Assembly: GCA_002305195.1 (NCBI GenBank)
Contig: DBQK01000007.1
Coordinates: forward strand, 47,676 to 111,675
Source of the DNA: Patescibacteria group bacterium UBA1396
GTDB taxonomy: Bacteria; Patescibacteriota; Microgenomatia; UBA1400; UBA1396
Direction of reading: 5' to 3'
DNA length: 64,000 bases
Shown here: positions 1 to 64,000 of the stretch, one piece after another
Layout of the letters: each line of letters starts with the position of its first letter
How positions within the stretch are numbered: position 1 is the stretch's first letter
Translations under genes and position numbers: made by a program
Notes under the pieces: generated by a model
Databases searched by the model: none
What the model was told of the DNA's origin: nothing
Seen by the model: the letters and a program-made list of their open reading frames with translations, nothing else

Positions 1-122
1 GCCGGTCCCATTGCCATCACGATTTTGTCTGCTCCATACAGCAACTGCATCGCCATGGTTAAAATGTGTTCAGCCGAGTGCCTAATTTTTTGTCTTTGTT
101 CTTTTAATTCTTGGTTATTCAT
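1..122 (-). CDS. thrS: threonyl-tRNA synthetase, N-terminal fragment (gene runs out of the window)
   Basis: ATG at 122-120 preceded by an AAAGGAAAT SD. The translation MNNQELKEQRQKIRHSAEHILTMAMQLLYGADKIVMAMGP resembles the ThrRS RHSxxHxL...K..A.GP (HxxxH) segment. It is absent from the ORF track because it is truncated. Confidence 0.5.
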   Translation of the reverse strand, partial: MNNQELKEQRQKIRHSAEHILTMAMQLLYGADKIVMAMGP

Positions 123-219
123 ATTTCCTTTCGATTAACCTTGTGAGTATCTATAGTTTATTCTTTTTATAACAGGTTTTCACCTGGAATAAGGTTTAAG
201 TAGGGAGAATAGAAAATTA

Positions 220-540
220 CTATTCCCCCACAGTAGTTGTACCAGTGGGGGAATTTAAGTTGGCTTTGTTATCTAGTTGCGTTTCTCTTTGCAAAATAAT
301 ACTAAGCTCTTCTAATGGTATATTGAGGCTGTTTAACCAAGGTTGAATAGCAGTAAGTAATACGCCGGCGATAAGACCAAAAAATACTATTGTGGCTAGA
401 ATTTGACCTAAGCCAAGAGCAAAACCTGCCAGTAAGCTTTTGAAGAACACCTCTTTACCAGATACATCGTAAATACTCTTGCGCTGATCTGGCGCAGGGT
501 TAACTTGACTTTTGGCGGTGCTGTCTAATTTTAATGCCAT
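220..540 (-). CDS. small hypothetical membrane protein
   Basis: ORF 220..588. Its first 16 codons overlap tRNA-Val, so the start was moved to the ATG at 540. Contains a long hydrophobic segment, LLAGFALGLGQILATIVFFGLIAGVLLTAI. Confidence 0.45.
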   Translation of the reverse strand: MALKLDSTAKSQVNPAPDQRKSIYDVSGKEVFFKSLLAGFALGLGQILATIVFFGLIAGVLLTAIQPWLNSLNIPLEELSIILQRETQLDNKANLNSPTGTTTVGE

Positions 541-546
541 ACAGTG

Positions 547-620
547 TGAGTCTGACAGGACTTGAACCTGTGACCTCTTCGATGTCAACGAAGCGCTCTA
601 GCCAACTGAGCTACAGACTC
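547..620 (-). tRNA. tRNA-Val (anticodon GAC)
   Basis: The reverse complement folds as a cloverleaf. Acceptor GAGTCTG/CAGACTC, D arm GCTC-AGTTGGCTA-GAGC, anticodon arm CTTCG-TTGACAT-CGAAG, T arm ACAGG-TTCAAGT-CCTGT. CCA is not encoded. Confidence 0.9.
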
Positions 621-662
621 AAATAAGTGTTAGATACCTAAGAATTGTAACACGGAGAAAAA

Positions 663-1100
663 TTAAGCCGCTTTATTTTTTTGTTTGGCCTCTTGTCGTT
701 GGCGAAATATTTGGGCGGGATTATTATCTCGACGAAAGTAATTTGCTGCTTTTTCAAAAATGGATAATAATGAAATTGAACCTTGAGGAGTCTCAGCTTG
801 AGTTACGGGTCTTCTAGCTCTTCTTTCAGCGGTAGCAGCAGTTGAAGATATCGGAGAACGATTAGATGAGGGAGCTATTTCTACTACCCCTTCAATTTCT
901 GGATGTTGAGCTTGGGGTTCGGTTACAACCATAGTTGGTTGAATGTCTCCAAGTTCCCTCCTAACTCTTTCTAGTTCAAACTTTAGTCTATCTTCATAAT
1001 GAGAAAAAATTTCCCTGGCAACAATACCCAAACCCTCGTTTTCTTGGTTGGGTGTTGCTAATGTTTCTTTTGTAGTGTTATAAATATTCACATTCGCCAT
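663..1100 (-). CDS. hypothetical protein
   Basis: 145-aa ORF with ATG start. No motif recognised. Confidence 0.45.
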   Translation of the reverse strand: MANVNIYNTTKETLATPNQENEGLGIVAREIFSHYEDRLKFELERVRRELGDIQPTMVVTEPQAQHPEIEGVVEIAPSSNRSPISSTAATAERRARRPVTQAETPQGSISLLSIFEKAANYFRRDNNPAQIFRQRQEAKQKNKAA

Positions 1101-1195
1101 TCATCCTCCTGCCAGAGATACCAAATTATACCCGTACAAAAGGGTACAATCAAGATCCTCCTTGGGAGGTAAAGATATTGATTAACTGTATCAGA

Positions 1196-2176
1196 CTACA
1201 AATTAAGCAAATGGTCAAGTGCTTTTTGTTTTAATAAGGTTGCGTGAGCATATTGTGCCTCGCGCGCTTTAAGAGATTCACGTTTTTCCTCTGGAACGTT
1301 AGCAAGTCTTGTTTCCAGCAATTCAACTACCTCAGACTCAGATACTTTAATGTTTTCTTTGGCGATAATAGCGCCAAGTAACAATTCCACCTGAAGTCCA
1401 CCCAATGATCTGGTGGCATAATCTTGTTGTAGCTGCTCCATCGTTTGACCGCTTTTTTGCAAGAAATCTTCCATCGTCATCTTGAGATGTTCAAGTTGAT
1501 GGGCAAAATGATGTAGTTGCTGCTCGGTTTCTCTTCTGAGCAATAATTCTGGAACCGGTACGGCAATTTTCTCTAGTAAAGCCGTTAAAATAACTCTAAT
1601 TTGCTCTTGTTTGATCTGTTCAGGCGAGTCTTCTGGTTTTGTGGTTTGTTTTTCATTTGTTTTATTAGCTGCGTTTTTAGTAGGCTTTTTTGTCCAAAGT
1701 TGATGATTTTTCTTAAGTTTTTTTACTATTTGATCGTAGTTATCTAGTGTGATTTCTGGTTTAACGGCTATCGATACTTCAAGTTCCCAATCCTGATCAT
1801 CCTCCATTTTTATCGGTTTGATGGCCGGTTCAGTTAGTGGGAACAATTTATGTTCTTGTAAATATTTTTGATAAGCCTCAGGCAAGATAGTTTGCAGGGT
1901 GTTTTCGACGATATATTGTTGTCCGACTGCCTTGATAACTAGTGCTTCCGGAACCTGACCCTGTCGAAATCCGTCGCGCTTAAGTTGTTGCCTTGCTTTA
2001 TTAATGGCAATTTTTTTGCCTTTTTTAACATCAGACCACTTAATTGTTAAGTTAAAAACGGTGTTGTCTCCAATTAAGGGAAAACCTTTTTTAGAAGTTG
2101 ATTTAGCTTTATTGTCCGATTTGGTAGACTTTTTTGTTGAAGTATTTTTGGTTGATTTGGTTGTGTTTTTTGCCAT
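1196..2176 (-). CDS. tig: trigger factor, short form without an apparent PPIase domain
   Basis: Carries the ribosome-binding signature GFRQGQVP in the N-domain and a C-terminal helical arm domain. Has a Lys/Ser/Thr-rich N-terminal extension (MAKNTTKSTKNTSTKKSTKSDNKAKSTSKK). At 326 aa total there is no room for the FKBP domain. Confidence 0.75.
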   Translation of the reverse strand: MAKNTTKSTKNTSTKKSTKSDNKAKSTSKKGFPLIGDNTVFNLTIKWSDVKKGKKIAINKARQQLKRDGFRQGQVPEALVIKAVGQQYIVENTLQTILPEAYQKYLQEHKLFPLTEPAIKPIKMEDDQDWELEVSIAVKPEITLDNYDQIVKKLKKNHQLWTKKPTKNAANKTNEKQTTKPEDSPEQIKQEQIRVILTALLEKIAVPVPELLLRRETEQQLHHFAHQLEHLKMTMEDFLQKSGQTMEQLQQDYATRSLGGLQVELLLGAIIAKENIKVSESEVVELLETRLANVPEEKRESLKAREAQYAHATLLKQKALDHLLNL

Positions 2177-2232
2177 GCGGGCAGTATATCATACTGCTCA
2201 GATTGAATACTTATCAGAAAATTAAAAATGGT

Positions 2233-2703
2233 CTAACTGACTTTTATGACGTTATAAACAACATCACCAGCTGGAGCTTGAATAACAGCCTTTTCACCAG
2301 CTTTTTTTCCAAGCAATGCTTGTCCAATCGGTGATTTTTCTGAAATTTTCTTTTGAACCGGGTCAGCTTCCCACTCACTCACTAAAGAAAAAGTTTGTTT
2401 TTTTGCCTGACCATCGATGGTTATTTCCACTTCGGATCCCAATTGAACTTTTTGGCTTTTGCTCCTTTTAATGATTTTGGCGTTTTGAACTAATGATTGT
2501 AACTCATCACGTTTGGCTTCAAGCATGGCCAACTCTTCTCTGGCAGCGTGATACTCACTATTTTCTCTGAGATCACCTTGTGACCTAGCTACCGAAACCC
2601 GCTGGATAGCTGTTGGTATCTTATTTTCAGTTAATTCAAATAACTCTGCCTCCAAAGCATCATAGCCCTGTTGAGTTAGTTTTACTTGATGGTTGTCTGA
2701 CAT
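2233..2703 (-). CDS. greA: transcription elongation factor GreA
   Basis: 156 aa. Coiled-coil N-terminal region with ...ARSQGDLRENSEYHAAREE... and a C-terminal GreA/B globular domain. Confidence 0.9.
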   Translation of the reverse strand: MSDNHQVKLTQQGYDALEAELFELTENKIPTAIQRVSVARSQGDLRENSEYHAAREELAMLEAKRDELQSLVQNAKIIKRSKSQKVQLGSEVEITIDGQAKKQTFSLVSEWEADPVQKKISEKSPIGQALLGKKAGEKAVIQAPAGDVVYNVIKVS

Positions 2704-2820
2704 ATTTTCCTTCCCCTGCTTTTCAGCAAGTTCGAGTATTCTATGGAGTTGAGAGGTTTTTGTCCATAGCAGTTTAAAAATTTATATAGGTTATGAAAAT
2801 ATATCTATATATAAATGAAA

Positions 2821-3933
2821 TTAATTAGCACTTTCATCTATAACTATTCTTTCAGGAGTAGCGACAACCAGTAAGCGCTTGCTAGTAGTACCTGGTGGCC
2901 AACAAGTTTGTAAAATAAGCATTTCTTTTTCAGTTTGCGGCTGGATTATTCGGGTGTCATCAGCTGCAACAACCATTGTCTCTTTAACATAGTAGGTATA
3001 GCTTTCTCCCCAAAAAGTAAGATTAATTTCTTGTCCAGGCTTAATATCTTTGAGTGCGTAAAATTGAGCGTTATATCTAAGAATGTTCCAGGGAGAGTCG
3101 GTTGAATGAGCAAATAAATAAATTGTTTTATTTTCTGCTAATTGGTCAGGTAAGCCACTACCCTTAGCGTGAGCAATACCCTTTTTAAGCGCCTGTGTGT
3201 AGTCTTTTTCTGATCCGGCATCAACATTAGGTACAACTAGACTATTGATATCTAAATCTGGGATATTGATTGAAAATACATCTTCTTCAGACATAATTTT
3301 TGGTTCCGGGGTGGATTCTATTTTACCGATAATTTCCAGCATCTGATTTTTAGTGCTAGGTTTAGCCTGCAAACTTGGTTTTAATTGCTCCCAGGCTTGC
3401 GAGATAATCGGCCGCGACTCTAAGATCAAAATAGGTGCAAAAAACAATAATAGTAAGGCAACCGATGCTCCGATCAGTGTATTGCTTAAAGTAGCGTTAA
3501 TCTTTGGCTGAGCTAGCAGAGCCAAGATCTTGTTAGCAAAGCTGGCGATTTGTTGTTTTGAGTTGTCAACCAACTGCAGTAAGTTGTTAGTTATTTGCTG
3601 GCTGATTTGGCTTACGTTGAGCTTAAATTGTTTATCTAATACATCAGCTGGTTTCTCAGTAATAACTTCAATAGGAGTGCTCTTAATTGGCTGAGTGAGG
3701 GCGATTTTTTGATGGTTGACTTCTTGCTTGGAAACTAACTGCTGCTTCTGTCTTTGTAACCCAAGGTCAACAATTAAAATCGGCTGTCTAGCAACTTTCC
3801 ATTTCTGGTAAGCATCCGAAAGTTTTATCTCGCCACGGATAATATGTGACCGATTGTCCACTGCCCCAGTAGCTGGTAGTCCGGCATCCAGAATGGTCAT
3901 TTTAGCTTTATTAGGGTTTAAGACGGAGGCCAA
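2821..3933 (-). CDS. sortase family transpeptidase (membrane-anchored)
   Basis: Catalytic triad context YLFAHST (His), LILQTCWP (TLxTC-type Cys) and KRLLVVATP (Arg). TM helix [20 protein letters not shown]. The track start at 3933 is TTG and overlaps the upstream gene. The ATG at 3900 is the more likely start. Confidence 0.8.
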
Positions 3934-6037
3934 TTAGTCGAATCGATAAACCAGTTAGACCCATTAAACTAGCCAGACTAATTCCAACTTGCAGGGGCGA
4001 ACCAGTTTCTGGTAATTCTGTTGGAACCTCACCTTTTTTGGTCACTGGCTTCTCGCGTCGATTGCCAAACACAACCAGCTTAATTTTGTTTTCATCGACA
4101 GTAATGGTTTTTTCGGTGTCGGTAGTGGCGGTCCAACCGCTCTTGGTCTTTTCTCTAATGCGAACCACATCACCTTCTTCTAAGCCTCCAACTTCACCAC
4201 CTCGGCCGTCTTTCTCCTCATAGGTAATGTAATCTCGCCAGTCGTCATCATGATTGAGATCCCATTCAAATTCCCAGTCAAGACCTGGTTCTTCCTCATC
4301 GCGATAACCGTCGCCATCGTGGTCGTCGAATTTAGCTATCACAAAGCCACCGCGCTCTTCTTCTTCAAAGCGGTAATGATCGGTACAATTATCAGCTACA
4401 TTTGTTTCGGAGGCGCAGTTACCGTTCTCACAGGGAATACAGCGGATATCAAAGTACTCGCTGATCTCAATTTCCGGAGAGACATTGCTTGAACTAGAGG
4501 CTAAAACCGAGTAGTTATCACCTTTGCTGCGTCGATACTCAAAGGTGTAACTGTTTATTCCGTTATAAGCGGTACAAACAAAGCTAACTTTTTCATTTTC
4601 TTTTACCTTTTGATCATCTTTTGGCTCGATATCTTCACAGTAAGGAGCCTTTGGCGTTGGACTAGGACTGGGGCTAGCTTTTGGTGTTGGACTCGGGCTT
4701 GCCTTAGGTGTTGGTGAAGGACTTGGAGATGGCGAAGCCTTTGGTGTGGGTGAAGGCGAGGGGCTCGGTGAAGGTGATGGAGATGGAGACGGGCTAGGAC
4801 TCACTTTAGGCGTTGGGCTGGGACTCACCTTGGGAGTGGGCGAGGGGCTCGGTGAAGGTGATACTTTTGGCGTTGGACTAGGACTGGGGCTTGGGCTAGG
4901 ACTTGCCTTAGGTGTGGGTGAAGGACTTGGAGATGGTGTTGGGCTGGGAAGTGGTTGTTGTACTTTTGCTTTGAAATAAGCAACCAATTTGAAATCCCAG
5001 CAACCTTCAACTTCGCCATTACGGCCAACAGTTATACCATCTGGAGTAATAATGTTATCTGACTGTGGTTGATTGATATCATAACAACCAAACAAGCTTG
5101 GACAACCGTGAATTCTAACAGTACCTGGAACGAACTCAAGTGAAAAAGCGGTTTCATCAGTTAGTTCAACATTACCGGTCACTGGATCAGCATTATCGGC
5201 ATCAATAAAGCCGGTTATGGTGTGCTGGGTTAGTGTTTCTGTTGGCCAATCAAGAATTCCAACATTAGTGTTCAGAGACTTTGTTCCTCTGGGGTTGTTA
5301 TGAATTACTAGCTTGAACTCAACTTCATCGTTAGGAGAAAGACCATTGATTGATTCACGAAAATCGGTTTCACCCAAGCGTCTGATTTCCAAGGTTGGTT
5401 CGTCGGTTGAGTGAGCGTTAAAGATAGCTTTATTGCCATCAACAACCTCTAATTCGTATTTAACGGTATATTGATGGTTGGCGCCTGACTCGGTTTGTCC
5501 GCCAATAATATTTTCCCAATGAAAGCCAATTTCCGGATCCTTACTTACAGAAAATAATTTGCTTTCAGCTGCGTAATTATCGGGAATTGATTCAACTACC
5601 CAATCGCCACTTACATTGGTAAGAGCTTTGGTTGAACCCCGCTTATAGCTCAAGCTAAGATTATCTGCAAGCTCAAAAGTAGCTTGATTGCCACTGCCAA
5701 GATTGCCTTTATTGTCTGGATTAACCCAGGCAAGCACTCCATCATGGGCGAAGGCTCCGTAGTATTGCAGACTATCAATGGTTCTGCCCTCGTCTGTGTA
5801 GGTAGCTACTAAGTAAACGTGGATGGTATCTCCAACCTTCAGATTATCTAAGTGACCAGAAGTTGGGCCATCGATGGTGTTAACTCTTAATTGAGTACCA
5901 TAAACCAGGCCCTCAACAGGATCTGCTTTGGAGCTAAATTGCAGCCAACCAACAGAGGCAAAACCACCCAAAATAAACAGTGAAAATAAAATAGCGAGTA
6001 AGTTTTTGCTGGTTAATTTCGCAATTTTTTTAAACAT
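3911..6037 (-). CDS. LPXTG-anchored surface protein with a Pro/Ser/Thr repeat stalk and an SdrD-B/Cna-B-like domain
   Basis: N-terminal signal peptide ([17 protein letters not shown]). C-terminal sorting signal LPETG plus hydrophobic helix plus RLIGLRLKP. Acidic [15 protein letters not shown] module. AGGAG SD before the ATG at 6037. Confidence 0.85.
4647..4950 (-). repeat. tandem coding repeat, units PSPSP(S)TPK[A/V]S
   Basis: About 300 nt of imperfect short tandem repeats visible in the DNA (ggactnggnctnggn...ttnggngt). They encode the [18 protein letters not shown] stalk of the LPETG protein. Confidence 0.8.
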
Positions 6038-6055
6038 AGTTAATTTTGTCTCCTA

Positions 6056-7966
6056 TTAGCTCCTGTTATTGTTCCAGACTGAGAGGTTGTTTTCCCATAC
6101 TCTTGATGATTTTGGTATTTTTGTACCAGTAATTTTAGGATTAATAGCTATTCCACCCGGTGCTTCGTCTGTTTGTTCATCTGATTGTTGGGTTGGTTGT
6201 ATTGTAGGTTGTTCATTAGTAATGTCAGTAGGAACAGGTTCTTCATCAGGTCCTGCTACTTTTTCTGGTGTATTGGTTGGTGTTGCTGGTGGATGATATT
6301 CTTCTGTAGGCATTTGTTGGACTGGTGGAACAGATGGTGGAACGATTACTGGTGCTTGAGTTTTTACTATTGGTTGAGCTGGACCACACGGTCGTAAAGG
6401 ATTATCTACACTGCCTTTTTCTGGATTATGGACTCCATTATTAACCATGCCCAATTCATATGTCCCGGAGATTCCGGTTACTGTTCTTTTTGGAGATGGT
6501 GATGTGATAAATTCAGCTGTGCTAACATTAGCTATGGCAGCTCTTCTTTCTGCATCGCTCATATTTGGCCAATCAGCGGTTAGCTTATTAATATTAACAA
6601 CAAAAATAAATGATGCCGGATCATCCAGTGCAATTTCACGATGACGCTGTTCATCACCAGTGACTTTTACAAAGGGAACCTCAACCAGGGTTGGTTGCTG
6701 CTCAGAACGCGAATCGTCATAACTTGGTGCCAAATCAAATCTACAGGTTCTTCCTGGTCTCATAAGAGGTTGTGAGGCAATTTGCAAATTTCCATTTTCG
6801 TCAATAACATAATATGGCACATAACCGTCAATACTAGATAAAAATCTCAATAAAAGATTATTTCTGATGATAGCAGCTTCATACAGTGCTTTTTCCAGGC
6901 TCATTTGAGGGTCAAGCTTCATCAGAACTCCTGCAATTGTGGTATCCATACCAACTTGCAGTCCGTTAAAACCTTCGCCGTGAACAACAGATCTGTGTAG
7001 TCCATCGTCGCCCGGTACTATTAATTTGGTGGGATCTAAATTCTTTTTGTTTAAAACAGTTTCTGACTGACCTTGTATAGATATTTCATCAAGGTGACCT
7101 TGGAAATAGGTGTTAGCAGCTTCGAGTGCTTCCGGATCAGTATGTTCAAAACCAAGCCCGAGCGAGTCAAAGTCACTATCTACTCTTTCAGGGTTGTCCC
7201 AACCCAGTTTTACTCCTCCATCAGGTGTTTTCAAAAAAATTTGAATTAGTCTATTTTGTTCAAATACTTCTTTAATTTTTTCTTCGGGAAGAAGGGATAT
7301 TGCTTTTAGATTTTCTCGTACAAACTTTACTACTCCCTTATGGAACGCTATTGAGGTGTTGTTTAGATATGGAGATTCATCTTTATTTTCAGTTGCGTTT
7401 TTAAAGATTTCTATTTGAGTAATATCTTTAATTTCGGCCGTAGGAGTTGGAGTCGAAGTCGCCTCAATTGTTGGAGTTGCTGTGGCACTAGGTGTCTCGG
7501 TAGGAGTTGATGTTGCTGACGGAATTAAACTTGGAGTCTGGCTTGGAGTTTGAGATGGGGTTGGAGTTGATTCAATAGTCTCGAAATCCCCATTTCCTTC
7601 ATCAATATCTAACACGTCAGTTTCAGTATCTCCAGCCAAAATTGCTTGTGTAACGGTTGGTGTTAATGCTTCAGCTAGTCGGCGACCCTCTTCCGAGGAG
7701 GTTGAAAGTTGATCTTTAGCTATGTAACCCGCAATGAGTCCTACAACCAAAAGGGCAAGGTTTTTACCGTATTGCTTGACTAATTCCTTTAAGTTAGGAT
7801 TTCTATCAACTGGGATAAGTGGGATAGATGGTATTTGGGGAGAAATATCACGAGGTTGACTTTTTTCACTAGAAGTGTGGACTTCAACTTTTTGATCAGT
7901 ACCCCCACCCTCTAAATGTGATAGATAATCTGTATTTGGTGTATGTTCAGAATCAGGACTACTCAT
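6056..7966 (-). CDS. hypothetical membrane-anchored exported protein with Thr/Pro/Ser linker and Pro-rich C-terminus
   Basis: 636-aa ORF with one TM (NLALLVVGLIAGYIA), a TPTPSQTPSQTPSLIPSATSTPTETPSATATPT linker and a C-terminal PVIVPPSVPPVQQMP region. It sits directly upstream of the LPETG protein and sortase. Confidence 0.6.
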   Translation of the reverse strand: MSSPDSEHTPNTDYLSHLEGGGTDQKVEVHTSSEKSQPRDISPQIPSIPLIPVDRNPNLKELVKQYGKNLALLVVGLIAGYIAKDQLSTSSEEGRRLAEALTPTVTQAILAGDTETDVLDIDEGNGDFETIESTPTPSQTPSQTPSLIPSATSTPTETPSATATPTIEATSTPTPTAEIKDITQIEIFKNATENKDESPYLNNTSIAFHKGVVKFVRENLKAISLLPEEKIKEVFEQNRLIQIFLKTPDGGVKLGWDNPERVDSDFDSLGLGFEHTDPEALEAANTYFQGHLDEISIQGQSETVLNKKNLDPTKLIVPGDDGLHRSVVHGEGFNGLQVGMDTTIAGVLMKLDPQMSLEKALYEAAIIRNNLLLRFLSSIDGYVPYYVIDENGNLQIASQPLMRPGRTCRFDLAPSYDDSRSEQQPTLVEVPFVKVTGDEQRHREIALDDPASFIFVVNINKLTADWPNMSDAERRAAIANVSTAEFITSPSPKRTVTGISGTYELGMVNNGVHNPEKGSVDNPLRPCGPAQPIVKTQAPVIVPPSVPPVQQMPTEEYHPPATPTNTPEKVAGPDEEPVPTDITNEQPTIQPTQQSDEQTDEAPGGIAINPKITGTKIPKSSRVWENNLSVWNNNRS

Positions 7967-8071
7967 TACCCCCGATTTTATAGAAAATTATAAAAATGTC
8001 AAACAGCTACTTGCCGTTTTTTACTGTAACAAAAAGTAAAAAAGCAATTGTTGTGTTCGTAATTAATAGAA

Positions 8072-9013
8072 TTATCGGTTTTTTCTTTGTTCTAAATCAT
8101 AATATACCGATACAGCAATGAACGGACTTGAATACGTGCCGCAAATAGTTCCAACCAATAATGCCACTGCAAACCATAGCAAACTAGATCCACCCAAGAG
8201 AATTAAGGCCACCAGCATAAAAGCAATAGTTAGTGAGTTATTTATTGATCTAATAATGGTTTGAGTAACAGCGGTGTTAATTAAATCTTTCAAGTTAATA
8301 TATCTAGCCTGGGTGTGTTGAAGTTCTCTGACTCTGTCAAACATAACGATGGTGTCGTGAACAGAAAAAGAAAGAGTGGTTAATAGGGCGGTCACAAATA
8401 GTAAATCAACTTGTGTACCGAACCATCTGCCAAACCAAGTAAATAACCCGGCTAAAATAACGGCATCATGAAGCATGGCACTGGTGGCAGCAATGCCGAA
8501 CCGCCAGTTTTTAAATTGCCACCAAACATAAAGCAAAATAATTCCCACTCCCAATAAGCCAGCAATGAGAGTTTTCTGCAGGATTTCTTGGCTTAGAGCC
8601 GGTCCAACCGACTGGAACCTAATCTCACTAATTTCATAACCAAGTAATTTCTCTCGTAAGCTAGCTAGAAACTGATTTTTTTGTTCTTCAGTAATTTCTG
8701 AAAGAGACAATCGCCATTTAGTATTGGTGGATGCATTAGCATTATCGGTATTAATATTTGTTGCTTCACTTTGTAAAATCTCAATTTCTTGCTGGGACAA
8801 AATATCTCTTATAGTGCCGTCGATCTGCTCAGCGTTAAGACTCTCGCCTTCTGCCTGCGCGAAATCAAGCAGTACCATTTCCAGTTCAAGTTCTGATCCG
8901 CCACTGAATTCAAGCGATAATTTAAAGCCGTTTAGAATAATTCCTAGAAAACTAAAGCTAATTATTAAAAGTGAAAATATGTAATAAAGATATCGTTTTC
9001 CAAGCCAATTCAT
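8072..9013 (-). CDS. secF: protein translocase subunit SecF
   Basis: LSLEFSGGSELE and SFSVHDTIVMFDRVRE motifs with a six-TM pattern. AAAGGAA SD. Confidence 0.9.
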   Translation of the reverse strand: MNWLGKRYLYYIFSLLIISFSFLGIILNGFKLSLEFSGGSELELEMVLLDFAQAEGESLNAEQIDGTIRDILSQQEIEILQSEATNINTDNANASTNTKWRLSLSEITEEQKNQFLASLREKLLGYEISEIRFQSVGPALSQEILQKTLIAGLLGVGIILLYVWWQFKNWRFGIAATSAMLHDAVILAGLFTWFGRWFGTQVDLLFVTALLTTLSFSVHDTIVMFDRVRELQHTQARYINLKDLINTAVTQTIIRSINNSLTIAFMLVALILLGGSSLLWFAVALLVGTICGTYSSPFIAVSVYYDLEQRKNR

Positions 9014-9029
9014 AAATTCCTTTTTGTGA

Positions 9030-10529
9030 TTACTTCGATTTCGAAGCTGCTTGTGTTTTTTGCCAAAATAATTGTAATAGGAGTCTGGAATAAAAAACGC
9101 CGGTGAATAAGCTTAAAATTACTCCGACCGCTAGGGTTAAAGCAAAGCCCCTGATAGGTCCACTTGTATTCAGCCAGCCCCAATTTAGAGGATTAAATAA
9201 AATAAAGCAAATTGCCAAAGTGGCCAGGTTGGCATCTTTAATCGCTGTCCAAGATTGTTCGTACCCACGTTTTAATGCAATTGATTTATTTTGACCGTGG
9301 CGCAGCTCGTCTTTAATTCTTTCAAAAGATAAAATATTGGCATCTACAGCCATACCAATAGATAACATTAGGCCAGCAATTCCTGGAAGAGTTACCGTAA
9401 CCGGTAGCAATTTATAAATGGTGATAGTTAAAATTCCGTAGGCTATCAACCCAATTACGGCCGCCACACCCATCCAACCATAAATGGTAATCATAAAGAT
9501 GGCCACAAAAGCCAGGCCAATAATTCCTGCCCTGAGACTTAAATCTAAAGATTCCTGTCCAAGTGAAGGCCCGATAGTATTTTGTTGTAAAACCTTGATA
9601 GATACCGGCAATGCTCCCGCATTTAGTTGGGCAGCCAATGTTTTAGCTTCCTCAATTTGAAAATCTCCTTGAATACTGGCTTGACCGCCATAAATAGCCT
9701 CATTAACTACGGGCAGGGTTAGCGGCATATTATCCAAAAAGATTCCTAGTGGTTGTCCGATGTTATTAGCTGTTAAGTCGGCGAATTTTTCAGCACCTTC
9801 GGTCGAAAATTGTAAAGCTACTACCGGCTGTCCAGTAGTTTGGTCAAACTGAACATCGGCTCGTTGCAACAGTTCGCCGGTTAAATCTGTTGGTTGAAAA
9901 TCAGAGAGAATTGCTAAAGCTGAAGGAGTTGCTTCGTCATTTTCCTCAGCCTGGGGTTGATATTCTCTAAATTGGAGCTGTGCAGTTTGACCGATTAATT
10001 GTAAAGCGGCCTCGGGCTGATCTAATCCAGGCAGTTCGATTAAAATGCGATACTGATCCTGCCAAACAGCGGTTCTGAGCTGAGGTTCGGCAATACCAAA
10101 AAGATCAATACGGCGCCGTAAAATTTCTTTTGCTGACTCTAAAGCCGTGACCCGCTGATCTTCAGGAATACTGGTCATATCGGCGGCTAAGGTAACTTGT
10201 GTCCCGCCCACAATATCAAGACCTTTTTTTAACTCAAGGTTGTTGGTCAGAGGGATACCATAGGAGTTCAAATCAAAAGTAACCTTGTACAAAGTCAATT
10301 TGGTTGGTAGTTGGTTAGTAACTTCTAAACTAAAGGGACTGGTAAGTGCTTTTCCTACAGCCTGAACCGGTATAGTGAGTGTATTTGGCAAAGCAAACCA
10401 AGTTGCCAGGATGATAAAGAAAGTACTAACAACAAATTTATTAAAAACGGGGTGTCTTAGAGAATAAGATAATTTAAATTTTAACCAACTAACTAGGCGA
10501 CGCCACCCTTTCATTATGGACATTTTCAA
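9030..10529 (-). CDS. secD: protein translocase subunit SecD
   Basis: GLDIVGGTQVTL and SIGMAVDANILSFERIKDE motifs. The track start is TTG. The ATG at 10523 with an AAGAGG SD is more likely. Confidence 0.9.
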   Translation of the reverse strand: MKMSIMKGWRRLVSWLKFKLSYSLRHPVFNKFVVSTFFIILATWFALPNTLTIPVQAVGKALTSPFSLEVTNQLPTKLTLYKVTFDLNSYGIPLTNNLELKKGLDIVGGTQVTLAADMTSIPEDQRVTALESAKEILRRRIDLFGIAEPQLRTAVWQDQYRILIELPGLDQPEAALQLIGQTAQLQFREYQPQAEENDEATPSALAILSDFQPTDLTGELLQRADVQFDQTTGQPVVALQFSTEGAEKFADLTANNIGQPLGIFLDNMPLTLPVVNEAIYGGQASIQGDFQIEEAKTLAAQLNAGALPVSIKVLQQNTIGPSLGQESLDLSLRAGIIGLAFVAIFMITIYGWMGVAAVIGLIAYGILTITIYKLLPVTVTLPGIAGLMLSIGMAVDANILSFERIKDELRHGQNKSIALKRGYEQSWTAIKDANLATLAICFILFNPLNWGWLNTSGPIRGFALTLAVGVILSLFTGVFYSRLLLQLFWQKTQAASKSK

Positions 10530-10533
10530 CCTC

Positions 10534-11130
10534 TTAAACCTCTGGCTTTTTTTCTACGAGGGCATCTTCATCACCAATGATCATAATGCGACCGCCACTA
10601 AGTATTTCATTAACAAAAGGATCTCGCCTGGCCTTACGAAAATCATACTCTTCGATTGTCATCACCGTAAAGTTTATTTCGTGTCCTCTAATTTTCTCCT
10701 CTGCCTTAACTAGTGGTTCCAACTGTTGAAGCTTGATATTGCCAACCAATAAAATATCTACTTCATCTCGGCCCCGAAGTCGTCTTTGGGCAAATTTACT
10801 TGAAAACATTACAAATTTTGGGTTACCGATATCTTTTCTCTTCTTTTTAATTGCCTTACCCAAACCTGAGGATTTAGCCACCAAGCGAAGTAATTCTGAA
10901 TAAAAATCATACTTTTTATTTAAATAGTAATAAAGGCGATTGCCTCGTTTTTCACTACTTAAAATGCCGGTTTGGTTCATACGATCAAGCTCGCGCCGTA
11001 CAGCATTGATTTCCTCATCGATCAATCTGGTGATTTGTCTAACGTAATATAATTCACCCGGATTTTTGAAAAAAAGCTCCAGCATCTTAACTCGAACTTT
11101 GCTGATCATAAAATCTGTTAGTTTGGCCAT
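10534..11130 (-). CDS. winged-helix (ArsR/MarR-like) DNA-binding protein with uncharacterised C-terminal domain
   Basis: N-terminal region KVRVKMLELFFKNPGELYYVRQITRLIDEEINAVRRELDRMNQTGILSSEKRGNRLYY has a typical wHTH pattern. Confidence 0.5.
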   Translation of the reverse strand: MAKLTDFMISKVRVKMLELFFKNPGELYYVRQITRLIDEEINAVRRELDRMNQTGILSSEKRGNRLYYYLNKKYDFYSELLRLVAKSSGLGKAIKKKRKDIGNPKFVMFSSKFAQRRLRGRDEVDILLVGNIKLQQLEPLVKAEEKIRGHEINFTVMTIEEYDFRKARRDPFVNEILSGGRIMIIGDEDALVEKKPEV

Positions 11131-11341
11131 AAATCAGTGCCGCAATTGAGGTATGTTTTTACTCAAGTCAGTATATCTTATCAACTATCTTTTTAATAGA
11201 TCGGTTAATATCAAAGTAATTTTACCTATAACAACACAAATTTATTGTCAGCAGTAATTAGCATTGATAAATCATTACTAGCAGGTTAACCCCAACCAGG
11301 AACCAAACCAGCAATAAAAAATGGCACTAAATTAGTCTTAC

Positions 11342-12541
11342 TTAGTAACTTACTTCACTACTGGGATCCATTACCGAGATCCAGATTTGCCCGCGAACAA
11401 ACTCGACCGGTTTACCGCCAACTGAAAAGGTTAAAGCAGTAGTGCGTGTAGGCTTACTCCACTTGGCTTCAACAACCTGGCCGTTCTGGAAAATTAAAGC
11501 TTCACCAGTGCCGGTGGTTTCATATAACAAGTGTTTGTTTTCATTGATCGGTCCTTTTTCAGGTGAGAATAAAATGACTACATTCTTTGCTTTAATTTGT
11601 TCACCATTATTTAAATCGGTATGTGGTTGGCCGCCATTAATTCTGGCGTAAGTGTTCTCCTGAGGGTTATAACTCCACTGGACAGCAAAGTCATCATAGC
11701 CACTCCAGAAATTGTAGGTAATGGCACCGGCTTCACCGCGCTCTGACTCCGGCGCATCATCAACAAATTGCCAAGGTGTGAAATCATCCTTGCCTTGCCA
11801 GGCGGTTATCTGGCGGTTTTCTTTGGCATATTTCCAAAGTCTTTCCGAGGAAGTTTCCATAGTGTGTTCCGTGGCTAATTGTTGACCATTGGTTAGCTCA
11901 ATTCGATTGTAGTTGCGAGCAAATGTCGGAAAACCGATGGAAAATTGATTAAGATCGTTGGTATTGGTCCAGCCATAATCATTTAATTGACCTAAAGCAT
12001 CACTAGGACCAGGGATATTGGCTCCACCAACATGGACATACAGTGGTTTTTGGTAACTTGAAGCCCAATCAATAAAGTATGTCCTGGCGGATCTAATTGG
12101 AGCCAAGATAACGTCTTCAGCCTGAGCGTCACAGTAAACCATTGCCATAAAACGAGTAATTCCACCTTCGGCCACTGCCTCGAAAACAACATCAGAATCG
12201 GTTAGACCAGATTGGGGGCGTGCATCTACGTGGTTTTCAATCATGACTGCCAGTGGGGTTCTTTCTTCCCAAGCTTGCCTTTCAGCCACAGTAAAAAACT
12301 TGCCGTTTAAGGGGCAGGCTTCGGTTTTAGGGGCATTGGCGTCAACCTGTACCTTGCCTTCTTGAGCACCTGGAGCCAAAGGAGAAATTAAACCAGCAAA
12401 TCGATTTGGGCCGACCGATTCTGGCAAAACACTGGTAAAAACAGCGTAAGAAATACCAGCAGACAATAAATAAACCACTAATGCAGTTAAGCCAACAGAC
12501 TTTTTAGTTAAGTTTTTCCACTGCATAGTTTTTCCTTTCAA
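11342..12541 (-). CDS. DUF3048 (YerB-like) exported protein
   Basis: ENHVDARPQSGLTDSDVVFEAVAEGGITRFMAMVY matches the DUF3048 core as recalled. N-terminal TM/signal. The likely start is the ATG at 12526 after a GAAAGGAAA SD (the track start is TTG). Confidence 0.7.
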   Translation of the reverse strand: MKGKTMQWKNLTKKSVGLTALVVYLLSAGISYAVFTSVLPESVGPNRFAGLISPLAPGAQEGKVQVDANAPKTEACPLNGKFFTVAERQAWEERTPLAVMIENHVDARPQSGLTDSDVVFEAVAEGGITRFMAMVYCDAQAEDVILAPIRSARTYFIDWASSYQKPLYVHVGGANIPGPSDALGQLNDYGWTNTNDLNQFSIGFPTFARNYNRIELTNGQQLATEHTMETSSERLWKYAKENRQITAWQGKDDFTPWQFVDDAPESERGEAGAITYNFWSGYDDFAVQWSYNPQENTYARINGGQPHTDLNNGEQIKAKNVVILFSPEKGPINENKHLLYETTGTGEALIFQNGQVVEAKWSKPTRTTALTFSVGGKPVEFVRGQIWISVMDPSSEVSY

Positions 12542-12645
12542 TAATTGCGATTGATATCGACTGAGAGTTTAATTTTAGACTCAAGACTTCTATCATACTG
12601 ATTGACGACAGACTGGTAAAGTAATAAATAATAGGATAGGTAAAT

Positions 12646-12924
12646 ATGGGTATAAGACGGACTCGTCAGCAAAAAATTAAAGCTCAGCAGCGCCGTGAGC
12701 TAACTTATCAGTGGCTTAGTCAGGACAAAGCATCAGCTCATGCGAAAAAACAGCCAAATAGTAGTGAACAAACTACTCTGAAAACTGAAAAAAAATCACC
12801 TACCAAATTAAAGCAAATTGGTGATCATCAATTTGTGCTAGATATGAAAAATGATCTGATTAAAACCAGTCTTGTGGCTATCGGTATCATGGTTTTATTA
12901 CTGCTTATCTGGTGGTTCTTTTAG
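12646..12924 (+). CDS. hypothetical small basic protein with C-terminal TM helix
   Basis: 92-aa ORF with a basic N-terminus and the C-terminal segment LVAIGIMVLLLLIWWFF. Confidence 0.4.
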   Translation: MGIRRTRQQKIKAQQRRELTYQWLSQDKASAHAKKQPNSSEQTTLKTEKKSPTKLKQIGDHQFVLDMKNDLIKTSLVAIGIMVLLLLIWWFF

Positions 12925-12939
12925 TATTTATTAAGCTAG

Positions 12940-14046
12940 TTATTGATTCTTGAGCTCCCGATTAAAAAACTGAATATCTCTTTGTACAACTTGTTCCCAG
13001 TTGGGTACTAAATTGTGATCCGCTGCAGGATAACGATATAGAGTAACCTCAACTTCGGCTTCATTCAAAATTTCGGCTAGTTGTTCTGACCAATATAGAG
13101 GAACGGCATCGTCTTCTCCGCCCTGGTGGATTTGAATCGGGGCAATAATTCTTGTTGGTTTTGTCAGGATTGAATAATCTTCAACATTGTTGTTTAAACC
13201 ATTTTCAAACTCGGATAATGCACGACGGATGTATTGGCCGCCGTCGTCAGACTCATCGGTGTAGTACAAAACTGAGTAGGGGAAAGGTTTAGAAACCGGT
13301 GCCCACAAAGTAGTTGGTATATTCTGGCCAGTGATTTCCAGAACAGATAGAGCAATCTGCCCGCCATTACTATGACCCCACAAGCCAATTTTTTCGTTAT
13401 CGAATAATCTTTGGGTTAAGTAATCAGTAAATTCCTGATCGAGAGAGGCCATTCCAGACACAGTGATGGTCGGTTGAGTTAGGTTGGCTAATAATTGCAG
13501 TACCGTGACTGGTCGACTAAACCTGGCCAGTAAGATATCCTCATCTTCCGGATCACTTTGGCCATATCCCAAAAAATCTGGGGCAATGGTGATAAAACCT
13601 TGTTGGGCTAGAGCCGCCGCCGCGTTTCTTGTTCCTAGTCCAGTTTGGTACTGCTCTCTTTCAGCATAGCCTCGCAACATTACAATAACAGGGAAAGGTC
13701 CTGAACCATTGGGAATGTTGAGCTGGCCGCTAACTTTTTTATTTATTCCTTGTTTTAAGTCAGGTACTTGCCAGGCAACTAAAAACGAGGTGTATTGCGG
13801 AGTTGAGTCCAATTGATCGACAACGGTAAGTGGTTGCGGTGAAAAAACTGTTTTTTCTAGATTGGGAAAGCTATAAACTTCATAAATATTTTCTTTTGCT
13901 TGATTTTGCTGATCAGGTAAGGGTGAAATTAGTTGAACATTAAGTTCGCTCTCCAAAATCACGCCACGAAGAAAATAACCCAGACAAAACATAATCACGC
14001 CGCTGACGATCGCCAAGCTGACTCTGGAAAAACTTAGTCTAGCCAT
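12940..14046 (-). CDS. alpha/beta hydrolase (S9 peptidase / dienelactone hydrolase-like), membrane-anchored
   Basis: Nucleophile elbow GLWGHSNGGQ (GxSxG). Later acidic and His residues (GGEDDAVP, AADHNL). N-terminal TM. Confidence 0.7.
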   Translation of the reverse strand: MARLSFSRVSLAIVSGVIMFCLGYFLRGVILESELNVQLISPLPDQQNQAKENIYEVYSFPNLEKTVFSPQPLTVVDQLDSTPQYTSFLVAWQVPDLKQGINKKVSGQLNIPNGSGPFPVIVMLRGYAEREQYQTGLGTRNAAAALAQQGFITIAPDFLGYGQSDPEDEDILLARFSRPVTVLQLLANLTQPTITVSGMASLDQEFTDYLTQRLFDNEKIGLWGHSNGGQIALSVLEITGQNIPTTLWAPVSKPFPYSVLYYTDESDDGGQYIRRALSEFENGLNNNVEDYSILTKPTRIIAPIQIHQGGEDDAVPLYWSEQLAEILNEAEVEVTLYRYPAADHNLVPNWEQVVQRDIQFFNRELKNQ

Positions 14047-14072
14047 TGTAGGCGTAGTATAACCCGTGATGA

Positions 14073-14366
14073 TTATTTTTTATGACTTTTGGTTCGCTCA
14101 CCTTTTTTACGTAAAGCCCTGGCTATTTTGTTAAAGGAGGCCTGTATTGCTTGGTAAACGTTATCACCCTCTTTTTCCACCACGATGTTTTTACCTGGAA
14201 TCACGGCTTTAACCGTTGCTTTAGCTCTGCTTCTAGTGGTTTCGAGAAATGTCTCAACCCGGATAATCCGCTTAAATTTTTTAGTTAATTTTCCAGCTTG
14301 TTGTTCTGAAAAAGCTTGTATTGCTTTGGTAATGATAAAGTTTTTAGCTCGAACCAAAACTTGCAT
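14073..14366 (-). CDS. hpf: ribosome hibernation promoting factor / RaiA family (short form)
   Basis: 97 aa. MQVLVRAKNFIITKAIQAFSEQQAGKL... has the typical HPF/YfiA beta-alpha-beta pattern. Confidence 0.75.
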   Translation of the reverse strand: MQVLVRAKNFIITKAIQAFSEQQAGKLTKKFKRIIRVETFLETTRSRAKATVKAVIPGKNIVVEKEGDNVYQAIQASFNKIARALRKKGERTKSHKK

Positions 14367-14540
14367 TACTATCTCCTTTCAAAAACCCCGACTCACCACT
14401 TACTTGTGGAGCCAGGGTTAAAACATTGGTTGTTAACCATTAGATTCAATTTAGCACGCTGCTAGCGAAGTGACAACTTGCTAGATTTCAGAGGTCGAGC
14501 CGTTCATACCAGACTCTGGCCAAAAATTAAAAGTCTAATA

Positions 14541-15755
14541 TCAAGGGTTCCAGATGGTAAACCGACCGTTTTCATAGATTACTTTTTCTTGACCGTTAGC
14601 CAAGGTAGCCGTAACCTTGCGGTTGGCAGTACTGATTAAGTCGGTGTGCACAGCCGAGTCATTAAAGCCTAGTTTTTTCCAATCCTGGTTGGTTAATTTC
14701 GTTTTATCGCCTCGGTAACACTCTTTAAAAGCGGTTCCTAAAGCTACATGGGTGTTGTTGGTGATATTTTCATCATACAAAATTTCAGCCATGGTATGAG
14801 TGATTCGTGACATTCGAGCGTCTGTTAACGAGAATTCACCAAGCTTATCCCCGTTTGGTACTTGCAGCATTTGCTCTAAGAACTGTTTTCCTTTTGTGGC
14901 TGAGAACTTAACCACTCGACCCTTTTTAAACGTTAAAGCAATGTTTTTAACTACATTACCTTGTCTATAAAGAGGTTGGTTAAACTTTATCCAACCTGAT
15001 GTTAATCGCCAATCTGGCGAGGTGAAAACCTCAAAACTCGGAATATTATTTCCATCACCACCAAGCCACTGCCGATTAGCGCCAATCTTAATTTTTAAGT
15101 CGGCATCATCACTTTCTAGATGAATATCCTCTATCTCTAAGTCATTTAGACACTTTTTTAGTGCTTTTTGTTGATTTTTGATTTCTTGCCACTTGATTAC
15201 AGGTTCATCATTATCCAGCCAACACGCCTTAATAATTTGCCGCCAATAATCTGGCAGTGACAGATCGACAATGTTTGCTTTAGCCGGAGTCCCCCAAAGA
15301 GCAATTGTCCAGGAAAATTTCTTTTGCAGTTCTTTTTTGGTTAGCCAATCCCGATATGGTTTGACAGTTTGGCTTCTTTGCATAATTTTTTGAGGCTCGA
15401 CCGACTGAAGCTCATATGGATCAACATCAGCGATAATCGAGATTTGGTGATTAATTAAGTCTGCTTCGGCTTTAAGATATTTTTTGGGAAAGAAATTTAG
15501 TTGATTATTGTTAGCTTGTTCAAAAAAAGCTCGGTCAAAACCTCCAGTTGGTATTAAGCGTAAAATCGGGTAGCCACCGGCCTCCAAAATCTTTTTTTGC
15601 AGATGCCAGGCTAACGGTTTGGCTACATCAGGTACTTTAATTAACACAACCTCATCTGGCTTTAAACCTGATCCTTGATTTAAAGCAAAGTTGATTAGTA
15701 TATCGGCATAACGCTCTAAATATTTGCCGTCTGGTGAATAATTGAGTTGACTCAT
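14541..15755 (-). CDS. M29 family aminopeptidase (AmpS/PepS-like)
   Basis: 404 aa. Motifs EILYDENI, THVALGTAF and SAVHTDLIS are typical of thermophilic metalloprotease M29. Confidence 0.8.
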   Translation of the reverse strand: MSQLNYSPDGKYLERYADILINFALNQGSGLKPDEVVLIKVPDVAKPLAWHLQKKILEAGGYPILRLIPTGGFDRAFFEQANNNQLNFFPKKYLKAEADLINHQISIIADVDPYELQSVEPQKIMQRSQTVKPYRDWLTKKELQKKFSWTIALWGTPAKANIVDLSLPDYWRQIIKACWLDNDEPVIKWQEIKNQQKALKKCLNDLEIEDIHLESDDADLKIKIGANRQWLGGDGNNIPSFEVFTSPDWRLTSGWIKFNQPLYRQGNVVKNIALTFKKGRVVKFSATKGKQFLEQMLQVPNGDKLGEFSLTDARMSRITHTMAEILYDENITNNTHVALGTAFKECYRGDKTKLTNQDWKKLGFNDSAVHTDLISTANRKVTATLANGQEKVIYENGRFTIWNP

Positions 15756-15787
15756 TTGAAGATTGATTTCTAATTTGTCGAAAGAAT

Positions 15788-16168
15788 TTAAATTTTATCT
15801 AAAACTTCGGGGTTGATTTCTAGTTTTTCAAACCAGCCTCTTCTGAGTAAAATAGCCAGATTAGCGTATACGGCTATGTCGATGAAGGTTTCCTCAATTG
15901 ATTCATTGGTTGGCGCATCACCTTTCAACAATAAGTTTTTTAGCCTTTCGATTTTCTCTGTTATTCTCAGGACAATGCCGATTTCTCCGACGGCTAAAAT
16001 ATTGCCCTTACCGTAATCCTTGTGTTTTTTTAAAAACATTTTCAAAAGCTCATCATTAACTTGAGAAAAAGCCTGGTCAAGAGAAGTTGGTTGTGAAGTT
16101 ACAACTAACTGTTTTCGCGTTTTGGCTTTAGCACCGATCGCGGTTTTAGCTGCTTTGGTTTTAGACAC
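15788..16168 (-). CDS. DUF1599 / Nmad1-like protein
   Basis: KHKDYGKGNILAVGEIGIVLRITEKIERLKNLL...NESIEETFIDIAVYANLAILL matches the DUF1599 pattern as recalled. Confidence 0.55.
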   Translation of the reverse strand: MSKTKAAKTAIGAKAKTRKQLVVTSQPTSLDQAFSQVNDELLKMFLKKHKDYGKGNILAVGEIGIVLRITEKIERLKNLLLKGDAPTNESIEETFIDIAVYANLAILLRRGWFEKLEINPEVLDKI

Positions 16169-16440
16169 ATTTCCCTTTCTTTGTTTTAGGCTCTGTTTTA
16201 AAACGGCTTGGATAATTGGTGTTTTACTATTTTTATCGGTCTATATCTGGACATTACAACCGATCTTACTCAATCTGGCAAGAACAAATTAAGGTTATAA
16301 ATAGAGAAAGTGTTAATAATTGTTTTATTAACTGTGTCATTTTGTCTGATTTAAACTAATAAAATAATTATTCGGATATTTTTCGTCTAGACAGCTTCTA
16401 CTATTATCTATAGAACTGTACAGAACAAAGGAGGTCGCGA

Positions 16441-16932
16441 GTGGGTAGAAAAAAAGAGTTCAAAGGTGATGACAGCAAAGCAAGAAGAAATGGTAAGAAT
16501 GATGGAGCTGCAATCTTGGTAGATTATTCTGTCCAGGACGATAATGATTTTCTGTATAAAGATTATGATGCAGAAATTGAAAGTTCACTCCCACCTGATT
16601 ACGAAACTTTATCCTTGCTGTATGCCGATACAATTGAGGAAATTCTAAGACAAAGAGGCTTTGTAGGTCTTGAAGTTGATATTAATCCAATTCCTCATAA
16701 ATCAGGAAATTATTGGGTGGTTATTCGACGAACTGATGGTGTGCCTATTTCTCCTAATCAAGAAATAGAACTTAGAAACTTAGTGGCTGATGATTTTTAT
16801 TGTCTTGATGGTAGTGAATCTAGCAGAAACACTCCTCATGAAGAATTTCGTAAAGATGGCATTGCCTTTAGAATTACTGGCACAAAACCAAATGGTATTG
16901 CAGGAGAAGAGCAAACGCCAAAAACTCGCTGA
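16441..16932 (+). CDS. hypothetical protein
   Basis: 163-aa ORF. GTG start 6 nt after an AAAGGAGG SD. No recognised motif. Confidence 0.5.
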   Translation: MGRKKEFKGDDSKARRNGKNDGAAILVDYSVQDDNDFLYKDYDAEIESSLPPDYETLSLLYADTIEEILRQRGFVGLEVDINPIPHKSGNYWVVIRRTDGVPISPNQEIELRNLVADDFYCLDGSESSRNTPHEEFRKDGIAFRITGTKPNGIAGEEQTPKTR

Positions 16933-17059
16933 ATTTTTTAGCTAGTTTATATCTATTACTATTTTCTTACTATTTTTTGTTGATAACTTAACACTTTGAC
17001 TAGATTATACAGAGTCAAGGTAATAGCTAAAAGTAATTATTTAGCTAGAGGAGGTTAGT

Positions 17060-17236
17060 ATGGCAGTAGGTAAATCAGCAAAGGGCAAGAGGGGTTTGGC
17101 CTCAGCTTCTAAGGCAACTCGCAAGCGGGTAGCGGCCGCCGGCGGAAAAGCTCCCCATCGCTTGCGTGGCTTGCAAGCTGCTTCTAAGGCGACCAAGAGA
17201 CGAGTAGCGGCTCTCGGCGGCCGCGCCAGTCGGTAA
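17060..17236 (+). CDS. small KGG-repeat (stress-induced) protein, 58 aa, not in ORF track
   Basis: ATG 7 nt after an AGAGGAGG SD. Translation is MAVGKSAKGKRGLASASKATRKRVAAAGGKAPHRLRGLQAASKATKRRVAALGGRASR. It has two copies of RGLxxASKATxxRVAAxGGxA, with the same spacing as the KGG motif RGFAxMDxExxREIAxKGGxA. DNA differences between the copies are largely synonymous or conservative. The region is locally GC-rich. Confidence 0.55.
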   Translation: MAVGKSAKGKRGLASASKATRKRVAAAGGKAPHRLRGLQAASKATKRRVAALGGRASR

Positions 17237-17252
17237 GCCCGCCCGCTCTACT

Positions 17253-17759
17253 CTATTTTTTGTTAACTGAACTAATATATTTGGCCGGATTTTTAATGAA
17301 TTTTTCATAGCAGCCGGTAGCGCAGAAATAGTAGGACTCGCCTTGATACTTAATACCAACACTAGCAGTTTTGGGTGACAATCTCATATGACAAACAGGG
17401 TCATGAACTAGCGGTACCAAATCCGTCATTTTTAAGGTCAGTTCATCTACTAGTTTTTGATCCTTCAAATCTTGAGCTTGTTCAACCAACACTTCTCGAA
17501 TTAAATCGCTCGCTTTAACGAAATTAATATGGGATAGCCGATAGTAAACGTTTTTACCCTGCTTTTTAGTTTTAAGAATATTAGCTTCTTTGAGAATTTG
17601 CAGGTGCTGGCTTAGATTTGCTTGAGGTAGTCCCAACATTTCCTGAATATCACTTACACAAAGCTTTTGATTTCTTAATAAGTGAATAATTTCCAGTCGC
17701 TTAGGATGTGACATTGCCCTGAGAACTTTGGAATGTAAAGCAAAAATGTGATGATACAT
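17253..17759 (-). CDS. ArsR/SmtB-family metalloregulator fused to a C-terminal YHS (TRASH-like) metal-binding domain
   Basis: wHTH region HPKRLEIIHLLRNQKLCVSDIQEMLGLPQANLSQHLQILKEANIL. C-terminal DPVCHMRLSPKTASVGIKYQGESYYFCATGCYEKFIKNPAKY matches YHS. The track ORF extends to 17885, but that extension covers the promoter and palindrome. Met43 (ATG at 17759) gives a normal ArsR length. Confidence 0.8.
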   Translation of the reverse strand: MYHHIFALHSKVLRAMSHPKRLEIIHLLRNQKLCVSDIQEMLGLPQANLSQHLQILKEANILKTKKQGKNVYYRLSHINFVKASDLIREVLVEQAQDLKDQKLVDELTLKMTDLVPLVHDPVCHMRLSPKTASVGIKYQGESYYFCATGCYEKFIKNPAKYISSVNKK

Positions 17760-17801
17760 ATTAGGTATCTCGAATTTATTGCTTGGTGAGAGAAATGTCA
17801 A
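17754..17801 (-). promoter_or_regulatory. putative arsR-YHS promoter (TTGACA-17-TAAATT) with operator core overlapping the start codon
   Basis: On the minus strand: TTGACA (17801-17796), a 17-nt spacer, TAAATT (17778-17773), then GAGATACCTAATATGTATCATC. The core ATACCTAATATGTAT (17768-17754) is identical to the one at 41598-41612 and contains the ATG. Confidence 0.5.
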
Positions 17802-17812
17802 GGCTGTATGCT

Positions 17813-17854
17813 GAAGGCGCGATACTTTTTTTGCAAAAAAAGTATCGCGCCTTC
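17813..17854. repeat. perfect 42-bp palindrome
   Basis: GAAGGCGCGATACTTTTTTT-GC-AAAAAAAGTATCGCGCCTTC has 20-nt perfect arms. It lies in the divergent spacer between the arsR-YHS gene and dtd. Confidence 0.95.
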
Positions 17855-17916
17855 TCTTAATTAAATTTAAACCCCCCTCCTTCATCCCTGAATAAAAATT
17901 GGTAAGATAAAATTCT

Positions 17917-18351
17917 ATGCGGATTGTGATTCAAAGAGTAACCCAGGCGAATGTTAGGGTTAAAGATCAAGACATTGGTCAGATTAATTCTGGTTTAGTG
18001 TTGTTGGTTGGCTTCTCACCTACTGATTCGATCCAAACGGTCCAACAAATGGCAGATAAAATTAGTCATTTAAGAATTTTTGCTGACAAGTCTGACAAAA
18101 TGAATCTGGATATCAAGCAGGTGGGGGGCGAAGTTTTAATAATTCCCCAGTTCACCTTATATGGCGATTTATCTGGCAGAAGACCTGGCTGGCAGCAAGC
18201 TGCCAGCCCTGAACTGGCTAACAAACTTTATCAAGAGTTTATTAAAGCAATCAGAACTCACCAATTAAAGGTTCAAACCGGTCAATTTGGCGCTCATATG
18301 CAAGTTGAATTAATCAACGATGGGCCGGTAACTTTTTATTTAGAAAATTAA
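17917..18351 (+). CDS. dtd: D-aminoacyl-tRNA deacylase
   Basis: 144 aa. MRIVIQRVTQANVRV...GLVLLVGF...IPQFTLYGD...GRRP...F is the canonical Dtd pattern. Confidence 0.9.
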   Translation: MRIVIQRVTQANVRVKDQDIGQINSGLVLLVGFSPTDSIQTVQQMADKISHLRIFADKSDKMNLDIKQVGGEVLIIPQFTLYGDLSGRRPGWQQAASPELANKLYQEFIKAIRTHQLKVQTGQFGAHMQVELINDGPVTFYLEN

Positions 18352-18409
18352 TCTGAGCCAATGAAATCAACTTAGCTTGGGTTCTAACTCTATAAATTAT
18401 TCACTTAAA

Positions 18410-18787
18410 TTATTTACTTTCGCCAATATTCTTTTCGGCAGTATTCTGATTTTTTAAGTTATACCGGTCCATTATTTCTTCTAATCTGGAATCGATAGCA
18501 TTCGGAATATCTATTTTTAAAACGATGCCTAATAATATCACGGTATTAAAAACGTCGGCCCATTCCTTAATAACTTCACTGTGTTGGTGTTTTTTTTGCT
18601 TGCCCTCTCGGTGTAGATTAAGATCTCCATGAATGGCACTGGTTAGTTCTCCTAATTCCTCCGTTATTTTGCTAAGCCTGGCTAAAACTCTATATTCCTT
18701 GGCGCTTTGTTTTTCCAACTGGGGAAAATGTTCAGCAAAATAATCGTCGATTAATTTATATTTTCTGAGTAAATAATGAAAAGTCAT
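18410..18787 (-). CDS. MazG-like nucleotide pyrophosphohydrolase family protein
   Basis: All-alpha, 125 aa. ITEELGELTSAIHG and EWADVFNTVILLG have EExxE/ExxD-type spacing typical of MazG-like proteins. Confidence 0.45.
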   Translation of the reverse strand: MTFHYLLRKYKLIDDYFAEHFPQLEKQSAKEYRVLARLSKITEELGELTSAIHGDLNLHREGKQKKHQHSEVIKEWADVFNTVILLGIVLKIDIPNAIDSRLEEIMDRYNLKNQNTAEKNIGESK

Positions 18788-18852
18788 AAGTATTAGTTTA
18801 ATCTATTTTTAAGACTGCCTAGATTGGATTCCCACCGATTTCCTCAGGGTGC

Positions 18853-19668
18853 TCAAGACCTTAAATTGGCCGAGATTAAAGATTGTAATTTGATTGCCTC
18901 TCGCTTAGGATTTGCCGCAAAAATAATTCCTCTTGAAGAATTAATTACTACTCCCAAGCCTCTAGAGTTTTTGGCAACTTTTAAAACAGACTCTAAATCC
19001 CCTCCTTGAGCTCCAATGCCTGGAACTAGCAAAGGCATATCACCTATCTGAGAGCGAATTTGTTTTAAAATCTTTGGATAAGTAGCTCCGGCCACCAACC
19101 AGCAATTCTTATTTTTATTCCAACCATTAACCACTTGTTTGGCTACCACCGACCATAAAGGCTTGGTTCCACCGCTATCAACAACCAATTGATCCTGAAA
19201 TTCGCCACTACCAGGATTGGAGGTTTTAACAAGAATAATACTTACTTTGTCTGATCGTTCTAAAAACGGCTGTAAAGCTTCTTGCCCCAGATATGGGTGC
19301 AAAGTAATAGCATCAAAACCAAGATTATCAAAAATTGCTTCAACGTAACCTTGATTTGTTGAGCCGATATCGCCTCTTTTAGCATCGGCAATGGTCACAA
19401 TGTCAGGATAATTAGTGCTTAAATATTCCTGGGTTAACTGCAGTGCCCGCCAACCTAGTTCCCCCTGAGCTTCGTAAAAAGCTAGGTTTGGTTTATAGGC
19501 GCAAACAAACTCATTGGTTTGGTCAATAATCCAGCGGTTAAATTCAAATTGAGGGTTAGATTTATTTAAAAACTGTGTCGGTATTTTTGATATATCGCTA
19601 TCTAAACCAACACAGAGAAAGGTTTTTTTCTTTCTAATTCTTTCTTCCAGTTTATGCTCGATGATCAT
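18853..19668 (-). CDS. pyrF: orotidine 5'-phosphate decarboxylase (type 2)
   Basis: FLCVGLDSD, DAKRGDIGST and VPGIGAQGGD motifs. Confidence 0.85.
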   Translation of the reverse strand: MIIEHKLEERIRKKKTFLCVGLDSDISKIPTQFLNKSNPQFEFNRWIIDQTNEFVCAYKPNLAFYEAQGELGWRALQLTQEYLSTNYPDIVTIADAKRGDIGSTNQGYVEAIFDNLGFDAITLHPYLGQEALQPFLERSDKVSIILVKTSNPGSGEFQDQLVVDSGGTKPLWSVVAKQVVNGWNKNKNCWLVAGATYPKILKQIRSQIGDMPLLVPGIGAQGGDLESVLKVAKNSRGLGVVINSSRGIIFAANPKREAIKLQSLISANLRS

Positions 19669-20363
19669 AATTTTATTGGTTGTTGGCCGTACTTATTAAA
19701 TTCATCAATGATGGACTGTTTAATTTTTTTACCTGGACTTTTTCGTTTAAAGACAACCGGCAACAAGTCTAGCCCTTGACTGAGACTGTAGTATTTGACA
19801 CCAAGGTCGGCCAGGACATCACTAACGTGCTGACCATTATCCATATTTTCGTTACGATTGGTTAAGGCAATAGCTGCCGAAACTTGAATATTTAAGTCGA
19901 GCAAAGACTGAACGGCTTTGAGCAAAGAACCGCCGGTAGTAGTTACATCTTCTAACACTACTACTCTTCCCTGCGGCGCTCCGACAAAAAACCGATCCTT
20001 GGGTTCGCCGTGGTCTTTGGGTGTTTTTCTGCCCATGGTCAAGGTGTATTGATTAGACTTGAAATCTGGTTGAGATTTAGCAAATTTATACTGGCAAAGC
20101 ACGGCCAGCTTGGTTGCTCCATCCGGAGTGCCGTAAAAGCAATCAATCTCGATTGACTGCTGCTGCACATAAGACAAGACAAAATCGGATAGTTGATCAA
20201 TTAAATAAACATCATTAGACACATTGCGCCAGTTAACATACCAACTTGAAGTTCTACCAGACACTAATTTTATAGGTTTTGGAAAAAATCCCAAAATTTC
20301 TTGCTCAAGAATAAACTGATTAAATTTTTGTTGGTTAAATTGGCTCAAAATTTTTCCTCTCAA
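19665..20363 (-). CDS. pyrE: orotate phosphoribosyltransferase
   Basis: PRPP-binding motif VVVLEDVTTTGGSL. Overlaps the pyrF start by 4 nt. Confidence 0.8.
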   Translation of the reverse strand: MRGKILSQFNQQKFNQFILEQEILGFFPKPIKLVSGRTSSWYVNWRNVSNDVYLIDQLSDFVLSYVQQQSIEIDCFYGTPDGATKLAVLCQYKFAKSQPDFKSNQYTLTMGRKTPKDHGEPKDRFFVGAPQGRVVVLEDVTTTGGSLLKAVQSLLDLNIQVSAAIALTNRNENMDNGQHVSDVLADLGVKYYSLSQGLDLLPVVFKRKSPGKKIKQSIIDEFNKYGQQPIKL

Positions 20364-20734
20364 TAATATTTAAATATCTAGAATAGCTAAAATTTTTTGC
20401 TACTGATTAATAGTGGCAAATTTTTCGCTTGATAGCAAGTTGTTGGTGTTGCTAAGAATAAAGTTGTTGGAAGGTTTTAGATTGGTGAGCTATGTTTTTG
20501 GGAATCTCAGCACACATTATATTTTTATTTTTGTTTAGAGTAATATTCATAATTTTATTAGGTTTTTAAAGTGTATATAACTAAATACAGATACAGACAA
20601 AAATTCTTTTCCGAGATATAATGCTGCTAATGTTGTTATCAAATAATACACACCATCAAGCCTGGTATTACGCCCCAAATGGGAGGTGTGTGTTTTTGGT
20701 GCAATAGTTTCATAACAATTTAGCACAATATAAC

Positions 20735-20759
20735 AAACCTCCCGAACGGAGGTTTTTTT
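20735..20759 (+). terminator. intrinsic-terminator-like hairpin plus T7 immediately upstream of the aminotransferase start (candidate attenuator)
   Basis: AAACCTCC-CGAAC-GGAGGTTT followed by TTTTTTT. An upstream GGGAGG (20681-20686) can pair alternatively with CCTCCC (20738-20743). Confidence 0.5.
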
Positions 20760-20777
20760 GTGCATGGAAAGGAAAAT

Positions 20778-21848
20778 ATGAGTAATAAAAAAATTACCCA
20801 ACCAAGGGCGATGCAGGCAATGTATGCTCTCACTGAAAAGCGCCCAATCGATTTATCACTAAGTGAGAACCCCCTCGGATGTTCTCCTATGGTTTCTGAT
20901 GCTCTGAAACGGTTAGCAGTTGATTTCAACAATTACCCCTCACCAAACGGCAGGCAATTACGGAAAAAATTATCTAAAAAATTTTCGATCAGCGAAAATA
21001 GCTTTTTTGTAGCTAATGGATCTGAGTCGATTATTAACGATTTACCAAAGATCTTTTGTCAGGATGACAGTGAAGTAATTGTTCCTGAATTAACATTTCC
21101 TATGTTTGCAGTCTGTTCTAAATTGTCCAATGCTGATGTGGTTGCAGTAAAAATGACTAGTGATTTAGGGATTGATTTACCTAAAATTATTGAGAATATT
21201 TCTAAGCAGACTAGGATGATTTTTTTGTGCAATCCAAATAATCCAACAGGGTCAATATTGTCAAAAAATGAAATCATTGAATTTATAGAACAAGTGCCTT
21301 CAGATGTGCTGGTTGTGGTTGACGAAGCAAACATAGAATTTGGAGGGGAGTCAGTAATTTCTCAAGTTGCCGATCTAGAAAATTTAATTGTGTTGAGAAC
21401 ATTATCGAAAGGTTTTGGCTTGGCTACTCTTCGAATTGGATTTGCGGTGGCAAATAATCTAATAATTCAAAAAATGGAAGAGGAAACGCCAATTTTTCAA
21501 ATCAGTGGTATTAGTGAGCAGTTAGCTTGCGTTGCGCTAGAAGACGAAGATTTTATACAAAGAACAAGGAGAATTACTACTGAGCAGAGAGTATTTTTGA
21601 AGCAACAACTATTAGATTTAGGTTTTTTTGTGTTCTCGAGTGAAGCAAACAATTTGTTTGTAAAATTACCATTATTTTTATCAGCCAAACAGTTTGTTAA
21701 AAAATTAGGTAAAAAAGGTGTATCTGTTGTTTTGGGTTCAAATTTCGATGGTTATGAGGACTCATTTTTTCGAGTGAGCGTGAGAGACGTGCAAACAAAT
21801 AAAGCGTTTATTCAAAAAATGAAAGAGATTATCAAGGAGACTGTGTAG
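20778..21848 (+). CDS. class I/II PLP aminotransferase, histidinol-phosphate aminotransferase-like
   Basis: LSENPLGCSP, NPNNPTGS and the LSKGFGLATLRIG (Schiff-base Lys) motifs. ATG at 20778 after GGAAAGGAAA. The track start at 20760 is a GTG inside the terminator tail. Confidence 0.7.
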   Translation: MSNKKITQPRAMQAMYALTEKRPIDLSLSENPLGCSPMVSDALKRLAVDFNNYPSPNGRQLRKKLSKKFSISENSFFVANGSESIINDLPKIFCQDDSEVIVPELTFPMFAVCSKLSNADVVAVKMTSDLGIDLPKIIENISKQTRMIFLCNPNNPTGSILSKNEIIEFIEQVPSDVLVVVDEANIEFGGESVISQVADLENLIVLRTLSKGFGLATLRIGFAVANNLIIQKMEEETPIFQISGISEQLACVALEDEDFIQRTRRITTEQRVFLKQQLLDLGFFVFSSEANNLFVKLPLFLSAKQFVKKLGKKGVSVVLGSNFDGYEDSFFRVSVRDVQTNKAFIQKMKEIIKETV

Positions 21849-21893
21849 TTGTGCTATTACGTAGTGATATCTGTTTTGTGAAAGTGTTTGACT

Positions 21894-21969
21894 TGGTGAC
21901 CCCACCGGGACTCGAACCCGGGTTTTCGCCGTGAGAGGGCGATGTCCTAGACCGCTAGACGATGGGGCC
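21894..21969 (-). tRNA. tRNA-Glu (anticodon CUC), CCA encoded
   Basis: The reverse complement is GGCCCCA-TC-GTCT-AGCGGTCTA-GGAC-A-TCGCC-CTCTCAC-GGCGA-AAAC-CCGGG-TTCGAGT-CCCGG-TGGGGTC-A-CCA. Confidence 0.9.
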
Positions 21970-22067
21970 ATCTGGATTCCAGACGACTATTATAACTTAG
22001 TTGTTAGAAATTTGTCAGATTTATCTGTCACGCTTGGCTCAATAAATATTTAAGTGAAAGGAGATTT

Positions 22068-22670
22068 GTGAAGCGATATTTTTTCAGCTTGGGCTCATTA
22101 CTATTGGTGTCTGGTCTAACAGTTACAACCGCTCTAGCAGTATTTTTACCACAAGCAAGATTTACCGGTATGCAGCTTAAAACCCGAAGTTATGAGATTT
22201 CTGTTGCCAGGCAAGAAGCTAGTCCCCAATATGGTCCCACGGCTCATTTAAGTGGAGCCATCAATCTACGACCTGAAATGGAGCCTTTTGAGGAACAATT
22301 TTGGGTTAAAAATACCTCACCAGATGGCATTGGTACGGTAAATATTGCTATGCAGTTTGAAGGTGGAGTTGGCGATTGGGACGAACTAAAGGATTTAGTT
22401 AGGGTAAGGTTTTTAGATACTACCGATGATGTAATGGGGGAGTGGCACAGTTTGGCAGAAATGAAAAATGAGCCAATTGAGCCACCGAGTCCACTACTCT
22501 ATGCCGATCAACCTCGAAAGTATCATATTTATTATGGCTTCTTAGATTACTACCCCACCGATCCAGATGGTGATGGACCACTGGTAGAAGGCGACCCTAT
22601 CGGCCACGAGATGATGAACAAAAGTATCACCGATCTTAGTTTGGTAATTTCAGGAGTTCCCTACAGATAA
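22068..22670 (+). CDS. secreted protein with SipW-type (TasA/camelysin-like) signal peptide
   Basis: GTG start after a GAAAGGAG SD. The N-terminus MKRYFFSLGSLLLVSGLTVTTALAVF followed by ...RFTGMQLKT... resembles TasA/CalY-class leaders. FWVKNTSPDGIGTV resembles the family beta-sandwich. Confidence 0.45.
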   Translation: MKRYFFSLGSLLLVSGLTVTTALAVFLPQARFTGMQLKTRSYEISVARQEASPQYGPTAHLSGAINLRPEMEPFEEQFWVKNTSPDGIGTVNIAMQFEGGVGDWDELKDLVRVRFLDTTDDVMGEWHSLAEMKNEPIEPPSPLLYADQPRKYHIYYGFLDYYPTDPDGDGPLVEGDPIGHEMMNKSITDLSLVISGVPYR

Positions 22671-22691
22671 TCTTAAAGAGAAAGGAGAAAA

Positions 22692-22934
22692 ATGAAATCC
22701 TGGTTTTTCTGGTCAATATCAACTGCACTATTCATTTATTTAGTAATTGTTAGCGGGCTGGTGATTGTTGAGCGCTTATTAGCTGTTGAAACTACCCTTT
22801 TTCCTTTAAATGCAACTTTTAGTTGGCAATCAAGGTTAAAAAATCCCTATATATTTGCGTTTTGGTATTTTGTTCCGGCCGCTACTTATTTGTTATTGCA
22901 CATTAATTTTTTGCGTAAATTATGGCGAAAGTAG
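22692..22934 (+). CDS. small hypothetical membrane protein (2 TM)
   Basis: 80 aa. AAAGGAGAAAA SD. Two hydrophobic helices. Confidence 0.45.
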   Translation: MKSWFFWSISTALFIYLVIVSGLVIVERLLAVETTLFPLNATFSWQSRLKNPYIFAFWYFVPAATYLLLHINFLRKLWRK

Positions 22935-24010
22935 TTAGCTTGAAAATTTGCTGGTTAAATATGAACCTGGCAGCTGCGGCAGCAGCTGCCAGCTTAATTA
23001 TTTTTAGCTTTAAAATCCCCAAATTAGTAACGGCTGATTTTCCCTCCTCCTCCACCATAAATATTCAAACATTGGCAACTGGTAGTTGGGAAAGTCAGGT
23101 TCCGCCTGAGGGTGATATTCCTAATTTACCCGTCTCGGTTAAACCGATTCTGACCTACATTAATCAAAACTGGGGAATTGTTAGTTGGGATGAGAGTCAA
23201 GTCATTGACCACCAAATACCATCGAACTATCAAGAACAAATATGGTTTTGGAGCGAGAGTTATAGCGATTATGTTTTGGGTACTAACTGTCATACAGAGT
23301 TAGATCTGAATCAAGACTATCTCACTATTCAATCTGAAGATCCAGAAAACTGCTTCTTAGTGACAGGTTCATCATTGGCTGTTCCGATTGACACAAGTAT
23401 TTTTGTGAAGCGTGATGGACTTATGACAAGACTAATTCCGGAGCATACTGTAGCTACGCTTCCTGGCGATTTACGTTTAACCGAAGTTATGTGGGCCGGC
23501 AGCTATCGAGGCGACCAATCACTAGCCAGTGATGAGTGGTTAGAAATTTATAACACTACACCTCAGACCATTAAGTTGGGTGGTTTGCAATTAGTTGGCG
23601 CGGCGGCTGCTGGCGGTACAATCACTATTCCAGATCAATATTACATTGCTTCCCACTCCTTTTTTGTTGTTGGCCGCCGCGCCAACGCCAACACTCAACT
23701 CAATAAAAATCCGGATTGGGTAACAACTTCGCTCAGTTTGGCAAATGATTCCGCCTCAATATCGTTAACCACGGGCTCTGGCGATATTATCGACAGTTTA
23801 CCTGGAGGTGCTTGGCAGGCAGGACTCAATGACACTATTAACCACCTGCGCTTTTCAGCACAGTTAAAAAACCTTGATGCTCCAAGTAATGATTGGTCAA
23901 ACTGGAGTCAGTGTTCAGTTGACACTTTTCACTTAATGCCCGTACCCAACTTCAAAACTCAACAACCGGTGCAAAATTGTGGCTCTCCTTGGGGAGAAAG
24001 TGTTTTTTAA
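22922..24010 (+). CDS. exported lamin-tail-domain (LTD) protein
   Basis: LRLTEVMWAGSYRGDQSLASDEWLEIYNTTPQTIKLGGLQL is the LTD signature. N-terminal hydrophobic anchor. The start may instead be the ATG at 22961. Confidence 0.65.
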   Translation: MAKVVSLKICWLNMNLAAAAAAASLIIFSFKIPKLVTADFPSSSTINIQTLATGSWESQVPPEGDIPNLPVSVKPILTYINQNWGIVSWDESQVIDHQIPSNYQEQIWFWSESYSDYVLGTNCHTELDLNQDYLTIQSEDPENCFLVTGSSLAVPIDTSIFVKRDGLMTRLIPEHTVATLPGDLRLTEVMWAGSYRGDQSLASDEWLEIYNTTPQTIKLGGLQLVGAAAAGGTITIPDQYYIASHSFFVVGRRANANTQLNKNPDWVTTSLSLANDSASISLTTGSGDIIDSLPGGAWQAGLNDTINHLRFSAQLKNLDAPSNDWSNWSQCSVDTFHLMPVPNFKTQQPVQNCGSPWGESVF

Positions 24011-24040
24011 TCTCCATAATTTGTGATAGGCTATGCTGAT

Positions 24041-24763
24041 ATGAAAGGCATTATTTTAGCCGGCGGTGCTGGCACAAGATTAAGACCGGTAACCAAGATT
24101 ACCAGTAAGCAACTTTTACCCGTTTACGACAAGCCAATGATTTTTTATCCTTTAGAAACCCTATTAAACGCTGGGATCAAGGAAATATTAATCATTATTG
24201 CACCTGAAAACGCCGGCGATTTTCTCAATCTACTTGGAAGTGGAAAGGAATTTGGGTGTAAATTTACCTATGAAATTCAAGATAAACCAGAGGGTTTAGC
24301 GCAGGCTTTTATTATAGGTCGTAATTTTATTGACGATGATAACGTGACAATGATCTTAGGAGATAATCTTTTTGAAGACGATTTTGCACAAGATATCCAA
24401 GGATTTCAATCAGGAGCACGAGTTTTTGCCAAACAAGTACCTGATCCACATCGTTTTGGCGTAGTTGAATTTGACGAAAATCAAAAAGCATTATCGATCA
24501 TAGAAAAACCCACCAATCCAAAATCAAATTACTCTGTAACTGGTTTGTACATTTATGACCACACCGTAATTGATAAAGCTGCCTCTTTAAAGCCTTCAGA
24601 CAGAGGTGAGTATGAAATTACCGATCTAAACAATTTATATCTTCAAGAAGGTTCGCTTGATGTTGCTTTTGTAAATGGGCGCTGGTTTGATACCGGAACC
24701 TTTGAGTCACTTTTCGACGCAACTGTTTTCGCCAGAGAACGAACCTTATCCAAGCAGAGCTGA
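24041..24763 (+). CDS. glucose-1-phosphate thymidylyl/nucleotidyltransferase (short RfbA-like)
   Basis: MKGIILAGGAGTRLRPVTKITSKQLLPVYDKPMIFYPL signature. The track start is a GTG at 24023. Confidence 0.8.
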   Translation: MKGIILAGGAGTRLRPVTKITSKQLLPVYDKPMIFYPLETLLNAGIKEILIIIAPENAGDFLNLLGSGKEFGCKFTYEIQDKPEGLAQAFIIGRNFIDDDNVTMILGDNLFEDDFAQDIQGFQSGARVFAKQVPDPHRFGVVEFDENQKALSIIEKPTNPKSNYSVTGLYIYDHTVIDKAASLKPSDRGEYEITDLNNLYLQEGSLDVAFVNGRWFDTGTFESLFDATVFARERTLSKQS

Positions 24764-24780
24764 TTTGTTAAACTAATAAT

Positions 24781-25701
24781 ATGGCCAGATCAATTAAACA
24801 ATGGCAAATGAAAGTAATTGGTTGGATGTTGGCCGTGAGCAGCCTATTGTTAATTTTAGTCTCTTTCCCTTCTTTGGTTTTATCTCAAGATTCCCAGCCA
24901 GATCCTTATTCAGCCGAGGCGGTCGGACCGGTTAGTGAAGTTGCCACTTCCACTGCAGAGCTTGGGGAGCAGGTTAATATCCAATCCCAGTTAGCTCAAC
25001 TTATCGAGCAGTATTATCAAGATGTCGAAGATTATCGTGAGAGTGAGAGGAAATACTTGATTGCCAGGGAGACGTATTATAAAAATGTTACTCTCACTTC
25101 TCAGAGCGAGGCTATTAAACAAGGGCAAGAATTAATTAAAAGTCGATCAAAAGTCTTGCACTCTTATTTTAGTTATTTACAAAAAGACTTGGAAAATACT
25201 CTTGGTATTCAGCTGCAAGATAAAGTGGTAATGCTTAATAAATTAGGAACAATTCTTTCAGACTTAGAATCGGCTGATCGAAATGCTGGTACTATCCAGT
25301 CCAGAGCCCAGCTAAATGATATTTTCAACCAACTTAATTTGCAGCAGGGAAATTATAAGCGCGTGGCATATTCAGCTTTGGCGCTTATAAAGATCGGCCA
25401 ACTGCAAAGTGCCATTGACCAATCTTTGGCAACAAGGGAAATGGTATCGGTTTGGCTTACGGAGGCCAACTTAACAGCTTCTAGTCGAGCTAAAAAGGAG
25501 CAAGGTTTGGCAGAAGTGGACGGTCTTATTCAGAATGCCCGCAACAACTTAAGTGAAGTAATTAGGCACTGGCAATCTAATAGTCAGGAAGCTGGTTATT
25601 ACGAAAGTGCCTATAAAACATTCCAAGATAAAGCAGAATACAGTTACCTGCAGTTACGACAGGCGCACGCTTTTCTAGATGAAATTGTAAATACCTTATG
25701 A
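24781..25701 (+). CDS. hypothetical secreted, predicted helical/coiled-coil protein
   Basis: 306 aa. Signal/anchor VIGWMLAVSSLLLILVSFPSLVLS. No recognised domain. Confidence 0.5.
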   Translation: MARSIKQWQMKVIGWMLAVSSLLLILVSFPSLVLSQDSQPDPYSAEAVGPVSEVATSTAELGEQVNIQSQLAQLIEQYYQDVEDYRESERKYLIARETYYKNVTLTSQSEAIKQGQELIKSRSKVLHSYFSYLQKDLENTLGIQLQDKVVMLNKLGTILSDLESADRNAGTIQSRAQLNDIFNQLNLQQGNYKRVAYSALALIKIGQLQSAIDQSLATREMVSVWLTEANLTASSRAKKEQGLAEVDGLIQNARNNLSEVIRHWQSNSQEAGYYESAYKTFQDKAEYSYLQLRQAHAFLDEIVNTL

Positions 25702-26084
25702 ACCAAGATAATTTTTTTGATCAGACTAAATTTGCCGAAGAAGCAGTGGTAGAAAAGCAACCATTGCCAGAACCTACGGCAGAATCTACTCCAACCAAAA
25801 AAAAGTATCTAGCTTTAATTGTTTTAACTTTCTTAATGGCTTTTCTGGTAGTTGTTTCGGTACTAATTGTTTGGTTATCAGGCAAATCGGAGCCAATTAT
25901 TCCAACCGATGATTTATCAACAGAGTCATCCTCTACCAGCATGTCACCAATACAGCGTCAACTCTACGTTTTACAAAAAGATATTGAAAAATCTGACCCT
26001 TTTGACGCCTCAATTTCTTTTCCACCGGTTGATTTTGGTATCGATCTTGAAGACGCTGCTCAACGCGCATTAAATCAGCGCTAA
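25698..26084 (+). CDS. hypothetical single-pass membrane protein
   Basis: 128 aa. ATGA overlap with the upstream gene. TM helix LALIVLTFLMAFLVVVSVLIVWL. Confidence 0.5.
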   Translation: MNQDNFFDQTKFAEEAVVEKQPLPEPTAESTPTKKKYLALIVLTFLMAFLVVVSVLIVWLSGKSEPIIPTDDLSTESSSTSMSPIQRQLYVLQKDIEKSDPFDASISFPPVDFGIDLEDAAQRALNQR

Positions 26085-26741
26085 TTATTTTTTTTCTGTT
26101 TGTTTTTGACGAAATTTGGCCACTTTTTGATGGTCTCCAGTCAAAAGTACTTTGGGTACGTTCCACCCTTGGTAATTTTCTGGTCTGGTATATTGTGGTG
26201 GCCCAAAAAATCCTGGCTTATCGTGAGATTCGGCGACCAAACTCTGTTGGTTTCCCAGTACATCTGGCTGTAACCTGGTTAAAGAATCAATGATGACTAA
26301 ACTGGCAGGTTCTCCTCCGGTTAAAACATAGTCTCCAACTCTAATCTCGCGATCAATTAAATGCTCCACCACTCTTTCATCGACACCCTCATAATGGCCA
26401 CAAATAATAGCAATTCTCTTTAATTGAGACCATTCTCGGGCAACTTGTTGGCTATAGAGCTGTCCCTTGGCAGAGGTTAATACGATTAATTCTTTTGGTG
26501 TGCCCCTTTTATAACCTAAAGCTTGAAGTTGTTGATGAATTGGTTCCACCATCATAACCATTCCTGGTCCTCCACCATAGGGACGATCATCGGTTAACTG
26601 ATGTTTACCGATCCCATAATCACGCAAGTTATGAATCGCCACTTTTACTTTATTAGCTGCTATGGCTTTGCCAACAACACTAGTTTCTAATGGTTGCTTA
26701 AAAAAATCAGGAAAAATGGTTATAACATCTAGCTGCAACAT
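26085..26741 (-). CDS. trmD: tRNA (guanine37-N1)-methyltransferase
   Basis: DVITIFPDFF, YGGGPGMVM, GHYEGVDERV and DYVLTGGE motifs. Confidence 0.9.
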   Translation of the reverse strand: MLQLDVITIFPDFFKQPLETSVVGKAIAANKVKVAIHNLRDYGIGKHQLTDDRPYGGGPGMVMMVEPIHQQLQALGYKRGTPKELIVLTSAKGQLYSQQVAREWSQLKRIAIICGHYEGVDERVVEHLIDREIRVGDYVLTGGEPASLVIIDSLTRLQPDVLGNQQSLVAESHDKPGFFGPPQYTRPENYQGWNVPKVLLTGDHQKVAKFRQKQTEKK

Positions 26742-26762
26742 ATCGTATACTGTTATTGTTTT

Positions 26763-27839
26763 ATGGACAGAGCACTTACTCGTAAGATTATAACCGGTTT
26801 TTTTCTTATTCTTGGTCTTAGCTTATTTATAGGTGCGGTTTATTATTTAAGATCGTTGGTGCTTTTATTCTTTATGTCCTTTATTTTGGCCTCGGCTTTT
26901 AATCCCGCTGTGGTGAAATTAGAGAAGATAAAATTGCCGCGAGCTTTGGCAATTTTATTTATTTACTTGATATTTATAGGCTTGTTGGTTTTATTGGTGG
27001 CATTTACAATCCCACCACTGGTAAAACAAACTATTCAATTGCTTTCTGCCTTTTCTAAACTTCTAGGTATTTCTGATTTTAGCTTTGCGTACAATGGCGC
27101 CACCGAAATTGATTTTTCTGCTCTTGCTGTTTCCCTAGACCATTACGTTAAACAATATCAGACAATCTTTGGTCAGCTTCAGGGGTCGGTGGTGCTGTTA
27201 ACAAATTTACTTTTCTCAACTTTTTCAGCAGTTTTTGTGTTAATTACTTTGTTAATTGCCACTTTTTATCTCTTGCTTCACCTAAATCAGTTTTCTCTAA
27301 CAATAGCCTGGATGCTCCCAGGAGATAGAGAATCTCAAGCCAAACGAGCCTTGCAGATAATGGAAAAAGTTCAAGTTCGCTTAGGTAGCTGGGTTACGGG
27401 ACAATTGATGCTAATGGTTATGATTGGAGTAATCACTTATGTCGGTTTGGTTTTATTAGGAATTCCTTATGCGCTGCCACTGGCGATTATTGCCGCTTTC
27501 TTGGAAATTATTCCCAATCTTGGACCAACCATCGCCGCTATCCCTTCTATAATTATTGCTTTTTTCCTGGTCAACCCTTTTATGTCACTTGTAGTGCTGG
27601 CGTTTTACATATTTGTTCAGCAGTTTGAGAATAACTTAATTGTGCCATTAATTATGAAAGGCGTGGTTGATGTCAGACCTTTAACAACTATTATGTTGAT
27701 CTTAATGGGCTTTCAGATTTCTGGAGTGATAGGCGCTCTGTTATCGGTGCCTTTTTATATTACGGTAAGGACAATTAGTCGCGAATTGTGGCCAAATAGA
27801 GGGCCATTTTCGGATTATTCTGATCTTTTAAAAAAGTAA
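26763..27839 (+). CDS. AI-2E family transporter (PerM-like permease)
   Basis: 358 aa, about 8 TM. FLEIIPNLGPTIAAIP motif. Confidence 0.8.
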   Translation: MDRALTRKIITGFFLILGLSLFIGAVYYLRSLVLLFFMSFILASAFNPAVVKLEKIKLPRALAILFIYLIFIGLLVLLVAFTIPPLVKQTIQLLSAFSKLLGISDFSFAYNGATEIDFSALAVSLDHYVKQYQTIFGQLQGSVVLLTNLLFSTFSAVFVLITLLIATFYLLLHLNQFSLTIAWMLPGDRESQAKRALQIMEKVQVRLGSWVTGQLMLMVMIGVITYVGLVLLGIPYALPLAIIAAFLEIIPNLGPTIAAIPSIIIAFFLVNPFMSLVVLAFYIFVQQFENNLIVPLIMKGVVDVRPLTTIMLILMGFQISGVIGALLSVPFYITVRTISRELWPNRGPFSDYSDLLKK

Positions 27840-27888
27840 AATATTCCCAATTATAAACATTTTTTTATTATTTGGTATAATATTGTTA

Positions 27889-28210
27889 GCGATGCCGAAG
27901 ACATTCGCGCCTGGATTATCCAGGTGAGGAAAGTCCGGACAGCAGAACGCAGGGTGCCTGTTGAAAGACAGGGCTTCCTTTTAGGAAGACAGTTAGAGCC
28001 ACAGTGACGAACCGAGTAGCGTCGGGTGAAACGCCAAGCGGACTAGACTAACCTATTTTGGTTGGTTTGGGGGCAATCCTCCTCGCTGCAACCACCGAAC
28101 TTCACCTTATTGGAAGCGTTCCCTATTGGTGGTGACACCGAGGTGATCAAGATGTGGGCCTAGATAAATGAATGTCCTTGACAGAATCTGGCTTATTCGG
28201 CATCGCTATT
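27889..28210 (+). ncRNA. rnpB: RNase P RNA (bacterial type, compact, about 320 nt)
   Basis: GAGGAAAGTCCGGAC (P4 5' strand) and ACAGAATCTGGCTTA (P4 3' strand). P1 formed by GCGATGCCGAA (27889-27899) with TTCGGCATCGC (28196-28206). An extended -10, TGGTATAAT, ends at 27881. Confidence 0.85.
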
Positions 28211-28287
28211 TCTATTTTCTCTCCAACTAAAATGAATTAGTAAATCCAGCTTTGGTGATTTGGAAAAAATCAGTATAATGATGCTAT

Positions 28288-28977
28288 ATGTTAAACAGTG
28301 AAATCTTTGTTTCCGGATGGTATTTAACTAGTGGTTTTTGGCGATTGGTGATTAGCCTACTAATTTTGCTTTTTGGTCTGTGGTTAGCCAACTCAATTAC
28401 CAAAACAGTCAGAAAGAGTGTTTCTGCCCTATTTTCGCAGAGTCAACTTAAGGACTCTCCCTTGGGGACTGTTTTAGAACCAGCCGTTTCTCTTAGAGGT
28501 TCAGGGATTCTTTCTACCTTGGTTTACTTCACAATTGTTTTTGTGTTTCTTGCTTGGTCGAGTGAAATTCTTGGTTTGACTTTTCTATCTAGTATTGTTG
28601 GTGTTTTGTTGCGGTATTTGCCCAAATTGGCTTCTGCCCTAATTGTGTTTGTGCTGGGTATTATTTTATCCAGTGTCGTTGAAAGAGTGGTTAAACAACA
28701 ACTGCGCAAGATGGCACCTGCTAGAGCAATTCTAATGGGTACGGCTGCTAGTTCAGCCACTCTAATCTTGTTTTTGCTTATTTCTTTATCTGAGCTAGGA
28801 ATTGCTAGTGAATTTATTATGATTCTCTTTTCTGGCTTAGTTTTGGCATTGGCCCTGGCTGTAGGTTTAGCAATTGGTTTGGGGGCAAAAGATTTAGTCG
28901 CTGAGTCACTTCATTCCTTGGTGGCTGATGAGCAGCAGGCCAGAAAAAAACAAAATAACCAGAAAACCTCAAAATAA
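28288..28977 (+). CDS. hypothetical multi-pass membrane protein
   Basis: 229 aa, 5-6 TM, basic C-terminal tail. Possibly of the conserved-TM-helix repeat type, but this is not certain. Confidence 0.45.
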   Translation: MLNSEIFVSGWYLTSGFWRLVISLLILLFGLWLANSITKTVRKSVSALFSQSQLKDSPLGTVLEPAVSLRGSGILSTLVYFTIVFVFLAWSSEILGLTFLSSIVGVLLRYLPKLASALIVFVLGIILSSVVERVVKQQLRKMAPARAILMGTAASSATLILFLLISLSELGIASEFIMILFSGLVLALALAVGLAIGLGAKDLVAESLHSLVADEQQARKKQNNQKTSK

Positions 28978-29006
28978 TTTCAGATTAACTGATTTTAAGG
29001 ATAAAT

Positions 29007-29810
29007 GTGTTGTGGTGGGAAGCAATTATTTTAGGTTTGGTTCAAGGTGCAACTGAATTTTTGCCGATTTCTAGCTCTGGCCATTTACTACTGTTTGAAA
29101 ATATTCTTGGGATTCCAAACGTTCCGCTAAGTTTTGAAATCTGGTTGCATCTGGGAACTATTTTGGCAGTATTTATTTATTTTTTTGAGGTAATTACCAA
29201 GCTTAATAAATCAGCAGTTTGGCGACTAACTATTGCCACCCTACCCATAGTTGTTGGCGGCTTATTGCTTAGTTCTACTGTTAATTTAATTAGAAACGAC
29301 CTTAGTATTCTCTGGTTAACCTACGCCATAACAGCCATTTTATTGCTATTTAGCCACTATGTGCTTATTGGAGAAAAAGACGATGCCAAGCTAATTAAAT
29401 TTCTAAAGAAGTTTTTCCCTAATCGATCAATAAAATATCCCAAACCAGTTCAGGCTTTGATGATTGGACTTTTTCAAGTTTTAGCGGTTCTGCCTGGAAT
29501 TTCTCGATCAGGCAGCACAATTAGTGCCGGATTAATCGTTGGTTTGCAACCCAGTCAAGCTTTTATGTTTTCTTTCTTATTAAGTATTCCCGCTGTTATG
29601 GGAGCGGTTGTTTTTGATATCTGGCATTATTCTGTTAATTTGGTTTATCTTCCTTATTCAATTTGGATAATGGGGTTGGGATTACTGTCGAGTGCGGTCA
29701 CTGGTTTGGTAGCCTTGAAGTTGCTTGAGATGTTGCTAAAGAAAAAAACACTTTGGCCGTTTGCAATTTACTGTGGGATTGTAAGTTTTGTGTTATTTTT
29801 TATTGTTTAA
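29007..29810 (+). CDS. uppP: undecaprenyl-diphosphate phosphatase
   Basis: GLVQGATEFLPISSSGHL and PGISRSGSTI motifs. GTG start. Confidence 0.85.
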   Translation: MLWWEAIILGLVQGATEFLPISSSGHLLLFENILGIPNVPLSFEIWLHLGTILAVFIYFFEVITKLNKSAVWRLTIATLPIVVGGLLLSSTVNLIRNDLSILWLTYAITAILLLFSHYVLIGEKDDAKLIKFLKKFFPNRSIKYPKPVQALMIGLFQVLAVLPGISRSGSTISAGLIVGLQPSQAFMFSFLLSIPAVMGAVVFDIWHYSVNLVYLPYSIWIMGLGLLSSAVTGLVALKLLEMLLKKKTLWPFAIYCGIVSFVLFFIV

Positions 29811-29818
29811 ATTGGGGA

Positions 29819-31294
29819 ATGATTTCTAGAGTGGTATCAGCAGTTAAAGCTGATGGTAAGTTTCAAAAAATTGTTATTGAAACCGCTAAAACAACTACCT
29901 CTTTACCCAGAATCGCAATTATTGGTCTCCCAAGATCGGAGGTCAAAGAAAGTAAAGAAAGAATCCTTTCTGCCTTTAAACAATCTGGTGTTGTTTTGCC
30001 TAGAGCAAAAGTAACTATTAATCTTCAACCCGTTAATGTGCCAAAAAAAGGTTCATCTCTTGATTTAGCCTTAGCTATTAGCTTATTACAAGTTCACAAC
30101 TTAATTCCCCATACAAATCTAGCTGCTGTTGGTGAGCTGTCACTTAATGGCCAAATTTTACCGGTAAATGGACAATTTGGTCTATTAGAATCCGCTGCTC
30201 AAAAAGTGGATTATGTGTGGTCGTCTTGTCTGGGGCGTGAAAAATCCAGCTTGGAAAAAGAGTTTAGTTGGTTGAAAAAAGTACACGAAGCAGCCGATTT
30301 AAAATCCGTAATTACCCTATCAACCGGTGGTTCAGTAGAATCTGCATCTGCAAGCTTTTTAAAAAATAATAGTGTCAATGAAATAGGTGAGTCAGAAAAT
30401 AAACTAGATCAACTAGAAAATCTGCCGAAATGGTTTTCAGCCAGCTTGTTAAAAACTATTGAGTTAATTTTGGTTGGTGGACACCATTGCTTACTTTTTG
30501 GTTCTCCTGGTGTTGGCAAGAGCTTCTCACAAACCGTAATTGAGTATTTAAAACCAGAACTATTATTAATTGAACGTTGGTTTCGGGCAAAAAATTTACA
30601 GCCAGAGAGTATTTCTAATCTTAGGCCATATTTAATATCCCTAAGACCAAGACAAAAAGATTTAATATTGAGACAATCCAAGAATTCTGTCTCAGCTTCC
30701 TGGCTTGATAGAGCAAATCAAGGACTACTATTTTTAGACGAAATTATCACTTTCAAAAAAGATTTTTTGGAACTACTGAGCTATTTAATAGATCACAATC
30801 GTCAAAATAATCGTTTTACCTGTTTAGCCACTGCTAATCCTTGTCCTTGTGGTTTTTATGGTTATAGTCAATGCCGATGTACGCCAGAAGACATAAAGCG
30901 TCATTTTAAAAATTTGCCAGGAAATTTATTAGATAGGTTTCCGGTTCACTGGCGTACATCTGATCAGGATCTGCGCTCAATGTCACTAGTTCACTGGCAA
31001 ACAAGTCGCCGCAAAATACAACTAGCTAGACAGCGTCAAGGACAGAGACATAAAGACGGATTACCTCTTTATACTTCTTTGTACTCTTGGGAAGATATTG
31101 CACAGACTCTGAAAAAACAGAGTCAGCCAAGACGACTCATTCCACCTAGAGATCAATTAAAAACCAGCTGGCGTGAAACTTTGCGTCATTATCAAATCGC
31201 TATTTCTTTAGCTGATTTAGACAATAAAGAGGTTGGTCAGAACCATCTGGATATGGCACAAATGTTTTGTGGAAATCGGGTTGAGGGCCATTAG
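29819..31294 (+). CDS. YifB/ComM family Mg-chelatase-like ATPase
   Basis: N-terminal Lon-protease-like domain (GSSLDLALAISLL), Walker A GSPGVGKS and GLLFLDEI. The track start at 29753 overlaps uppP. The ATG at 29819 is preferred. Confidence 0.75.
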   Translation: MISRVVSAVKADGKFQKIVIETAKTTTSLPRIAIIGLPRSEVKESKERILSAFKQSGVVLPRAKVTINLQPVNVPKKGSSLDLALAISLLQVHNLIPHTNLAAVGELSLNGQILPVNGQFGLLESAAQKVDYVWSSCLGREKSSLEKEFSWLKKVHEAADLKSVITLSTGGSVESASASFLKNNSVNEIGESENKLDQLENLPKWFSASLLKTIELILVGGHHCLLFGSPGVGKSFSQTVIEYLKPELLLIERWFRAKNLQPESISNLRPYLISLRPRQKDLILRQSKNSVSASWLDRANQGLLFLDEIITFKKDFLELLSYLIDHNRQNNRFTCLATANPCPCGFYGYSQCRCTPEDIKRHFKNLPGNLLDRFPVHWRTSDQDLRSMSLVHWQTSRRKIQLARQRQGQRHKDGLPLYTSLYSWEDIAQTLKKQSQPRRLIPPRDQLKTSWRETLRHYQIAISLADLDNKEVGQNHLDMAQMFCGNRVEGH

Positions 31295-32484
31295 TTGCTG
31301 GCTATTTGTAGCTCACCTTGTAAAGTAAGTAACTCTCCACCTCGCCAAATATCCAGAATAATGGTATCGCCAACTCTCATTTTGTTAATTAATGCAGCTA
31401 AATCACCAGCTTCTTGATTAACTGTTTGACCATTTAATTTTGTAATGATGTCACCAATCTGAACCTGCATTTTGGCTGCTGTACTATTGGGTAGAACTTC
31501 AATAATATAAGCCCCCTCAGGAACATCATTAAGTAGGGCAGTTTCTTGAGGAATCATTTTATAACGAACACCCAACATTGGTCGATCAAACTGGCCTGTT
31601 TCATTAAAGTTTTTAATTGAATCTTTGACCACGTTAATTGGAATGGCAAAGCCAATATTTTCGGCTTGAGCCACTGCCACGTTAACACCCATCACTTCGC
31701 CCTGTAAATTAATTAATGGTCCTCCAGAGTTGCCAGGATTAATAGCAGCATCGGTTTGAATTAAGTTATCAATGCGCTCAACGGTGGCGAAGCCATCGGA
31801 TGCCTCAATTCCCCTGCCTGTTCCAGAAACAACACCAACAGTGACAGTTTGTCTAAATTCACCTAAGGCGGTGCCAATAGCAATAGCGGTCTGACCAACC
31901 TTAATTTGATCGCTATCTGCGAGTGGTAAGGCTGGTAATCTAGCGCTAGTTTGCAAAATTGCCAAATCATTAATTGGATCGCGGTAAATTTTTGTAACAT
32001 TATGCTCGTTACCCTCAAAGTCAATTAAAATATACTCGGCGCCAGCGTTAGACACCACGTGTTTATTGGTTACCACAAATCCATCTTCTTGAGAAACCAC
32101 AAAACCGGTACCGATATCTTGCTGAATTTGTTCAGTTGCTCCTGGAGTTTCCAAGTAAAAAGGCATGCCTGGAAAACTAAAAATTTCTGGTTGGTTCACG
32201 TTTTGTTTGATCGAGACTGTCACCACTGATTGTTTGGATTGATTTGCAACTTCAACTACCGCGTTTTCCTCATTTACCGGGAGAGGCCTAACTACCTCGC
32301 CTTTTTGCAGGTTGGAATTGTCTAAAGCAATTTGACCAGCCCTTGGAAAAAGATAATCAAGTGGTTTAATAACAAATACTCGATCAGCAATTGCGCCGCC
32401 GGTGGCCGATAATAAAATAATTATACTTACAAATAAACCTAATAAAAAACTTGATGAGTTTATTTTTGTTTTCATATAAAACAA
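31291..32484 (-). CDS. HtrA/DegP family serine protease with PDZ domain
   Basis: TNKHV (His), DLAIL (Asp), GNSGGPL (Ser) and a C-terminal PDZ. N-terminal anchor. Confidence 0.85.
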   Translation of the reverse strand: MFYMKTKINSSSFLLGLFVSIIILLSATGGAIADRVFVIKPLDYLFPRAGQIALDNSNLQKGEVVRPLPVNEENAVVEVANQSKQSVVTVSIKQNVNQPEIFSFPGMPFYLETPGATEQIQQDIGTGFVVSQEDGFVVTNKHVVSNAGAEYILIDFEGNEHNVTKIYRDPINDLAILQTSARLPALPLADSDQIKVGQTAIAIGTALGEFRQTVTVGVVSGTGRGIEASDGFATVERIDNLIQTDAAINPGNSGGPLINLQGEVMGVNVAVAQAENIGFAIPINVVKDSIKNFNETGQFDRPMLGVRYKMIPQETALLNDVPEGAYIIEVLPNSTAAKMQVQIGDIITKLNGQTVNQEAGDLAALINKMRVGDTIILDIWRGGELLTLQGELQIASN

Positions 32485-32526
32485 TATTTTTAATCGAACC
32501 TAATTCTCTATTTAAAACTAGAAGTT

Positions 32527-33807
32527 TCAGAGTCTATTGTAAAGCTCTTCTTGAGCCTTCTCAACTGCTTCGTCTCTATCTTCTGAGGCTAAATCATCAA
32601 CAACCTCGATGTCAACCGGCAGACCGCTGTCCTGAATTGACTGTCCAGAAGGCAGCAACCACCTGGCTATTGTAATATTAAGCCCGGCACCATTATTGCC
32701 GATTTTTTGGGCATCTTGAACTGTTCCTTTACCAAATGTTTGCTCACCTATTAGCACCGTATTACGCCGATCTCGCAAGGCACCAGCAACGATTTCTGAG
32801 GCGGAAGCACTACCCTTGTTAACTAACACCACAACAGGATAATTTTGCAGTCTGCCCTGTCTGGTAGCACGATAGTGTTGAGTTGATTGCCTACCCTGCT
32901 GGGAAACAATAATGCCGCCGTCAACAAATTCACTAGCCAGGTCAATGCCAGCTTCCAGATAACCACCAGGATTATTGCGCATATCTAAAATAATTCCGAC
33001 AATTGATTTGTCTTGTAAGATACTGTTAACGATTTTCTCCCATTCGACCATGGTTTTATCACCAAAGCGACTCAGTACAACGTGAGCAACTCTGCCATTT
33101 TCGCCTTCAATAATTTCCAACTCTACCGATGGAATCTCGATAATCTCTCTAACCAACTCAACATCTCGAGGATCTTCATTGGGCAAGGCTAAAGTAAGAG
33201 TTACGGCGGTGCCTTTTTGGCCTCGGATTAAATTAACGGCTTCCTCAGCGCTCATACCGATAGTATCAACCTCAATATCTTTAAGCTTGTCTTTGATCTT
33301 CAGAATATATTCACCAGCCTTAACCCCAGCTTTTTGGGCAGGGTGATCTTTTAAAGGAGCAATTACAGCCAGCTGATTATCTCGATAACCAAGCTGAATT
33401 CCAACACCCCCGAATTCACCCTGTAAGTCTTCATCCAATCTCTTTTTTGTTTCAGGGGTAAGAAAGACGGTGTAAGGGTCGCCAATGGCACTGGTCATTC
33501 CAGCGATAGCGCCATAGACCATTTTTTGAGCATCTAGTTTGGTTAAATCGTAGTAATCTCGTTCAAGTCGATTCCAGGTTTCCCAGAATAAAGAAAAATC
33601 AACATTTTCTTGAGTAATTGGAGGTTCGGTTCTAATCAATCTCTCTGCTTGATTGGCATTATAGGCACTAGTGGTTAAACCGATTAATTGCTGAAAGGTC
33701 AGGTTTGTACCCAGCTTAATACCAATAATCAAGGTTAATACACCTACCAGCAGGTGAGTGATTAGCCAATACCCAGCTCGGGCTTTATTTTTCCAATTTT
33801 CCCTCAT
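32527..33807 (-). CDS. S41 carboxy-terminal processing protease
   Basis: GGVGIQLG, PDZ, GSASASEI (Ser) and TFGKGTVQ (Lys) motifs. Confidence 0.85.
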   Translation of the reverse strand: MRENWKNKARAGYWLITHLLVGVLTLIIGIKLGTNLTFQQLIGLTTSAYNANQAERLIRTEPPITQENVDFSLFWETWNRLERDYYDLTKLDAQKMVYGAIAGMTSAIGDPYTVFLTPETKKRLDEDLQGEFGGVGIQLGYRDNQLAVIAPLKDHPAQKAGVKAGEYILKIKDKLKDIEVDTIGMSAEEAVNLIRGQKGTAVTLTLALPNEDPRDVELVREIIEIPSVELEIIEGENGRVAHVVLSRFGDKTMVEWEKIVNSILQDKSIVGIILDMRNNPGGYLEAGIDLASEFVDGGIIVSQQGRQSTQHYRATRQGRLQNYPVVVLVNKGSASASEIVAGALRDRRNTVLIGEQTFGKGTVQDAQKIGNNGAGLNITIARWLLPSGQSIQDSGLPVDIEVVDDLASEDRDEAVEKAQEELYNRL

Positions 33808-33885
33808 GGACTCACTACTATATCAGTCAATCAATTAACTGCCAAGCAGAATCTAAAAAGCAGCTAGAACTAGACGAAGTTGTGA

Positions 33886-34074
33886 TTAAACTTGGGTAGT
33901 AAATGGTAAAAGCGCCATGTGTCTGGCACGCTTAATTTCTCTGGTTAATCTACGTTGTAATTTAGCTGATAAACCAGTCTTTTCCCTACCCAAAATACTG
34001 CCGGCTGGGGTAGTAAATTTTTGTAATAAATTGACATTTTTGTAATTAATGTCATCAATAGATATATTTTTCAT
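33886..34074 (-). CDS. rpsR: 30S ribosomal protein S18
   Basis: [43 protein letters not shown]. Confidence 0.85.
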
Positions 34075-34116
34075 ACTTAGTTCTCTTTCTTCACTATTCT
34101 TTTTTTTGATTAATTA

Positions 34117-34614
34117 TTAAAAAGGAATATCGTCGGCTAGTTTTTCAACGTCATTGTCATCTGAGCTACCGACTTCGTCCTCAACCTTGAGCTCATCATC
34201 TGAATCTTTAGAAGATTTTTCTCCTTTGTCAGGGTAGGAATAGTCGCCCCCATCACCCTGAGAGCCGCTTGTGCCACGCAGAGAATCCAATGCTAAAACT
34301 TGCTCGGCAACAACTTCGGTTCGGCGATTTTTTTGACCATCTTGACCTTCCCACTCTCTAGTCTGAAGGCGTCCTTCAACATAAACCTTGCGACCTTTCT
34401 TGAGGATTTGATCGACGATTTCGGCTAATTTGCCCCAAGCAACAATGCGAGAATATTCCACACTTTCTTGTTCATTACCATCGCTTCCAGTCCAAGATCT
34501 GTTGGTGGCTACGGTAAAATTAGCTACAGCTGTGTTTTGGGGGGTGTAGCGTAGTTCCGGATCTCTAACTAAGTTACCAACTAAAATTACTTTGTTAATT
34601 GAGCGGGTTGCCAT
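34117..34614 (-). CDS. ssb: single-stranded DNA-binding protein
   Basis: OB fold INKVILVGNLVRDPELRYT..., an acidic tail ending in DDIPF, and an ATG at 34614 after an AAAGGAAA SD. Confidence 0.85.
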   Translation of the reverse strand: MATRSINKVILVGNLVRDPELRYTPQNTAVANFTVATNRSWTGSDGNEQESVEYSRIVAWGKLAEIVDQILKKGRKVYVEGRLQTREWEGQDGQKNRRTEVVAEQVLALDSLRGTSGSQGDGGDYSYPDKGEKSSKDSDDELKVEDEVGSSDDNDVEKLADDIPF

Positions 34615-34635
34615 TTTTTCCTTTCTGATTAGCAA

Positions 34636-34944
34636 TTATTTTGTGTTTTCACCTGTGTCTTCTTGAATAGTAATTAAGTGCCGAATAATTTGTTCGTTAA
34701 GTTTTAAATCTGTTTCTAGAGCAGCAACTTTGTCGGCTGGCATAGTTATTTGGAAAAAGGCGTAAAAACCTTCGTTATGACCTCTGAGGGTATAAGCGGT
34801 TGGCCTTCTTCCCCAAATATCCTCAACTTCTATTTTGCCCTCATATTTGCCAAAAATTTGGCGGAGAGTGTGCAGAAATCGTTCAATTTCTGCGTCCGAT
34901 TGTTCCGGACTGATTACAATTGCTACTTCATAAGCACGCGTCAT
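34636..34944 (-). CDS. rpsF: 30S ribosomal protein S6
   Basis: MTRAYEVAIVISPEQ...WGRRPTAYTL...GFYAFF. First gene of the rpsF-ssb-rpsR order. Confidence 0.85.
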   Translation of the reverse strand: MTRAYEVAIVISPEQSDAEIERFLHTLRQIFGKYEGKIEVEDIWGRRPTAYTLRGHNEGFYAFFQITMPADKVAALETDLKLNEQIIRHLITIQEDTGENTK

Positions 34945-34958
34945 ATGCTCCTTTCTTT

Positions 34959-34999
34959 AACTTCATCACGCTCTGGATCGGGACATCCCGAATGAAGTT
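34959..34999 (-). promoter_or_regulatory. structured 5' leader of rpsF (candidate S6:S18 autoregulatory element)
   Basis: In the RNA sense: AACUUCAU-[UCGGGA-UG-UCCCGA]-UCCAGAGCGUG-AUGAAGUU. This is a nested helix ending 3 nt before the SD AAAGGAG. Confidence 0.3.
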
Positions 35000-35227
35000 T
35001 TACGTAGTATATCACGTTCATAATTGAATTTATACCGGATAAAACAAACAAAATTCTTACAAGAATATTGTGCTTATCAATGATTTTTATTAATTTATCA
35101 AACTTTAGCGATTGATGTTGTCAAACTTAATATCTTAGAGAAAGTACTATTAACAATTATTATTAATCAAAAAAGTGGTTCTATAAGCCGGAGCAAAGAA
35201 CGCGGGGTTTTAGACCGGAGAGCATCA

Positions 35228-36310
35228 CTATTTTCCTACCATAAATTCCACCACGTCATTTTCTTGCATTTGATAATCTCTACCCTCTTGTCTAACTTTG
35301 CCATTTTCTTTGGTTGTTTTCCAGCCTTTGTAGGATAAAAAATCATTTAAATCAACGACTTGGGCATTGATAAAGTGTTTGGCAAAATCAGTGTGAATGA
35401 CTCCGGCCGCTTGTTGAGCGGTTGTGCCAACAGGAATTGTCCAGGCTTTGACCTCTTTTTCGCCTGCAGTATAGAAACTTTGTAATTTAAGAGTCCGGTA
35501 GGCAAGTTTAATAAAGGCATCCAGACCAACATCAGATTGCCCATATTCGGCCAAAAACTCAATTTTTTCATTAGAGGATAAGCTGGATAATTCTTCTTCA
35601 AGCTTGGCAGAAATAATAATAATTTTATCTGGTGAGATATTAAGTTGTGCTGCTAAATTCTTTTTAATTTCTTGCGCTTGAGTTAAATCCACATCGCCGA
35701 CGTTGGCTACCACGATCTCTGCTTTGGCTGTTAGTAGCGATAGCTCTTTGGCCAACGTCAGCTCTTCATCGGTATCAATAACTTTGCGAAGCGAGTAACC
35801 ATTATTCAAAGCTGTTCGCCATCTCTCGATAATTTGCCATCTGAGTATTTCCAAGGGCATTTTTTTACCTTTAGGCTCAGTTTGTTTTTCTAAGGTAGCA
35901 AGATCGGCAAGTTGAAGCTCTAGTTCAATTGTTTGATAATCCTCAACGGGATCGACTGAACCTTCTTTAATAATGTTGTCATCGTTAAAAAGACGTATCA
36001 CATGGGCGATAATGCTGGTCTCTCTGACATTGGCAAGGAATTTATTACCCAAACCTGCTCCCGTGGATGCTCCCTTAACCAAGCCAGCAATATCAACAAA
36101 TTCAACTGTGGAAGGAATAATTCTATTGGTATTAACTATTTCAGCCAACTTGATTAGATTATTGTCTGGAACCGGAACTACCCCAACATTTGGTTCAATC
36201 GTAGCAAAAGGATAATTGGCGGCTAAAGCCGCCTGTTTTTGCAGTAATGCGTTAAAGAGAGTGGACTTGCCAACATTGGGCAGACCAACGATGGCGACTG
36301 AAAAACTCAT
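35228..36310 (-). CDS. ychF: ribosome-binding ATPase YchF
   Basis: GLPNVGKSTLFNAL P-loop, a TGS-like C-terminus and the FIRAEV-type segment FINAQV. Confidence 0.9.
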   Translation of the reverse strand: MSFSVAIVGLPNVGKSTLFNALLQKQAALAANYPFATIEPNVGVVPVPDNNLIKLAEIVNTNRIIPSTVEFVDIAGLVKGASTGAGLGNKFLANVRETSIIAHVIRLFNDDNIIKEGSVDPVEDYQTIELELQLADLATLEKQTEPKGKKMPLEILRWQIIERWRTALNNGYSLRKVIDTDEELTLAKELSLLTAKAEIVVANVGDVDLTQAQEIKKNLAAQLNISPDKIIIISAKLEEELSSLSSNEKIEFLAEYGQSDVGLDAFIKLAYRTLKLQSFYTAGEKEVKAWTIPVGTTAQQAAGVIHTDFAKHFINAQVVDLNDFLSYKGWKTTKENGKVRQEGRDYQMQENDVVEFMVGK

Positions 36311-36320
36311 AACCCGCCAA

Positions 36321-39221
36321 TTATAACCTGGGTTGCGAATTGAAAGTACCCTGTTTCAGTGTCAGCGCATTAATGACCACAATTACTGATGAGAAACTCA
36401 TCAACAAGGCACCCACTGCTGGAGTTAAGCTAAATCCAAACGGGATAAACAGACCGGCTGCGGCCGGGATGGCCACAATGTTATAGCCCAGTGCCCAAAA
36501 AAGATTTTGTACCATCTTGGCATACACCTTTCTAGCCAACTTGATAAAAACAACCACATCTTGAGGATTACTGCTAGTTAGAATTACATCGCCAGCTTCA
36601 ATTGCCACCTCAGTCCCTGCTCCGATTGCAATACCAACGTCTGCTTGGGTTAGTGCCGGTGCATCATTAACTCCATCACCTACCATTACGACCACATTCC
36701 CTTCATCCTGGAGATCTTTAATGTACTTATATTTATTTTCTGGCAAAACTTGGGCGAAAAATGTGTCGATGCCCAATTCTTGTGATATTTTAGCCGCTAT
36801 TTTTTCATTATCGCCGGTTAACATTGCCACCTTTAATCCTAGATTATGAAGTTCTTTGACTGTCTGTTTAGAATTGTCTTTAATCTCATCAGCTAAAACT
36901 AATTCTCCAAGGATTTTATTATCTGAAACTATAGCTACGGGAATTGATTGATACTTACCAATAAAATATTTTTTACCTTCAACTACTCCCTCAATTCCTT
37001 TTCCGGCAATATTTTTCACCTGGCTAGCACTGCTTGTTTTTACATTCTTTTCTTTGGCATATTTAACTATCGACTGACCAATTAAATGTGTTGAGTGCGA
37101 CTCAAGGCTAGCTGCAATGCCTAATAGTTGGGTTTTATTTCCGTTTTTAGCGATAATTTTTGAGACGCCAAACTCACCTTTGGTAAGAGTGCCTGTTTTA
37201 TCAAATACTATGTAGTTAGCTTTTTTGGCTATCTCCATTTTTGCCATATCTTTAATAAATAAGCCATTTTCAACAGCTAATTTTGTGGCAATAGTCGAAA
37301 CAGTCGGAATGGCAAGTCCTAAAGCGTGTGGACAAGCAATTACCAACACAGTTATAGCTAGTGTTAAGGCAAAAGCAATTGGTGATCCGGCAATAAATAC
37401 CCAAATAACAACCGTCAAAATTGATACCGAAAGCGCCGTCAATGTGAGCCAGCTAGCTGCTTGATCAGCTAACTTCTGTGCGGATGGTTTGGTTTCACCC
37501 GCCTTCGCGATAAGTTTTTGTATTTGCCCGATGGTTGAGTTCTCTCCCACTTTGGTTAACTTAATTTCAACCGATCCATCAATGCAGATTGATCCAGCTA
37601 CAACCTTATCCCCCCTGAATTTGTTAAGAGGCTTGCTTTCACCGCTAATATGAGCTTCATTAAAATTAGAAGAACCACTCATAATCTGTCCATCGGCCGG
37701 TACTTTTTCACCAGCTAGAACACGAACTAAGTCACCTTCTTTTAGCTCTTGTAACTCGACCTTTTGTTCACTGCCATTTTTAATTAATCTGGCACTTTTA
37801 GGTAGTAATTTTGCGACTTCTTGCAAGGCATCACCGGCAGCCATAGAACTTTTTGCCTCCAAAAAATGACCAAAAAGTAAAATCCAAATTAGGGTTGAGA
37901 TTTCTAAATAAAATTCTGCATTAAGCGTTGGTAAAAAAGTTGAGGCTGTCGAAAATAAATAACCAGCCGTGATGGCAATGGAAACCAGAGTCATCATTCC
38001 ATACTGACGAGTAGAAATTTCAAGTTTAGCGTGTTGCAAAAACACCAAGCCAAAGTAAAAAATTAAGGTTGAGATCGTAAATTGCAAGATAGGCTGATCT
38101 AAACGACTAAATATCAATAGCGGCACGAGAAGTCCGGTAACAACAAAAAATCTTTGCAGAAAACTTTTTGCTGCATTAGGCTCGGCCATCATATTTGAAT
38201 GGTTATGATGACTGTGATGCCTGATGTCATCTGGTTTTGTACTTGAATTAATTAAGACTAAATCCATTCCTCCACACTTAGAACACTTACCAGGTTGGTC
38301 AGAAGTAATTTCAGGGTGCATCGGACAAGTGTATTTGTGATCATTGTTATCCACAGTTCCATTATTAGAGCTAAAGACCTTTTTGACAAATTTATATACA
38401 AAATACATTCCAGCAGTAGCAAAAATTAAGTCTAGACCAGGCTCACTGTTGACAGTTTCTGAAATGTTAAAGGCAATATTGTTGATAAACTTAGTAACCT
38501 GGCTTTCTGCCACCGTCATTCCTAGTTTTCCGATAGATGTGAGCCAGAGCATCAAAACACCGGTTACTCCAAATATTAGTGCAGCAACAACATTGGAAAC
38601 AAAAATATAATAATCTTTCTGTCCTATTTTTACCTGTCCAATCACCTTTTTTAGAACTGGTGCTTGTAGAATATTTTTCTTATGGATCCACAGTGAAGCT
38701 AAGTATAGTGGTGTAACCATACCTAATACATAAGCCATACCTACACCCAAAGATTGAAAAAACGTGGGACTTAGCGAGCTTAAAGTTACCACCCCAATTA
38801 AAACTGGCGCACAACAAGCACTGGTAATCCCTGAAAAAATTCCTAAAGTAAATGTTGAAAGTACATCATTATTCCGTTTACCATTTTGTTTGAAAGAAAT
38901 ATGGGGTATTGGGAATTTGACACCTAGCAAAGACAGCCCAGCTAAAATAAGCATAAAAACGCCACCGAAAATGTATGTTTGGTCATGAAGTTCAAAAAAC
39001 AATGATTGCAAGGCTTTGGCTCCCAGGACGATCGGCATCATCACCATCAGAATGCCCAAAGAATAAATCAGAGTCATAAAAAGCACTTGTTTGCGCTCTT
39101 TAAAGATGTTGCCAAGATAGGCGGGAAATAAGTAAGAAATACAGCAGGGAGCAAAAAGTGCCACTATTCCAGCGATGTATGCGGCGACTAAAGAGATTTG
39201 GTATAAACCTGAGGATTCCAT
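36321..39221 (-). CDS. fusion protein: CcdA/DsbD-like thiol-transport membrane domain + HMBD zinc-ribbon + His-rich segment + CopB-type P1B heavy-metal ATPase
   Basis: The N-terminal ~290 aa have the motifs FAPCCISYLFPAYLG and TSACCAPVLIGV in TM helices (CcdA-like PC motifs, here CC). Next come YTCPMHPEITSDQPGKCSKCGGMDLV and RHHSHHNHS. The ATPase core has VIACPHALGLAIP (CPH), FDKTGTLT, MLTGDN and GDGVNDAPAL. Confidence 0.85.
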   Translation of the reverse strand: MESSGLYQISLVAAYIAGIVALFAPCCISYLFPAYLGNIFKERKQVLFMTLIYSLGILMVMMPIVLGAKALQSLFFELHDQTYIFGGVFMLILAGLSLLGVKFPIPHISFKQNGKRNNDVLSTFTLGIFSGITSACCAPVLIGVVTLSSLSPTFFQSLGVGMAYVLGMVTPLYLASLWIHKKNILQAPVLKKVIGQVKIGQKDYYIFVSNVVAALIFGVTGVLMLWLTSIGKLGMTVAESQVTKFINNIAFNISETVNSEPGLDLIFATAGMYFVYKFVKKVFSSNNGTVDNNDHKYTCPMHPEITSDQPGKCSKCGGMDLVLINSSTKPDDIRHHSHHNHSNMMAEPNAAKSFLQRFFVVTGLLVPLLIFSRLDQPILQFTISTLIFYFGLVFLQHAKLEISTRQYGMMTLVSIAITAGYLFSTASTFLPTLNAEFYLEISTLIWILLFGHFLEAKSSMAAGDALQEVAKLLPKSARLIKNGSEQKVELQELKEGDLVRVLAGEKVPADGQIMSGSSNFNEAHISGESKPLNKFRGDKVVAGSICIDGSVEIKLTKVGENSTIGQIQKLIAKAGETKPSAQKLADQAASWLTLTALSVSILTVVIWVFIAGSPIAFALTLAITVLVIACPHALGLAIPTVSTIATKLAVENGLFIKDMAKMEIAKKANYIVFDKTGTLTKGEFGVSKIIAKNGNKTQLLGIAASLESHSTHLIGQSIVKYAKEKNVKTSSASQVKNIAGKGIEGVVEGKKYFIGKYQSIPVAIVSDNKILGELVLADEIKDNSKQTVKELHNLGLKVAMLTGDNEKIAAKISQELGIDTFFAQVLPENKYKYIKDLQDEGNVVVMVGDGVNDAPALTQADVGIAIGAGTEVAIEAGDVILTSSNPQDVVVFIKLARKVYAKMVQNLFWALGYNIVAIPAAAGLFIPFGFSLTPAVGALLMSFSSVIVVINALTLKQGTFNSQPRL

Positions 39222-39225
39222 TTTT

Positions 39226-39339
39226 CTAGTCAGCTTTCTTCCAAAAATACCTGATTAATACGACCTGAAGGAGAATAAAAAGAACATTAATAATTTCCCA
39301 AAAATAACCAAAACTAGGATTCATCATGTTTGTCATCAT
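39226..39339 (-). CDS. unannotated 37-aa Met-rich single-TM peptide
   Basis: Translation is MMTNMMNPSFGYFWEIINVLFILLQVVLIRYFWKKAD. Its ATG overlaps the TGA of the rhodanese gene (ATGA). Its TAG ends 4 nt before the ATPase ATG. It is too short for the ORF track. Confidence 0.45.
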   Translation of the reverse strand: MMTNMMNPSFGYFWEIINVLFILLQVVLIRYFWKKAD

Positions 39340-40079
39340 TTCTTAATAACGTTAGCTGTAATAGTTGCTGAAAGTTGGGGAAAATTTTGATTGTCGGTAT
39401 CAATGTAAATAGTTCTGGTCAGATCTCCTAAGTCAGTATCGTCTTTGTGTACCGCTGGATTAAAAGAAACCTTCACCAGGGTTGATTCATAAGGCTCCAG
39501 AGAATCTTTTTCTACTTCTGCGCTAGTGCAACTGCAGGAAGTTGACACTTTTGTTATTTCAAGTTTCTGAGTGGAGAAGTTGGTTAGGGTAAACTCGGCT
39601 TCAGAAATTTCTCCATATATTACGGTTCCTAAGTCACGAGTTACTGGGCTGATTTCAATAGCTTCATTTTGTTCTTTATAGCCGTTAATTCCACCAGCTA
39701 AATTAATAACATTGGTATACCCAAGATTCTTGAGTTCAACAGCGGCTTCTTGACTCATTGATCCTGATCGGCAATAAACAAGAATTTGGGTATTCTTGTC
39801 TGAAGGTAACTGTTGCAGATTATCAGATATCTCATTGTAAGGGATGAAGGCATCAGTGCCTGGGATATGACTTTGTTCTGGAATATGAACATCCAGCAAG
39901 AAAGCATTATCATTTTTAGATAGTTGTATAAACTCAGCTGTATCAACACTAGTTATCTGGTAATCAAAACCACTCAGCTCAGATTCAGCCTCATTTGTGT
40001 ATCTGGTTAACCAATATGTTGCACCGATACTTATAATAAAAGTTATTATCAGAAAAATTGTAATAATTCTTTTATACAT
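39336..40079 (-). CDS. membrane-anchored rhodanese (sulfurtransferase) fused to a DUF1573 domain
   Basis: Rhodanese region LLDVHIPEQSHIPGTDAFIP...ILVYCRSGSMSQEAA..L..LGYTNVINLAGGINGY with an active-site Cys loop. C-terminal EFTLTNFSTQKLEITKVSTSCSCTSAEV is a DUF1573-type region. N-terminal TM. Confidence 0.75.
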   Translation of the reverse strand: MYKRIITIFLIITFIISIGATYWLTRYTNEAESELSGFDYQITSVDTAEFIQLSKNDNAFLLDVHIPEQSHIPGTDAFIPYNEISDNLQQLPSDKNTQILVYCRSGSMSQEAAVELKNLGYTNVINLAGGINGYKEQNEAIEISPVTRDLGTVIYGEISEAEFTLTNFSTQKLEITKVSTSCSCTSAEVEKDSLEPYESTLVKVSFNPAVHKDDTDLGDLTRTIYIDTDNQNFPQLSATITANVIKK

Positions 40080-40082
40080 ACG

Positions 40083-41006
40083 TTATGCTCCACAACTAGT
40101 GCCTACGTTTTCTGTTCCTGGAATATTTCCAATTTGTTTCTTAATGTCTTGATAGCCTTGGGCACTACTATATTCAGCTGAGAGAACTGTTTGGGGGTTA
40201 ACATCTTCCCAAGCTATACCCTTTTCGGTTTCAAAATAATATGCTAGATCGACATAGGTAGTTGTAAACCAGTAGGAGTTAAAGGCTAAAGATGCCTCAT
40301 ACATTTCTTCTGAGGTCGCACCATTGGCAGCCATTAGTTCCAAAAGACCTAGAATCGCCATACCATGGTTGCAATCGGGAAAACTGGTTGGGTTGCCGCA
40401 GCAGGGTCGATAAATATTACCGCTTACCTCTGTCACCAAATCTTGCTGTTGTTGAGTTAAAGGTATGATTTCAGTGCTTGAGTATAAACTAACCGCATCA
40501 CGCTTGCCCAAAGTCCAGCCACCTGTTGAAGCAAAATTACCGATTCTATCTTGATATTCAGTGCCCATTACTCCTTTGGTTAAGACATCGCTTTTTTGTG
40601 TTAAACCTAACGCCCAAAGAGTGTTTACCCAAAAGTAAGCATTCTTAGGTGTAATGGTGATGCCTTCATTTTTTTTCTCGGTTAAATATGTAAGTAATTC
40701 TTGATAATCTGAATCAGGGTAGTTTTCTCTAAACTTTTCTAAATCAATGCCGCCTGCCTGAACTAATTTTAATCCAGTTTCTCCCCAATTTATATCAACG
40801 CTATAACCTTCATTAGGAGCTACTGTGTTGGCTAAAGAATTAGCGTCTAATGCTTTAGCTGCATTTTGTACTTCTGCATTATTGGCAATTTTTGGAGGTA
40901 CCAAAATATCAGAGTTTCTAACTATTAATAGGTAGGCGACTGTTAGTCCCAAGCCAGCAATTAGTATATCTTTTTTGTTATTTTTTAATCTGTTTATTAT
41001 TCTCAT
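40083..41006 (-). CDS. hypothetical membrane-anchored exported protein with CCGNPTSFPDCNHG motif
   Basis: 307 aa. N-terminal TM (ILIAGLGLTVAYLLIV). Cys/His cluster YRPCCGNPTSFPDCNHGMAILG and a C-terminal TSCGA. No family recognised. Confidence 0.55.
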   Translation of the reverse strand: MRIINRLKNNKKDILIAGLGLTVAYLLIVRNSDILVPPKIANNAEVQNAAKALDANSLANTVAPNEGYSVDINWGETGLKLVQAGGIDLEKFRENYPDSDYQELLTYLTEKKNEGITITPKNAYFWVNTLWALGLTQKSDVLTKGVMGTEYQDRIGNFASTGGWTLGKRDAVSLYSSTEIIPLTQQQQDLVTEVSGNIYRPCCGNPTSFPDCNHGMAILGLLELMAANGATSEEMYEASLAFNSYWFTTTYVDLAYYFETEKGIAWEDVNPQTVLSAEYSSAQGYQDIKKQIGNIPGTENVGTSCGA

Positions 41007-41010
41007 ATGA

Positions 41011-41550
41011 CTACTTCCTCACCATTGCAGTTAACATAAAATTTAACTGTGGGTTTGAGGGATCGTTGGTATCTACTTTTACCTGTCTATTTATCGGACC
41101 CACTCCACTTGGCCCATGAAACGCAGGGTCAAAAACAATCTTAAGCTGTGCCGTTTTACCACTTGGAACTTCAAGTGTATAGCCAGACTTGGTATGCATA
41201 CCAAAAATGGGCGAACTTTCTTCAGCATAACTGAGTTGGGCAGTAGTACACATACAAGATGTTTCTACGTTAGATAATATTAAAGAATCATTTCCAGCAT
41301 TTGTTATCTCAAATACTTTTTCAACATTACCATCATTAATTTCTATTTCTCCCCAATTGTAAGTAAATTCATCAATCACGGCTTTTGCTTCTGGATTTAT
41401 CTGAACTTCAGCTGGACTATTAATTGTTGAAGCAAGATATACTCCTGGAATTAACAATATAATTATGGCCACAAATGTGAGGATCATAAATTTGTTTTTT
41501 CCCAGCAAGCTATTTTGTTGTACTGGTTTAGCTTGAGATTTCATACGCAA
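41011..41550 (-). CDS. DUF1573 domain protein (membrane-anchored, exported)
   Basis: FEITNAGNDSLILSNVETSCMCTTAQL and later FDPAFHGPSGVG. The track start is a TTG at 41550. An ATG at 41544 with a GGAGG SD 10 nt upstream is the alternative. Confidence 0.7.
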   Translation of the reverse strand: MRMKSQAKPVQQNSLLGKNKFMILTFVAIIILLIPGVYLASTINSPAEVQINPEAKAVIDEFTYNWGEIEINDGNVEKVFEITNAGNDSLILSNVETSCMCTTAQLSYAEESSPIFGMHTKSGYTLEVPSGKTAQLKIVFDPAFHGPSGVGPINRQVKVDTNDPSNPQLNFMLTAMVRK

Positions 41551-41594
41551 CAGACCTCCGGTAATAATTAATTTTTAATTGCCCCAGTTATTTG

Positions 41595-41639
41595 AGAATA
41601 CATATTAGGTATTCTGAATATGTAATATAAAGTTGTCAA
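41595..41639 (-). promoter_or_regulatory. putative operon promoter (TTGACA-17-CAGAAT) with palindromic operator AGAATAC-N7-GTATTCT
   Basis: On the minus strand: TTGACA (41639-41634), a 17-nt spacer, CAGAAT (41616-41611). The perfect 7-7-7 inverted repeat at 41595-41615 overlaps the -10 and start region. The core at 41598-41612 is identical to 17754-17768. Confidence 0.5.
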
Positions 41640-41702
41640 CCACCAATTTAATGATTATATTAGGCACGACGTAAAGAACTTAACAAAATGAGAAGATAAT
41701 TC

Positions 41703-41963
41703 TTATTTTTTCTCTCTATGTGGGCAACCTGCCCAGCAGCACGGTCGGCGCATTCCCTTAGTCAGTTTTGAATTAGCTTGTTTAATTCGACGTAAACGAG
41801 TTTCAGATTTCTTAGCCGAAATCACCCAACAGATCCACTCGTTACGTGCTAAGGGGGTTATATCTTCCCAAGCTGTTACGGCAACCTTAGAAGAAAGCAG
41901 AGATTTGTTTAAATCAGCCGGTATCCTGTGAGCAACCCCGCCTGTCAATTTGGTTTTCGCCAT
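41703..41963 (-). CDS. YdeI/OmpD-associated (OmdA) family protein
   Basis: ITPLARNEWICWVISAKKSETRLRRI...GMRRPCCWAGCPHR matches the YdeI/OmdA C-terminal pattern as recalled. Confidence 0.6.
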   Translation of the reverse strand: MAKTKLTGGVAHRIPADLNKSLLSSKVAVTAWEDITPLARNEWICWVISAKKSETRLRRIKQANSKLTKGMRRPCCWAGCPHREKK

Positions 41964-42019
41964 ACAAATTAATTATTTTATAACTTACGATCAAATACAA
42001 GACGCTAATAAAACTTGCT

Positions 42020-43105
42020 TCATTTTAAGTACTGGTTAATATTCTGCTGATGCTGGTCATAAGTTTTTGCGTAATACATTTGGGTGCCACTTAAATTAGA
42101 AATGTAATATAAGTTATCGGTGTCGGTTGGATTTGCAGCCGCAATAATTGCGTTTAAACCGGGGTTAGAAATTGGTCCGGCTGGCAGTCCAGGCTGCTGG
42201 TAGGTGTTATATGGTGAATCTAATTGCTTATCTGTGGCTGTTGGGGTTGGCCACCAAGTATTATTTTCAGCATCGAAGCCTTTAGCATATTGTAATGTGG
42301 CATCAACCTGGAGTGGCATCCCCAATTCTAAACGGTTGTGCAAGATTCCTGACACCATTGCCATATCGGCAGGTTTTTTTGCCTCTCTTTCAATAATTGA
42401 AGCCAGGATAATTATTTCTTTTTCATTTAATGGTGATCTATACGTTTGATCACGGAGATTTTCTTGAGCAATTTTTTCATAGTGATTTCTTAAAAGCTTA
42501 CAAGTTTGAGTTGTATTAAAGTTCAGTGGCACGAGGTATGTCTCTGGGTAAAGATAACCTTCATGATTTAAGCATTCGGTTTTAAACTCATCACCAGCGC
42601 TATCAAAATTTGGCAAGCTATTAGCTAAATAATCACCTATTTCGCCGGCTCGCCAACCTTCTTTGATGGTAATCCAAACATCATCTGTGCCTTTAGTTAA
42701 ATTTTCGGCAATAGTTTTTGGAGAATCAGCTGGTGATAAATTGAAAGAGCCTGCCTGAAGTTTCCCGGTCAAGTCATTTTGCCATACCAAAAACTGAAAA
42801 AACAGGCTAGATCGAATAAGGTTAGCGCTTTGTAATTGTTCGCCAATTTGGGAGGCACCACTGCCTGGTTTAATAACGATCTTGATGTTATCGGTAGCTA
42901 TTGGTTGGGCCGGTTGGCTTGCCCACCAATAAAAAAATGCAGCTGCACCCACTAAAATTAATAATAGTATGGTCGTTAATTTTAAAAACAAATTATTCAA
43001 TATATTTGAAAAGTTTTTTGAAAATGTCATAACAGGATCCCTATTGTAGTTTTTGCTTGAGTTGCTTATAAGATTGTAAATGAAAGTTTTAACCTTGTTC
43101 ATCAA
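42020..43105 (-). CDS. mltG: endolytic murein transglycosylase MltG (YceG-like)
   Basis: N-terminal TM, ILASIIEREA and LQVDATLQYA motifs. Confidence 0.85.
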   Translation of the reverse strand: MMNKVKTFIYNLISNSSKNYNRDPVMTFSKNFSNILNNLFLKLTTILLLILVGAAAFFYWWASQPAQPIATDNIKIVIKPGSGASQIGEQLQSANLIRSSLFFQFLVWQNDLTGKLQAGSFNLSPADSPKTIAENLTKGTDDVWITIKEGWRAGEIGDYLANSLPNFDSAGDEFKTECLNHEGYLYPETYLVPLNFNTTQTCKLLRNHYEKIAQENLRDQTYRSPLNEKEIIILASIIEREAKKPADMAMVSGILHNRLELGMPLQVDATLQYAKGFDAENNTWWPTPTATDKQLDSPYNTYQQPGLPAGPISNPGLNAIIAAANPTDTDNLYYISNLSGTQMYYAKTYDQHQQNINQYLK

Positions 43106-43481
43106 GAAAGTCTTGTAAAATTAAAGCGGCAGCGAAATGATCAATTTTGCCCTGGTATTTTTTTTTATTAGGTTTAGAGCTGTGTAATTTATGCTTAACT
43201 TGTTCTGAGCTAAAACTTTCATCTACAAAAGTGATGGGGAGATTGAATTCCGATTGCAATGTTTTGCCAAAGTTTTGACTAAGTTCGGCCATTTGTCTTT
43301 CACTAACGCCGATTACAAATTGGCTAGGTTTGAATTGATCGACTAACTGTTTTATATTTGACCATATTTTTTCATCGTTTGGTAAAATTTGTAATGGTTC
43401 AGCCAGTGACCCTTTAGAAAGAGCAACACCAATGCGCTTTAGACCATAATCAAAAGCTAGTATAGGATTTTGTTGAGTCAT
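43089..43481 (-). CDS. ruvX: Holliday-junction-resolvase-like nuclease YqgF/RuvX
   Basis: ILAFDYGLKRIGVA...VDESFSS...DHFAAALILQ. Confidence 0.85.
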   Translation of the reverse strand: MTQQNPILAFDYGLKRIGVALSKGSLAEPLQILPNDEKIWSNIKQLVDQFKPSQFVIGVSERQMAELSQNFGKTLQSEFNLPITFVDESFSSEQVKHKLHSSKPNKKKYQGKIDHFAAALILQDFLDEQG

Positions 43482-44368
43482 TGAGTTTTTTCTAACTGAG
43501 CGATTACTACACCGCGTCGTAAGTAGGTTCCTTCAGGCACACAGGTAATTAATTTTAAATATTTTCCACTAGTGTTTTGTTCAAGAATAAACATATCTTC
43601 TGGTTTAACCTCAACTTTGTCGATAACAGAATAAATATACTTTATTCCGTCATACTCTATTTCAATTTCATCACCATTTTTCATTGTCATTATGGTACTA
43701 AAAATTGATAAATAGCGGCGTGGATTTTTTAAGCTAGGATTGTAAAATTGGCGCAACACCGAATGACCAAATATGACCGGTGCACCTTCCTGACCAGGAT
43801 CGGCAGTGCCAGGATATTGAATCAAGTTATCATCCAAGTTGAGACCGCCGATTTTTACTTTGGCCGACTCAATGCCAAGTGAAGGAATATTTAATGTGTA
43901 CTCATCTACCTGATTTTGTTTTTCAGATGAAGAAGCGTTAACAACCGGCAGCTCGGAATCAGGGAACCAACTGTTCAGATTGGTATAATCCAGCTCTTGA
44001 TAAATAATTTTAGGCTTAAATTCATTAGCCAGGGCTGTGCCGGTAGTAGTTTCTTTTGTTTGCTCAACGAAAGTGTTTTGCCCACGAGCCGAAATTAACT
44101 GGGCTTTTTGTAATTGCGGTGAAGTAAAGGCAAAATAGGATACTACTGGCCAGAGGGCATTGGCTAAAATGACACTGCCCAATGTAATCATTATGCCAGG
44201 CATTAATCTTACGAAGCGCGATTTTGTTTTAATGGTTCTTTTGCGCCAGATAATTTTTCGACGATAGGCATTTAGCCACTGTTGTTTTTGGTGTTGCAGT
44301 AACTGTCGATAAGCCTCTTCCTTGTGACAAAGCTGGGGTATCGTAGCGGCTGTTAGTAGTTTGCCCAT
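43478..44368 (-). CDS. sortase family transpeptidase (second copy)
   Basis: TM helix then PVIFGHSVL (His), LKLITCVP (Cys) and RRGVVIAQ (Arg). Confidence 0.75.
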   Translation of the reverse strand: MGKLLTAATIPQLCHKEEAYRQLLQHQKQQWLNAYRRKIIWRKRTIKTKSRFVRLMPGIMITLGSVILANALWPVVSYFAFTSPQLQKAQLISARGQNTFVEQTKETTTGTALANEFKPKIIYQELDYTNLNSWFPDSELPVVNASSSEKQNQVDEYTLNIPSLGIESAKVKIGGLNLDDNLIQYPGTADPGQEGAPVIFGHSVLRQFYNPSLKNPRRYLSIFSTIMTMKNGDEIEIEYDGIKYIYSVIDKVEVKPEDMFILEQNTSGKYLKLITCVPEGTYLRRGVVIAQLEKTQ

Positions 44369-44391
44369 AGGTTGGTTGGTATTTTTAATTT

Positions 44392-46626
44392 TTATTTACT
44401 GATTTCGATGTTAATTTTGACCGGATCAGCGGGAAGTTTCTGAAGAATAAACTTTGACCAACTTGGGCTTAATGCAATTGACACCGATTTAACACCTGGT
44501 TTTCTCTCGAGTAGGGTTTGACCCCGACTAATGAACTCACTAGCTACTTGATTTTTCAATTCATTAATATCTAGTTGGGGTTCCGCCGGAACCGAGATTT
44601 TGGTTTCCAACCGCGGCGACTCTTCTGGTGAACTAATGAGTTTGGAGTCACTAACCTCCAGCTGATCGGCAATTAAGTTATAACTAACCGGGATTTCATC
44701 GGCCAAAATAGTTTCTGCTCTATCAATTAGATCATCAATTTTAAGTTGATACGCCTTGCCTGAAACAGTTAAAACAACATTTACAAATTTGGCTTCTTGA
44801 CCTACAGCCACCGAAGTTTGCTGATCCTCGATTTTATACTGGTCAGTGATGATAACCGGCGATGCTTGATTGCCTTTTGAGCTTAAAATTTCCTGAAGTT
44901 GTCCCTCAGCTTCTTCAAGTAAGCTTGATACCGTATCGGTAATATCTTTTTCAGCCACCGCTTGAATTTCACGACTGCTACCACCCTCGAAGGCTTTATC
45001 ATTGGTGGCGGTGAAAGATGACGAGCCATAGTCATCAACCGCAAACTCTTGTTTTTCCGGTAGGTTGCCGTCAGGTCCAAACTCAGCGGCGGTGACTTTA
45101 GCGGTTTGTTCTCCATAAACTATTGTCCGTGAATTTCGCTCTTCCCTAGCAGAAGCAGATGCTACGGTCACTTCTTCATCTAAGGTAAAAACATGATCGC
45201 CGGTGCTAATTTCAGTTCCCTGAGAAAAAGTTGCTGGTTCGCTGGTTTTGTTATAGATAATAACTTCGCCCTTAGCCGGATCGCCGGTTAACTTTGTACC
45301 TGTAGTGGCAACTTCTCTCGATACCGTGATTGATTCATTGATCTCATTGGCAGGAATAGTTTCGGCTGCTTCAGCGGGTGAATCTTGGTTTACGGTTAAG
45401 TTTAGTTGTGTTGTGGTGCTTAGCTGTTCTGGTTCGATGACGATTTGGATATTAGCCTGATAAGAAGTTTTCAGTAGCCAATAAAGCGATCCGGTTCCAA
45501 GAATTAACAAGATGGTCACAGCACCTAACAATAAAGCGATCTTTGACTTTTTTCCCGAACTGAATTTACCAAGTTTAAAATTAGGTTTAAATTTGGCAGC
45601 AAGGTTAAAGTTAGAAAATTTTGGTAGGCTCAACTTCAAAGAGAATTTTTTCCTAGATTGATCATTAGCTCTGGTTTCTGTATTGATTACTGTGTCTTGA
45701 TCAGGATGAGATTTAAGTTCATCAAGGTGTGATTTCTCAATTGGTGGTTTAGAAACAGCATCTTTTTGGCTAGATTGCTCAAAATTAGAAGTTTGAGTCT
45801 TTAAAAAACTGGCCGGTCTGAAATCTCCGCTATTATTGTCTGGATTATTATTGGGGCTGCTTTGACTATTGTGGTTGTTATGATCCAATAACATTTGATT
45901 GTCTGCTATACCCAAAACTTCTCCACCACCTGAAATTATTACTATCTCAGCTAATTGCTGGGCGGAAATTAGCTCAACATTTTTCTGAGAGCGATTCTTT
46001 AAAATCGCTACAACTTGATCGTATTGATTGTCGGTTGGCGAAGTATCAAAGAAAATTATTTTTTGAAAAGAAATTTTATGTTTTTCTACTCTAGCCAACA
46101 ACTCCTCAATATCATTAATGGGCTGATCACTTTTGCCAATAGAGAAGGTTTGTTCAATTTCACTGTTAATAACTAAGGTGGCCTCCAATTTTTCTGGCTG
46201 GTGTTGGACAATTAAGCCAGAAAAACTTCCAGTATACTGTTGTTCTTGCCAAGTAATTAGACCATCCTGATAAATAACATAGCCAATCGGCTCCAAGACT
46301 AGCTCGGCTGAAAGATTTTTTAATATTTTCTTACTCTCATCATTTAAATTACCTTTTCGTGTCCAGGAATAAGGCACAACAAAAAGCACTTGTTTTAGGT
46401 TTAGAGTTTCATCACCTAATTCTTCTAGAGAAGTATCGACACTTTGAGCCAAAGTTTGATCATCCTTAACATTTACTAGGGATGATTTGGCAATGACCGT
46501 GATTTGACCGTTTATTTCCTGCCAAATCGACGACAGTACGTGGGTGCCAAAAAAAACAATAGATAAATACTGCGAGGAAACCGCTGACATATTTATCATT
46601 AAATCAGGATGGACCAGAGAGATCAA
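44392..46626 (-). CDS. large hypothetical bitopic membrane protein
   Basis: 744 aa. Cytoplasmic N-half, low-complexity NHNSQSSPNNNPDNNS, central TM IALLLGAVTILLILGTGSLYWLL and an extracytoplasmic C-half. ATGA overlap with the alaS stop. Confidence 0.6.
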   Translation of the reverse strand: MISLVHPDLMINMSAVSSQYLSIVFFGTHVLSSIWQEINGQITVIAKSSLVNVKDDQTLAQSVDTSLEELGDETLNLKQVLFVVPYSWTRKGNLNDESKKILKNLSAELVLEPIGYVIYQDGLITWQEQQYTGSFSGLIVQHQPEKLEATLVINSEIEQTFSIGKSDQPINDIEELLARVEKHKISFQKIIFFDTSPTDNQYDQVVAILKNRSQKNVELISAQQLAEIVIISGGGEVLGIADNQMLLDHNNHNSQSSPNNNPDNNSGDFRPASFLKTQTSNFEQSSQKDAVSKPPIEKSHLDELKSHPDQDTVINTETRANDQSRKKFSLKLSLPKFSNFNLAAKFKPNFKLGKFSSGKKSKIALLLGAVTILLILGTGSLYWLLKTSYQANIQIVIEPEQLSTTTQLNLTVNQDSPAEAAETIPANEINESITVSREVATTGTKLTGDPAKGEVIIYNKTSEPATFSQGTEISTGDHVFTLDEEVTVASASAREERNSRTIVYGEQTAKVTAAEFGPDGNLPEKQEFAVDDYGSSSFTATNDKAFEGGSSREIQAVAEKDITDTVSSLLEEAEGQLQEILSSKGNQASPVIITDQYKIEDQQTSVAVGQEAKFVNVVLTVSGKAYQLKIDDLIDRAETILADEIPVSYNLIADQLEVSDSKLISSPEESPRLETKISVPAEPQLDINELKNQVASEFISRGQTLLERKPGVKSVSIALSPSWSKFILQKLPADPVKINIEISK

Positions 46627-48503
46627 CTATCAGCCAACTTTAAATACAACCTACGAACACCAGAACCTATGTTTTTTTGTTTGATTAGTTGAATATGACC
46701 AATTTCACCGGTGTGTTTAACATGGGGTCCGCCGCAAAGTTCCTGGCTAATTATTTGATCGTTTTGCCCAATTGTATAAACACTGACTATATCCGGATAT
46801 TTTTCCTTAAAGAATGCCAGGGCACCGCCTTTTAGAGCTTCTGTTTTAGGCATTGTGGCTTGGGTAACCGGCCAATCAAGATCTATTTGTTCATTAACCC
46901 AGTTCTCTATTTGCTCAATTTCTGATTCAGATAAAGCTGATTGATGAGAAAAATCAAACCTTAATCGCGCGGCAGTGATATTGGAGCCTTCTTGATGAAT
47001 ATGATCACCTAAAAATTTTCTGAGAGCGGTATGTAGTAAGTGAGTGGCGGTGTGATATTTGGTGGCTGTTTCTGAATGATCAGCTAAACCTCCCTTATAT
47101 TTGCCAGCTGATTCTTGACGTGACTTTTCTTGGTGTTTAGCAAACTCAGCCTTGAAGGTATCTAGATTAATGCTTTGTCCTTTCTCTTCAGCAATTTCTC
47201 TAGTCATCTCTAGTGGAAAACCATAAGTTTGGTAAAGATCAAAAGCCTCCTGGCCGGTAAAATTTTGAATTTTTTCTGCTTGGACCAGACCCTTGTGCAG
47301 TGTTTTGCTAAATTTTGTGATTTCGGCAACTATTATGTCGATGATTTGATCAGCTTGTTTGGCAATTTCAGGATATTGAAGTTGGTACTGTTCATTATTT
47401 ACTATCGATTGCAGAATTTGTGTTACAGCCCCGTCAAGTTGTTCAATAGAAAGTCCAAGTTTGTAGAGTTCTCTGGCAGAGCGACGAATTAGCCGCCGCA
47501 AAACATAGCCTCTCTCCTTATTACTGGGGAAAACACCATCGCCAACAATAAAAACACCAGAGCGCAGATGATCGGCCACAATTCTGATTGAGCGACTATT
47601 GTTATTTTTGGTGCTGTCTTGATTAAAATTACCCTCTTGATATTTTTGGCTGGTAATATTTTCAATAACCTTGATTGTGGGAGAAAAAAGAGGAGATAAA
47701 AATAAGTCTGAACTGTTGGTTTTACCCTTAATCCAGTTCAGAATGCCGACCATTCTTTCTAAACCAAGGCCAGTATCGACATTATGCTGTTTTAACTTGG
47801 TGTAACTTCCATCACTATTTTTGTTGTACTGCATAAAGACGTTGTTCCAAATTTCGATGAAGTCAGAATTATCTGCTGCGGGTTCGTCCGAAAAACCGGC
47901 GGCAAATGGACTAGCTTTCCCAGTGTAATAAAAAATTTCTGTGTCAGGTCCACACGGTCCAGTGTTGCCGGCTGGTCCCCACCAATTTTCTGATTTGGGG
48001 TAATAAAAAATTCTTTTTTCAGGGTTAGAAACATTTTCGGAGGTAAAAATTTTCTGCCAAATTGCCGCTGATTCTTCATCCCTTGGCGCGTTTGTGTCGC
48101 CAGCAAAAACCGAAACAAACAGTTTTTCCTTATCAAGACCCAACCATTTAGGCGAGGTTAAAAATTCCCAACTCCAAAGAATTGCTTCGCGTTTAAAGTA
48201 ATCTCCAAGTGACCAATTGCCCAACATTTCAAAAAAGGTTAGGTGTGTTAAATCACCTACTTCATCAATGTCGGTGGTACGAACACATTTTTGTATACTA
48301 GCCAAACGCTTTCCACCTGGATGCGGTTGCCCAAGTAAATAAGGTACTAGAGGGTGCATACCAGCGGTAATAAATAAGGTAGTTGGATCATTATCTGGCA
48401 CCAAACTTGCCGAGGGAATAATCTGGTGATTTTTTGATTGAAAAAAATCTAAAAAAAGTTTTCGTAACTGATGTGGAGTCATGCTAACAATTTTAGCACG
48501 CAA
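46623..48503 (-). CDS. alaS: alanyl-tRNA synthetase, short form ending after the editing domain
   Basis: Class II core (FTNAGM-like FITAGMHP, GNWSLGDYFK), editing motifs HTATHLLH and CGGPHV. The likely start is the ATG at 48482 (MTPHQLRKLF); the track start is TTG. Confidence 0.9.
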   Translation of the reverse strand: MRAKIVSMTPHQLRKLFLDFFQSKNHQIIPSASLVPDNDPTTLFITAGMHPLVPYLLGQPHPGGKRLASIQKCVRTTDIDEVGDLTHLTFFEMLGNWSLGDYFKREAILWSWEFLTSPKWLGLDKEKLFVSVFAGDTNAPRDEESAAIWQKIFTSENVSNPEKRIFYYPKSENWWGPAGNTGPCGPDTEIFYYTGKASPFAAGFSDEPAADNSDFIEIWNNVFMQYNKNSDGSYTKLKQHNVDTGLGLERMVGILNWIKGKTNSSDLFLSPLFSPTIKVIENITSQKYQEGNFNQDSTKNNNSRSIRIVADHLRSGVFIVGDGVFPSNKERGYVLRRLIRRSARELYKLGLSIEQLDGAVTQILQSIVNNEQYQLQYPEIAKQADQIIDIIVAEITKFSKTLHKGLVQAEKIQNFTGQEAFDLYQTYGFPLEMTREIAEEKGQSINLDTFKAEFAKHQEKSRQESAGKYKGGLADHSETATKYHTATHLLHTALRKFLGDHIHQEGSNITAARLRFDFSHQSALSESEIEQIENWVNEQIDLDWPVTQATMPKTEALKGGALAFFKEKYPDIVSVYTIGQNDQIISQELCGGPHVKHTGEIGHIQLIKQKNIGSGVRRLYLKLADS

Positions 48504-48569
48504 TTAAATTCAAAATAACAAATTCTGCCTGGATAGTTAGTGTTTAGTTAGCTTATTTAGATGTATCGA

Positions 48570-50390
48570 TCAGGTAGTTAGCTTTTTGTGTTGGTATAAC
48601 TGCCCATCAGTATAACCCTGCTTCCGATAGTACCCTTTAGTACCGATTGCCGAAATCACACTAATTTCAGCATAGCCCTGCTCGGCAGCTATTTTTTCAG
48701 CAGCAACCAGTAATTTTTTGCCCAAACCGCGATGCTGAGTTGATCCTGTACCTTGCTGACCGAATGGCTCAACTTGGCCATAAACGTGCAACTCGCGGAT
48801 AATTGCGTTTTGGCTGAGCTCTGGAATAAATGAAGGTTGACTTGGTAAATATAATCTTAAGAACCCTAAAATTCGATGATTTTTATCAACAAACTGCAAG
48901 AAGTAATTTGTACCACTTTCAGATGGATATTTAATATTGTTTAATTTGATAGGAGGATGAGGTTGGTCGTTTTTTATTTCTCGTGCCCTAATGTCTCGCA
49001 TTACTACTTTATCTGATTTAATACTGTTTTCTACTTGTTGGCGTAAGTTAGTTTTCAATTGATCAAAAGCCATTTCGCTAGTTGGAATATCGCGAATTAC
49101 CCGTGTTATTCTTACCCACTCTGGCGCTTTGGTTAGGCAAAAATACAGAAGAGAACTTAGCTCTTTTGGAGAATATGGCTGCCACTTTCCTGCTTGAAAG
49201 TACTGCATTAGCTCGGCAGAAGGAATTAATGTGCAAGGATAAATCTTTAATTCATCTGGCTGATAGGCTTTGTCGCTAAACAGTTGTAGAAATTCGCGTT
49301 GATCATTATCTGGATCGGAGCCATAAAGATTTGGCATCCAATGGACGTGAATCTTGAAACCGGCTTGCCTTAAAAGCTTAATTGCTTTCTTACTTGCATC
49401 TGTGTTGTGACCACGTTTATTTAAATCTAATACTTTATCTGATAAGGATTGTAAGCCAATTTGTGTTTTGGTTGCTCCAAAGCGACGGGTTTTAATTACC
49501 TCTTGTTCATCAATTGCATCAGGTCTGGTTTCCAAGGTTAAACCGACACAACGAATATTTGAGGCTTCATTAATTTTTTGTTCTGAATTAAGCTCTGACC
49601 AACTGGCAGTTTCTTTTCTAGCACTTTTGAGTTGAGTTAGTTTTTCAGGTAGTAGGTAGTATTGCGAAACTATTTGGTTATAAGATTTTTTAATATTTTG
49701 ACCATCAACCTCTATATTTTCGAAATTAACAACTCTATTATTTAATCGATGATTGCTGGCGACACTCTTGGCAATTTGGTCTTGGATGTTTTGTCGATCA
49801 TCTTTTTTACTGCTGAAATCGTTAAGAGCTCGAAAGCATTCTTTTATAAACCAAATTTGGTACTCTTCCGGATAGAATGACCAGGTTCCGCCCAAAACAA
49901 TCAGCTCAATCTTGGTTGGTAAGTGACCGATTTTTGTCAAAGCTAATAAGCGATTGTAAGTTTGCAGATAAGGGTCAAATGAATTTCTCTCGGCTCGCTG
50001 AGCCCCTGGTTCAGAAGCAATGTAGCTTTTAGGCATTCTAATATCATTGGGACAAAAAATACATTTTCCTGGGCAAGGGAATGGTTTTGTTAAAACGGTA
50101 ATAATTTGAACTCCCGAAAGCGACCTAATCGGTTTGAGCCTAATTTTAGCCAGGTGCCTTGCTGTTGCTTCGGGTAGTCCTCCAGTTGCTTGGTGCTTGA
50201 TAAAAACTTGAATTAACAAATCCTGAGTAACGGTTTTTTTGAGTTGTTTGGTTAATGATCTCAGCTCTTGTTGAATTAACTTGGATTGTGACTGAGAATT
50301 CTCATTTTTGAGGAGTTTGATAAGCGATATTTGCACTGCTTGCAACTCGGCTTCAGATAAATCACGGTATTTAAGGTAAACTTGAGACAC
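48570..50390 (-). CDS. elp3: Elp3-type radical-SAM / GNAT acetyltransferase (tRNA U34 cm5 modification enzyme homologue)
   Basis: KPIRSLSGVQIITVLTKPFPCPGKCIFCPND (Elp3 N-terminal/radical-SAM Cys cluster). C-terminal GNAT with the acetyl-CoA motif QHRGLGKKLLVAAEKIA. GTG start at 50390. Confidence 0.85.
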   Translation of the reverse strand: MSQVYLKYRDLSEAELQAVQISLIKLLKNENSQSQSKLIQQELRSLTKQLKKTVTQDLLIQVFIKHQATGGLPEATARHLAKIRLKPIRSLSGVQIITVLTKPFPCPGKCIFCPNDIRMPKSYIASEPGAQRAERNSFDPYLQTYNRLLALTKIGHLPTKIELIVLGGTWSFYPEEYQIWFIKECFRALNDFSSKKDDRQNIQDQIAKSVASNHRLNNRVVNFENIEVDGQNIKKSYNQIVSQYYLLPEKLTQLKSARKETASWSELNSEQKINEASNIRCVGLTLETRPDAIDEQEVIKTRRFGATKTQIGLQSLSDKVLDLNKRGHNTDASKKAIKLLRQAGFKIHVHWMPNLYGSDPDNDQREFLQLFSDKAYQPDELKIYPCTLIPSAELMQYFQAGKWQPYSPKELSSLLYFCLTKAPEWVRITRVIRDIPTSEMAFDQLKTNLRQQVENSIKSDKVVMRDIRAREIKNDQPHPPIKLNNIKYPSESGTNYFLQFVDKNHRILGFLRLYLPSQPSFIPELSQNAIIRELHVYGQVEPFGQQGTGSTQHRGLGKKLLVAAEKIAAEQGYAEISVISAIGTKGYYRKQGYTDGQLYQHKKLTT

Positions 50391-50403
50391 GTGGCTATTG
50401 TAT

Positions 50404-51213
50404 ATGAATATTCAAGTAATCAAGTTTTTGAATCAGCTTAATCAGGTTTTTTATAACCAACAGTCAGTGAGCTGGTCTAGGTCAAGGCAGTATTATTGGC
50501 CAAGTTGGGATAAATTTTGGCAGAAATCAGGCATTGAGCATTTGGATAAGGCAAAGCTCGATCATTTCCAGGTGGTCGATGTTGGTTGCGGTACCGGCAG
50601 ATTTTTATCATTTTGGCAGAAAAAAATGCCTTCATCGGTCGATTTTAAATACATTGGTCTTGATGGTTCAAAAAATTTACTGGATATTGCGCGCTTAAGT
50701 TTTTCGGAAACAAATCAGACTCAATGGTTGCTAGTTGATGTAGTCGATCGGATGGCAAAATCTAAAAAAGTGATCAAAGAACCTGTTGATTTAATCGTAC
50801 TTTTTGGTGTGTTACATCACATTCCTGATCACCAATTGAGAGATAAACTCTTGCGGCAGTTGGCCGAAAATTTAAATCAGGGCGGACAACTTTGGATAAC
50901 TCTTTGGCGGCCATCGGTAATTACGAAGCAAGGTCCCAAGGAAATTCCCTGGCCAGTTAGTGATTCAGATAAATCAGTTAAATTAAATGACTTGCCATTA
51001 CCAAATAAGTTGATGACTGAATTAGAGGCAGGTGATGTTTTACTTGGTTGGCAAAAATCTAAAATGGTTAGATATGTGCACTGGATTAGCGATGAGGAGG
51101 TTAGCAGAATGTCAGTAATTTTGTGCAATGAAGGTTTGAAGAAAATAGCTGACTGGAATGAAACCAGCCAAGGCGAGCGTGGTAATCAGTGTTTAATTTG
51201 GCAAAAAATTTAA
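50404..51213 (+). CDS. Trm9/ALKBH8-like class I SAM-dependent methyltransferase
   Basis: WSRSRQYYWPSWDKFW (cf. Trm9 FSQTRYKPWPIVTEFL). Motif I VVDVGCGTGRF. LFGVLHHIPDHQLRDKLLRQLAENLNQGGQLWITLW (cf. AVVHHWSTRERRVEVIRHVLSKLRQGGQALIYCW). RYVHWISDEEV (cf. RYYHLYREGEL). ATG at 50404 (the track start is a TTG at 50398). Confidence 0.6.
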   Translation: MNIQVIKFLNQLNQVFYNQQSVSWSRSRQYYWPSWDKFWQKSGIEHLDKAKLDHFQVVDVGCGTGRFLSFWQKKMPSSVDFKYIGLDGSKNLLDIARLSFSETNQTQWLLVDVVDRMAKSKKVIKEPVDLIVLFGVLHHIPDHQLRDKLLRQLAENLNQGGQLWITLWRPSVITKQGPKEIPWPVSDSDKSVKLNDLPLPNKLMTELEAGDVLLGWQKSKMVRYVHWISDEEVSRMSVILCNEGLKKIADWNETSQGERGNQCLIWQKI

Positions 51214-51274
51214 ATTTGGGTTTGTGCGGTGGCAAGATTTAGTAGCTGGAAAAAAGTTTAAATAATTGATTGTT

Positions 51275-51306
51275 GGCGGCGGGAAGGCTTTCGCCTTCCC
51301 GCCGCC
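51275..51306. terminator. GC-rich 14-bp hairpin between convergent genes (probable bidirectional terminator)
   Basis: GGCGGCGGGAAGGC-TTTC-GCCTTCCCGCCGCC. A T5 run follows 6 nt downstream on the plus strand. It lies between the methyltransferase (+) and DsbA-like (-) stops. Confidence 0.5.
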
Positions 51307-51371
51307 TCTCAATTTTTATCAATCAATTTAACCGTTTAATCGCCACTTTAACTGTTTATGAAGTTTACCGA

Positions 51372-52148
51372 TTATAAAGTGACTTGTGCGCCTTGGCCTT
51401 TAACTTCAAAGTATTTATCAGAGAAGCTCCAGAAACCATCTTCTCCATCAACCTGAGTTACACATTCAGACACTTCAGCTAATTTTGGAGCGTTGGGGTG
51501 TAAATTAGGAATCGGGAAATGTCGATACACCCAGGCAACCTGATCTCCATATTCATCCATAATCTGATTCATCGTGTTATGGAAGCGAGAACAAAAGGGA
51601 CAGTCGAAGTCTGAGTATTCAATTACCACTACTCTAGCTGAGGAGTTACCGCGAACGTGGTCACTGTCAGATAATGGTGGTAGTGAATCTAATGTTTCGG
51701 TTTTGCTGGTTGAACCTTCTGCCAAGTATTGATCAATAATTGTCTTCAAACTTTCGTAAGGAACTGCTCCACCCAAAGCCTCACCTTGACTACCATCGAT
51801 CATAACGAAACTACCAGGTGTTCCGGTAACACCGGCCGCGCTTCCCTCGTTGGTTTGTTGATCAACTTTGTCAGTAAATTGCCCGTTTTCTAAACAGTTC
51901 ATTACTTGATCAGGGTCGGAAGTTACTTCGTCAAGAATGCTTGCTAAAGTTACACTTTGTCCGGCGGGGGCGCCTGGATTAGCCTGCCCAGCATTATTAT
52001 TGGTATTTACGGTATTTGAGCCTGTGGGATTAGAATTTGGATTTCTGACTAAAGCAAATAAATAGCCTACTAAGAAAGCGGCAATCACCAGCAAGCCAAC
52101 TTGCCAAAACTGCCGAACGGTTTCTCCCCAGTCATTTGACGAATTCAT
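51372..52148 (-). CDS. DsbA-family thiol:disulfide oxidoreductase, membrane-anchored
   Basis: Thioredoxin fold with EYSDFDCPFCSRF (CPFC). N-terminal TM and a low-complexity linker. Confidence 0.75.
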   Translation of the reverse strand: MNSSNDWGETVRQFWQVGLLVIAAFLVGYLFALVRNPNSNPTGSNTVNTNNNAGQANPGAPAGQSVTLASILDEVTSDPDQVMNCLENGQFTDKVDQQTNEGSAAGVTGTPGSFVMIDGSQGEALGGAVPYESLKTIIDQYLAEGSTSKTETLDSLPPLSDSDHVRGNSSARVVVIEYSDFDCPFCSRFHNTMNQIMDEYGDQVAWVYRHFPIPNLHPNAPKLAEVSECVTQVDGEDGFWSFSDKYFEVKGQGAQVTL

Positions 52149-52279
52149 AGTCTTCCTTCCTCTATTTTTATCTGTTCTGGTACTTTACACGATAACCGTT
52201 AATTTGGCGATGATATTATTAAAGACCGCTTGTAACTATTATCGATATCTTTTGTTAGTCTATAAATGGTAAGTAATAA

Positions 52280-54151
52280 ATGTGTAAACTTAATTTTTCC
52301 GCTACAATACAGAAACCTATGATCGTCGAGGATTTACATCACCAGCTTCAACAGATTGCCGATGAATTGGTTGAAACAAGAATCAATCAGGATCAACTTG
52401 ATTCACAAATTAAGCAAGTTATTGCTAAAGATTTAGAGTTTATTGTTGAGCACCCAAGGCAAGAAAGTTTTGGTGATTATTCAACTAATTTAGCATTGAG
52501 ACTGGCGCCCATACTAAAGCAATCCCCAATTGAATTGGCAGAAGAAATTATGACAAAACTTGGTGAGTTGCCCCAGTTTGCTAAAGCCGAGGTTGCTCCG
52601 CCAGGTTTTATTAACTTGTGGTTAAAAAAACAAACCTTGGTAGAGGAGATTGATAAAATCCTAACCCAGAAAAAGCATTACGGAACCAATACACAGGGCG
52701 ATGGAAAGGTTTGGGAAATTGAACATAGCTCGCCAAATCCTAATAAAGCGATGCACCTTGGTCATTTGAGAAACAACATTACCGGTATGGCACTTGTCAG
52801 ATTGTCGGAAGCTTGTGGTATTAGGGTGATTAGTGATGCGGTTGATAATAATCGCGGTATTGCGATTGCTAAATTAATGTGGGGATTTCTTAAATTCGCC
52901 CGCAAAAATGAGACTACCCCGGTTGATATAAATTATTGGTACGACCATCAAGATGAATGGTTGAGGCCAGAGGACAAACAAGAATCGCCTGATAAATTTA
53001 TGGACAAGCTTTATACACTTGGTGCTCAAGATTATCAGGATGAAGCTATTAAACCAATTGTTAAACAAATGGTTATTGACTGGGAAGCCAAGGATGAAAA
53101 AATCTGGTCTTTGTGGCGACATGTTTTAAGCTATGTATATCAAGGACAACAGCAAACTCTGAAAAGATTAGGCAATCGACACGATAAAGTTTGGCATGAA
53201 CACGAACACTACGAAGCCGGTAAGAAGTGGGTGGAAAGAGGTTTAAAGCAGGGTGTATTTCAAAAATTAGATGACGGTCTTATTTTGACTGATTTGGAAT
53301 CATATGGTTTGCCAAATACAGTGGTGCAAAAATCCGATGGCACTTCCCTTTACATCACACAAGATATTGCCCTGACCGATTTAAAGAAAAAAACTTACCA
53401 AGCGGAAAAACTATTTTGGGTGGTTGGTCCCGAGCAATCATTAGCTATGCGGCAATTATTTGCGGTTTGCGACCAATTAAATATCGGCCAACTTTCAGAA
53501 TTTACTCACCTAGCTTATGGCTATATGTCAATCAAAGGCCAAGGAAAAATGAGTTCCAGATTAGGTAATGTTATTTATATTGACGATCTAATTGATGCTG
53601 TTAAGCAAGAAGTACTTAATAAAATGAAATCGGCCAACTTGCCAGAGTCTCAAAAAAATGTGATTGCCGAACAGGTTGCCGTTGGTGCAATCAAATACAG
53701 TATTTTAAAGGTTGGCCGAACTACCGATATGGCTTTTGATTTAGCTGCTGCTCTTTCACTTGAAGGCGACTCGGGTCCGTATTTGCAGTATACGCACGCC
53801 AGGTGTCAGTCGGTTTTACGTAAGTTGAGTCAAACCGAGATAAAGTCAGTTTTATCTAACAAATCTAAAATAACGGAGGATAAATTAAAGCCGGCCGAAA
53901 TTAATTTATTGCGTTGGCTACACCGCTACCCAGGAATAGTATCAACTGCGGCTTGGAGTTATTCACCCAACTTAACAGCTAGCTACTTAAATGAATTAGC
54001 GCAGCGTTACAATACTTTTTACAATAGTCACCACATTTTGAACGAACAAGCAGAAATTCGGGGTTGGCGATTAAAACTGACGGCCGCGGTAGGACAAGTA
54101 ATCGCTAACGGACTAGAGATTTTAGGTATTTCTGCTCCCGAAAAAATGTAG
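52280..54151 (+). CDS. argS: arginyl-tRNA synthetase
   Basis: HSSPNPNKAMHLGHLRN (HIGH), MSSRLG (KMSKS-equivalent) and a DALR anticodon-binding C-terminus. The start may be the ATG at 52319. Confidence 0.9.
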   Translation: MCKLNFSATIQKPMIVEDLHHQLQQIADELVETRINQDQLDSQIKQVIAKDLEFIVEHPRQESFGDYSTNLALRLAPILKQSPIELAEEIMTKLGELPQFAKAEVAPPGFINLWLKKQTLVEEIDKILTQKKHYGTNTQGDGKVWEIEHSSPNPNKAMHLGHLRNNITGMALVRLSEACGIRVISDAVDNNRGIAIAKLMWGFLKFARKNETTPVDINYWYDHQDEWLRPEDKQESPDKFMDKLYTLGAQDYQDEAIKPIVKQMVIDWEAKDEKIWSLWRHVLSYVYQGQQQTLKRLGNRHDKVWHEHEHYEAGKKWVERGLKQGVFQKLDDGLILTDLESYGLPNTVVQKSDGTSLYITQDIALTDLKKKTYQAEKLFWVVGPEQSLAMRQLFAVCDQLNIGQLSEFTHLAYGYMSIKGQGKMSSRLGNVIYIDDLIDAVKQEVLNKMKSANLPESQKNVIAEQVAVGAIKYSILKVGRTTDMAFDLAAALSLEGDSGPYLQYTHARCQSVLRKLSQTEIKSVLSNKSKITEDKLKPAEINLLRWLHRYPGIVSTAAWSYSPNLTASYLNELAQRYNTFYNSHHILNEQAEIRGWRLKLTAAVGQVIANGLEILGISAPEKM

Positions 54152-54202
54152 TTTAAAATAATGATCTCGATCGAGATCTGTCAAACAAGTAAGGAGTTTT
54201 TT

Positions 54203-55438
54203 ATGTCAAATGATCCATTTCAGAACGCGTTACAACAGCTCAACCAAGTTGCCAACTTACTTAAACTTGATGATCAAACTGTTAAACGGCTTTCTAGTAT
54301 CGATAAAAGTATTCAGGTTAACTTTCCGGTCAAAATGGATGATGGTCGCGTTGAGATTTTTACTGGCTACCGAATGCAGCACAATAACGCCCGCGGCCCT
54401 TATAAAGGTGGCCTGAGATTCAGCAATCAAGTAAGTAAGTCAGAGGTTAAAGCTTTATCAATGTGGATGACCTGGAAATGCGCGGTGGCGGATATTCCAT
54501 TTGGTGGTGCCAAGGGTGGTGTCGTTGTTGATACCAAGAAACTTTCTGAATCAGAGCTAAAGCGTCTCTCAAAAAGCTTTATTCGGTCTATTCACCAGCT
54601 CATTGGTCCACAGCAAGATGTGCCAGCTCCTGATATGTATACCACTCCGCAAATTATGGCCTGGATGGCGGATGAATACTCAAAAATTGTTGGTTCGCCT
54701 ACCCCAGCAGTGATTACCGGTAAGCCGGTTAGATCAGGTGGCTCATTAGGTAGAAATAAAGCAACCGGACAAGGTGGAGTTTTTGTTCTACAAGAATTGT
54801 CCAAGGTAACCAGCTTAGAACCGGCTACAACCCAAGTAATTATTCAGGGACTTGGTAATGTTGGCTCATTTTTTGCCGATTTTGCTATCAAGGCTGGTTA
54901 TCAGGTAGTTGGTGTGAGCGATTCTCGAACGGCTTTGTACAACCCCGAAGGTATTGATCTTAAACGGGTTCTAAACTACAAGAAGCAGAACGGTACTCTA
55001 TCTGGCTGTGGTAGTGCTCAAGAAATGAGCAATGCCGACCTTTTGGAAATGGAGACTGATGTTTTGGTTCCTGCTGCTATTGAAAGTGTTATTACCGAAG
55101 GCAATGCTGACCGAATTAAAGCTAAGTATATTATTGAGATGGCCAATGGTCCGGTTACACCTGAGGCAGACAAAATTTTGCGCCGTCGAGGGATTGTTTC
55201 AGTACCAGATGTTCTTTCTAATTCTGGCGGGGTGACGGTCTCCTACTTTGAGTGGTTGCAGAATTTGAATAACGAAAAATGGTCAGAGCAAAAGGTTATA
55301 TCTGAGCTGAAAAAGAAGATCACTAAAGCTTTTATTGATGGCTGGCAAGCTCGGGAAAAGTTCCAAACCGACTTTAGAACTGCGGTTTATGCCTTGGCAG
55401 TTCAGAGAGTGGTGGCTGCTCTACCTAAAGTTAAATAG
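54203..55438 (+). CDS. Glu/Leu/Phe/Val dehydrogenase family, glutamate dehydrogenase-like
   Basis: GPYKGGLRF and IPFGGAKGGV motifs. Rossmann GLGNVG. ATG at 54203, 6 nt after an AAGGAG SD (the track start at 54161 is unlikely). Confidence 0.9.
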   Translation: MSNDPFQNALQQLNQVANLLKLDDQTVKRLSSIDKSIQVNFPVKMDDGRVEIFTGYRMQHNNARGPYKGGLRFSNQVSKSEVKALSMWMTWKCAVADIPFGGAKGGVVVDTKKLSESELKRLSKSFIRSIHQLIGPQQDVPAPDMYTTPQIMAWMADEYSKIVGSPTPAVITGKPVRSGGSLGRNKATGQGGVFVLQELSKVTSLEPATTQVIIQGLGNVGSFFADFAIKAGYQVVGVSDSRTALYNPEGIDLKRVLNYKKQNGTLSGCGSAQEMSNADLLEMETDVLVPAAIESVITEGNADRIKAKYIIEMANGPVTPEADKILRRRGIVSVPDVLSNSGGVTVSYFEWLQNLNNEKWSEQKVISELKKKITKAFIDGWQAREKFQTDFRTAVYALAVQRVVAALPKVK

Positions 55439-55506
55439 TTTGGGCAGATTTGATCTCTATTGATAGGCTTGACAGATCAGAGTAGTTTCGTGTTATTTTC
55501 GGATTA

Positions 55507-55755
55507 ATGTACCAAACAATAGGCGAAGAAATTCAAGTTGCCGGACTGTTTAAAAAAGGTCGATTTTGGCCTAGTAAATTTAAATGGTCCGGACAAACTT
55601 TCAATATTCAGAAAATTACACTAACCGCTGAAGCCAACAATGGCGGAGTTAAGCTTCGTTATTACAGTGTTCTGGCTAGTGGAAATTTATATAGGCTGCA
55701 ATATAATCGCCAATTTGAAACCTGGCGATTAATGGAGATTTGGTGTGAAGGGTGA
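55507..55755 (+). CDS. hypothetical 82-aa protein translationally coupled to the Y-family polymerase
   Basis: The ORF overlaps the dinB GTG start by 11 nt. Trp-rich pattern (FWPSKFKW...ETWRLMEIW). No family confidently recognised. Confidence 0.5.
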   Translation: MYQTIGEEIQVAGLFKKGRFWPSKFKWSGQTFNIQKITLTAEANNGGVKLRYYSVLASGNLYRLQYNRQFETWRLMEIWCEG

Positions 55756-57022
55756 GGTGGGTTTGACTGGCTTGAATCATTGCCTATCTGATTATAAAGA
55801 TTGTTGGGCTCATGTGGATATTAATTCCTACTTTGCCACCCTGATTCAGCAAGAAAATCCAGCCTTGCGGGGCCAACCGGTCGGCATAGTCAAGGAGAGT
55901 GGACGCACCTGTATTATTGCCGCTTCTAAAGAAGCTAAATTGTTGGGAGTTAGCACTGGCAGTCGAAAAGATGAGGCACTTTTACTAGCGCCTAATATTA
56001 GATTAATTCCGGCTCAATTTGATTTTTATCTTGACGCAACTAGGCGTTTAAAACGACTTTTTGAGAGTTTATCTCCAGAAGTGCAGATTTTTTCACTGGA
56101 TGAAGCTTTTATTAATTTAACTTCTTGTAAATATCTCTATCGAGATACCCACACTTTTGGTACTTTAGTCCAGACCAAAATTAAACAAGAGCTAGGCGAA
56201 TGGGTTACCGCCAACGTTGGTATTAGCTGGAATCGTTTTTTAGCTAAGATTGCTGGGGAAACCGGTCCCAAAGGATCAATTACCAGCATCAACCAGGAAA
56301 ATTTAGATTACAAGTTAGCTACCACGAAATTTACTGATGTTAGCGGTGTGGGATATCGGTTAGAGAAAAGATTAAAGGCGATTGGTATTGAAAACCTCTA
56401 TCAAATTAAATTGTTTTCTAACCAAGAGCTAGAAAAACACCTTGGTCCATTTTGGAGTAAACAACTACGAAAAATGTCTTTTGGAGAAGAACCTAACCTT
56501 TTTGAGCATATTGACTCTAACCCTCATATGAAAAGTGTAGGCCGTTCAATAACTGGTTATAAACTTTGCAACAATGAAACGGAAATAAAACAGATTCTTT
56601 ATAATTTGGTTTTGGAAACAGCTAGTAAGGCTAGATCGATGGGTTTGGCGGGCAGGCAAATCTCGGTTTATCTTTCGGGAGAAGGTAGATACTGGTTTAG
56701 TCACGTTACTCTGCCCTCTTATGTTAACCAAAATAAAGAGGTTTTTGAATTGGTCTATCATTATCTTTATAAAAAATGGCAGAGATCGTTTTTGGTCATT
56801 AAATTTGGGGTTAGATTGAGCTTATTAAAGCCGGAGACACAGATTAACCAACCTTTATGGCCAACTTGGCACAAGCAACGCTATTTAGAAAAAGCAGTTG
56901 ATGAACTAGCGCAAAAATATGGTCTTTTTACCGTGAGGCCAGCCAGTTTACTGAATGGTCAGCTAATTAGACCGGAAGTAACAGGATTTTTGGGAGATAA
57001 AAGTTTCCAGCTGGGAAGTTAA
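55745..57022 (+). CDS. dinB: Y-family DNA polymerase (DinB/Pol IV-like)
   Basis: HVDINSYFATLIQQENPALRGQPVGIV, catalytic SLDEAF and GIGxx-type HhH (VSGVGYRLEKRL). GTG start. Confidence 0.85.
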   Translation: MKGEVGLTGLNHCLSDYKDCWAHVDINSYFATLIQQENPALRGQPVGIVKESGRTCIIAASKEAKLLGVSTGSRKDEALLLAPNIRLIPAQFDFYLDATRRLKRLFESLSPEVQIFSLDEAFINLTSCKYLYRDTHTFGTLVQTKIKQELGEWVTANVGISWNRFLAKIAGETGPKGSITSINQENLDYKLATTKFTDVSGVGYRLEKRLKAIGIENLYQIKLFSNQELEKHLGPFWSKQLRKMSFGEEPNLFEHIDSNPHMKSVGRSITGYKLCNNETEIKQILYNLVLETASKARSMGLAGRQISVYLSGEGRYWFSHVTLPSYVNQNKEVFELVYHYLYKKWQRSFLVIKFGVRLSLLKPETQINQPLWPTWHKQRYLEKAVDELAQKYGLFTVRPASLLNGQLIRPEVTGFLGDKSFQLGS

Positions 57023-57118
57023 ATAAAAGTCAATAAATTATATTAACTCAAAGTGATTCGGTTGGCAGACAATCTTGAAACCAAAGCACTAATGATAGAA
57101 TGAGAGCAAGGAGCCGGC

Positions 57119-57415
57119 ATGAGCAAAAACAATATTTTTCTACAAAATAAAGTATTTTTCTGGCTGGCGGTTGGTACCTCCCTATTATTACTAATTCCGC
57201 TAATCGCGATGCAATTTAGCAGTGAGGTTAATTGGAACCTAACAGATTTTATTGTTATGGGAGCACTGTTGTTTGGTTTTGGATCTGGATTTATTCTAGT
57301 GTCGAGGAGAGTCAGTCAACAGTATCGCTTATTAGTTGGTTTAATATTGTTAGTTTTCCTGATTTGGATTTGGGCAGAATTAGCGGTTGGGGTTTTTACT
57401 AGTTGGGGCAATTAA
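57119..57415 (+). CDS. small hypothetical membrane protein (3 TM)
   Basis: 98 aa, strongly hydrophobic. GGAGCCGGC precedes the ATG. Confidence 0.45.
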   Translation: MSKNNIFLQNKVFFWLAVGTSLLLLIPLIAMQFSSEVNWNLTDFIVMGALLFGFGSGFILVSRRVSQQYRLLVGLILLVFLIWIWAELAVGVFTSWGN

Positions 57416-57507
57416 TTTGATTTAAAAAGTTGTTTTTTTATCTTAGTCATGACACAATTTTAAGTTTTGATCGTCAATTAACTACGACAGGATATATACT
57501 TAAAAGT

Positions 57508-58224
57508 ATGCTAAAAAATAGATTGCTTGTATTCAGTTTGGTTATCATTTTAGGAATACTACTTTTTATAAGTACTACTTATCAAGTTTATGGTAGATCT
57601 TGGAAACGAGCTCTATTTATAGACCCGATTTATAAACTAAATACAGATGAGAAAATAGTTGCTTTGACATTTGATGATGGACCATCAAAAAACCGCACTC
57701 CTGTTTTGCTTGATATATTAGATAAATATCAAGTTAAAGCCACCTTTTTTATGATCGGCCAAAACATAGAAAAACACCCCGAGATAGCCAAAGCAGCCGT
57801 GCAAAGAGATCATGTTGTTGGCAATCACAGCTATTCTCACCCTAGGTTAATTTTTAAATCGCCGGAATTTGTTAAAGAAGAAATAACAAAAACCTCCAAA
57901 CTTTTACAAGATGCTGGATCAGCTGATTACCAATATTTTCGACCACCCTATACAAATAAATTTGTTGTTTTACCTTATGTAGTTCAAAACTTAGATATGA
58001 AGCTTGTTACCGGAACATACGACCCCAAATCACAATATGAGAGTCCGTTTTCTGCGGACAAGGTCGCTCAGGAAGTAATCACCAATGTTCAACCAGGCAG
58101 TATCATCTATCTCCATGATGGCAATGAAAAAGATGCCGATTTATTTGTTAATGGAGTTGAGAAAATAATTGTCGAGTTACAAAATCAAGGCTACAGGTTT
58201 GTCACGATTAAAGAGGGAGAATAA
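57508..58224 (+). CDS. polysaccharide deacetylase (CE4, PgdA-like), membrane-anchored
   Basis: LTFDDGPS and NHSYSHP motifs. ATG at 57508 (the track start is a TTG at 57430). Confidence 0.8.
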   Translation: MLKNRLLVFSLVIILGILLFISTTYQVYGRSWKRALFIDPIYKLNTDEKIVALTFDDGPSKNRTPVLLDILDKYQVKATFFMIGQNIEKHPEIAKAAVQRDHVVGNHSYSHPRLIFKSPEFVKEEITKTSKLLQDAGSADYQYFRPPYTNKFVVLPYVVQNLDMKLVTGTYDPKSQYESPFSADKVAQEVITNVQPGSIIYLHDGNEKDADLFVNGVEKIIVELQNQGYRFVTIKEGE

Positions 58225-58231
58225 TTTGTTG

Positions 58232-58585
58232 TCAAAAAGTATCGCTGTATAGAACAGTACCATCAGGTACTTCATACACGTATCTTTTAACTGCAGGACC
58301 ACCTACAGGTAGACCATCAATGTCGTAAAAGATGCCCCAACTTTCACCCGTCACTTCTTCGGTGCAGTTTGGAAATAATTTTTTAAAAAGATCTGGTGCA
58401 AGACACATTCTATGCCTTAGTGCTTCAACAATTTCTGCTTGAGCGTCCAAACAATACTCAACAAATTCTTGATCATTTCTTATTTTTCTTAAATTACGTT
58501 CAAAGTGTCTCTTTCTTTTGGAGCCGTTTTTTCTGTTACATCTTTTGGTAAATTTTCTTTTGTCATAGCATCTGGATTCTACCAA
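58232..58585 (-). CDS. hypothetical protein with highly basic N-terminus (start uncertain)
   Basis: 117-aa ORF beginning with TTG. The first in-frame ATG is at codon 60. There is no SD. The C-terminal half looks protein-like (GESWGIFYDIDGLPVGGPAVKRYVYEV). Confidence 0.35.
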   Translation of the reverse strand: MVESRCYDKRKFTKRCNRKNGSKRKRHFERNLRKIRNDQEFVEYCLDAQAEIVEALRHRMCLAPDLFKKLFPNCTEEVTGESWGIFYDIDGLPVGGPAVKRYVYEVPDGTVLYSDTF

Positions 58586-58667
58586 AAGAGTCAGTTATTT
58601 ACTAATTCCTACATTTGACCCGAAATTAAGTTTAAATAAATAGTTAAAACCAAAAACAAACATAAAT

Positions 58668-59270
58668 TTAATACAATTTTTCTATCAGTCCAGCTCCGGG
58701 AAGTGCAAATCCAGGACGAGTAAGCTTATTGAAATGTTCATTAGCCAAATCTTGTCTTGGCTTAGATTCAAGATAGTTTTTTATCAACTCTCTAATGTTG
58801 GTTGGTGTAGTTTTTACAAATTCTTCTCGTTCAAAATCCGCAGCAGTATAAGATCTTTTTTCGTCCAAATCTTCTGCTAGTAATTTTTGATAAAGAGAAA
58901 ACTTGACTGAATTAAGGAATGTTAGAAAAATAGGACTGTCGTTACCAGAGTTAACCATTACTTCAAAAATTTTAAACTCGTTGTCATTGATGTGTTCTTT
59001 AACAAAACCATCTCTTTTTCCGACAATTTTGATAATGGTTTGGAAAACAATATCGTCAACTGAGCTAAATGCTTGAACAATGATATCCCCGCCCATAATT
59101 AAAGCTGTGGTCCCCTTTCGTCTATTTGGCAACTGTACAACTCCGGCGGCTCTTATTATTGTTTGAGCTTGATCTAGAATTTCTTGCTCTCTGCCTTTAA
59201 TTGCTTCTGCTAGTGAGGGATCGTATGGCTTAACATTTTCTGGAAAATATCGATTTAATAGTTCACTCAT
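58668..59270 (-). CDS. hypothetical protein (orphan, defence-island context)
   Basis: 200-aa ORF with ATG start. No recognised motif. Confidence 0.5.
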   Translation of the reverse strand: MSELLNRYFPENVKPYDPSLAEAIKGREQEILDQAQTIIRAAGVVQLPNRRKGTTALIMGGDIIVQAFSSVDDIVFQTIIKIVGKRDGFVKEHINDNEFKIFEVMVNSGNDSPIFLTFLNSVKFSLYQKLLAEDLDEKRSYTAADFEREEFVKTTPTNIRELIKNYLESKPRQDLANEHFNKLTRPGFALPGAGLIEKLY

Positions 59271-59430
59271 AATTAAATTATACTTGTATTAATCAATTTA
59301 CAAAAAAATTTTTTTAGTTTTTAAATATTTTTAAAATATTTTTTTGAAAGCGTAATAAAAACACGATCGTTTTCTAACGGTGTGGACGGTGAAGGAGACG
59401 AGCCGATTCCCAGCTTCTTACTAAGCTAAA

Positions 59431-60093
59431 CTACTTCAGCAGATTGCTGTTATCTACAAGTTGTTTAAAAATATCTCTTATTGCAAAATAAAATGCATTC
59501 ATTGAGAACTGAATATCTCCAATCTCTTCTCCCGTTTCAGCATCATCCAACTCTAAACACTCAAAACCATTTGTGTTGACGGTGTAGGAAACCAACATTT
59601 TTTTAGTAAATAAGTAATCGGTTCCTCTTTCTTTTTCATAAGAATGGGCAAGATGGTCCCTAATAAAAGTAACATCTGTTAATAATTCATCGAAATCATT
59701 ATTGATCTTCACCCTTGTGTTTTTCTTGACTAGTTCCAGAAATGACTTAGCATTTAAAAAGAAAACCAGAATCGAGGCAGTGGCAATACTTTCATATCGC
59801 TGTAACATTGTAGTCTGTTTTTTCTTGGTCGAAGACTCACTGGTAACTAAATCTTTTAAATTCTTTTTTGCTTCTTTGAGCTCCTTGAAACTGTACACAA
59901 TCTGACTAGCATTTGTAAGTAAGTTAAACAGATAATATTTCTTCCCAATTTTGGTATTTTCTGAGTTGATAGTAGCAAAAGTTGCAATAAGGTTGTCAAA
60001 GTCATCGATTTTCTCATCGCAAATATCATGCAGTGATTTGAGCTGCTTTCTTTGATCTTCCTTAGGGGTAATTATGGGTATACAGTATTTCAT
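59431..60093 (-). CDS. hypothetical helical protein with candidate HEPN Rx4H motif
   Basis: 220 aa, predicted all-alpha by composition. VTFIRDHLAHSYE contains R-x4-H in the position typical of HEPN ribonuclease domains. It is adjacent to an RM gene. Confidence 0.4.
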   Translation of the reverse strand: MKYCIPIITPKEDQRKQLKSLHDICDEKIDDFDNLIATFATINSENTKIGKKYYLFNLLTNASQIVYSFKELKEAKKNLKDLVTSESSTKKKQTTMLQRYESIATASILVFFLNAKSFLELVKKNTRVKINNDFDELLTDVTFIRDHLAHSYEKERGTDYLFTKKMLVSYTVNTNGFECLELDDAETGEEIGDIQFSMNAFYFAIRDIFKQLVDNSNLLK

Positions 60094-60239
60094 AAATCAG
60101 GAGGTATATTTTTTGCTCCGCTCTCTTTGCTATCTTGTAGTTTTAAATAGCTCACCTCACCTTGGTTAAAGTAAATGTATGTGAAATAAATTCCACTTTA
60201 ATTACCTTGAGCCAATATTTAGTTTTGAGCCTTTATTAA

Positions 60240-63200
60240 TCATATAAACTTATCAATTTCCTTCATAACCTTATCCGTTTCAGTTAGAGCAACAATGATT
60301 TTTTGATAATGCTCAATGTCTGAATTGGTAAGGGTTGTGTCCTTACGATCCTTTAGCCATTTCTGTGCTGGCTGATAACCACCAATCCAAAAATTCCAAG
60401 CTACTTCGGGAACGTTGCCAAAATATTGAGTTTCGTTAATGAAAACATTTCCATCTTTATAAACTGGTTTGTCTACCAGGTCAGAACCCGGCTCTGGGTA
60501 GGTAGTTATGTACTCACTTACTTCTGGCGACTCCAGCAAATGCAACTGGCGAAGCTTATTGCCTAGTTTGATTAGTTTGGCGAATGACTTTTTATCTTTG
60601 GGGTAAGGAACTCTTGGGAAGCCCAACTTCATGAAATTGTTATATTTCTCTCTATAGCTTGGGGAATAAAGTACGGCATAAATGTAACTCAAAATATCCT
60701 CTGGATCTACCAGACCTATTGTTTTTTCTATTTCATTTTTAATTTTAGGTTTAAAATTTGAAGCTTTAGTATTGTCTTTGTAAATAAATAAAGGAAAAAC
60801 AGCTGACTGAGTACTAGATTCTCCTAACTTAGCTTCTGTTAAATATTTTGATACGTAAAAATGATCTGCCTCAGGATTTTTATTTGACCTAGCTGTCACT
60901 AATCCAATATTCTTACCAACTATAAAATTCTTCATTACTTCTTTTCTCGATCTCTCAATAAAATCATCATGGTAATAAATAAACCTGGTATCAAATGGGC
61001 GATAGCTGATGGGAATGATGTTCTTCTCGTCAAATTCGTGTTTTAAAGCATCAACGATTTTCCACTTCTTGTTTTCCCTGAGATTAAATTTAGCTTTGGC
61101 CTCTTGAGGGCTCTGACAACGCAAGAATTCCTGAATTCTATTGGCTAATACCTTTTTGCTGGTATCAATCACAAAACTATCTCTAGAAGTAACCACACCC
61201 ACACTTGAAACAGGAAATAGCTCATTGATTGAAAAGCCCTGATTATATTCCGCTAATTTCTTCTCATCACGCTTTACCCAGACATAGTTAGGTCCCGATG
61301 GCTTCAGAGCTGTCCACTTTACGGTATTGATCAAATTATCATTCAGATATTTAAATTTAGCCTGTCTTTTGCCATACAGATCTGTAGAGTAAACTTGAGC
61401 TAAATCTGTTTTACTTTCCTTCTTTTTAACTCCAAAGAAGATAGATACTCCAGTTTTGATATTAAACACATTTTTATCTTCTCCACCATCAGGAGCTTTT
61501 TCTTTCTTGTTGGTGTTACCGTGTAAGTCCAAAACATAAATCTCATCAAACGTTTTCATTAAATGCCAACGCATTCCTCTAAAAGTAGGGTTGTCGATAT
61601 AGCCGTGAGCAGTAATCATAGCTACAACTCCCTCACCAGTTTTCTCAACCATACTCTCGGCAAATCGAATGAATTTGACGTAATCATCGTTAAGCCATTT
61701 GGAGTTTCTTTCTTGCAGCCTGCCTCCACCCGGTTCAACCTTATAAACATCATTGCCGTTGTATTGGGCATTGCTTGATTCACCGGAATATGGTGGATTG
61801 CCAATTACCACCATGATTGGAGTTTTATTTTTAATAACAGCAGCCTCTTTTGATTCCTCAGCAATGCTCTCAGCCAAACCGAAAGCTGTAAATAATTCCT
61901 CTTGCTTAGTCGTTTCCTCTAAAGAATTTGTTAGGTAGATGCCAAGACGCCGGTTAAAGTATTTAAAACCCGTTTCTCTAAAGGCCATTGCCAATTTCAG
62001 ATGCGAAATCGTATAAGGAGCCATCATCAACTCAAAACCGTGAATTCTTGGAAGAAGGTCATTGTGGACGTATTTAGGCCAACGCCCTTTTTGACCAGAC
62101 TTAAGTAACCGGGCATAAATTATCCGAATGACGGCGCTGATAAAAGTACCAGTACCAACCGCTGGATCAAGCACTTGAACTCGGTGTAAATCCTTGGCAG
62201 TCTTGGTGGTATCGGTTAAGCCGCCACTCAACTTGAATTTATTTTTTAACAAGTAATCCACTGATTGAGCAATAAACATCACCACCGGTAAAGGAGTGTA
62301 GTAAGCTCCCATCTTTTTTCTCAAATCAGGGTCGTATTCTTTCAAAAAGTCTTCATAAAAATGAATCACTGGGTCAGGTCCTCTGTGTTCTTCGCCAAAC
62401 AAATCCTTCTGGTAATAGTCTTTCATTAATTTTTCGACATCAGCATGAGAAAAAACTTCGCACAGTTCATTCACAATATATTCAAGCCGTTTATCAAAAT
62501 TTGGTCCAACAATATGATCAAAGAAATGTCTCAATAAAGGGTTTGACTTAGGAATGAGGTCTCTGGCTTCCTGTCTGGTAAAGTCTGACGGACTATCGTC
62601 ATAAAACCGCGCCACGAATAAGCCATAAACTAGGGTTTGAGCATACATATCGGCAAAAGCTTCTTTACTGAGATCGTGAACCAATAATTTCTTAATGGTT
62701 TCATAAACACGAAACAGCTCAGAGTTTCTTTCTGTCTCACTGGCTAAAAACTGGCGGACATTATCCCGAATACGCTGGGCTTTACCTCCCATGATTTTGG
62801 AAAGGTGCCTACCTGATTTAATTGGCACTTTATGAGATTGAGTAAAATCAATTAGTGTCTTGGCTAAATATTCATAAGAATCTGGATAAGGAGATAACGA
62901 CCGGCTCGTTTTATCATATTCAGCAATCTTAATTGGCTCACCGTAAGGTAAACCATTTCTGTAAAAACGAAACTCTACATAATCAGTTAATACCAGATTG
63001 GCATAACCAAAGTACCGAGACATTTGTTCAGATTTTTCAATCTTATCGAGTGAAACCCCGATATCCTTTGTCTCGATGTAAAGGATGGGAACATCATCTT
63101 TTATAACAACAAAATCGGGTTTGTTGCCCTGTTTTGCTTTAGCGTCATGATCAAAGCGAGAAATATTTATCGACTCAAAGATGCCTTTTAGCAACAACTC

Positions 63201-63299
63201 GAAATCTGTTCTATAACCATACTCACTTGTTTCTTCATGAGCATACTTAGTAGTAATCGAATTGATATAGTTTTGTACAAATTTCTTTGCCATGGTCAT
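60240..63299 (-). CDS. type IIG (single-chain) restriction endonuclease / N6-adenine DNA methyltransferase
   Basis: N-terminal PD-(D/E)xK region KPDFVVIKDDVPILYIETKD. MTase motifs GAYYTPLPVV, VLDPAVGTGTF (motif I) and VIGNPPYSGES (motif IV, NPPY). C-terminal FPRVPYP...GGYQPAQKWLKDRK is typical of the type-ISP/IIG C-terminal specificity domain. Confidence 0.8.
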   Translation of the reverse strand: MTMAKKFVQNYINSITTKYAHEETSEYGYRTDFELLLKGIFESINISRFDHDAKAKQGNKPDFVVIKDDVPILYIETKDIGVSLDKIEKSEQMSRYFGYANLVLTDYVEFRFYRNGLPYGEPIKIAEYDKTSRSLSPYPDSYEYLAKTLIDFTQSHKVPIKSGRHLSKIMGGKAQRIRDNVRQFLASETERNSELFRVYETIKKLLVHDLSKEAFADMYAQTLVYGLFVARFYDDSPSDFTRQEARDLIPKSNPLLRHFFDHIVGPNFDKRLEYIVNELCEVFSHADVEKLMKDYYQKDLFGEEHRGPDPVIHFYEDFLKEYDPDLRKKMGAYYTPLPVVMFIAQSVDYLLKNKFKLSGGLTDTTKTAKDLHRVQVLDPAVGTGTFISAVIRIIYARLLKSGQKGRWPKYVHNDLLPRIHGFELMMAPYTISHLKLAMAFRETGFKYFNRRLGIYLTNSLEETTKQEELFTAFGLAESIAEESKEAAVIKNKTPIMVVIGNPPYSGESSNAQYNGNDVYKVEPGGGRLQERNSKWLNDDYVKFIRFAESMVEKTGEGVVAMITAHGYIDNPTFRGMRWHLMKTFDEIYVLDLHGNTNKKEKAPDGGEDKNVFNIKTGVSIFFGVKKKESKTDLAQVYSTDLYGKRQAKFKYLNDNLINTVKWTALKPSGPNYVWVKRDEKKLAEYNQGFSINELFPVSSVGVVTSRDSFVIDTSKKVLANRIQEFLRCQSPQEAKAKFNLRENKKWKIVDALKHEFDEKNIIPISYRPFDTRFIYYHDDFIERSRKEVMKNFIVGKNIGLVTARSNKNPEADHFYVSKYLTEAKLGESSTQSAVFPLFIYKDNTKASNFKPKIKNEIEKTIGLVDPEDILSYIYAVLYSPSYREKYNNFMKLGFPRVPYPKDKKSFAKLIKLGNKLRQLHLLESPEVSEYITTYPEPGSDLVDKPVYKDGNVFINETQYFGNVPEVAWNFWIGGYQPAQKWLKDRKDTTLTNSDIEHYQKIIVALTETDKVMKEIDKFI

Positions 63300-63344
63300 T
63301 TACATTCTTATTTTGAACTATTCAAATTTTTCGAATAGTTAATA

Positions 63345-63998
63345 CTACTTCTTTTCACTTTCAGCCAACTGCTTGACTGAATCATCTTTACCTAACCTTA
63401 AACTCCTAGCATTTGCGGAAGTAACCACACTTCTACCAGTCTGCCTCTCGATCTCTTTTCTTGCCACACCAGCAACCCCGCCGCCTTCTCTGGCTATTTG
63501 CTTATTCTGTTCTAAACCCTGGGGTTTCTTCTTTTTGGAAATTTCAGTAGTTGAGGCCTCAGCCAACATGTTCAAAACTAACTCAAGCGTAGACATATTG
63601 TCACGAAGATTTTCCTTCTTCAGACCTTTAAGCCGCTTATAGTCTTTAACCGACCTTTCTGCCCATGCCCTAGTAATTTCATCGGTCAAGATAGCAAACT
63701 CCAGGCCTTCTTTCATACCCCTGCCTTGCCACTCATCTGTTAATTCTTTTCTAACCTCGATACTCTTGAGCCTCTGGTTAATCCACTCTTTGGAATACCC
63801 TTTTTGGAGATATGTCTTCATGGCTCTGTCTATAGCAAGCTCAGGATCAGCGGTTTCTTCAATCCGCTCATAACCCACCTTTGCCAACCAAAGCTTAAAT
63901 GGCTCAGCCTTGGGAGAGGGAATAGACTGAATCAAACGCAACATGGTTCTGGTATCAGCGACGTCAGTTGAATAGTATTTGCCGTCAGACGCTTTCAT
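63345..63998 (-). CDS. Bro-N/antirepressor-family-like protein, C-terminal part (probably continues beyond the window)
   Basis: KAEPFKLWLAKVGYERIEE...NLRDNMSTLELVLNMLAEASTTEISKKKKPQGLEQNKQIAREGGGVAGVARKEIERQTGRSVVTS resembles C-terminal regions of proteins annotated as Bro-N domain/phage antirepressor. The first Met is the first complete codon at the window edge. Confidence 0.45.
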   Translation of the reverse strand: MKASDGKYYSTDVADTRTMLRLIQSIPSPKAEPFKLWLAKVGYERIEETADPELAIDRAMKTYLQKGYSKEWINQRLKSIEVRKELTDEWQGRGMKEGLEFAILTDEITRAWAERSVKDYKRLKGLKKENLRDNMSTLELVLNMLAEASTTEISKKKKPQGLEQNKQIAREGGGVAGVARKEIERQTGRSVVTSANARSLRLGKDDSVKQLAESEKK

Positions 63999-64000
63999 TT

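Follow-up and report, generated by a model that had tools for sequence, protein, structure and literature searches.

Why does the same short sequence overlap the start codon of a small regulator gene and recur, ~24 kb away, at the head of a copper-ATPase operon? Within the window, i.e. the whole 64,000-nt stretch of Patescibacteria DNA analyzed here, the two places are the only ones that carry this sequence, and the initial annotation had taken it for the operator of an autoregulated ArsR-type regulator with a YHS domain. Comparison with relatives of the regulator makes it likely that the element is the operator of an autoregulated and probably Cu(I)-released repressor of the ArsR/SmtB type, which carries a C-terminal three-Cys domain and acts on promoters of leaderless or near-leaderless mRNAs. 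The coordinates of all features are given in Table 1.

The paired sites and the family palindrome

The 15-mer ATACCTAATATGTAT is present in the window in exactly two copies, both on the minus strand (17768-17754 and 41612-41598), and the identity reported for the two cores is thus exact. Each copy lies just 3' of a TTGACA-N17 promoter, and the first one holds the ATG of the regulator gene (17759). The promoter initially read upstream of the regulator, TTGACA followed after 17 nt by TAAATT, is recovered by the promoter scan with 10 of the 12 positions matched, and the sequence 3' of its -10 box is cga-GATACCTAATATGTATC-atc on the minus strand.

By itself, the exact 15-nt repeat is unremarkable in this window, which contains roughly 20 separate pairs of exact repeats of at least 15 nt. 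The search proposed at the outset for random occurrences of ATAC-N7-GTAT had a mixed outcome: in the window, such sequences are found in two places only, the two sites themselves, but at least two of them also appear in 13 of 100 shuffled sequences. Given that repeats of this length are not rare here, the case rests on the motif of the regulator family and on the comparison with relatives.

Table 1. Positions of the regulator locus, the copper-ATPase operon and the associated sites, numbered from the first letter of the window.
Feature	Position	Strand	Basis or details
Regulator gene, 168 aa, ArsR/SmtB winged helix + YHS/TRASH	17253..17759	-	Pfam, NCBIfam, homologue N-termini
Regulator promoter	17773..17801	-	-35 TTGACA 17801-17796, 17-nt spacer, -10 TAAATT 17778-17773; promoter scan 10/12 positions
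Operator site 1 (putative), 24 bp, ATAAATTC-GAGATACC-TAATATGT	17756..17779	-	Family palindrome, register 0
Element of the initial annotation, GATACCTAATATGTATC	17753..17769	-	15-nt core 17754-17768; present, but dyad axis not the conserved one
P1B copper-type ATPase, 966 aa	36321..39221	-	TIGR01511 556.7 bits (cutoff 397); Pfam E1-E2_ATPase, HMBD
Rhodanese + DUF1573 protein	39336..40079	-	Pfam Rhodanese, DUF1573
orf307, conserved operon protein, 307 aa	40083..41006	-	Occurs in about 30 related operons
DUF1573 protein, membrane-anchored, first operon gene	41011..41544	-	Pfam DUF1573; GGAGG 41559-41555
Regulator-gene remnant (apparent), MYSQITGAIKN*	41568..41603	-	ATG TAT TCT CAA ATA ... TAA, directly after operator site 2
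Operator site 2 (putative), 24 bp, ACATATTC-AGAATACC-TAATATGT	41600..41623	-	Head of the DUF1573-orf307-rhodanese-ATPase operon
Operon promoter	41611..41639	-	-35 TTGACA 41639-41634, 17-nt spacer, -10 CAGAAT 41616-41611; promoter scan 10/12 positions

Relatives of the regulator, searched for in one genome per GTDB species, were detected in 550 GTDB species, and the full-length ArsR+YHS architecture accounts for a few dozen clusters at 50% identity. For the comparison, 80 regulator loci were taken, essentially all from Microgenomates-type Patescibacteria, of which 79 entered the palindrome count; a match was defined as having no more than 3 mismatches over the 16 arm positions, within 80 nt upstream of the regulator. 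When the upstream regions are aligned at the start codon, a conserved 24-bp palindrome becomes apparent, A-Y-ATATTC-N8-GAATATGT. The palindrome ACATATTC-N8-GAATATGT precedes the ArsR+YHS gene in 73 of the 79 loci, and in 63 loci the ATG of its right arm is the start codon of the regulator, compared with only 24 matches elsewhere in 1.24 Mb. The base-frequency table remains strong when it is derived from all 77 usable loci, without pre-selection of those that match the motif. The proposal that the regulator has an operator of its own is thus in line with the presence of an operator-like palindrome over the promoter and start codon in 63–73 of the 79 relatives. The inner TTC and GAA triplets of the palindrome are ~11 bp apart, a spacing that suits one winged-helix dimer.

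Operator site 1 has the register of the 63 relatives: its left arm overlaps the -10 box, and the start codon (ATG, 17759-17757) is located inside its right arm. It departs from the consensus at two well-conserved positions, having A at -17 and T at -4. The T at -4 is common to both window sites, while 62 of the 63 motif-matching relatives (63/77 of all) have G at this position, so that the arms are less symmetric here than in the family at large. Operator site 2 differs from the consensus at a single position, a match that was reached in none of the 100 shuffles. A third match to the family motif in the window (40105-40128, 3 mismatches) lies inside the orf307 coding sequence and was rejected as being at the chance level (0.61 expected). 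An Rfam search at gathering thresholds yielded no match at either site, and an RNA hairpin was dropped as an explanation because predicted transcription starts inside or after the palindrome, so that the two arms would not be transcribed together.

The distance between TTGACn and the ATG falls into two classes, 36–37 nt (25 loci) and 29–31 nt (23 loci), and the register of the -35 box covaries with which of the embedded -10 boxes is optimal. In the 36-nt class, T is found at -19 in all 25 loci, which creates TATATT in the left arm, 17 nt past the -35 box; from this -10 box to the ATG there are 13 nt, and hence the predicted leader is ~7 nt long. In the 30-nt class, C occupies -19 in 21 of the 23 loci and T occupies -12 in 20 of the 23, and the -10 box (TAATAT, TAAAAT or TATTAT) is located in the spacer and ends 6 nt before the ATG, so that transcription is predicted to start from the A of the ATG and to yield a leaderless mRNA. 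The window holds one promoter of each class. The promoter of the regulator belongs to the 36-nt class, with the ATG inside the core and 13 nt past the -10 box, as was originally described; the operon promoter belongs to the 30-nt class, and its -10 box, located within the operator spacer, ends 7 nt before the ATG of a regulator-gene remnant (see below). None of the 78 regulators analyzed in this respect is preceded by a Shine–Dalgarno-like site. Together with the spacing of the -10 box and the ATG, this suggests that the regulator mRNAs are leaderless or have a leader of ~7 nt, which is also the length predicted for the 5' UTR of the window regulator and agrees with the near-leaderless mRNA envisaged initially. 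In both registers, the -10 box and the transcription start would lie beneath any protein that occupies the palindrome.

The regulator and the copper-ATPase operon

The longest ORF at the regulator locus corresponds to the database protein P0001 (210 aa). The 653 homologues found are 159–165 aa in length, and M1 and Y2 are retained in >90% of them; these lengths and N-termini place the true start at ATG 17759, giving a protein of 168 aa, and indicate that the 210-aa form is too long. The protein consists of a winged helix (residues ~10–95) and a C-terminal YHS/TRASH domain (118–163). The respective Pfam families are recognized above the cutoffs (HTH_5, 55.9 bits, cutoff 22; YHS, 52.1 bits, cutoff 30.3), as is NCBIfam NF033788 (88.1 bits, cutoff 55); HTH_5 is the best of the HTH models, with HTH_24 (18.8 bits) falling under its cutoff of 21.9. 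A phmmer search brings up SmtB, BigR, HlyU, NolR, CzrA and CadC with E-values from 5e-11 to 1e-7. The AF2 model (pLDDT 85) comprises the winged-helix domain, a long helix, a linker and a small beta/alpha domain, and the Foldseek matches of its N-terminal half are SmtB, CzrA and HlyU (target TM 0.77–0.83 over ~87 residues); among the solved structures in the PDB, no chain spans both domains.

In the alignment of 44 sequences of the family, C123, C146 and C150 are the only invariant Cys residues, and their spacing, C123-x22-C146-x3-C150, is that of the TRASH pattern, C-x(19-22)-C-x3-C. The same alignment contains no invariant Cys in residues 1–110, where the Cys of ‘LCVSD’ is not conserved, no His/Asp cluster in alpha5 and, more generally, none of the canonical ArsR sites (alpha3 CVC, alpha3N Cys, alpha5 Asp/His) in a conserved state. 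The regulator is, by profile and by fold, a member of the ArsR/SmtB family, but one without the canonical metal sites of that family.

The operon headed by operator site 2 starts with a DUF1573 gene, for which ATG 41544 was chosen over an upstream TTG that lacks conservation in a close relative, represented by a metagenomic contig (L081) with an 88% identical DUF1573 protein. The product of orf307 has no relative in Pfam, NCBIfam or the PDB. A rhodanese is among the operon's products, and certain ArsR relatives, BigR and SqrR, are sensors of sulfur species. The ATPase has, besides the HMBD motif, a CopB-like CPH motif in TM4 (‘ACPHALG’) and ‘MSFSS’ (MxxSS of TM6), the latter two seen in its translation; at its N-terminus it also carries a 290-aa membrane domain, which relatives encode as a separate gene. 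The ‘CcdA’ label that had been attached to this domain could not be confirmed, with no Pfam match even at E up to 5. The copper context assigned to the operon is supported: the ATPase scores above the TIGR01511 threshold, and a P1B copper-type ATPase accompanies the regulator in most of the loci compared.

Specifically, about 75 of the 80 loci encode, within 10 kb of the regulator, either an ATPase homologue or one of the N-terminal membrane domain, almost always downstream and on the same strand. There are two layouts. In one of these (49 loci), the regulator is directly followed by a CopA-type pump with CPC, MxxSS and an N-terminal CxxC; in the other, it is followed by DUF1573, orf307, sometimes the rhodanese-DUF1573 gene, a 280-aa membrane protein and a CopB-type pump with CPH and HMBD (15 loci classified). 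All classified ATPases that adjoin a regulator bear copper-type signatures. Normally, the operon begins with the regulator gene, so that one operator would serve both the regulator and the pump.

The window has the second layout, with the difference that the regulator is separated from the operon, and a probable explanation of this arrangement comes from the DNA directly after operator site 2. This DNA reads as a short peptide with the N-terminus typical of the regulator family, MYSQI, and over its first 14 nt it exactly matches the start of the regulator gene in another locus (L035). The close relative reads MYSQIFEV at the same position; its contig, which shows the operon side only, lacks a regulator gene over the 1.2 kb that precede the operon operator. 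Between the window and this relative, the block from the -35 box to codon 5 of the remnant is identical at 52 of 53 positions (98%) and operator site 2 at all 24, whereas the two segments of flanking intergenic DNA are 67% identical each. Apparently, then, the operon promoter is the ancestral promoter of the regulator, left after loss of the regulator ORF, and the regulator, now located elsewhere, has a promoter and operator copy of its own. Thus, the element does recur at the copper-ATPase operon, as had been claimed, but this recurrence does not appear to be independent. A left-behind regulator promoter would explain the non-consensus spacer common to the two sites, and the identity of the spacers (ATACC) may be due to common descent rather than selection. 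The footprint in the close relative and the conservation across the family argue that both sites have been kept by selection. Mapping of the deletion junction was attempted by gap-tolerant alignment of the site-2 region with the regulator genes of relatives; only the promoter, the operator and the first codons aligned credibly, and the rest was noise.

Additional operators, with no more than 2 mismatches and their own TTGACA, are found before the DUF1573 operon (L006, L043, L074 and L095), before CopA (L033 and L043), before a paralogue of orf307 (L015) and before a small membrane protein of no known family (L075/L076); a further one, with 3 mismatches, precedes an HMA-domain gene (L022). These extra operators turn up where the gene order departs from the usual one. 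In several of them (e.g. L006, L033 and L043), the right arm does not contain a start codon, which implies that the palindrome is independent of coding sequence. Many distant DUF1573 operons in metagenomes have neither the regulator nor the operator nearby, so the regulon link holds only for a subset of lineages.

Proposed mechanism and competing explanations

In the proposed mechanism, a dimer of the regulator is predicted to sit, in the absence of metal, on the 24-bp palindrome, whose inner TTC and GAA triplets lie in adjacent major grooves, and, by occupying the -10 box and the transcription start, would block RNA polymerase. Binding of Cu(I) or Ag(I) at C123, C146 and C150 would release the dimer, and with its release the two transcription units, the pump operon and the regulator gene, would be switched on. 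The -10 box lies within the operator either way, in the left arm (TATATT, with 36 nt from the -35 box to the ATG) or in the spacer (TAATAT, 30 nt). After the regulator split off, promoter and operator would have been retained in both transcription units, at the operon together with the first codons of the regulator. Binding by the regulator protein is suggested by the near one-to-one co-occurrence of the palindrome and the ArsR-YHS gene, repression by the position of the operator and the precedent of ArsR/SmtB proteins, and copper as the effector by the signatures of the pumps and by the archaeal regulator CopR.

Five other explanations together take up about a quarter of the probability. The notion that the two 15-mers are a functionless chance repeat in an AT-rich window, for which the number of repeat pairs and the frequency of ATAC-N7-GTAT in shuffles could be adduced, is negligible, given that both copies fall on the family-wide palindrome, in a promoter context and beside functionally linked genes, and that site 2 is fully preserved in the close relative amid much less similar flanks. 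Hardly more credible is the identification of GATAC-N7-GTATC (or ATAC-N7-GTAT) as the recognized dyad. The inverted GATAC/GTATC arms pointed out in the initial annotation do exist, and both window sites have the dyad, with symmetric extensions that differ between them (GATAC/GTATC at one, GAATAC/GTATTC at the other), but its axis is offset by 6.5 bp to the right of the conserved one, its right arm is merely the Met-Tyr codons, the C that it requires at -6 occurs in 4 of the 63 relatives, and it is absent from the nearest informative relative (L010, ATATCTAATATGTAC). Ahead of orthologous regulators, it is the 24-bp palindrome that is maintained (73/79) and not the GATAC dyad, so that the conservation expected before regulator and ATPase genes holds for the former only; the recognized dyad is almost certainly AYATATTC-N8-GAATATGT. 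It is also very unlikely that inheritance alone accounts for the second site, i.e. that the regulator was moved or copied with its promoter and that the operon copy is a decaying remnant, active as a promoter but not bound by the regulator. Such a history agrees with the N-terminal codons of the regulator left at the operon and with the identity of the spacers, ATACC being no feature of the family. However, the operon operator, with its one mismatch, departs less from the consensus than that of the regulator itself, all of it is retained in the close relative within diverged intergenic DNA, and other genomes independently have operators before DUF1573 and CopA genes without an adjacent regulator.

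The two remaining alternatives concern the binding protein and its signal. That the palindrome is bound by another protein, or is a signal for the promoter or for leaderless translation rather than a repressor site, is improbable. Both the -10 box and the ATG are inside the palindrome, and a part of its conservation could reflect constraints on the promoter or on initiation; but dyad symmetry of the arms is not required by a promoter, the palindrome also precedes other genes without an ATG in its right arm, its presence closely tracks that of the ArsR-YHS gene, and AT-rich palindromes over the -10 box and +1 are typical of ArsR/SmtB repressors. Somewhat less improbable, albeit still unlikely, is the possibility that the regulator binds the operator but responds to another thiophilic metal, a persulfide or a redox signal. 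It would be compatible with the rhodanese domain encoded in the operon, with the weak, sub-threshold similarity of the regulator to BigR (57.6 bits, cutoff 155) and with the fact that copper specificity is not an established property of TRASH/YHS domains. Against these stand the classified adjoining ATPases, all of them copper-type (CPC, MxxSS and N-terminal CxxC, or CPH and HMBD), the TIGR01511 score, the three TRASH Cys as the sole invariant ones and the archaeal CopR, which lets go of DNA in response to Cu/Ag by way of its TRASH domain (PMC7830388).

The preferred interpretation, a copper-released ArsR-TRASH repressor, can be extended to the family with somewhat better than even confidence: proteins of this kind would serve Microgenomates-type Patescibacteria as their main sensors of copper in the cytoplasm and would form a distinct structural class of bacterial Cu(I) sensors, with a TRASH site convergent with that of CopR, and the 24-bp element would function as promoter, operator and translation start at once. 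If so, the start codon of a leaderless mRNA would be contained in the operator along with two alternative -10 registers, and its portability would allow the element to stay behind or be copied upon a split of the regulon.

Comparison with known metal sensors

Several regulators of the ArsR/SmtB family head or flank the efflux operon that they control, e.g. CadC with cadA on pI258, CzrA with czrB, SmtB and ZiaR, as well as BxmR, which responds to Cu and Ag. The window regulator shares with these proteins the winged-helix ArsR fold, and, like their operators, its putative one is an AT-rich imperfect palindrome over the -10 box and the transcription start; its family resembles the systems of the CadC and CzrA type in that a P1B-ATPase operon normally begins with the regulator gene, with predicted autoregulation and, presumably, metal-induced derepression. 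It differs from them in lacking the alpha3N, alpha3 (CVC) and alpha5 ligands, the invariant Cys being located in the appended YHS/TRASH domain, in having an operator that holds the start codon of an mRNA predicted to be leaderless or near-leaderless, and in its lineage, the Microgenomates within Patescibacteria. The established cytoplasmic copper sensors of bacteria are CsoR, CopY and CueR. Like these, the regulator is predicted to control a copA/copB efflux operon in a Cu(I)-dependent manner, but its fold is unrelated, its operator differs from both the cop box TACAnnTGTA and the GC-rich sites of CsoR, and Pfam and NCBIfam searches detect no similarity to any of the three.

A parallel in domain layout is found in archaea. 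CopR and CopT of Pyrococcus, Thermococcus and Saccharolobus similarly combine an HTH domain with a C-terminal TRASH domain and are encoded beside a copper P-type ATPase. CopR is described as an Lrp-like, octameric activator that recognizes the motif TTNNCAWWWTGNNAA upstream of BRE/TATA, and both Cu and Ag weaken its DNA binding in vitro, less so when TRASH is missing (PMC7830388). The window protein is set apart from CopR, as the latter is described, by being bacterial and by its ArsR-type HTH, and its operator has a different sequence and lies on the -10 box and the start site, implying repression. In the searchable part of the literature, no description of ArsR-YHS regulators or of their operator was found, and searches that combined Patescibacteria with copper and ArsR, or leaderless with CPR, likewise returned no description of this family.

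In its logic, the system is classical, with a metal-efflux operon headed by an ArsR-type repressor that would also control its own gene, as in cadCA and czrAB; new are the architecture of the sensor, the dual-register leaderless promoter embedded in the operator and the CPR context. To our knowledge, almost no transcription factors or promoters of Patescibacteria (CPR) have been characterized. This uncultured group thus gains a defined regulator family (~550 GTDB species) along with a 24-bp operator, predicted ligand residues and a target operon, and the conserved anatomy of the promoters (sigma-70-like TTGACA, two -10 registers and no Shine–Dalgarno sequence) provides rare comparative evidence on CPR promoters and leaderless translation. 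Should the response to Cu(I) prove true, the combination of ArsR and TRASH would join the copper sensors of bacteria and link them to the HTH-TRASH regulators of archaea.

The regulator gene and its surroundings

The public annotation of the ArsR-YHS regulator (P0001, 210 aa; 17253-17885, minus strand) starts 42 codons too early, given that the homologues set the start at 17759, and its extra 5' part runs across the regulator's promoter and operator as well as the hairpin. Between the promoter and the divergent dtd gene lies a perfect palindrome that is found only once in the entire window and is a candidate for an insulating terminator or a protein-binding site. The GATAC/GTATC sequences are also present inside this palindrome, probably by coincidence.

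Features of the regulator locus and the copper operon
Feature	Coordinates	Strand	Remarks
58-aa ORF, GC-rich	17060-17236	+	GGAGG Shine-Dalgarno site; convergent with the regulator
Perfect palindrome, 19-bp stem	17813-17854		GAAGGCGCGATACTTTTTTTGCAAAAAAAGTATCGCGCCTTC; between dtd and the regulator promoter
dtd	17917-18351	+	divergent from the regulator
ATPase N-terminal domain, 290 aa	38352-39221	-	multi-pass membrane domain; two Cys-Cys motifs
orf307, conserved protein of 300-330 aa	40083-41006	-	Cys-rich motif CCGNPTSFPDCNHG

The small ORF on the other side of the regulator contains two internal repeats (RGLxxASKATxxRVAAxGG) and looks like a real gene for a small basic protein in a genome with a GC content of 39%; its search against Pfam gave no meaningful match, the best being LacI with an E-value of 0.083 and a score of 13 bits, where the cutoff is 27. 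Elsewhere in the window, GC-rich direct repeats of ~26-27 nt each, spaced by roughly 84-216 nt, occupy positions 4650-4920 and probably encode a repetitive protein segment.

Conservation and multiplicity of the operators

At operator site 2, the similarity to L081, a close relative with the same regulator-less operon head, extends past the right edge of the operator by 11 nt (41589-41599, minus strand, compared with 1189-1199 in L081). This stretch, TATTCTCAAATA, covers positions +4 to +14 and reaches into the remnant ORF, and the 27 nt that follow are only 67% identical between the two sequences. The conserved segment may correspond to the part of the operon that is transcribed first, or to a leaderless mini-ORF that is translated, or it may be due to chance. 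Upstream of the regulator in some other relatives, two or three operator copies occur in tandem (L017, ~1-70; L106, 294-586; L038, upstream of 10001). This arrangement suggests that binding in these lineages is cooperative or involves several dimers.

Proteins of the copper operon

The orf307 protein is found in ~30 related copper operons, and no relatives of it were found in Pfam, NCBIfam or PDB. Many of the metagenome-assembled genome records with the Patescibacteria-type operon (L001, L002, L005, L006 and others) bear the titles 'uncultured Pseudomonadales' or 'Gammaproteobacteria', which looks like mislabelled taxonomy. The initial annotation identified the N-terminal membrane domain of the ATPase as CcdA, a label that is left unconfirmed because the 290-aa region has no match in Pfam. 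In most of the relatives, the counterpart of this domain is a separate gene of ~280 aa located directly upstream of the CopB-type pump.

Follow-up and report, generated by a model that had tools for sequence, protein, structure and literature searches.

A predicted 26-bp operator links a distant ArsR-YHS regulator to a copper-export operon in Patescibacteria

CsoR, CopY, and CueR are characterised bacterial sensors of cytoplasmic copper, and proteins of the ArsR family are generally dimers. The 12-2-12 operators of ArsR/SmtB repressors extend over 26 bp and are situated at or near the transcription start; moreover, a regulator may be encoded far from its target, as is the case for AzuR and nmtA (PMC8790569). 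In archaea, the TRASH domain of CopR has been implicated in copper sensing. CopR possesses an Lrp-type helix-turn-helix (HTH), forms an octamer that wraps about 150 bp of DNA, and functions as a copper-dependent activator at divergent promoters (PMC7830388). The TRASH motif, in the form quoted in that paper from Ettema et al. (2003), reads C-X19-22-C-X3-C.

The window, i.e., the whole 64-kb stretch of Patescibacteria DNA analysed here, encodes on its minus strand a protein (17759-17253) composed of an ArsR-type DNA-binding module and a C-terminal YHS (TRASH) domain and, 24 kb away, a copper-export operon. With a probability of roughly 0.7, the segment 41599-41624 is the operator of this operon and is recognised by the ArsR-YHS protein, which would act as an apo-repressor released by Cu(I). 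Like the 12-2-12 operators of ArsR/SmtB repressors, the predicted site is a 26-bp imperfect inverted repeat that overlaps a promoter and its predicted transcription start, and, as for those repressors, autoregulation is predicted in addition to control of a P1B ATPase. Unlike the sites tabulated in PMC8790569, which carry a TGAA...TTCA core, it is built on ATATTC...GAATAT. The ArsR-YHS operator also differs from those of ArsR/SmtB proteins in that it overlaps the regulator's own start codon, and a leaderless or nearly leaderless mRNA is therefore implied. Like archaeal CopR and CopT (Sulfolobus, Pyrococcus, Thermococcus), the protein joins an N-terminal DNA-binding domain to a C-terminal TRASH-type Cys3 sensor. 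However, the DNA-binding module is of the ArsR type rather than the Lrp/AsnC-type HTH of CopR/CopT, the operator geometry predicts a repressor whereas CopR is an activator, and the hosts are bacteria (Patescibacteria) instead of archaea. Finally, ArsR-YHS is proposed to be a Cu(I)-responsive switch of a copA-type efflux operon, as are CsoR, CopY, and CueR, although the folds of these three sensors are unrelated to its own.

The regulator is a protein of 168 aa (17253-17759, minus strand). In Pfam, its HTH_5 domain (PF01022) is recognised with E = 3.7e-15 and 55.9 bits (cutoff 22) and its YHS domain (PF04945) with E = 6.5e-14 and 52.1 bits (cutoff 30.3); in NCBIfam, it passes the ArsR/SmtB metalloregulator model NF033788 with 88.1 bits against a cutoff of 55. 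The winged-helix fold and the family models are thus those of SmtB, ZiaR, CzrA, AztR, AzuR, and BxmR, and the HTH matches ArsR models only, not models of the Lrp/AsnC type. Methionine followed by Tyr or Phe is found at ATG 17759 in 24 of 25 aligned homologues (152-170 aa), the remaining one being N-terminally shorter; the start codon is therefore assigned to this ATG, which lies within the repeat, and not to the position at which it was first placed. The starts at 17885 and 17714 (the annotated start or that of the longest ORF) are excluded by the same homologue N-termini. JGI gene calls give the identical 168-aa product, and this form recurs on one 3-kb contig, where it has the same dtd neighbour; a 210-aa form of the product has no entry in the assembly index.

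A model of the regulator monomer (pLDDT 86.6) comprises an ArsR core, α1-α5 (residues 2-97), followed by a short helix, a linker, and a small β/α YHS module, and its secondary-structure elements follow the order of the ArsR family (α1-α2-α3-αR-β-hairpin-α5). In Foldseek comparisons, the N-terminal ~90 residues match CzrA, SmtB, and HlyU with target-normalised TM scores of 0.77-0.83 and NolR with about 0.8; among the structural and sequence matches, there was no solved structure spanning the YHS part. The recognition helix, QANLSQHL, is invariant across the aligned family, and DNA specificity should therefore be conserved across it. In an alignment of 26 sequences, just three cysteines are invariant, C123, C146, and C150; all belong to the YHS domain and follow the pattern C-X22-C-X3-C. 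This sets the protein apart from ArsR/SmtB repressors, whose canonical sensory sites (Cys on α3 or α3N; Asp/His/His/Glu on α5) are not conserved in it: Cys at position 34 is variable, and α5 has D85 without a conserved His. Proteins of this composition bear only automatic names in databases, and the literature searched, including that on copper regulation in Patescibacteria, yielded no description of an ArsR-YHS (or ArsR-TRASH) regulator.

The putative target operon is also encoded on the minus strand. Its first gene (41011..41550) specifies a membrane-anchored DUF1573 protein of 179 aa (Pfam PF07610, E = 1.4e-13) that starts with TTG at 41550 or ATG at 41544; in a reading of the sequence together with the list of ORFs, a Shine-Dalgarno sequence, GGAGG, precedes it at 41555-41559. 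The second gene (40083..41006) encodes a 307-aa protein without a match in Pfam or NCBIfam. It contains the cysteine motif CCGNP...FPDCNHGM and has at least 531 relatives in metagenomes; those with enough flanking DNA are usually located beside genes for DsbD-like, DUF1573, rhodanese, or copper-ATPase proteins, a neighbourhood that is also found in lineages without the ArsR-YHS regulator. The protein represents an uncharacterised family that is likely tied to copper or thiol handling. The third gene (39336..40079) encodes a 247-aa fusion of rhodanese and DUF1573 (PF00581, PF07610), and the fourth (36321..39221) a 966-aa fusion protein in which an N-terminal membrane domain and an HMBD are joined to a P1B copper ATPase. 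The latter scores 556.7 bits with the copper-translocating model TIGR01511 (cutoff 397) versus 381.2 bits with the Cd/Zn model; it contains the Pfam domains E1-E2_ATPase, Hydrolase, and HMBD (PF19335), and its translation includes ACPHALGLAIP (CPH), FDKTGTLT (DKTGT), and a His-rich motif. One related sequence, L081, is 100% identical; its contig ends within the gene for the 307-aa protein and so lacks the promoter that could be compared with site A. Downstream of the operon and on the same strand, the gene for the GTPase YchF (35228-36310, minus strand) starts 10 nt past the stop codon of the ATPase gene. No terminator was noted, and the gene may be co-transcribed with the metal operon.

The arrangement in the window was compared with that around the best 80 of 550 relatives of the regulator (one genome per species), nearly all of which come from metagenome-assembled genomes of Microgenomates and other Patescibacteria. 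Many records in this set (L001-L080) carry titles such as 'uncultured Pseudomonadales', 'Gammaproteobacteria', or 'Rikenellaceae' despite a gene content typical of Patescibacteria; such titles appear to reflect wrong taxonomic labels at the source. Complete genomes with the regulator include CP011210.1, CP055307.1, and CP011212.1. Among these 80 relatives, 76 loci extend far enough downstream of the regulator gene; in 70 of them, it is directly followed by a P1B ATPase gene on the same strand, and DUF1573 and/or 307-aa genes are inserted between the two in 29 loci. As for CopR/CopT, the regulator gene is thus usually the neighbour of a copper P1B ATPase gene. The regulator is therefore normally encoded by the first gene of the operon, and the 24-kb gap in the window is an exception.

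Upstream of the orthologous regulators, a conserved 26-bp palindrome, (T/A)A(C/T)ATATTC-N8-GAATATGTA, ends at codon 2 (78 sites). In the 80 loci, the regulators start with MY at an ATG inside this palindrome, whose GAATAT core ends with the A and the T of that ATG. When the arms are read in a 9-8-9 frame, a mean of 6.7 of 9 positions are complementary, and the best dyad frames all share one centre, at -8.5. Two promoter arrangements are common. In 24 loci, the -35 box TTGACA is found at -42 or -43, the -10 box coincides with the left arm (TATATT), and the leader would be about 6-8 nt long. In 21 loci, TTGACA is found at -35 or -36, the -10 box lies in the spacer (TAATAT), and transcription is predicted to start at or next to the ATG; mRNAs of this second class would be leaderless. 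Some loci deviate from the pattern. In particular, Collierbacteria-type loci (L035, L040, L093, and L096) fall below the matrix threshold upstream of the regulator ATG; L035 has an operator shifted by 2 nt, ATATTC-N8-GAATGT, whose arm itself supplies the ATG, and no obvious operator is seen in the upstream sequence of L040.

In several genomes, a further operator occurs at other positions of the cluster. It precedes a DUF1573 gene in L006 (2038-2063), L043 (10533-10558), and L074 (297-322); a 307-aa-like gene, whose ATG it overlaps, in L015 (9018-9043); and a DsbA-like + DsbD_TM gene pair in L075 and L076 (about 8485-8510). The promoter-operator cassette is therefore reused within the gene cluster. 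The region of L075 (8485-15441), assigned to Woesebacteria and found also in L076, consists of an operator, DsbA-like, DsbD_TM, a second operator, ArsR-YHS, cupredoxin-like, CsoR-like (PF02583), DUF1573 and other genes, and the ATPase; two different predicted copper regulators are thus encoded in one cluster. As the CsoR-like gene coexists there with ArsR-YHS, the two are not simple substitutes for each other.

The 78 orthologous sites, without those of the window, served to build a weight matrix, with which both strands of the 64 kb were scanned. The two top matches were 41599-41624 (site A; 23.4 bits on the minus and 21.2 bits on the plus strand) and 17755-17780 (site B; 22.1 bits), followed at a distance by a match of 8.9 bits; in 30 shuffles of the window, the maxima had a mean of 12.1 and reached 19.0 at the highest. 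The family median is 32 bits, so that both window sites, at 22-23 bits, stand at the low end. The consensus ACATATTC-N8-GAATATGT, with at most one mismatch, has a single occurrence in the window, at 41600-41623, and none in 100 shuffles. As a control, 453 kb of loci with the 307-aa gene and without the regulator gave a maximum of 15.6 bits, with no match of 16 or more. In the metagenome set, every locus with an operator of at least 17 bits also encodes the regulator, and an operator is present in 6 of the 8 metagenome loci that have a near-full-length regulator and upstream DNA. By comparison with orthologous loci, the predicted regulator-target link is strongly supported.

Site A, read on the minus strand, is TACATATTC-AGAATACC-TAATATGTA. 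In this 9-8-9 palindrome, the arms are complementary at 8 of 9 positions, and there is one mismatch to the family consensus over the 16 specified bases. The predicted sigma-70-type promoter of the operon (41611..41639, minus strand) consists of TTGACA (41639-41634), 17 nt, and CAGAAT (41616-41611); this TTGACA-17-CAGAAT promoter, noted in the original prediction, was recovered by a promoter scan with 10 of 12 matches, although its predicted -10 box is weak. The -10 box sits at the junction of the left arm and the spacer of site A, and, counted from the ATG within the operator, the -35 box begins at -36, which corresponds to the second class of geometry. Site B, the second-best match, reads AATAAATTC-GAGATACC-TAATATGTA on the minus strand. 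The regulator ATG (17759-17757) is contained in its right arm, a placement that is identical in about 70 orthologues. The promoter predicted for the regulator gene (17773..17801, minus strand) was likewise recovered by the scan and comprises TTGACA (17801-17796), 17 nt, and TAAATT (17778-17773); here, the -10 box coincides with the left arm of the site and the -35 box is at -42, i.e., the geometry is that of the first class, with a predicted leader of only about 6-8 nt. Sites A and B therefore exemplify the two arrangements that are both common among the orthologues. It had been proposed that the two copies hold the same position relative to their promoters, which proved wrong, since the -35 boxes start at -36 and -42, a difference of 6 bp. 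Between the divergent genes for ArsR-YHS (minus strand) and dtd (17917, plus strand), there is a hairpin with a perfect 19-bp stem (17813-17854), GAAGGCGCGATACTTTTTTT-GCAA-AAAAAGTATCGCGCCTTC, that resembles a terminator; neither flanking gene ends there.

The connection across 24 kb had originally been proposed on the basis of other features of the same DNA, namely a perfect 7-7-7 inverted repeat, AGAATAC-ATATTAG-GTATTCT (41595..41615), and a 15-nt core common to the operon and the regulator gene. The repeat is present as described, and the 15 nucleotides at 41598-41612 are indeed identical to those at 17754-17768 (ATACATATTAGGTAT, plus strand in both cases), with no further exact copy in the window. 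The accompanying caution that one such coincidence might be due to chance was justified by the repeat statistics. Apart from this pair, about 12 exact repeats of at least 15 nt (15-18 nt), independent of one another, were counted in the window, and 5.9 same-strand 15-mer pairs are expected under a first-order Markov model; perfect 7-7-7 inverted repeats number 4, versus 6.5 +/- 2.2 expected. Both features being at chance level, they were dropped as statistical evidence, and the case must therefore stand on other evidence. A segment elsewhere in the window (4650-4920) contains several direct repeats that are 15-26 nt long and lie 84-216 nt from one another, a pattern suggestive of repetitive, perhaps Gly/Leu-rich, coding sequence.

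The family operator accounts for the composition of both features. The shared 15-mer corresponds to the right arm of the operator, the 3' half of the spacer, and the first T of the codon after the ATG; at the regulator gene, the 15-mer region (17754-17768) reads ATACCTAAT-ATG-TAT on the minus strand and contains the start codon. The perfect palindrome at site A is made up of GAATAC, from the spacer, and GTATTC, located 3' of the right arm, and it overlaps the operator 6.5 bp out of register. If this palindrome were the regulator's true site in this lineage, its core ATAC-N7-GTAT, shared with GATAC-N7-GTATC at 17753-17769, would be the element recognised. Both palindromes do exist, have 15 identical bases in common, and represent the only two ATAC-N7-GTAT sites of the window. 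However, two such sites were equalled or exceeded in 13 of 100 shuffles, and perfect repeats of this kind are no commoner than in random sequence. In the 78 orthologous sites, the 7-7-7 frame is complementary at 2.2 of 7 positions, which is the chance level, whereas the family frame is conserved. Moreover, its half-sites (GAATAC...GTATTC) point in the opposite direction to those of the family (ATATTC...GAATAT), and a change of specificity is not expected of a protein with an invariant recognition helix. A 7-7-7 binding site is thus considered very unlikely. What the original prediction sought in orthologous promoters is found there as the 26-bp 9-8-9 operator and not in the 7-7-7 frame. The link itself is strongly supported, by the orthologous loci and not by the 15-mer, while the anatomy first given for it, with a dyad 6.5 bp off, is wrong: the flagged link is probably real, and the flagged palindrome is not the conserved element.

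An explanation that attributes even the likeness of the two sites to chance or to neutral history has also been considered, according to which the 15-mer was carried along with a copied or moved regulator gene and one or both sites are no longer bound. Exact 15-mer repeats are expected by chance in the window, the right arm necessarily travels with the start codon of the gene, and both sites score below the family median. Furthermore, each has a G-to-T change in its right arm, to which site B adds a mismatch in the left arm; inheritance by duplication, rather than selection, could explain part of the likeness. Yet both sites score far higher with the independently trained matrix than anything else in the window or in the 453-kb control. 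In favour of a functional link, both window sites also share a T at -4 that is rare in the family (2 of 78 loci) and a rare C at -6 (5 of 78). Left of the identical 15-mer, where the sites agree mainly at family-conserved positions, the left arms retain the bases that the family conserves, and other genomes independently have operators before the same kinds of genes. A pair of relics or chance matches is therefore regarded as scarcely probable, and sites A and B are treated below as predicted operators.

Site A is more similar to the regulator promoters of L087 (31/36) and L010 (28/32) than to site B. For this reason, it is suggested that site A may be the ancestral promoter of a joint regulator-operon unit, left behind once the regulator gene had relocated. 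No second copy of the regulator was found within the 64-kb window. The stretch from site A to the DUF1573 gene was also searched for traces of a regulator gene since deleted, and similarity in local alignments was confined to the operator and the first few codons. In this region, an ORF of 11 codons (41603-41568, minus strand) begins with an ATG inside the operon operator (ATG TAT TCT CAA ATA ... TAA). Its first five codons encode M-Y-S-Q-I, a common N-terminus in the regulator family (e.g., L035), and the ORF may be what is left of a regulator gene formerly at the head of the operon or a leaderless mini-ORF.

The proposed mechanism may be outlined as follows. In the metal-free state, a dimer of the regulator would occupy the -10 box and transcription start of both promoters and block RNA polymerase. 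Cu(I) would be bound by the three invariant YHS/TRASH cysteines, C123, C146, and C150, whereupon the metal-bound regulator would leave the DNA, and both the pump operon and the regulator gene would be de-repressed. In nearly all relatives, one operator would serve both, as the regulator gene comes first in the operon; here, the gene is unlinked, and each part would have kept an operator of its own. Motif conservation, its placement over the promoters, its co-occurrence with the regulator, and gene linkage are observed, whereas we infer from them that the regulator binds these sites. As the operator covers the predicted -10 box and transcription start, the geometry at both promoters is that of a repressor. 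Some ArsR-family proteins, e.g., HlyU, are activators, and for this reason repression should be read as a prediction from the position of the operator alone.

Copper is a plausible signal in view of the subfamily of the ATPase, the cupredoxin-like and CsoR-like genes found near the regulator gene in L075, and the part attributed to TRASH in archaeal CopR. As the operon also includes rhodanese and DsbD-like genes, a thiol, persulfide, or other soft-metal signal is possible. The pairing of regulator and operon could accordingly be correct but follow another logic, in which the YHS cysteines respond to thiol, persulfide, or redox state or to another soft metal (Ag, Hg, Cd, or Zn), or in which the protein acts as an activator or anti-silencer. 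The operon does encode rhodanese, a DsbD-like membrane domain, and Cys-motif proteins, and extra operators occur before the DsbA + DsbD_TM pair; by sequence, the closest solved relatives of the regulator include BigR, SqrR, and HlyU, and a separate CsoR-like copper repressor is encoded in the L075 cluster. On the other hand, the ATPase fits the copper subfamily best, and an operator over the -10 box and transcription start is the arrangement of a repressor. A persulfide sensor of the BigR/SqrR type in the winged-helix part was rejected, since that part, with which BigR and SqrR sense persulfide, has no conserved cysteine. Another logic is thus deemed unlikely, and Cu(I)-released repression is retained as the preferred reading. 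The regulon may be larger than the part seen in the 64 kb scanned.

Considered as a family, ArsR-YHS proteins may constitute a previously uncharacterised class of bacterial copper sensors and, in Microgenomates and related Patescibacteria, perhaps the principal one, a view considered slightly more likely than not. In such a class, an appended TRASH-type Cys3 domain would have taken over sensing from the canonical ArsR sites, the 26-bp operator would double as the -10 box and hold the start codon, the message would be leaderless or nearly so, and the cassette would be reused before different first genes. An operator that overlaps the start codon would, by its nature, travel with the regulator gene on relocation.

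Patescibacteria (CPR bacteria) are mostly uncultured, and, to our knowledge, almost nothing is known about gene regulation in these organisms. The present analysis provides a concrete predicted regulator-operator pair for them, whose consensus draws on about 80 genomes, together with an effector domain predicted to lie elsewhere than at the classical ArsR/SmtB sensory sites and a defined set of putative targets: DUF1573 proteins, the unannotated Cys-motif protein, rhodanese, DsbD-like and DsbA modules, and the CopB-like ATPase. Joint control of this set suggests a copper and thiol module for envelope protection. If the proposed reading is true, ArsR-YHS would be a bacterial counterpart of archaeal CopR built on a different DNA-binding scaffold.
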